The position numbers and the translations under genes were made by a program. DNA of 12,644 bases from Bdellovibrionales bacterium (GTDB lineage Bacteria > Bdellovibrionota > Bdellovibrionia > Bdellovibrionales > UBA1609), in contig JBFWVI010000029.1 in assembly GCA_050246815.1 (NCBI GenBank), positions 28,679-41,322 on the forward strand, read 5' to 3'. The notes beneath the pieces are model-generated. The model had not been told where the DNA came from, ran no database searches, and was given only the letters and a program-made list of their open reading frames with translations. Every line of letters starts with the position of its first letter. Position 1 is the stretch's first letter. Of the stretch, positions 1 to 12,644 are shown piece after piece.

Positions 1-1525
1 CAACCTGCTCTTCAGAGCGTCGTTTGATTTTTTCGAATTCCAGCTTTTTGCTTTGAACGTAAACGTCGGCCTCTTCCTCTTTAAGAGTTTTGATTTTTTC
101 TGCTTCTTGCAGTTTTTGTTTGGCCATGATTTCGGCCTCTTTGATTTTTTCATCAAAGATGGATTGGGCTTCGCGCTCTTTTAATTCACGCAAGTAAGCG
201 ACTTCATCATCAAAGACCTTACGTTTTTGCTGCATCAGTCGCTGTTGATTTTCAAGCTCTGTGTTCAATTGATCTAATTCGCCGCGCATGCGCTTCAAGT
301 TGGTGGCCATCTCGCCTTCAAGCTTTTTCTTCTCGTGGCGGGTTTCACGTAAGGATTCTTCGGCCTTGCTGATTAAAGTGTCGCGTTCAATTTGCGCCTT
401 TTCGCGCGCTTGAAGCATCATTTCTTCGCTCTTAAGAGCGCCCTCATTTAAAGCTTCAGCCAAGGATTCTTTGGCGCGCTTCTCAATTTCAATTTGAGCG
501 TCTTTTTTGATTTTTTCGGCTTCATTCAGACTGTCTAGCTTAAGTTGATCGGCTTCCTTGTGGGCATCGGCGCGCAGTTGGCGGGCATCACTTTCGGCCA
601 AGGCGCGGGCATTGCTGACGTCGTCTTCGGTCTCTTTTTTGATGCGTTCAGACTCTCGGATCGCGGCTGCGATCAGACTTTCGGCTTCTTGTTTTGATTT
701 GACCACCAATTCGCGACCCTGAATCTTGGCGACTTCGGTGATTTCATTGATGCGGTTTTTTGCTTCTTGCAGCATTTCCTGGCAAATTTTGTCGGATTGT
801 TGAATGACTTCATCGGCCTGCGATTGTGCGGCCGCAACTTGACTGTGACGGTATTCCTCGGCTTGTTCGCGCACTTCTGCGGCGCGCTGATGAATTGCAG
901 CCACGGCTTTTTTGGCGTCTTCTTCGGCGGCCGATATGATTTGGGTGGCCGTGGAGCGAGCTTGTTCGATGGTTTGAGCGGAAAGCTCTTTGGCACGGGT
1001 CAAGACCAGATCTCGCTCGCCAGATATGTTTTGTTCAACCGTGCGCGCGCGGTCTTCGGCGGACTTGATGATGTTGTCGTGGATGTCTTTGCCCAACTTC
1101 ACAAGGCGCTGCGCTTCCGCATGGGCTCCATGCAGCATATCGATGATCGAATCGCGCTCTTCATCGGGCAGGTCACTTTGATCAACCAGGTTTTCAGCGA
1201 AAACCTTTTCAATCGCGGTGAACGTCAACTCGACACGCGAATTGCCGAGACGGACCACGTCCTTCGGCTCAACCGGGATGGATTTGCGCGCTTCAAGCCT
1301 TACGCCATTGACGTAAGTGCCATTTGCCGAGCCCTGATCTTCGACCATGACTTTGCCGTTTTTGTTACGGACCATCACATGGGCACGGCTAATATTGTTA
1401 TCACTAAAAGCGATGGCCGCTTCCAAAGAGCGGCCTATCGTGAACGGATTGTCGTCCACGATTTTTCTTACCATTCCGGCTTCGGTCTGAATTGTGACTA
1501 AGAAACAACTCAGAGGTCTAGCCAT
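1..1525 (-). CDS. FHA-domain protein with long coiled coil (3' end outside the window, at least 508 aa; absent from the ORF track)
   Basis: Manual translation from ATG at 1525 (GGGGGG SD upstream, 19 nt after the previous stop): MARPLSCFLVTIQTEAGMVRKIVDDNPFTIGRSLEAAIAFSDNNISRAHVMVRNKNGKVMVEDQGSANGTYVNGVRL..., which carries the FHA motifs IGR, SRxH and D-x-x-S-x-NGT-x-VNG. It continues as A/E/K/Q/R-rich helical sequence and the same frame is open at the left edge (VQSKKLEFEKIKRRSEEQV). Confidence 0.92.
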   Translation of the reverse strand, partial: MARPLSCFLVTIQTEAGMVRKIVDDNPFTIGRSLEAAIAFSDNNISRAHVMVRNKNGKVMVEDQGSANGTYVNGVRLEARKSIPVEPKDVVRLGNSRVELTFTAIEKVFAENLVDQSDLPDEERDSIIDMLHGAHAEAQRLVKLGKDIHDNIIKSAEDRARTVEQNISGERDLVLTRAKELSAQTIEQARSTATQIISAAEEDAKKAVAAIHQRAAEVREQAEEYRHSQVAAAQSQADEVIQQSDKICQEMLQEAKNRINEITEVAKIQGRELVVKSKQEAESLIAAAIRESERIKKETEDDVSNARALAESDARQLRADAHKEADQLKLDSLNEAEKIKKDAQIEIEKRAKESLAEALNEGALKSEEMMLQAREKAQIERDTLISKAEESLRETRHEKKKLEGEMATNLKRMRGELDQLNTELENQQRLMQQKRKVFDDEVAYLRELKEREAQSIFDEKIKEAEIMAKQKLQEAEKIKTLKEEEADVYVQSKKLEFEKIKRRSEEQV

Positions 1526-1544
1526 TCATTTAGCCCCCCGAGTT

Positions 1545-2486
1545 TTAAGAGGTTTTCACCTTTCTTAAGGTGTCCATGTCACGCGAACGCTGATTCTTCG
1601 AAATCTCGATGCTCAAGGCCTCTTCAGCCAAAGCATCCACCGGATCGCGGTGTTCGTCGAATGCGCGTTCGCTCATGGGGTAGTCGTTGTTGTCACTGCG
1701 GTACCAAAGCAAGTCCAGGGCGCTTTCGAAGCGGTCGATCATGGACACATAGGCGCGCTCCGGAGAAAAGCTGGTGTTCCACAAGTGAAGAGCAAGAGAA
1801 AAGGCGATACCCACGATCGAAGACGCCATGGCGTAGGCGATTTCGTGTAAGAACGAATCCATCACGTTTTTGGTGGTTTCAAGATCTGACAGGTTCATAC
1901 CACCCAAAGCAGTCAAACCGCCTTTGATACCAAGGAACGTTCCCAAAATACCCGCCACGACAAAAAGTCCAGGCAAGATATTGAGGATGTCGTTCAATCC
2001 GCCAACGGGGATGATGCCAAAAACACGGTTGAAGCAAGGGTTGTGGTGGAAAGTGGCTTTGGTGATCTGAAGCAGTTTGGGTGTTTCATTGGTCCACTTC
2101 AAAAACTTCAGTTGTTTCAAGATGTCTTTCACCAACCAGGCGCAGCCTTGTTTGACCAAAAATATGCGGTCAGAAAGTCGCATCACACGGTCGGGTTTTT
2201 TGCTGCTGTCGCGGTCGCGGGCTTCGAAGGCCTCGTAGTAAGTACGCTCCAACATGCGTTTGGCCAGCACATAGAATGAAACGTTGCTGATTTTACCAGG
2301 AACTTCAGCATCCACGTAGCGGTTCACGCGGGTTTCGAACTCGCGCGAGAACCATTCGTGGCGGCGAACCGTCAGGTACACCAGCCCGCGCAAGGAGGCG
2401 CCGAGCACAAACACGACAGCCATTGCGTAGGGCAGCAGGTAAATAAACCAGTGTATAAGCTGCTCTGTTGATGTGATCTCTTTCAT
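1545..2486 (-). CDS. MotA/TolQ/ExbB-family (ZorA-like) ion-channel subunit, 313 aa
   Basis: One N-terminal hydrophobic segment plus the hairpin LPGLFVVAGILGTFLGIKGGL...IAYAMASSIVGIAFSLALHLW. The P-x6-G-I-x-GTF-x-G pattern is typical of ZorA/MotA/ExbB. GGGGGA SD, 9 nt after the stop of the MotB-like gene. Confidence 0.85.
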   Translation of the reverse strand: MKEITSTEQLIHWFIYLLPYAMAVVFVLGASLRGLVYLTVRRHEWFSREFETRVNRYVDAEVPGKISNVSFYVLAKRMLERTYYEAFEARDRDSSKKPDRVMRLSDRIFLVKQGCAWLVKDILKQLKFLKWTNETPKLLQITKATFHHNPCFNRVFGIIPVGGLNDILNILPGLFVVAGILGTFLGIKGGLTALGGMNLSDLETTKNVMDSFLHEIAYAMASSIVGIAFSLALHLWNTSFSPERAYVSMIDRFESALDLLWYRSDNNDYPMSERAFDEHRDPVDALAEEALSIEISKNQRSRDMDTLRKVKTS

Positions 2487-2495
2487 AGATCCCCC

Positions 2496-4190
2496 TTACT
2501 TCTTTCCGTCCATGCTGAAACGGATAATCACGCGTTGTGCCCGTTTGCAGTCGTTGAGTTTACAAAAATCCGCTTTAGATGCGACACCGCGTGAGTTTTT
2601 AATCACTTCCAAAAAGCTACGGCCCGAGACTTTCATCATCGGCAAAAGTTCTTTTTGGTGTTCAAAGGTCATTTCGCGTTCGTCTAATATATGGTTGAAG
2701 ATCGACTTGGCGCGACGATAGCTAAGATCCATATTGTATTTGATGGCTTCTTTGTCTTCTGGCTTGTTTGAGTTGGGGTTCACATACCGACCTTTGTAGG
2801 TGGGTGACGCAAAACCAACAACTTCAACCGACGAGATTTTCTCGGCGACTTTGGGGTTGCCAAATAAGGATTTGGAGTAGGCGGGGACCGCTTTTTCCAG
2901 AACGTCTTTCATGGCCTGTTTCAGCGCGGCCGAGTCGTTATCGAAGTACGCTTGTCCGAAGTCGATCAACACTTCGCCGGTCTGCATATCGATATCTGCC
3001 TTCACGCCAGCGGCATCGAAGCCCTTTTTGATTTCGCGAGCCACAGCACGGCGCGCGTCCATTTCGGCGCGAGCGACAGCCAATTGACTTTCTTTGTCGC
3101 GCAACTGTCCTTCGGTGCTTTTCAGCTGACCGCTTAAGCCCGCCACCTTGCCACTCAAACCTTCAACTTGACCACTCAGGCCCGCCACCTTTTCGGCCAG
3201 TTCGCGCTCCTTTGCGGCAGCGGCTGCGCGGAAGGCGGCTTCACGACGGCCTCGTTCGGCGGCGCCGACACGTTCGCGTTTGAGCTCGGCATCGAAGGCC
3301 GCCCGTTCTTTGGCCGCTTGAGCTGCGTATTCGCCTTTTAAATTACTAATTTTGGATTGAAGATCACGTGCTTCGCTTTCTTTTTGAGCCAGCTGTCCTT
3401 GGGTACTTTGCAACTGACCCGACAGCGAACTGATGCGATTTTGCGTGTCGCTCAATTGCTTTTGATAGTTTTCGTTGGCATCGCGAAGGGCGTCGACTTT
3501 GTTTTCGCTTTCTTCCTTTAACTGAGCCATTTTCTTTTCATAGCTCTTGGCCGACATCTTATTGCGTTTATAGGCTTTTTTCAGCTCGGCCAGTTTTTTG
3601 TCCAGGGCTTTATTGGTTTCAGCGATTTTGCGTTCACCCTCTTCGATTTTCTTTTGTTTTTGATGGGCTTCTTGCTCAAGCTCTGTGATCTGCTGGTCTT
3701 GTGTTTCGATCTCTTCGTCTTGATCGACGATGATATCGTCACGATTGGTGATTTTGGTCTTGGCGACTTTATTGGCATTGATCACATTGCGGATCATCTG
3801 TTGGTATTTATTCAGAGCTTTTTCTTTCATTTCATTCTGAATGGCGGTGTTGCGCAGGCGCTCTTTTTCGTCCTTGGCCTCTTCTTGCAACAGGCTGAGC
3901 TTATCCATCAGCTCTTGGTATTCGTCCATTTCGCTTTTGGGGGCCTGGGTTTGCAGGTAGTCTTTTTTGATGGACTCGTACATTCTCAATTGATTCTGTA
4001 GGTCTTGGACCTGCATGTTGAGCTTTTGGTTTTCTATTTGATTTTTGATACCATCGGTTCCGGTTCGAAGGCTGGCTGTTACGTAGAGCAGCAAAAAGAT
4101 CGTCGACAGACCCAAGAACAAGTCCGAATACGACGTCCAAAAGCTTTCGTTACCGCCATGATCTTTGTGCTTCTGATAATTAAAAGCCAT
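2496..4190 (-). CDS. MotB/ZorB-like protein: N-terminal TM helix with conserved Asp, long coiled coil, C-terminal OmpA-like domain, 564 aa
   Basis: ESFWTSYSDLFLGLSTIFLLLYV (W-x-x-Y-x-D motif, Asp23), about 340 aa of coiled-coil-like sequence, then YFDNDSAALK...VEVVGFAS...NMDLSYRRAKSI...RVIIRF (OmpA_C-like). Confidence 0.87.
   Translation of the reverse strand: MAFNYQKHKDHGGNESFWTSYSDLFLGLSTIFLLLYVTASLRTGTDGIKNQIENQKLNMQVQDLQNQLRMYESIKKDYLQTQAPKSEMDEYQELMDKLSLLQEEAKDEKERLRNTAIQNEMKEKALNKYQQMIRNVINANKVAKTKITNRDDIIVDQDEEIETQDQQITELEQEAHQKQKKIEEGERKIAETNKALDKKLAELKKAYKRNKMSAKSYEKKMAQLKEESENKVDALRDANENYQKQLSDTQNRISSLSGQLQSTQGQLAQKESEARDLQSKISNLKGEYAAQAAKERAAFDAELKRERVGAAERGRREAAFRAAAAAKERELAEKVAGLSGQVEGLSGKVAGLSGQLKSTEGQLRDKESQLAVARAEMDARRAVAREIKKGFDAAGVKADIDMQTGEVLIDFGQAYFDNDSAALKQAMKDVLEKAVPAYSKSLFGNPKVAEKISSVEVVGFASPTYKGRYVNPNSNKPEDKEAIKYNMDLSYRRAKSIFNHILDEREMTFEHQKELLPMMKVSGRSFLEVIKNSRGVASKADFCKLNDCKRAQRVIIRFSMDGKK
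3126..3191 (-). repeat. Intragenic 21-bp (heptad) tandem repeat, about 3 copies
   Basis: Encodes K-VAGLSGQ-VEGLSGK-VAGLSGQ. AAGGTGGCGGGC recurs 42 nt apart. Confidence 0.8.
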
Positions 4191-4359
4191 AGCATTGCCC
4201 GCTTTTTAAGTTACTCTTCGTCATATGTATGTATCGAGATTCAGGACGAGATAATTAAGTCGAGGCCCTTGAATTTGCGGTAAATTATTCGAACGCGAGT
4301 TCCAGAACCAGACCAAAGGTGGTAGTCTGGGCTGTACCAAGGGCTGGGAGTGGTGCGTA

Positions 4360-6333
4360 ATGGCACGTCGAAAGAAAAAAACTAAAGACCCTGTAACATA
4401 CACAGGAGCGACCTCAACGGAGGCGGACACTGTCCAGGGCTTGCGTGAAACCATTAAAAAAATCGTAGCGGAGTTCCCTCAGACCCCTGGCGTTTATCTG
4501 ATGAAAAATGCCAAAGGCAAAATCATCTATGTGGGCAAAGCTAAGAATTTGCGCTCGCGTGTGAGATCTTATTTTCACGAGAGCACGGATCACTCGACCA
4601 AAACACGATTCTTAGTTTCGCACATCACCCAGGTGGAATATTTTTTAACCAACACCGAGGTCGAAGCATTTCTGCTAGAAGCCTCGCTTATTAAAAAACA
4701 TCGGCCGCGCTATAACATTCGTTTAAAGGACGACAAGGCTTACCCCTATATTCGGTGTGCGACGAACGATCCATTTCCTAGATTTTATCTTTCACGCCGG
4801 GTCAGTCAAGATGGCGCTCTTTACTTCGGGCCGTACACAAGCGGCTTGGCGGTTCGCGAGACGATTCGCTTTTTGAACCGCACTTTTAAAATACGCGATT
4901 GCACGGACAGTTTTATGAAGGCACGAAAGCGGCCGTGCATGACCTATCAAATTGGGCGCTGCACGGCGCCTTGTGTGAATTTGATAAGCGTCGCGGAATA
5001 TGCCGTCGACGTCAAATCCGCCCTGCAGTTTCTGCGCGGTCGAGACAAATCTGTGATTAAGGATTTAGAGACGCGCATGAAAGAGGCCTCCAAAAGCGAG
5101 CGCTACGAGGCTGCCGCCAAATTTCGTGATAGCCTGCAAGCGGTTCAAGCTATCTGGGAAAAGCAGGCGGTGATTAAAGCGGATCGCGATGTGGATCAGG
5201 ATATCATTGGTTTTGTGGGGGATGAGCGGGGTACTTTGATTGAGATCATCAGTGTGCGCGCGGGGCGCTTGATCGGGCGTCAGTCCCATTTCATGTCGCG
5301 CCTGAATGCGGCCTCGCCCCAAGAAGACGTGCGCGATTGGCTGACCTCGTTCATGAACCAGTACTATTCGGACAACTTCATCCCGGACGAAATTTTGGTA
5401 CCGGTGGATTTGGGCGGCGACATCACCAAATTGTTCCAAGCCGTTTTAAAAGAGCGGGGCAAACAAGCTCGCCTTCTGCCGCCGGTGGGGCAAGAAGGAC
5501 GACGGTTGATCGAGATGGCCCAGGCCAACGCCGAAAGCCGTTTCAAGGACCACATCAGCGAAAACGAGGGGCGTGAAAACGGCCTTAAAGAAATTCAAGA
5601 GCGGTTTCAGTTGTCCCAATTGCCTAGACGCATTGAATGTTTCGACATTTCAAATTTTCAGGGCGCGCAGAATGTGGCCTCGCAGGTGGTGTTTGAAGAC
5701 GGTTTGCCTAAAAAAGACGACTATCGTCTTTATAAGATCAAGACCGTACAGGGTGCAAACGACTTTGCGGCGATGAAAGAAGTGCTGACCCGCCGGTTCA
5801 AACACACCGAATACGACGACCCACAGTTGGTCGTGGTTGATGGCGGCAAAGGGCAACTAAAGATGGCTGTGACCGCTTTGCAAGAGCTCGGTCGAAGCGA
5901 TGTGCCGGTGGTGGGGCTTGCAAAAGCCCGTACCGAAGGTGATTTTACCGAAAGCGAAGTGGCGTCCAGCCAAGAGCGTTTTTTTGTGCCTGGGCGGCAA
6001 AACCCCGTGACGTTTCAGACCAATTCTCAGGCCTTTCAAATTTTGGTGGGTCTTCGTGACGAAGCTCACCGCTTTGCCATCACCTTCCACCGTAAACTGC
6101 GAGGCAAGGCGACTTTGTCGAGTGAATTGGATGTGATCGTGGGCTTGGGAGAGAAAAGAAAAAAAATATTGCTTAAAGAGTTCCCGTCGATTGAAGCCAT
6201 ACGTCAAAGTCAGGTTGACGTTTTGGCCAAGCTGCCGACTTTCAATCGCATTTTAGCCGAAAGAATTTTACTGCATTTGAATTCGGATGAGGCGGCAACG
6301 GTGACGGATGAATCCGCCGCCGGAGAAATTTAG
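4360..6333 (+). CDS. uvrC: Excinuclease ABC subunit C
   Basis: GIY-YIG motif (PGVYLMK...IIYVGKAKNLRSRVRSYF), Cys cluster, UVR helix (ERYEAAAKFRD), RNase H-like domain (RIECFDISN, VVDGGKGQL, RDEAHRFAI) and C-terminal HhH. Confidence 0.98.
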   Translation: MARRKKKTKDPVTYTGATSTEADTVQGLRETIKKIVAEFPQTPGVYLMKNAKGKIIYVGKAKNLRSRVRSYFHESTDHSTKTRFLVSHITQVEYFLTNTEVEAFLLEASLIKKHRPRYNIRLKDDKAYPYIRCATNDPFPRFYLSRRVSQDGALYFGPYTSGLAVRETIRFLNRTFKIRDCTDSFMKARKRPCMTYQIGRCTAPCVNLISVAEYAVDVKSALQFLRGRDKSVIKDLETRMKEASKSERYEAAAKFRDSLQAVQAIWEKQAVIKADRDVDQDIIGFVGDERGTLIEIISVRAGRLIGRQSHFMSRLNAASPQEDVRDWLTSFMNQYYSDNFIPDEILVPVDLGGDITKLFQAVLKERGKQARLLPPVGQEGRRLIEMAQANAESRFKDHISENEGRENGLKEIQERFQLSQLPRRIECFDISNFQGAQNVASQVVFEDGLPKKDDYRLYKIKTVQGANDFAAMKEVLTRRFKHTEYDDPQLVVVDGGKGQLKMAVTALQELGRSDVPVVGLAKARTEGDFTESEVASSQERFFVPGRQNPVTFQTNSQAFQILVGLRDEAHRFAITFHRKLRGKATLSSELDVIVGLGEKRKKILLKEFPSIEAIRQSQVDVLAKLPTFNRILAERILLHLNSDEAATVTDESAAGEI

Positions 6334-6362
6334 GGCAGCCATGGTTTTGAGGCTGGGCCGTT

Positions 6363-6626
6363 TTATTGGAGAATATATGAGTTTTTGTTGCCGCGGATCT
6401 GGCAATGGGGGCAATGGGCCTCTTCTTCGACGACCAATGATCCGAAATCCGTTGCATGCACGAATTTGAATTCATTGCCGCAAAGGACACAGTTTAAATA
6501 ATCGCTCACGGCTTGCTCGCGCCAGTCGGCAGGGGTCATGCTCTGCAGCTGAGCCGAGAAGGTGCTGTTCAGGTCTAGCGCGCTGTTGTCGTTGATCATT
6601 TCGAATTGTGACTTCTTGTCTTCCAT
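6363..6626 (-). CDS. Small hypothetical protein with a probable zinc ribbon, 87 aa
   Basis: AGGAGG SD at 6632-6637. Two CxxC pairs (CVLC, CPHC) separated by a beta-hairpin-sized spacer. It fills the gap convergent to uvrC. Confidence 0.85.
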   Translation of the reverse strand: MEDKKSQFEMINDNSALDLNSTFSAQLQSMTPADWREQAVSDYLNCVLCGNEFKFVHATDFGSLVVEEEAHCPHCQIRGNKNSYILQ

Positions 6627-6654
6627 TTGTGCCTCCTGGCGGGTGACAAGGGCT

Positions 6655-6681
6655 CTATCGGCTCATGTTTGCGGCACTTAA
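6655..6681 (-). promoter_or_regulatory. Sigma28 (FliA)-like promoter
   Basis: Minus strand reads TTAA-N15-GCCGATAG against the consensus TAAA-N15-GCCGATAA, 28 nt upstream of the ATG at 6626. Confidence 0.75.
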
Positions 6682-6767
6682 TCGTTGTTTGGCTTTTACG
6701 CGCAAATTTGGCCTTGCGACCGAGGCAAAAATTTCCCCTCTTGAAACGCCTTGTCATGGGCTTGGCC

Positions 6768-6796
6768 GTGACCGCCCCCAAGAAGTTCAATACAGT
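6768..6796 (+). promoter_or_regulatory. Possible sigma70 promoter for the 6823 operon
   Basis: GTGACC-N17-TACAGT, upstream of the AAGGGGGG SD and the GTG at 6823. Confidence 0.35.
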
Positions 6797-6822
6797 AAGG
6801 TTTCGACAAGGGGGGCTCCACC

Positions 6823-7260
6823 GTGAATCCGACAATCCGCTACTATCTGGGCGAGGTTTTGGGTTTGGAATTGGTACCACGCGAAGCGGTACAAAAAGCA
6901 TCGACACAGCCCAAAGTCCAGTCACAGGCTCTGGCCATCTTGTGTGGTCACACCCTTAATGAACCTGAAAAGGTCCTTCTTAAAAAGATGATGCAGGCGA
7001 TTGGGGTCGACGACTATGTGGTTCGCGATGTGCCGGCCACTGGTGAGGGCATTGGCTTGGTTTTTGGCCATGCTTCGGCCGAGTCCCTGGGACTTAAAGA
7101 GCTTGGCGCCGTGATCGAGATTGATGGTCGCCGCTGGTTAAGGACCTATTCGCTGGGTGACATGTTGAATGGCAGCGACGGAGAAATTCAATCTCGCAAA
7201 CGTGTCGCCTGGGCGCATCTGCAAACCATTAAGAATTGGCTGAAAGAGAGCCAGCATTGA
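6823..7260 (+). CDS. Hypothetical protein resembling a degenerate uracil-DNA-glycosylase-like / DNA polymerase III psi-like fold, 145 aa
   Basis: GTG start with AAGGGGGG SD. The motifs LLKKMMQAIG, LVFG..A..LG, RTYSLGDML and KRVAWAHL parallel the C-terminal part of family-4 UDGs and psi-like proteins. The UDG catalytic motifs are absent. Confidence 0.65.
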   Translation: MNPTIRYYLGEVLGLELVPREAVQKASTQPKVQSQALAILCGHTLNEPEKVLLKKMMQAIGVDDYVVRDVPATGEGIGLVFGHASAESLGLKELGAVIEIDGRRWLRTYSLGDMLNGSDGEIQSRKRVAWAHLQTIKNWLKESQH

Positions 7261-8441
7261 GGGTCGGCGTTTGTTTGCTTGTGCTGGCCTTGATTTGCCC
7301 GGCCACCCTGGCCGAGACCATTCGTGTTCGCTTGCGAAAAACCTACGGCAAAATTGAATTGGCCGGCTTCGGTGTGAATGTCGGTTTGCAACAGCAGATG
7401 ATCGTGCTCGCCGGGATGCCACAAATGGGTCGACTCGAAGTGAGACTGCAGACTAGACGTGGACGATGGCCCGTTTGGCATGTGCGCCGCGAGGGCGAAA
7501 AAAAATCCACTCATCTGGCTGGGGAAAAGTTATTCATCGAAGGTCAAACCTTGCAAGTGGGGCTTCGGCCCGTGCCCAACACGTTAGAGTTAGTGGCCGC
7601 GGAAAACGGTCGTGTGGATGTGATCGCGGCCCTGGATCTGGAAAAGTACTTAACTGGAGTGCTGCCTTCTGAAATGCCCGCTCATTGGCCCATGGAAGCT
7701 TTAAAGGCCCAAGCCGTTGCCTCACGTTCATACGCTTTGGCATTGATGCAACAGCGACGTGATCAGGCCTATCACTTAGAGTCCACCGTTTTTGATCAAG
7801 TCTTTGATCTGCAAAATCACACTGGCGCAAGCGAAGAAGTTCGAAAAAAAGTGGCCTTAGCAGTGCGAGAAACCGCCGGGCAAGTTTTGTTGGATGAACG
7901 TGGGCGGGTGGTGAAGGCCCACTATCATGCCGACTGCGGTGGGCGCACAGAGACCGCACGCAACGTCTGGGGTGAAAGTGTGCAAGAGACCGGTGTCGTG
8001 AAGGATGCCCTTTGCCCCTTAAGCCCCTTGGCGCAGTGGCAGCACCATTTAACCAAACAAGAGCTGCGTGAGGCCCTGGCGCCTCATTTTGGGATTGGTC
8101 CGGGCGTGTCTTTGCTGTCAGTAGCCATGGCGGGGCGCACGCCTTCTGGGCGCGTGGTAAGCGTGGACGTGGTTTTTTCAGACCGCCAGCCACGACGGCT
8201 CAGCTCCCATGACTTTCGCCGTCTATTGGGCTTTAGCAGCCTTAAAAGCACGAACTTTAGTTTTCTGTGGCAGGGAGAAAAACTGGTTGTGGAAGGGCGC
8301 GGCCATGGCCATGGAGTGGGGATGTGCCAGTACGGAGCCCGCCAACTGGCGACCAGGGGCCTTAATTACCGCCAAATTGTTGCAACATATTATCCAAATG
8401 TGAAGATCGGCAGCTCGGGAACCAGCCGCCCGGTGCTTTAG
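7257..8441 (+). CDS. SpoIID/LytB-domain lytic transglycosylase with signal peptide, about 394 aa
   Basis: LEKYLTGVLPSEMPAHWPMEALKAQAVASRSYA (catalytic Glu region), YHADCGGRTE and GHGHGVGMCQYGA...IVATYYP. The start is reassigned to TTG at 7257, which overlaps the upstream TGA (TTGA), has an AAAGAGAG SD and gives a signal peptide ending ATLA|ETI. Confidence 0.93.
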   Translation: MRVGVCLLVLALICPATLAETIRVRLRKTYGKIELAGFGVNVGLQQQMIVLAGMPQMGRLEVRLQTRRGRWPVWHVRREGEKKSTHLAGEKLFIEGQTLQVGLRPVPNTLELVAAENGRVDVIAALDLEKYLTGVLPSEMPAHWPMEALKAQAVASRSYALALMQQRRDQAYHLESTVFDQVFDLQNHTGASEEVRKKVALAVRETAGQVLLDERGRVVKAHYHADCGGRTETARNVWGESVQETGVVKDALCPLSPLAQWQHHLTKQELREALAPHFGIGPGVSLLSVAMAGRTPSGRVVSVDVVFSDRQPRRLSSHDFRRLLGFSSLKSTNFSFLWQGEKLVVEGRGHGHGVGMCQYGARQLATRGLNYRQIVATYYPNVKIGSSGTSRPVL

Positions 8442-8461
8442 ACGCTTTTGCCAGGTCGGAT

Positions 8462-8545
8462 TTAACCGACAACCGTGGCTAAAACTCGCGCGGCAAAGAA
8501 TACAGTGATCAAGACGGCGAGTACTTTGGGGTAGTGGATGCTCAC
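8462..8545 (-). CDS. Putative 27-aa single-pass membrane peptide (MSIHYPKVLAVLITVFFAARVLATVVG)
   Basis: GTG start at 8545 with a GAGGTG SD 5 nt upstream (8551-8556) and TAA at 8462-8464. It is fully intergenic, hydrophobic, and preceded by a sigma28-like promoter. Confidence 0.6.
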   Translation of the reverse strand: MSIHYPKVLAVLITVFFAARVLATVVG

Positions 8546-8569
8546 AAAAACACCTCTTAAGATGCCTCT

Positions 8570-8596
8570 CAATCGGTAGATTCTTCGAAAGCTAAA
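8570..8596 (-). promoter_or_regulatory. Sigma28 (FliA)-like promoter for the 27-aa ORF
   Basis: Minus strand reads TTTA-N15-ACCGATTG, with the same spacing and CCGAT core as the site at 6655-6681. Confidence 0.5.
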
Positions 8597-8698
8597 GAGG
8601 GATGATCAAATTATCTTCACGCTCGGCAGTATCGTCTTATTTGTAAACAGAGTTTGAGTAGTCAGTTCGCAGCCCTGTTTCTGGGGACTTGAGCAGCA

Positions 8699-8761
8699 AG
8701 TGACGTACAACGTCACTGTCTGTCGAGTTTGACACCTGAAGAGTGTCTCAATCTGAGACAC
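8699..8761. promoter_or_regulatory. Cluster of inverted repeats, candidate enhancer (activator binding) sites
   Basis: Perfect AGTGACGT-aca-ACGTCACT (8699-8717), perfect GTGTCTCA-atc-TGAGACAC (8743-8761) and an intervening TGTC-N6-GACA (8721-8734). Confidence 0.65.
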
Positions 8762-8782
8762 CAGCATGATTTTTTTAAGTTT

Positions 8783-8795
8783 ATTCAATCATTTA
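8783..8795 (+). promoter_or_regulatory. IHF-like binding site
   Basis: ATTCAAtcatTTA has one mismatch to WATCAANNNNTTR. It is preceded by a T-tract and lies between the palindromes and the sigma54-like element. Confidence 0.5.
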
Positions 8796-8812
8796 GTCTG
8801 TGCCATCGGGCC

Positions 8813-8828
8813 GGGCATGGGCTTGGCA
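8813..8828 (+). promoter_or_regulatory. Sigma54 (RpoN)-like -24/-12 promoter
   Basis: gGGCATgggctTGGCA: GG (8814-8815)-N10-GC (8826-8827), resembling TGGCACG-N4-TTGCW. Confidence 0.6.
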
Positions 8829-8883
8829 ATTGTAGTCTTTCGAGAGAGGGCCAACCCAAATGAAGTTGGCAGAGGGTAAGAAG

Positions 8884-9621
8884 ATGAAGAACCTCAAACT
8901 GATTTTTCTGGTGGCGACTCTGGCGATGACCGTCAGCTGCGCCATGGAAAGTAACAAAAGCCAAACCAACGTTCCGACGTTGAGTGTTCCAACCGACGGC
9001 AGTCCTTATGTTCCGCCGGTCACTGGACCTGGTTATAACCCCGGTACACAGTATGGTGGTTCGGCTCCGCTGACGATTGAAAGTGTGCCGCGCATGTCGC
9101 AGTACACGGGGCGTTCAATGAACAACCCGCAAAACATCGTGGTCAATTTGAACATGGTCAAAACAAGCGGCGGGACTTTTGGTGGTACCGTGACAATCAC
9201 CTACACCGAAGCTGGCTATCCTTATGTTGGTTACTTTACGGCGGGCAACTCAGCCGAGGCCACCAAGTTTAATCGCAGCTTCAGCTATGGCGGCAAAACC
9301 GTATGGCACGGCGTATTTGAAGACTATATCGGCGGCTTAGTGGTGGTGATCGATGAAATCGTGGACCTTGGCGATGGTCAGGGTGCACAAGACACCGTCA
9401 GTGGCTCGATTTACTTTAAGAACTTCGGTTTGACCTATGCTCCACATCCGCCCACCTACTGCTGGTTTGCGTATGCGGGACCCTACGACTGCCGCCCCTG
9501 GCCGGAGGGCAAGAGCATGAACACTTACGCCAACAGCATTCCGACCAATACGGGCTACTTGAAGCTTGGAACCTTCACGGGATTGAGCATCAAGAAGGCG
9601 TTTAATAACGAAACGCTTTAA
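8884..9621 (+). CDS. Hypothetical lipoprotein, about 245 aa
   Basis: The likely start is ATG at 8884 (alternative 8860). Signal peptide II MKNLKLIFLVATLAMTVS|C19, a P/G/T-rich linker, then a beta-rich-looking domain with a Cys pair (CWFAYAGPYDC). Confidence 0.85.
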   Translation: MKNLKLIFLVATLAMTVSCAMESNKSQTNVPTLSVPTDGSPYVPPVTGPGYNPGTQYGGSAPLTIESVPRMSQYTGRSMNNPQNIVVNLNMVKTSGGTFGGTVTITYTEAGYPYVGYFTAGNSAEATKFNRSFSYGGKTVWHGVFEDYIGGLVVVIDEIVDLGDGQGAQDTVSGSIYFKNFGLTYAPHPPTYCWFAYAGPYDCRPWPEGKSMNTYANSIPTNTGYLKLGTFTGLSIKKAFNNETL

Positions 9622-9636
9622 AATAAAGGACGCGCG

Positions 9637-10296
9637 ATGAAAACCTGGAATCAAAAACTGATGATCATGGCCGCCACGGTCTTGATGTTTTCATCCGTGG
9701 GCTGTTCTAATCAATGGCGCGAAGCCGATTTGGGCATGGACGGCTCAGATGTCCTGGAGATCTTGAATCAGCTCGAAGACGACGCCACCATCAGCGGTAC
9801 TAGCAGTCAACAAGTTCAAACTTTCTTCGCGCTTAAAAATAACCCCAATTCCAGCATCTATTACGCCGATGGCTATTCAGATCATCAAGGCGCCTTAGGT
9901 CCTTTGGTGAGTGTGTTTTCAGTGGTGCGCTACGAATTTGTTGGGGCCGAGCTGGCCGGAATGACTTATCATGACCTATCCGAGGTTCGCATTGCGTTTT
10001 TAGATCTGCCCACCGAGTCTGGCCACCAATGTGCTTTGATGGTGGACGTGAAAGTGATTCCGCTTGATCAATACGTGACCAGTTTTTTTGAATGCACTTC
10101 GGTTGAAGTGGGCGGCGGTGAATTTGTGGCCGTGCTTCAAAATGCCGAGGGTTCGCAAATTGCGCTGCGCAGCTTTGATGTCACTCAAAATGGCGATTTG
10201 AAGGGTGTCATCCAATTGCAGGTCAGTGACTTCGACGCCTTCGGTAATGAACAGCCCAATGGCAAGTTTTCGACCCTTGTTGGCTTTGGCCCCTAA
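9637..10296 (+). CDS. Hypothetical lipoprotein, 219 aa
   Basis: AAAGGA SD, 15 nt after the previous stop. Signal peptide II ...LMFSSVG|C23. The acidic mature part has two further Cys. Confidence 0.85.
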   Translation: MKTWNQKLMIMAATVLMFSSVGCSNQWREADLGMDGSDVLEILNQLEDDATISGTSSQQVQTFFALKNNPNSSIYYADGYSDHQGALGPLVSVFSVVRYEFVGAELAGMTYHDLSEVRIAFLDLPTESGHQCALMVDVKVIPLDQYVTSFFECTSVEVGGGEFVAVLQNAEGSQIALRSFDVTQNGDLKGVIQLQVSDFDAFGNEQPNGKFSTLVGFGP

Positions 10297-10361
10297 AACA
10301 CCATTAAAAATCAAAAAATGTAAGCTTGCATCTTTAGTCCATATGCCCCCTAAAATAGGGA

Positions 10362-11240
10362 ATGGTCCTAAAGCTTTGGGTTGAATTTTTTGATGAATTG
10401 CAAAATGTGCGGGGGCGTTCGCCAAATACGGTGATGGCCTATCGCCGCGATCTGGAGCTCTTTGCCGAGTACCGCGAAAAGCACAGCGATCTGAAGCCTT
10501 TTTATGAGTATATGAAAAAGCGGGGTTTAAACCCGCGTTCCCAAGCCCGGGTGATCTCTAGCGTACGCACTTATTTTCGCTACTTGGAGAGCCGAGGCGA
10601 AAAAGCAGAGGAGCTACGCGAGTTGAAACAGCCGCGCGTGAAAACCAAACTGCCCAAGGCCCTGACCGCCGATGACTTTCGCCGCTTGCTGGACGCCAGT
10701 GTGGTCGAAAACGAATATCGCGCAGCCCGCAATCAGCTGACACTGTTGTTATTGTTTGGTCTTGGCTGTCGGGTCAGCGAATTGATCCAGCTGAATCTGC
10801 AAGACTTCAATGAAATCGAGAATTGGCTCACCGTCACGGGCAAAGGCAATAAACAGCGTCTTTTGCCCCTGACCACACGCTTGGTTGGCGATCTGAAATC
10901 TTATTTGATCCGCGTGCGACCGCAGCTTTTAAAAGACACCACGCCCTCGTTGCTGGTGAATGACCGCGGGCATCGTCCTTCACGGGTCGACATCTGGCGT
11001 TGGCTGGCGGCATGGTCCAAAAAAGCCGGCTTCGCCGAGCCCGTTGGGCCCCATCAATTTCGTCATGGTTGCGCCACTTCGCTGCTTGAAAACGGCGCTG
11101 ACCTGCGCACCATTCAGGCCTTGCTCGGGCATGCCAGCATTCAAACAACACAAATCTACACCACGGTTTCAGGCAACAAGTTGCGCACCGAGGTCGATGA
11201 GCACCATCCACTTTCGGGGCAAAAGCCCATCGACAACTAG
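10362..11240 (+). CDS. xerD: Tyrosine recombinase, XerC/XerD family (XerD-like)
   Basis: N-terminal SPNTVMAYRRDL. Catalytic residues in GCRVSEL (R), GKGNKQR (K), HQFRH (HxxR) and GADLRTIQALLGHASIQTTQIYT (H, Y). Whether it is XerD or XerC is not certain. Confidence 0.85.
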   Translation: MVLKLWVEFFDELQNVRGRSPNTVMAYRRDLELFAEYREKHSDLKPFYEYMKKRGLNPRSQARVISSVRTYFRYLESRGEKAEELRELKQPRVKTKLPKALTADDFRRLLDASVVENEYRAARNQLTLLLLFGLGCRVSELIQLNLQDFNEIENWLTVTGKGNKQRLLPLTTRLVGDLKSYLIRVRPQLLKDTTPSLLVNDRGHRPSRVDIWRWLAAWSKKAGFAEPVGPHQFRHGCATSLLENGADLRTIQALLGHASIQTTQIYTTVSGNKLRTEVDEHHPLSGQKPIDN

Positions 11241-11352
11241 AGCCCCATCCGAACCCTTGAAAATCGGGCTATGAATGGAGGTGATGTCGGGTTATGAACA
11301 GTTACGCGGGATTATGTTTCCATTACCACCCAAAAATCACCTATTTTAAAAA

Positions 11353-11586
11353 CTAAGCGGCTTTTAGCTTTTTAAGACCATCAGCAATTAATAACCGCAT
11401 CAAGACCTGATAGGGAATTCCCTTGGCCTCAGCGATCTCTTTAAGTTCTTTAAGCATCTCTTCTTCCAAAGCGATACTTGTAGGTTTACGACGCGCCCCC
11501 TTAAGACGGCTTAAACCAGCGATGATCTCTTTAGTATTAAACTCAATACGATCATAAGCTTTTAATCGTTTTACTGATTTCTTCAT
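11353..11586 (-). CDS. Antitoxin, BrnA/CopG-like ribbon-helix-helix, about 77 aa
   Basis: ATG at 11586 with a GAGGT SD. The C-terminal KPTSIALEEEMLKELKEIAEAKGIPYQVLMRLLIADGL matches the CopG/BrnA antitoxin pattern. It overlaps the toxin gene by 35 nt. Confidence 0.88.
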   Translation of the reverse strand: MKKSVKRLKAYDRIEFNTKEIIAGLSRLKGARRKPTSIALEEEMLKELKEIAEAKGIPYQVLMRLLIADGLKKLKAA

Positions 11587-11905
11587 ATAAACCTCGTTCT
11601 TTTTTGCTAGCCGTACGCCCACTGATGGGACGAACTCGACCATCTCTTAAAGTGAAAACCACAGATAACATTCTTCCTGAATCCGTTGGGCCCACCAGAC
11701 AAAGCCGCTCTTCATCAACAGCCGGAGTAACTTGATGCCCCAATGGAACAGCCATTTTCATTTCAAACACAGCTTCAATTTCTTCTAAACCAACATCATG
11801 CTTTTTTGCACTTTTCTGACTATTGCCTGAGTCCCATTCAAAATCGAATTTTTCAGTTTGCTGGTACCAATAAGCTAGCCAAAGAAGAAATTTAAACTGT
11901 GCCAC
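11552..11905 (-). CDS. brnT: BrnT-family ribonuclease toxin, about 117 aa
   Basis: FEWDSGNSQKSAKKHDV..EEIEAVF...EERLCLVG...LSVVFTLRDGRVRPISGRTASKKERGLYE is the BrnT pattern. GTG at 11905 is preferred as the start because the ORF-track TTG (11941) is the -35 box. Confidence 0.9.
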   Translation of the reverse strand: MAQFKFLLWLAYWYQQTEKFDFEWDSGNSQKSAKKHDVGLEEIEAVFEMKMAVPLGHQVTPAVDEERLCLVGPTDSGRMLSVVFTLRDGRVRPISGRTASKKERGLYEEISKTIKSL

Positions 11906-11912
11906 ATCTGTT

Positions 11913-11941
11913 ACACTATAGAACACTATACTAAATGTCAA
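11913..11941 (-). promoter_or_regulatory. Sigma70 promoter of the toxin-antitoxin operon with an overlapping direct-repeat operator
   Basis: TTGACA (11941-11936)-N17-TAGTGT (11918-11913). TATAGTGT occurs twice with a 10-bp period (11930-11923 and 11920-11913). Confidence 0.7.
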
Positions 11942-12031
11942 TTTAATTTAAGAAACTTAAATAGAAGTATCTCAAAATTGCTAACTTTTCTAAACGGCAG
12001 ATCGTTTAAAAGGTAGTGGTTACTAACCGCA

Positions 12032-12064
12032 GAAAAAGCCCACCAATTTCAAATAAGGTGGGCT
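12032..12064 (-). terminator. Rho-independent terminator
   Basis: 8-bp stem AGCCCACC/GGTGGGCT with a 12-nt loop, followed by TTTTC on the minus strand, 26 nt downstream of the stop at 12091. Confidence 0.8.
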
Positions 12065-12090
12065 AATATGGCTAGGTTTAAACAGCAAGC

Positions 12091-12644
12091 TTATTGCCAT
12101 GTTTGCATATTCGCTTGTAAGATCCTAACGATCTTCCATACCTCTTCACTGCAATTGCTGGCAGGAAATTTGGCATAATTCTCGTAGTCATCACGGCCAA
12201 GTGTTGTGAAACCAACACTTAATTTTTCACGGCTGATACCCTTAGGAGTTGTATATGAATTAAATGAGTAATCAAAAAGACTATATTTAAGTACGCTTAC
12301 GAGATCCTTTATTTCACTGTTCGGCCCACCTACTCGTTGAACCCAGGCCGAGCACATTTTCTCGATGTCAGCACTAATTTCTGAATCAACTTCATTTTTG
12401 TATAATACTATCGAATCCACGAAGGGCTCACCTAGGTAAATTGATGAGGGGCCGACAATGTACCTTAGATCGGTTTGATTTTGATCTATATTAATAGACT
12501 GAAACTTATTAGGCGCACCTGACCGGCCGGGAATTTTTGTACCACTACCAATGTTAATAACTAACTGACAAGCTGAATGTTTGCCTCCCTTGTTTCTGGT
12601 GCCTTTGGTGGACGTCCGCCCAATGAAGAGTGGGGTCTGACTTC
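12091..12644 (-). CDS. Hypothetical protein, 5' end outside the window (at least 183 aa)
   Basis: The frame of the 109-aa ORF stays open to the right edge (...SQTPLFIGRTSTKGTRNKGGKHSACQLVINIG...GEPFVDSIVLY...). It is followed by a terminator. Confidence 0.75.
   Translation of the reverse strand, partial: SQTPLFIGRTSTKGTRNKGGKHSACQLVINIGSGTKIPGRSGAPNKFQSINIDQNQTDLRYIVGPSSIYLGEPFVDSIVLYKNEVDSEISADIEKMCSAWVQRVGGPNSEIKDLVSVLKYSLFDYSFNSYTTPKGISREKLSVGFTTLGRDDYENYAKFPASNCSEEVWKIVRILQANMQTWQ

Follow-up and report, generated by a model that had tools for sequence, protein, structure and literature searches.

The window, a 12,644-nucleotide stretch of a contig from a Bdellovibrionales bacterium, begins with three genes on the minus strand, which we refer to in gene order as B, A and the FHA gene. 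The genes and the features within and upstream of them are as follows.

4232..4258, minus strand: sigma-28 (FliA)-like promoter candidate TTAAT-N16-TCGATA, 41 nt upstream of the B start codon
2496..4190, minus strand: B subunit gene, 564 aa, ZorB-like stator subunit (PADLOC ZorB1 E 1.6e-27, ZorB2 E 5.1e-16)
4071..4139, minus strand: single transmembrane (TM) helix of B with WxxYxD, residues 18-40 (W18 and D23 invariant, Y21 nearly so, in 20 sequences)
3039..4043, minus strand: predicted coiled coil of B, residues ~50-385, ~340 aa (weak matches to coiled-coil families only: crescentin rod, SMC, CpoB)
2499..3038, minus strand: ZorB-type peptidoglycan-binding domain of B, residues ~385-564 (PADLOC ZorB1 match over residues 376-537)
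1545..2486, minus strand: A subunit gene, 313 aa, short-tailed and ZorA-like, three predicted TM helices (PADLOC ZorA1 E 9.6e-10; NCBIfam ZorA_2 E 1.1e-9)
1767..1994, minus strand: TM2-TM3 hairpin of A with LPG...GIxGTFxG, residues 165-240 (aligns to ZorA 128-225)
2..1525, minus strand: FHA coiled-coil gene, first 508 codons as an open reading frame (the gene runs on left of the window, past a 100-N gap, to G000:C29:27244)
1244..1441, minus strand: FHA domain, residues 29-94 (Pfam PF00498 E 4.9e-16, 59.3 bits, cut-off 20.7)

An earlier sequence-only reading had described three co-oriented genes separated by 9 and 19 nt with G-rich Shine-Dalgarno sequences, and this was confirmed by the minus-strand open reading frames and by the gaps themselves, which read GGGGGATCT and, in the longer one, contain GGGGGG. 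The core-like composition it had noted also held, with a GC content of 0.48-0.52 over positions 1-4190 and 0.507 for the genome. The FHA gene is open at the window edge, as the window starts inside it, right after the 100-N scaffold gap. We found that window positions 1-127 are identical to the 127 nt left of this gap, and on this basis the true FHA protein is ~910 aa long (508 + 444 - 42). The present annotations of these genes, 'microtubule binding protein' and 'large Ala/Glu-rich protein', conceal their predicted motor nature.

Both motor subunits are closest to ZorA and ZorB, and profile HMMs, PDB profile searches and fold comparison agreed on this. NCBIfam ZorA models matched A at 1e-9 to 6e-5, all below their curated cut-offs, and the window's own A protein carries the precomputed Pfam assignment PF28082 'ZorA-like_t1', while Pfam MotA_ExbB (E 0.14, 12.4 bits) missed its cut-off of 22.9. 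A PDB profile search with A returned eight sequences at E<=1, of which the best six were all ZorA or ZorA-family chains; MotA, ExbB and TolQ were absent from the matches at this threshold. The AF2 model of A (pLDDT 78.8) has three TM helices and found its best fold matches in ZorA 8qyk/8qyd (E 7e-4), followed by TolQ and ExbB. The ZorA-style hairpin that had been read from the sequence, LPGxxxxxGIxGTFxG, is matched exactly by L171-P-G-LFVVA-G-I-L-G-T183-F-L-G186, in which L171, P172, G179, G182, T183, F184 and G186 do not vary among 20 sequences. The short tail attributed to A was likewise borne out: ~74 residues lie past TM3, 20 orthologues measure 306-331 aa, and the tails of longer A-family members are acidic or Pro-rich and of low complexity. 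Elsewhere the genome carries 10 canonical MotA_ExbB genes, and this is its only ZorA-like locus.

For B, which shares 37-62% identity with its counterparts in 19 relatives, the PDB profile search ranked ZorB first (8vvi_A 2e-7, 8qyd_F 2e-6). The WxxYxD motif is present as described, with W18-T-S-Y21-S-D23 opening the sole hydrophobic helix of the protein (D23 codon at 4122-4124), and residues 18-40 align to the ZorB TM helix with Asp26 of 8qyd_F. Pfam MotB_plug reached E 0.013 at the N-terminus, below cut-off, and the count of K and R around the helix (18 before, 41 after) would not in itself favour a MotB topology. The long coiled coil assigned to B is predicted between the TM helix and the peptidoglycan-binding domain. 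An alignment of 20 sequences showed that residues 41-160 are conserved and that the remainder of the coiled coil varies in length; its middle is the least conserved part of B and may be short, as in locus L032, where the whole of B is 476 aa, and distant B homologues reach 926-1758 aa. A periplasmic coiled coil of ~340 aa, or of up to ~1500 aa as in distant homologues, exceeds the width of the periplasm, which counts against the motor reading given below. The proposed OmpA-like domain stood only in part. A ZorB-type domain lies at the C-terminus, as the PADLOC ZorB1 match indicates, but Pfam OmpA gave no match even at E<=1, so that the domain is OmpA-like only by way of its likeness to ZorB. 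Within it all 20 sequences share N486, L489 and R493, and nearly all share Y485; Y485, N486, L489 and R493 correspond to Y151, N152, L155 and R159 of EcZorB, the peptidoglycan-binding residues that were mutated in that protein. C543 and C548 are also invariant.

The third gene was described as encoding a large FHA protein. The Pfam match lies far above its cut-off, and all 20 sequences retain the GR and SRxH motifs with the Arg, Ser and His that are predicted to bind phosphothreonine. The open reading frame seen in the window is incomplete, however, and a TM helix and an additional domain lay outside that view. The complete protein consists of the FHA domain, a coiled coil of ~650 aa, one TM helix and a helical end domain of 150 aa. 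The hydrophobic helix was found in all 20 sequences; in the protein of this locus it lies ~180 aa from the C-terminus and is preceded by basic residues, and the FHA protein is accordingly predicted to be membrane-anchored, a point added to the earlier description. The excess of K and R before the helix (68, against 31 after it) suggests that the N-terminus is inside and the C-terminus outside. The end domain was modelled at pLDDT 89.9, and a structure search matched it to no solved fold. Weaker likenesses were to Pfam Yop-YscD_cpl over the FHA domain (E 2.9e-11), to NCBIfam FhaB/FipA (E 1.8e-13, below cut-off) and, weakly, to the NCBIfam models of Scy and DivIVA/Wag31. The genome has five Pkinase genes.

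Gene order, B then A with the FHA coiled-coil gene third, was the same in all 19 loci fetched from relatives, in which no neighbour other than these three genes was common to more than four. Among 80 further species loci, B was adjacent in 68 of the 69 that could be assessed and the FHA gene in 62 of 62, with FHA and end domain in one open reading frame in 60 of those 62. Synteny of the three genes is kept, and the flanking genes vary between loci. The invariance of the motifs and the same gene order in relatives show that the observation is real and not a product of chance. The module occurs in 120 of 301 genomes of the phylum (E<=1e-10), in 25 of 41 close relatives and in 30 of the 35 genomes of one family, a patchy distribution. 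The identity of A follows that of UvrC across 21 relatives (Spearman 0.58), and descent of the module appears to have been largely vertical. In a distant clade the third gene encodes a cNMP-binding protein (3 of 3 loci); signalling-type third partners, FHA or cNMP-binding, thus recur across clades. In agreement with the claim that flagellar, TonB and Zorya effector genes are lacking, profile searches of the flanks found no Zorya effector, TonB/TolA or flagellar gene near the locus. PADLOC detected no Zor effector in the locus's own flanks or among the 150 scanned of the relatives' 170 flanking proteins, 15 of which gave PADLOC matches, all to generic domains.

The ZorA-ZorB pair (E. coli type I, PDB 8qyd; Shewanella, 8vvn; 8vvi) is the best match of both subunits, and the likeness extends to their parts: B has the single TM helix with a conserved Asp, the Y-N-x-x-L-x-x-x-R motif and the Cys residues of the ZorB domain, and A has the three TM helices and LPG...GTF hairpin of ZorA. 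The arrangement differs. Genes are ordered B-A here and A-B in Zorya; A ends ~74 residues past TM3, whereas ZorA continues for several hundred residues in a cytoplasmic coiled-coil tail said to occur in all Zorya subtypes; and B has ~340 aa between TM helix and peptidoglycan-binding domain, which in ZorB are joined without a linker. Canonical Zorya sets are zorABCD, zorABE and zorFABG, whereas ZorC, D, E, F and G are missing here and the third gene encodes the FHA-coiled coil-TM protein, in surroundings of ordinary genes and with largely vertical descent of the module. The locus thus combines a ZorA-type TM core in A with the TM Asp and Y/N/L/R peptidoglycan-binding domain in B, but without the long ZorA tail, the linker-free ZorB and a canonical gene set it is by definition not a Zorya system. 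It does have the marks of a 5:2 motor, namely one TM helix with a conserved acidic residue in B and a Thr/Gly-rich TM hairpin in A. The reading of the locus as a non-canonical ZorAB/stator-like envelope motor is, in sum, supported by HMM matches, PDB profiles, fold, conserved residues and synteny.

Other 5:2 motors offer partial parallels. Like TolQ-TolR-TolA and ExbB-ExbD-TonB, the module is predicted to join a 5:2 motor to a third protein that crosses the membrane once and has a long helical stretch, and TolQ and ExbB are the next-best folds for the A model. ExbD has no peptidoglycan-binding domain, unlike B. In TolA and TonB the long part is placed differently: here it is predicted to be cytoplasmic together with the FHA domain, with only ~150 aa beyond the TM helix. 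Pfam TonB_C, TonB and TolA had no match in the three proteins or the flanks. A third protein of TolA/TonB type has its TM helix at the N-terminus, then a periplasm-spanning part and a TonB_C-like end; we rejected this type here on these grounds, as the TM helix follows the FHA domain and the coiled coil and lies ~180 aa from the C-terminus. MotAB and PomAB share with B the MotB_plug-like N-terminus (below cut-off) and the peptidoglycan-binding end, and the sigma-28-like promoter candidate is a further likeness, whereas A misses Pfam MotA_ExbB and has three predicted TM helices, not four. The module is also present in two good genomes with no FliG_C match, G027 (1 contig, 99% complete) and G257 (97% complete), and FliG_C occurs in 261 of the 301 phylum genomes; a MotAB flagellar stator was rejected on the model cut-off, the helix count and these two genomes. 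A cytoplasmic FHA domain with a single TM helix is known from YscD/PrgH of type III secretion systems and from mycobacterial FhaB/FipA, but here ~650 aa of coiled coil separate the two and the end domain is unmatched, and no secretion-system genes were found near the locus.

The orthologues in Bdellovibrio bacteriovorus are Bd1167-1169. In attack phase Bd1167, Bd1168 and Bd1169 are induced 26-, 55- and 36-fold and flagged 'AP specific' (Karunker 2013, Tables S1 and S2), and one mapped transcription start site defines them as an operon of three genes (Karunker 2013). The promoter sequence printed there is found letter for letter upstream of B in locus L072. The attack-phase promoter consensus in Bdellovibrio is TTAAG-N16-CCGATA, and FliA drives most attack-phase genes, beyond the flagellar ones (Karunker 2013). 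Upstream of B, sigma-28-like motifs scored at least 11 of 16 in 44 of 90 loci; across 100 shuffles the number of such loci averaged 12.5 and never exceeded 20, and the mirrored strand gave 11. The mapped HD100 promoter of the orthologous operon was nevertheless scored 'no FliA site' (Karunker 2013), and the sigma-28-like motif of the window may therefore not be general. In a published transposon screen of strain 109J, insertions in the three orthologues gave fitness values of 1.5-2.0 on both prey, planktonic and in biofilm, where values <0.1 denote a defect and >3 improved fitness, and flagellar genes scored 0.03-0.18. Predation and axenic growth were unimpaired by these insertions in that screen. 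No phenotype therefore backs any role; a role that predation requires is unlikely, and so is a sensor needed for prey entry. Bd1167 was listed as a crescentin-like candidate whose expression falls when prey is entered (Lambert 2010), and the literature searched held no functional description of the operon.

Together, these data suggest that the module is an ion-driven 5:2 motor that belongs to the ZorAB lineage, is anchored to peptidoglycan and has a phosphothreonine-reading partner, and that it acts as an envelope signal transducer in attack phase, a prediction to which we give an even chance. Two B chains would sit inside a ring of five A chains and span to the cell wall by their long periplasmic coiled coil, and ions passing D23 would turn A around B, as in ZorAB, MotAB and TolQR. 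The single TM helix of the FHA protein may dock on the A ring, as TolA and TonB do on TolQ and ExbB, with the bulk of the protein pointing inwards, so that it would provide, in trans, a long cytoplasmic coiled coil of the kind that forms the tail of true ZorA. The FHA tip could then bind a partner that one of the genome's Ser/Thr kinases has marked with phosphothreonine. The motor would likely hand an envelope signal to cytoplasmic phosphothreonine signalling in attack-phase cells, and the output to which we commit would be a sensor of envelope state or contact in the free-swimming stage. More speculatively, and with considerably less confidence, a ZorAB-type rotary motor may have moved from phage defence into the core biology of predators, its tailless rotor driving a separate membrane-anchored FHA coiled coil, and proton-powered rotation at the envelope being read out as, or gated by, phosphothreonine signalling in the hunting cell.

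Both subunits have no close relatives other than ZorA and ZorB of a proven defence system, and the module could instead act against phage as a fourth type of Zorya without effectors of its own, whose motor senses phage attack on the free-swimming envelope and whose FHA protein recruits or activates effectors encoded elsewhere. Expression in attack phase alone fits this, as it is the sole stage outside the prey cell; neutrality in a phage-free screen is what one expects of a defence system, and the distribution is patchy. We nonetheless consider it improbable. No nuclease or other effector is in the operon or conserved beside it, there is no defence-island context (the PADLOC-positive flanking proteins match through generic domains), and the long ZorA tail is missing. 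Moreover, the module is single-copy, the divergence of A tracks that of UvrC and the module is in most genomes of one family, which would suit a lineage gene better than a mobile defence gene.

Two further readings weigh the same proteins differently. Two of the three consist mainly of coiled coil, the B proteins of the distant clade are filament-like more than linker-like in length, Bd1167 is the crescentin-like candidate of Lambert 2010, and the FHA protein weakly resembles Scy and DivIVA/Wag31; all this would suit a structural scaffold in which the periplasmic coiled coil of B and the cytoplasmic one of the FHA protein tie the inner membrane to the cell wall in the compact attack-phase cell, with the motor part as an anchor or assembly device. 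Such a scaffold seems rather remote, as a simple anchor could do without the ion-pathway Asp and GTF hairpin, both of which are invariant here. B is least conserved in its coiled-coil middle, which can be short, as in L032, and insertions carry no fitness cost. An accessory role in motility, with the module serving the flagellum or gliding machinery as an additional stator, a brake or a clutch under phosphorylation or, in other clades, cyclic-nucleotide control, strikes us as very doubtful. It would account for the enrichment of the sigma-28-like motif across loci and for an operon that is attack-phase specific like flagellar genes, and small nucleotide-binding stator partners are known elsewhere, such as PilZ proteins (PMC11725899). 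Yet FliA drives most attack-phase genes and not flagellar ones alone, the module is found without FliG_C in two genomes and in far fewer genomes than FliG_C, flagellar genes and these genes behaved differently in the same screen, and A is predicted to have three TM helices rather than four and falls below the MotA_ExbB cut-off.

Ion-driven 5:2 motors power flagella, gliding, Ton/Tol transport and Zorya defence, and every newly found coupling partner of such motors has shown another use of membrane energy. Here, a lineage hitherto tied to phage defence alone appears as a conserved, attack-phase-specific operon across a predatory phylum, with its domains redistributed: the coiled coil is moved from A to B and a third protein, and a signalling domain would replace nucleases as the output. 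If the more speculative reading, of a rotary motor read out as or gated by phosphothreonine signalling, is true, it would be a new way to couple a 5:2 motor to cytoplasmic signalling, one in which a cyclic-nucleotide-binding protein takes the place of FHA in a sister clade. Bd1167-1169 in B. bacteriovorus offer a genetically tractable case in which to ask what ZorAB-type motors sense and how rotation becomes a cytoplasmic signal, and the module may be tied to the kinase pathway behind FHA-dependent signalling in Bdellovibrio.

The three genes are arranged head to tail, all on the minus strand:

2496-4190, minus strand, B gene (ZorB-like), ORF call of 564 aa
1545-2486, minus strand, A gene (ZorA-like), ORF call of 313 aa
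1525 down to the window's first bases, minus strand, FHA gene (third member of the B-A-FHA module), ORF call open at the window edge

Our ORF calls reproduced the layout described in the sequence-only reading, three co-oriented genes with gaps of 9 and 19 nt and G-rich SDs: 9 nt (GGGGGATCT) separate the B stop from the A start, and the 19 nt from the A stop to the FHA start include a GGGGGG run. The window covers G000:C29:28679-41322. Directly left of its base 1 is a run of 100 N, and because 127 nt are identical on both sides of it, this gap is a scaffolding artefact and the FHA gene runs on past it. The FHA pieces of 508 aa and 444 aa (P0001, the remainder left of the gap) have 42 residues in common, giving a protein of ~910 aa; they were left unjoined, and analysis was performed on the separate pieces and on full-length orthologues. 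In L001, the own-genome locus spanning the window edge, the gap together with its two identical 127-nt ends takes up 14453-14806 (G000:C29:28452-28805), where window 1-127 is one identical end and the overlapping contig ends are unmerged; it splits the FHA gene, and gene callers would give two truncated proteins.

Elsewhere in the window, a SpoIID-domain gene, called at 7236-8441 with a TTG start, shares 25 nt with the end of an unknown 145-aa ORF (6823-7260), and the SpoIID start may be mis-called. Adjacent ORFs of 253 and 219 aa at 8860-10296 have hydrophobic, signal- or lipoprotein-like N-termini and matched no Pfam or PADLOC family. Further along, at 10362-11240, lies a gene for a Xer-type tyrosine recombinase, and after it come a BrnT/BrnA-like toxin-antitoxin pair (11353-11941) and an unknown ORF. 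Across 10362-12642 the GC content drops to 0.38-0.44, compared with 0.51 for the genome, and this stretch may be the border of an integrated element located at the contig end.

Both motor subunits resemble those of Zorya. A matched 19 ZorA models in PADLOC (best 9.6e-10) and five in NCBIfam, every one of the latter under NCBI's curated cut-off; Pfam MotA_ExbB reached E 0.14 at best. An A profile retrieved eight PDB sequences at E<=1, the best six being ZorA or ZorA-family chains, with MotA, ExbB and TolQ absent at that threshold. The AF2 model of A (pLDDT 78.8) shows TM1, a helical cytoplasmic domain, a TM2-TM3 hairpin and then only ~74 residues, and Foldseek placed ZorA (8qyk/8qyd) on top (E 7e-4, TM-score 0.43-0.49), followed by TolQ and ExbB. 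In the protein collection the window's own A protein carries a precomputed PF28082 assignment, a family the Atlas names 'ZorA-like_t1'. The hairpin motif proposed for A, L171-P-G-x5-G-I-x-G-T-F-x-G186, was found letter for letter, and L171, P172, G179, G182, T183, F184 and G186 are invariant in 20 orthologues. Outside this locus the genome carries ten canonical MotA_ExbB genes, and no second ZorA-like locus was found.

For B, the C-terminal 180 residues matched PADLOC ZorB1 (E 1.6e-27) and ZorB2 (E 5.1e-16). The OmpA-like domain earlier assigned to B thus stands as a ZorB1-type C-terminus but not as Pfam OmpA, which gave no match even at E<=1. Pfam MotB_plug matched the N-terminus below threshold (E 0.013), and residues ~50-385 matched coiled-coil families only (Pfam, NCBIfam). 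A profile of 20 B orthologues returned ZorB chains first from the PDB (8vvi_A, 2e-7; 8qyd_F, 2e-6), aligning the B TM helix with the ZorB helix that bears Asp26. The W18-x-x-Y21-x-D23 motif is exactly as first read; W18, D23, N486, L489, S490, R493, C543 and C548 are invariant and Y21 and Y485 nearly invariant across the 20 orthologues. The pattern Y485-N486-x-x-L489-x-x-x-R493 corresponds to Tyr151, Asn152, Leu155 and Arg159 of E. coli ZorB, where mutations abolished defence and reduced peptidoglycan binding, according to the Zorya study (PMC11946911).

The proposed three-gene unit is syntenic across relatives. The A query matched in 25 of 41 close-relative genomes (source genome included), a count that takes in one 668-aa ORF (E 9e-4), probably something else, and one contig-end fragment. 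B, A and then a 654-1313-aa gene occur in this order in 19/19 fetched loci; the FHA part of L021 and the C-terminal part of L030 escaped tblastn, clustering omitted L021 and L025, and alignment made the FHA motifs and end domain visible in all 19. Any other neighbour is common to at most four of the 19, and neither uvrC nor uvrB lies close to the module in these other loci. Scanning one genome per species turned up 414 relatives of A. Of these, the top 80 were labelled Bdellovibrionota or came from bins labelled otherwise, with four B. bacteriovorus strains among them, and part of their loci are the same contigs as the fetched loci L014-L032. An A ORF was called in 79 of the 80, B adjoins A in 68 of the 69 loci having enough upstream DNA, and the FHA gene adjoins A in 62 of 62 having enough downstream DNA. 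By our own ORF calls the FHA ORF overlaps the A end in six of these 62, and FHA domain and end domain fall within a single ORF in 60 (exceptions L065 and L098). The order conserved in relatives rules out chance juxtaposition of the three genes. More widely, A matched at E<=1e-10 in 120 of the 301 sampled genomes of the phylum, and among 1.84 billion representative proteins 134 belong to its family at E<=1e-30 and 708 do so at E<=1e-3. A identity follows UvrC identity across relatives (Spearman 0.58, n=21); in two relatives A is closer than the UvrC comparison would predict.

The FHA domain read in the third protein is canonical (Pfam 59.3 bits, cut-off 20.7), and the remainder of the protein matched no Pfam family. 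Its GR and SRxH motifs are retained in 20/20 orthologues; the Asn of the NG motif is sometimes lost. All 20 have one hydrophobic stretch, ~150-240 residues before the C-terminus, with a basic cluster (in this genome RKRKRSERW) on its N-terminal side and a conserved helical domain after it. Lys and Arg within 12 residues of the stretch sum to 68 before and 31 after it, a bias consistent with the FHA domain and coiled coil lying in the cytoplasm and the end domain outside. Given these features, the third component is predicted to be a bitopic membrane protein and not a soluble scaffold. The end domain was modelled with a mean pLDDT of 89.9 (blocks at 95-98); among PDB structures Foldseek found no match better than E 0.6, and the VIA wide search peaked at Z 8.0, on helical bundles, where such a Z is uninformative. 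Complex prediction with full-length A, B 1-165 and the FHA protein's TM helix plus end domain (20-row alignments each) scored 0.02, the mark being 0.32, an outcome that counts neither for nor against a complex.

A sister form occurs in a more distant clade of the phylum, where A is about 300-323 aa, B is 926-1758 aa, and a 154-160-aa cyclic-nucleotide-binding protein takes the place of the FHA gene in 3/3 loci:

L123, 7060-11277, sister form with giant coiled coil in B
L124, 6912-13712, sister form with giant coiled coil in B
L125, 6863-11351, sister form with giant coiled coil in B

In L014, the closest relative outside the genus, a fourth co-oriented gene (11824-13512) overlaps the FHA stop and encodes 563 aa with an N-terminal cNMP-binding domain; its ~440 remaining residues matched no Pfam family. 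Across loci L014-L112 a cNMP-binding gene lies beside the module only in L014/L036 (one genome) and L095, and we rejected it as a general fourth gene. A recurring theme, as gene content suggests, is a cytoplasmic signalling module joined to a B-A pair.

The B. bacteriovorus orthologues have been covered by genome-wide studies. In strain Bd5 (L054), nitroreductase, Rrf2 and GNAT genes flank the module on one side; the other flank has two small ORFs, a DUF4423/TIGR02147-type regulator and ftsY. Annotations follow this order in the HD100 and 109J tables too, where the 109J genes are EP01_RS15535, EP01_RS15540 and EP01_RS15545. The promoter string published for HD100 recurs without a single change upstream of B in L072, which ties the published tables to the module family by sequence. 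In those tables the HD100 orthologues Bd1167, Bd1168 and Bd1169 have RPKM values of 932, 1354 and 527 in attack phase versus 35, 23 and 14 in 3-h growth phase, are induced 26-, 55- and 36-fold, are each flagged attack-phase specific, and have a single mapped transcription start, '1167-1168-1169', annotated 'FliA site? no' (Karunker 2013, PMC3627812). Bd1167, named crescentin-like, is listed as down-regulated 30 min into predation, and Bd1168 as unchanged between attack phase and host-independent growth (Lambert 2010, PMC2797640). The 109J transposon screen of Duncan 2019 (PMC6561027) scored planktonic and biofilm fitness on V. cholerae and E. coli prey, with <0.1 a defect and >3 an improvement. 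Its tables give 1.88, 1.88, 1.86 and 1.75 for B, 1.74, 1.98, 1.80 and 1.93 for A, and 1.81, 1.99, 1.51 and 1.67 for the FHA gene. Because these values lie between the thresholds and are similar in unrelated neighbour genes, the module genes are, by the tabulated data, dispensable for predation and axenic growth under the screen's conditions. At a separate locus, unrelated to these neutral scores, three adjacent 'FHA domain-containing protein' genes (EP01_RS14010-14020, Bd0472 region) are tabulated at 0.002-0.004, among the strongest predation-defective genes. The openly accessible literature searched gave annotations and expression data for the module and no functional description.

Kinship with ZorAB raises the question of phage defence. 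The Zorya orders given in PMC11946911 are zorABCD, zorABE and zorFABG, whereas the module runs B-A; a long ZorA tail is reported there in all subtypes, whereas A has none; and in ZorB no linker separates the peptidoglycan-binding domain from the TM helix, to which it is fused, whereas B has ~340 residues between the two. The sequence-only reading had seen no Zorya effector gene, and PADLOC agreed, finding none in the module's own flanks or in the 150 flanking proteins scanned of the relatives' 170, 15 of which had matches, all to generic domains (ABC ATPase, cysteine desulfurase, HIT, etc.). With this gene order, tail, linker and lack of a Zor effector, the module, judged from its sequences, falls outside Zorya by definition, and we consider a role in phage defence unlikely. 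None of the 14 long A variants scanned (409-626 aa) has any Pfam domain, the tails of the four inspected are acidic or Pro-rich, and no intermediate form, whether with a tail like that of ZorA or with FHA fused to A, was found among them. Another phylum member encodes a 654-aa protein (L129 615-2579) whose first 243 residues align to the A profile (hhalign probability 97.7%) and which, with its long extension, may be a genuine long-tailed ZorA within this phylum.

A motility accessory would draw on the upstream region. TTAAT-N16-TCGATA ends 41 nt before the B start codon, and the Bdellovibrio attack-phase (FliA-like) consensus is given as TTAAG-N16-CCGATA (Karunker 2013, PMC3627812). We scored 90 upstream regions against the enterobacterial sigma-28 consensus: 44 reached at least 11/16, compared with a mean of 12.5 and a maximum of 20 in 100 shuffles and with 11 on the mirrored strand, and CGATA is on the coding strand in 36 of the 90 and on the opposite strand in five. 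Because the regions come from related genomes, with a few duplicates, this sigma-28-like signal is a lead and not a test, and the HD100 promoter was scored non-FliA. A FliG_C match is present in 261 of the 301 genomes of the phylum but not in the module-bearing G027 (a single contig at 99% completeness) and G257 (97% completeness), and flagellar genes are tabulated at fitness 0.03-0.18 in the 109J screen (PMC6561027). The module is no obligate component of the flagellum, and we regard a motility accessory as very improbable. A mainly structural envelope scaffold would account for the long coiled coils and the wall-binding end of B; beside a conserved D23 and hairpin, we judge it improbable.

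What we favour is a motor that transmits a signal. By homology, two B chains, with D23, would sit inside a ring of five A chains, and with B fixed to the cell wall, ion flow would turn A around B. The long coiled coils would be placed unlike those of Zorya: none on the rotor, one, periplasmic, on the stator, and one, cytoplasmic, on the third protein. The TM helix of the FHA protein could ride the rotor rim, an arrangement like that of TolA and TonB on their own motors, and the FHA tip would bind a phosphothreonine mark; the genome has five Ser/Thr kinase genes. Against this transducer reading are the absence of a phenotype in the published screen, the patchy distribution and a periplasmic coiled coil implausibly long for a simple linker. 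The identity of the B-A pair as a motor of the ZorAB lineage is much more secure than the module's purpose, and we give about an even chance that, by this mechanism, the module would transduce an envelope signal in attack-phase cells.
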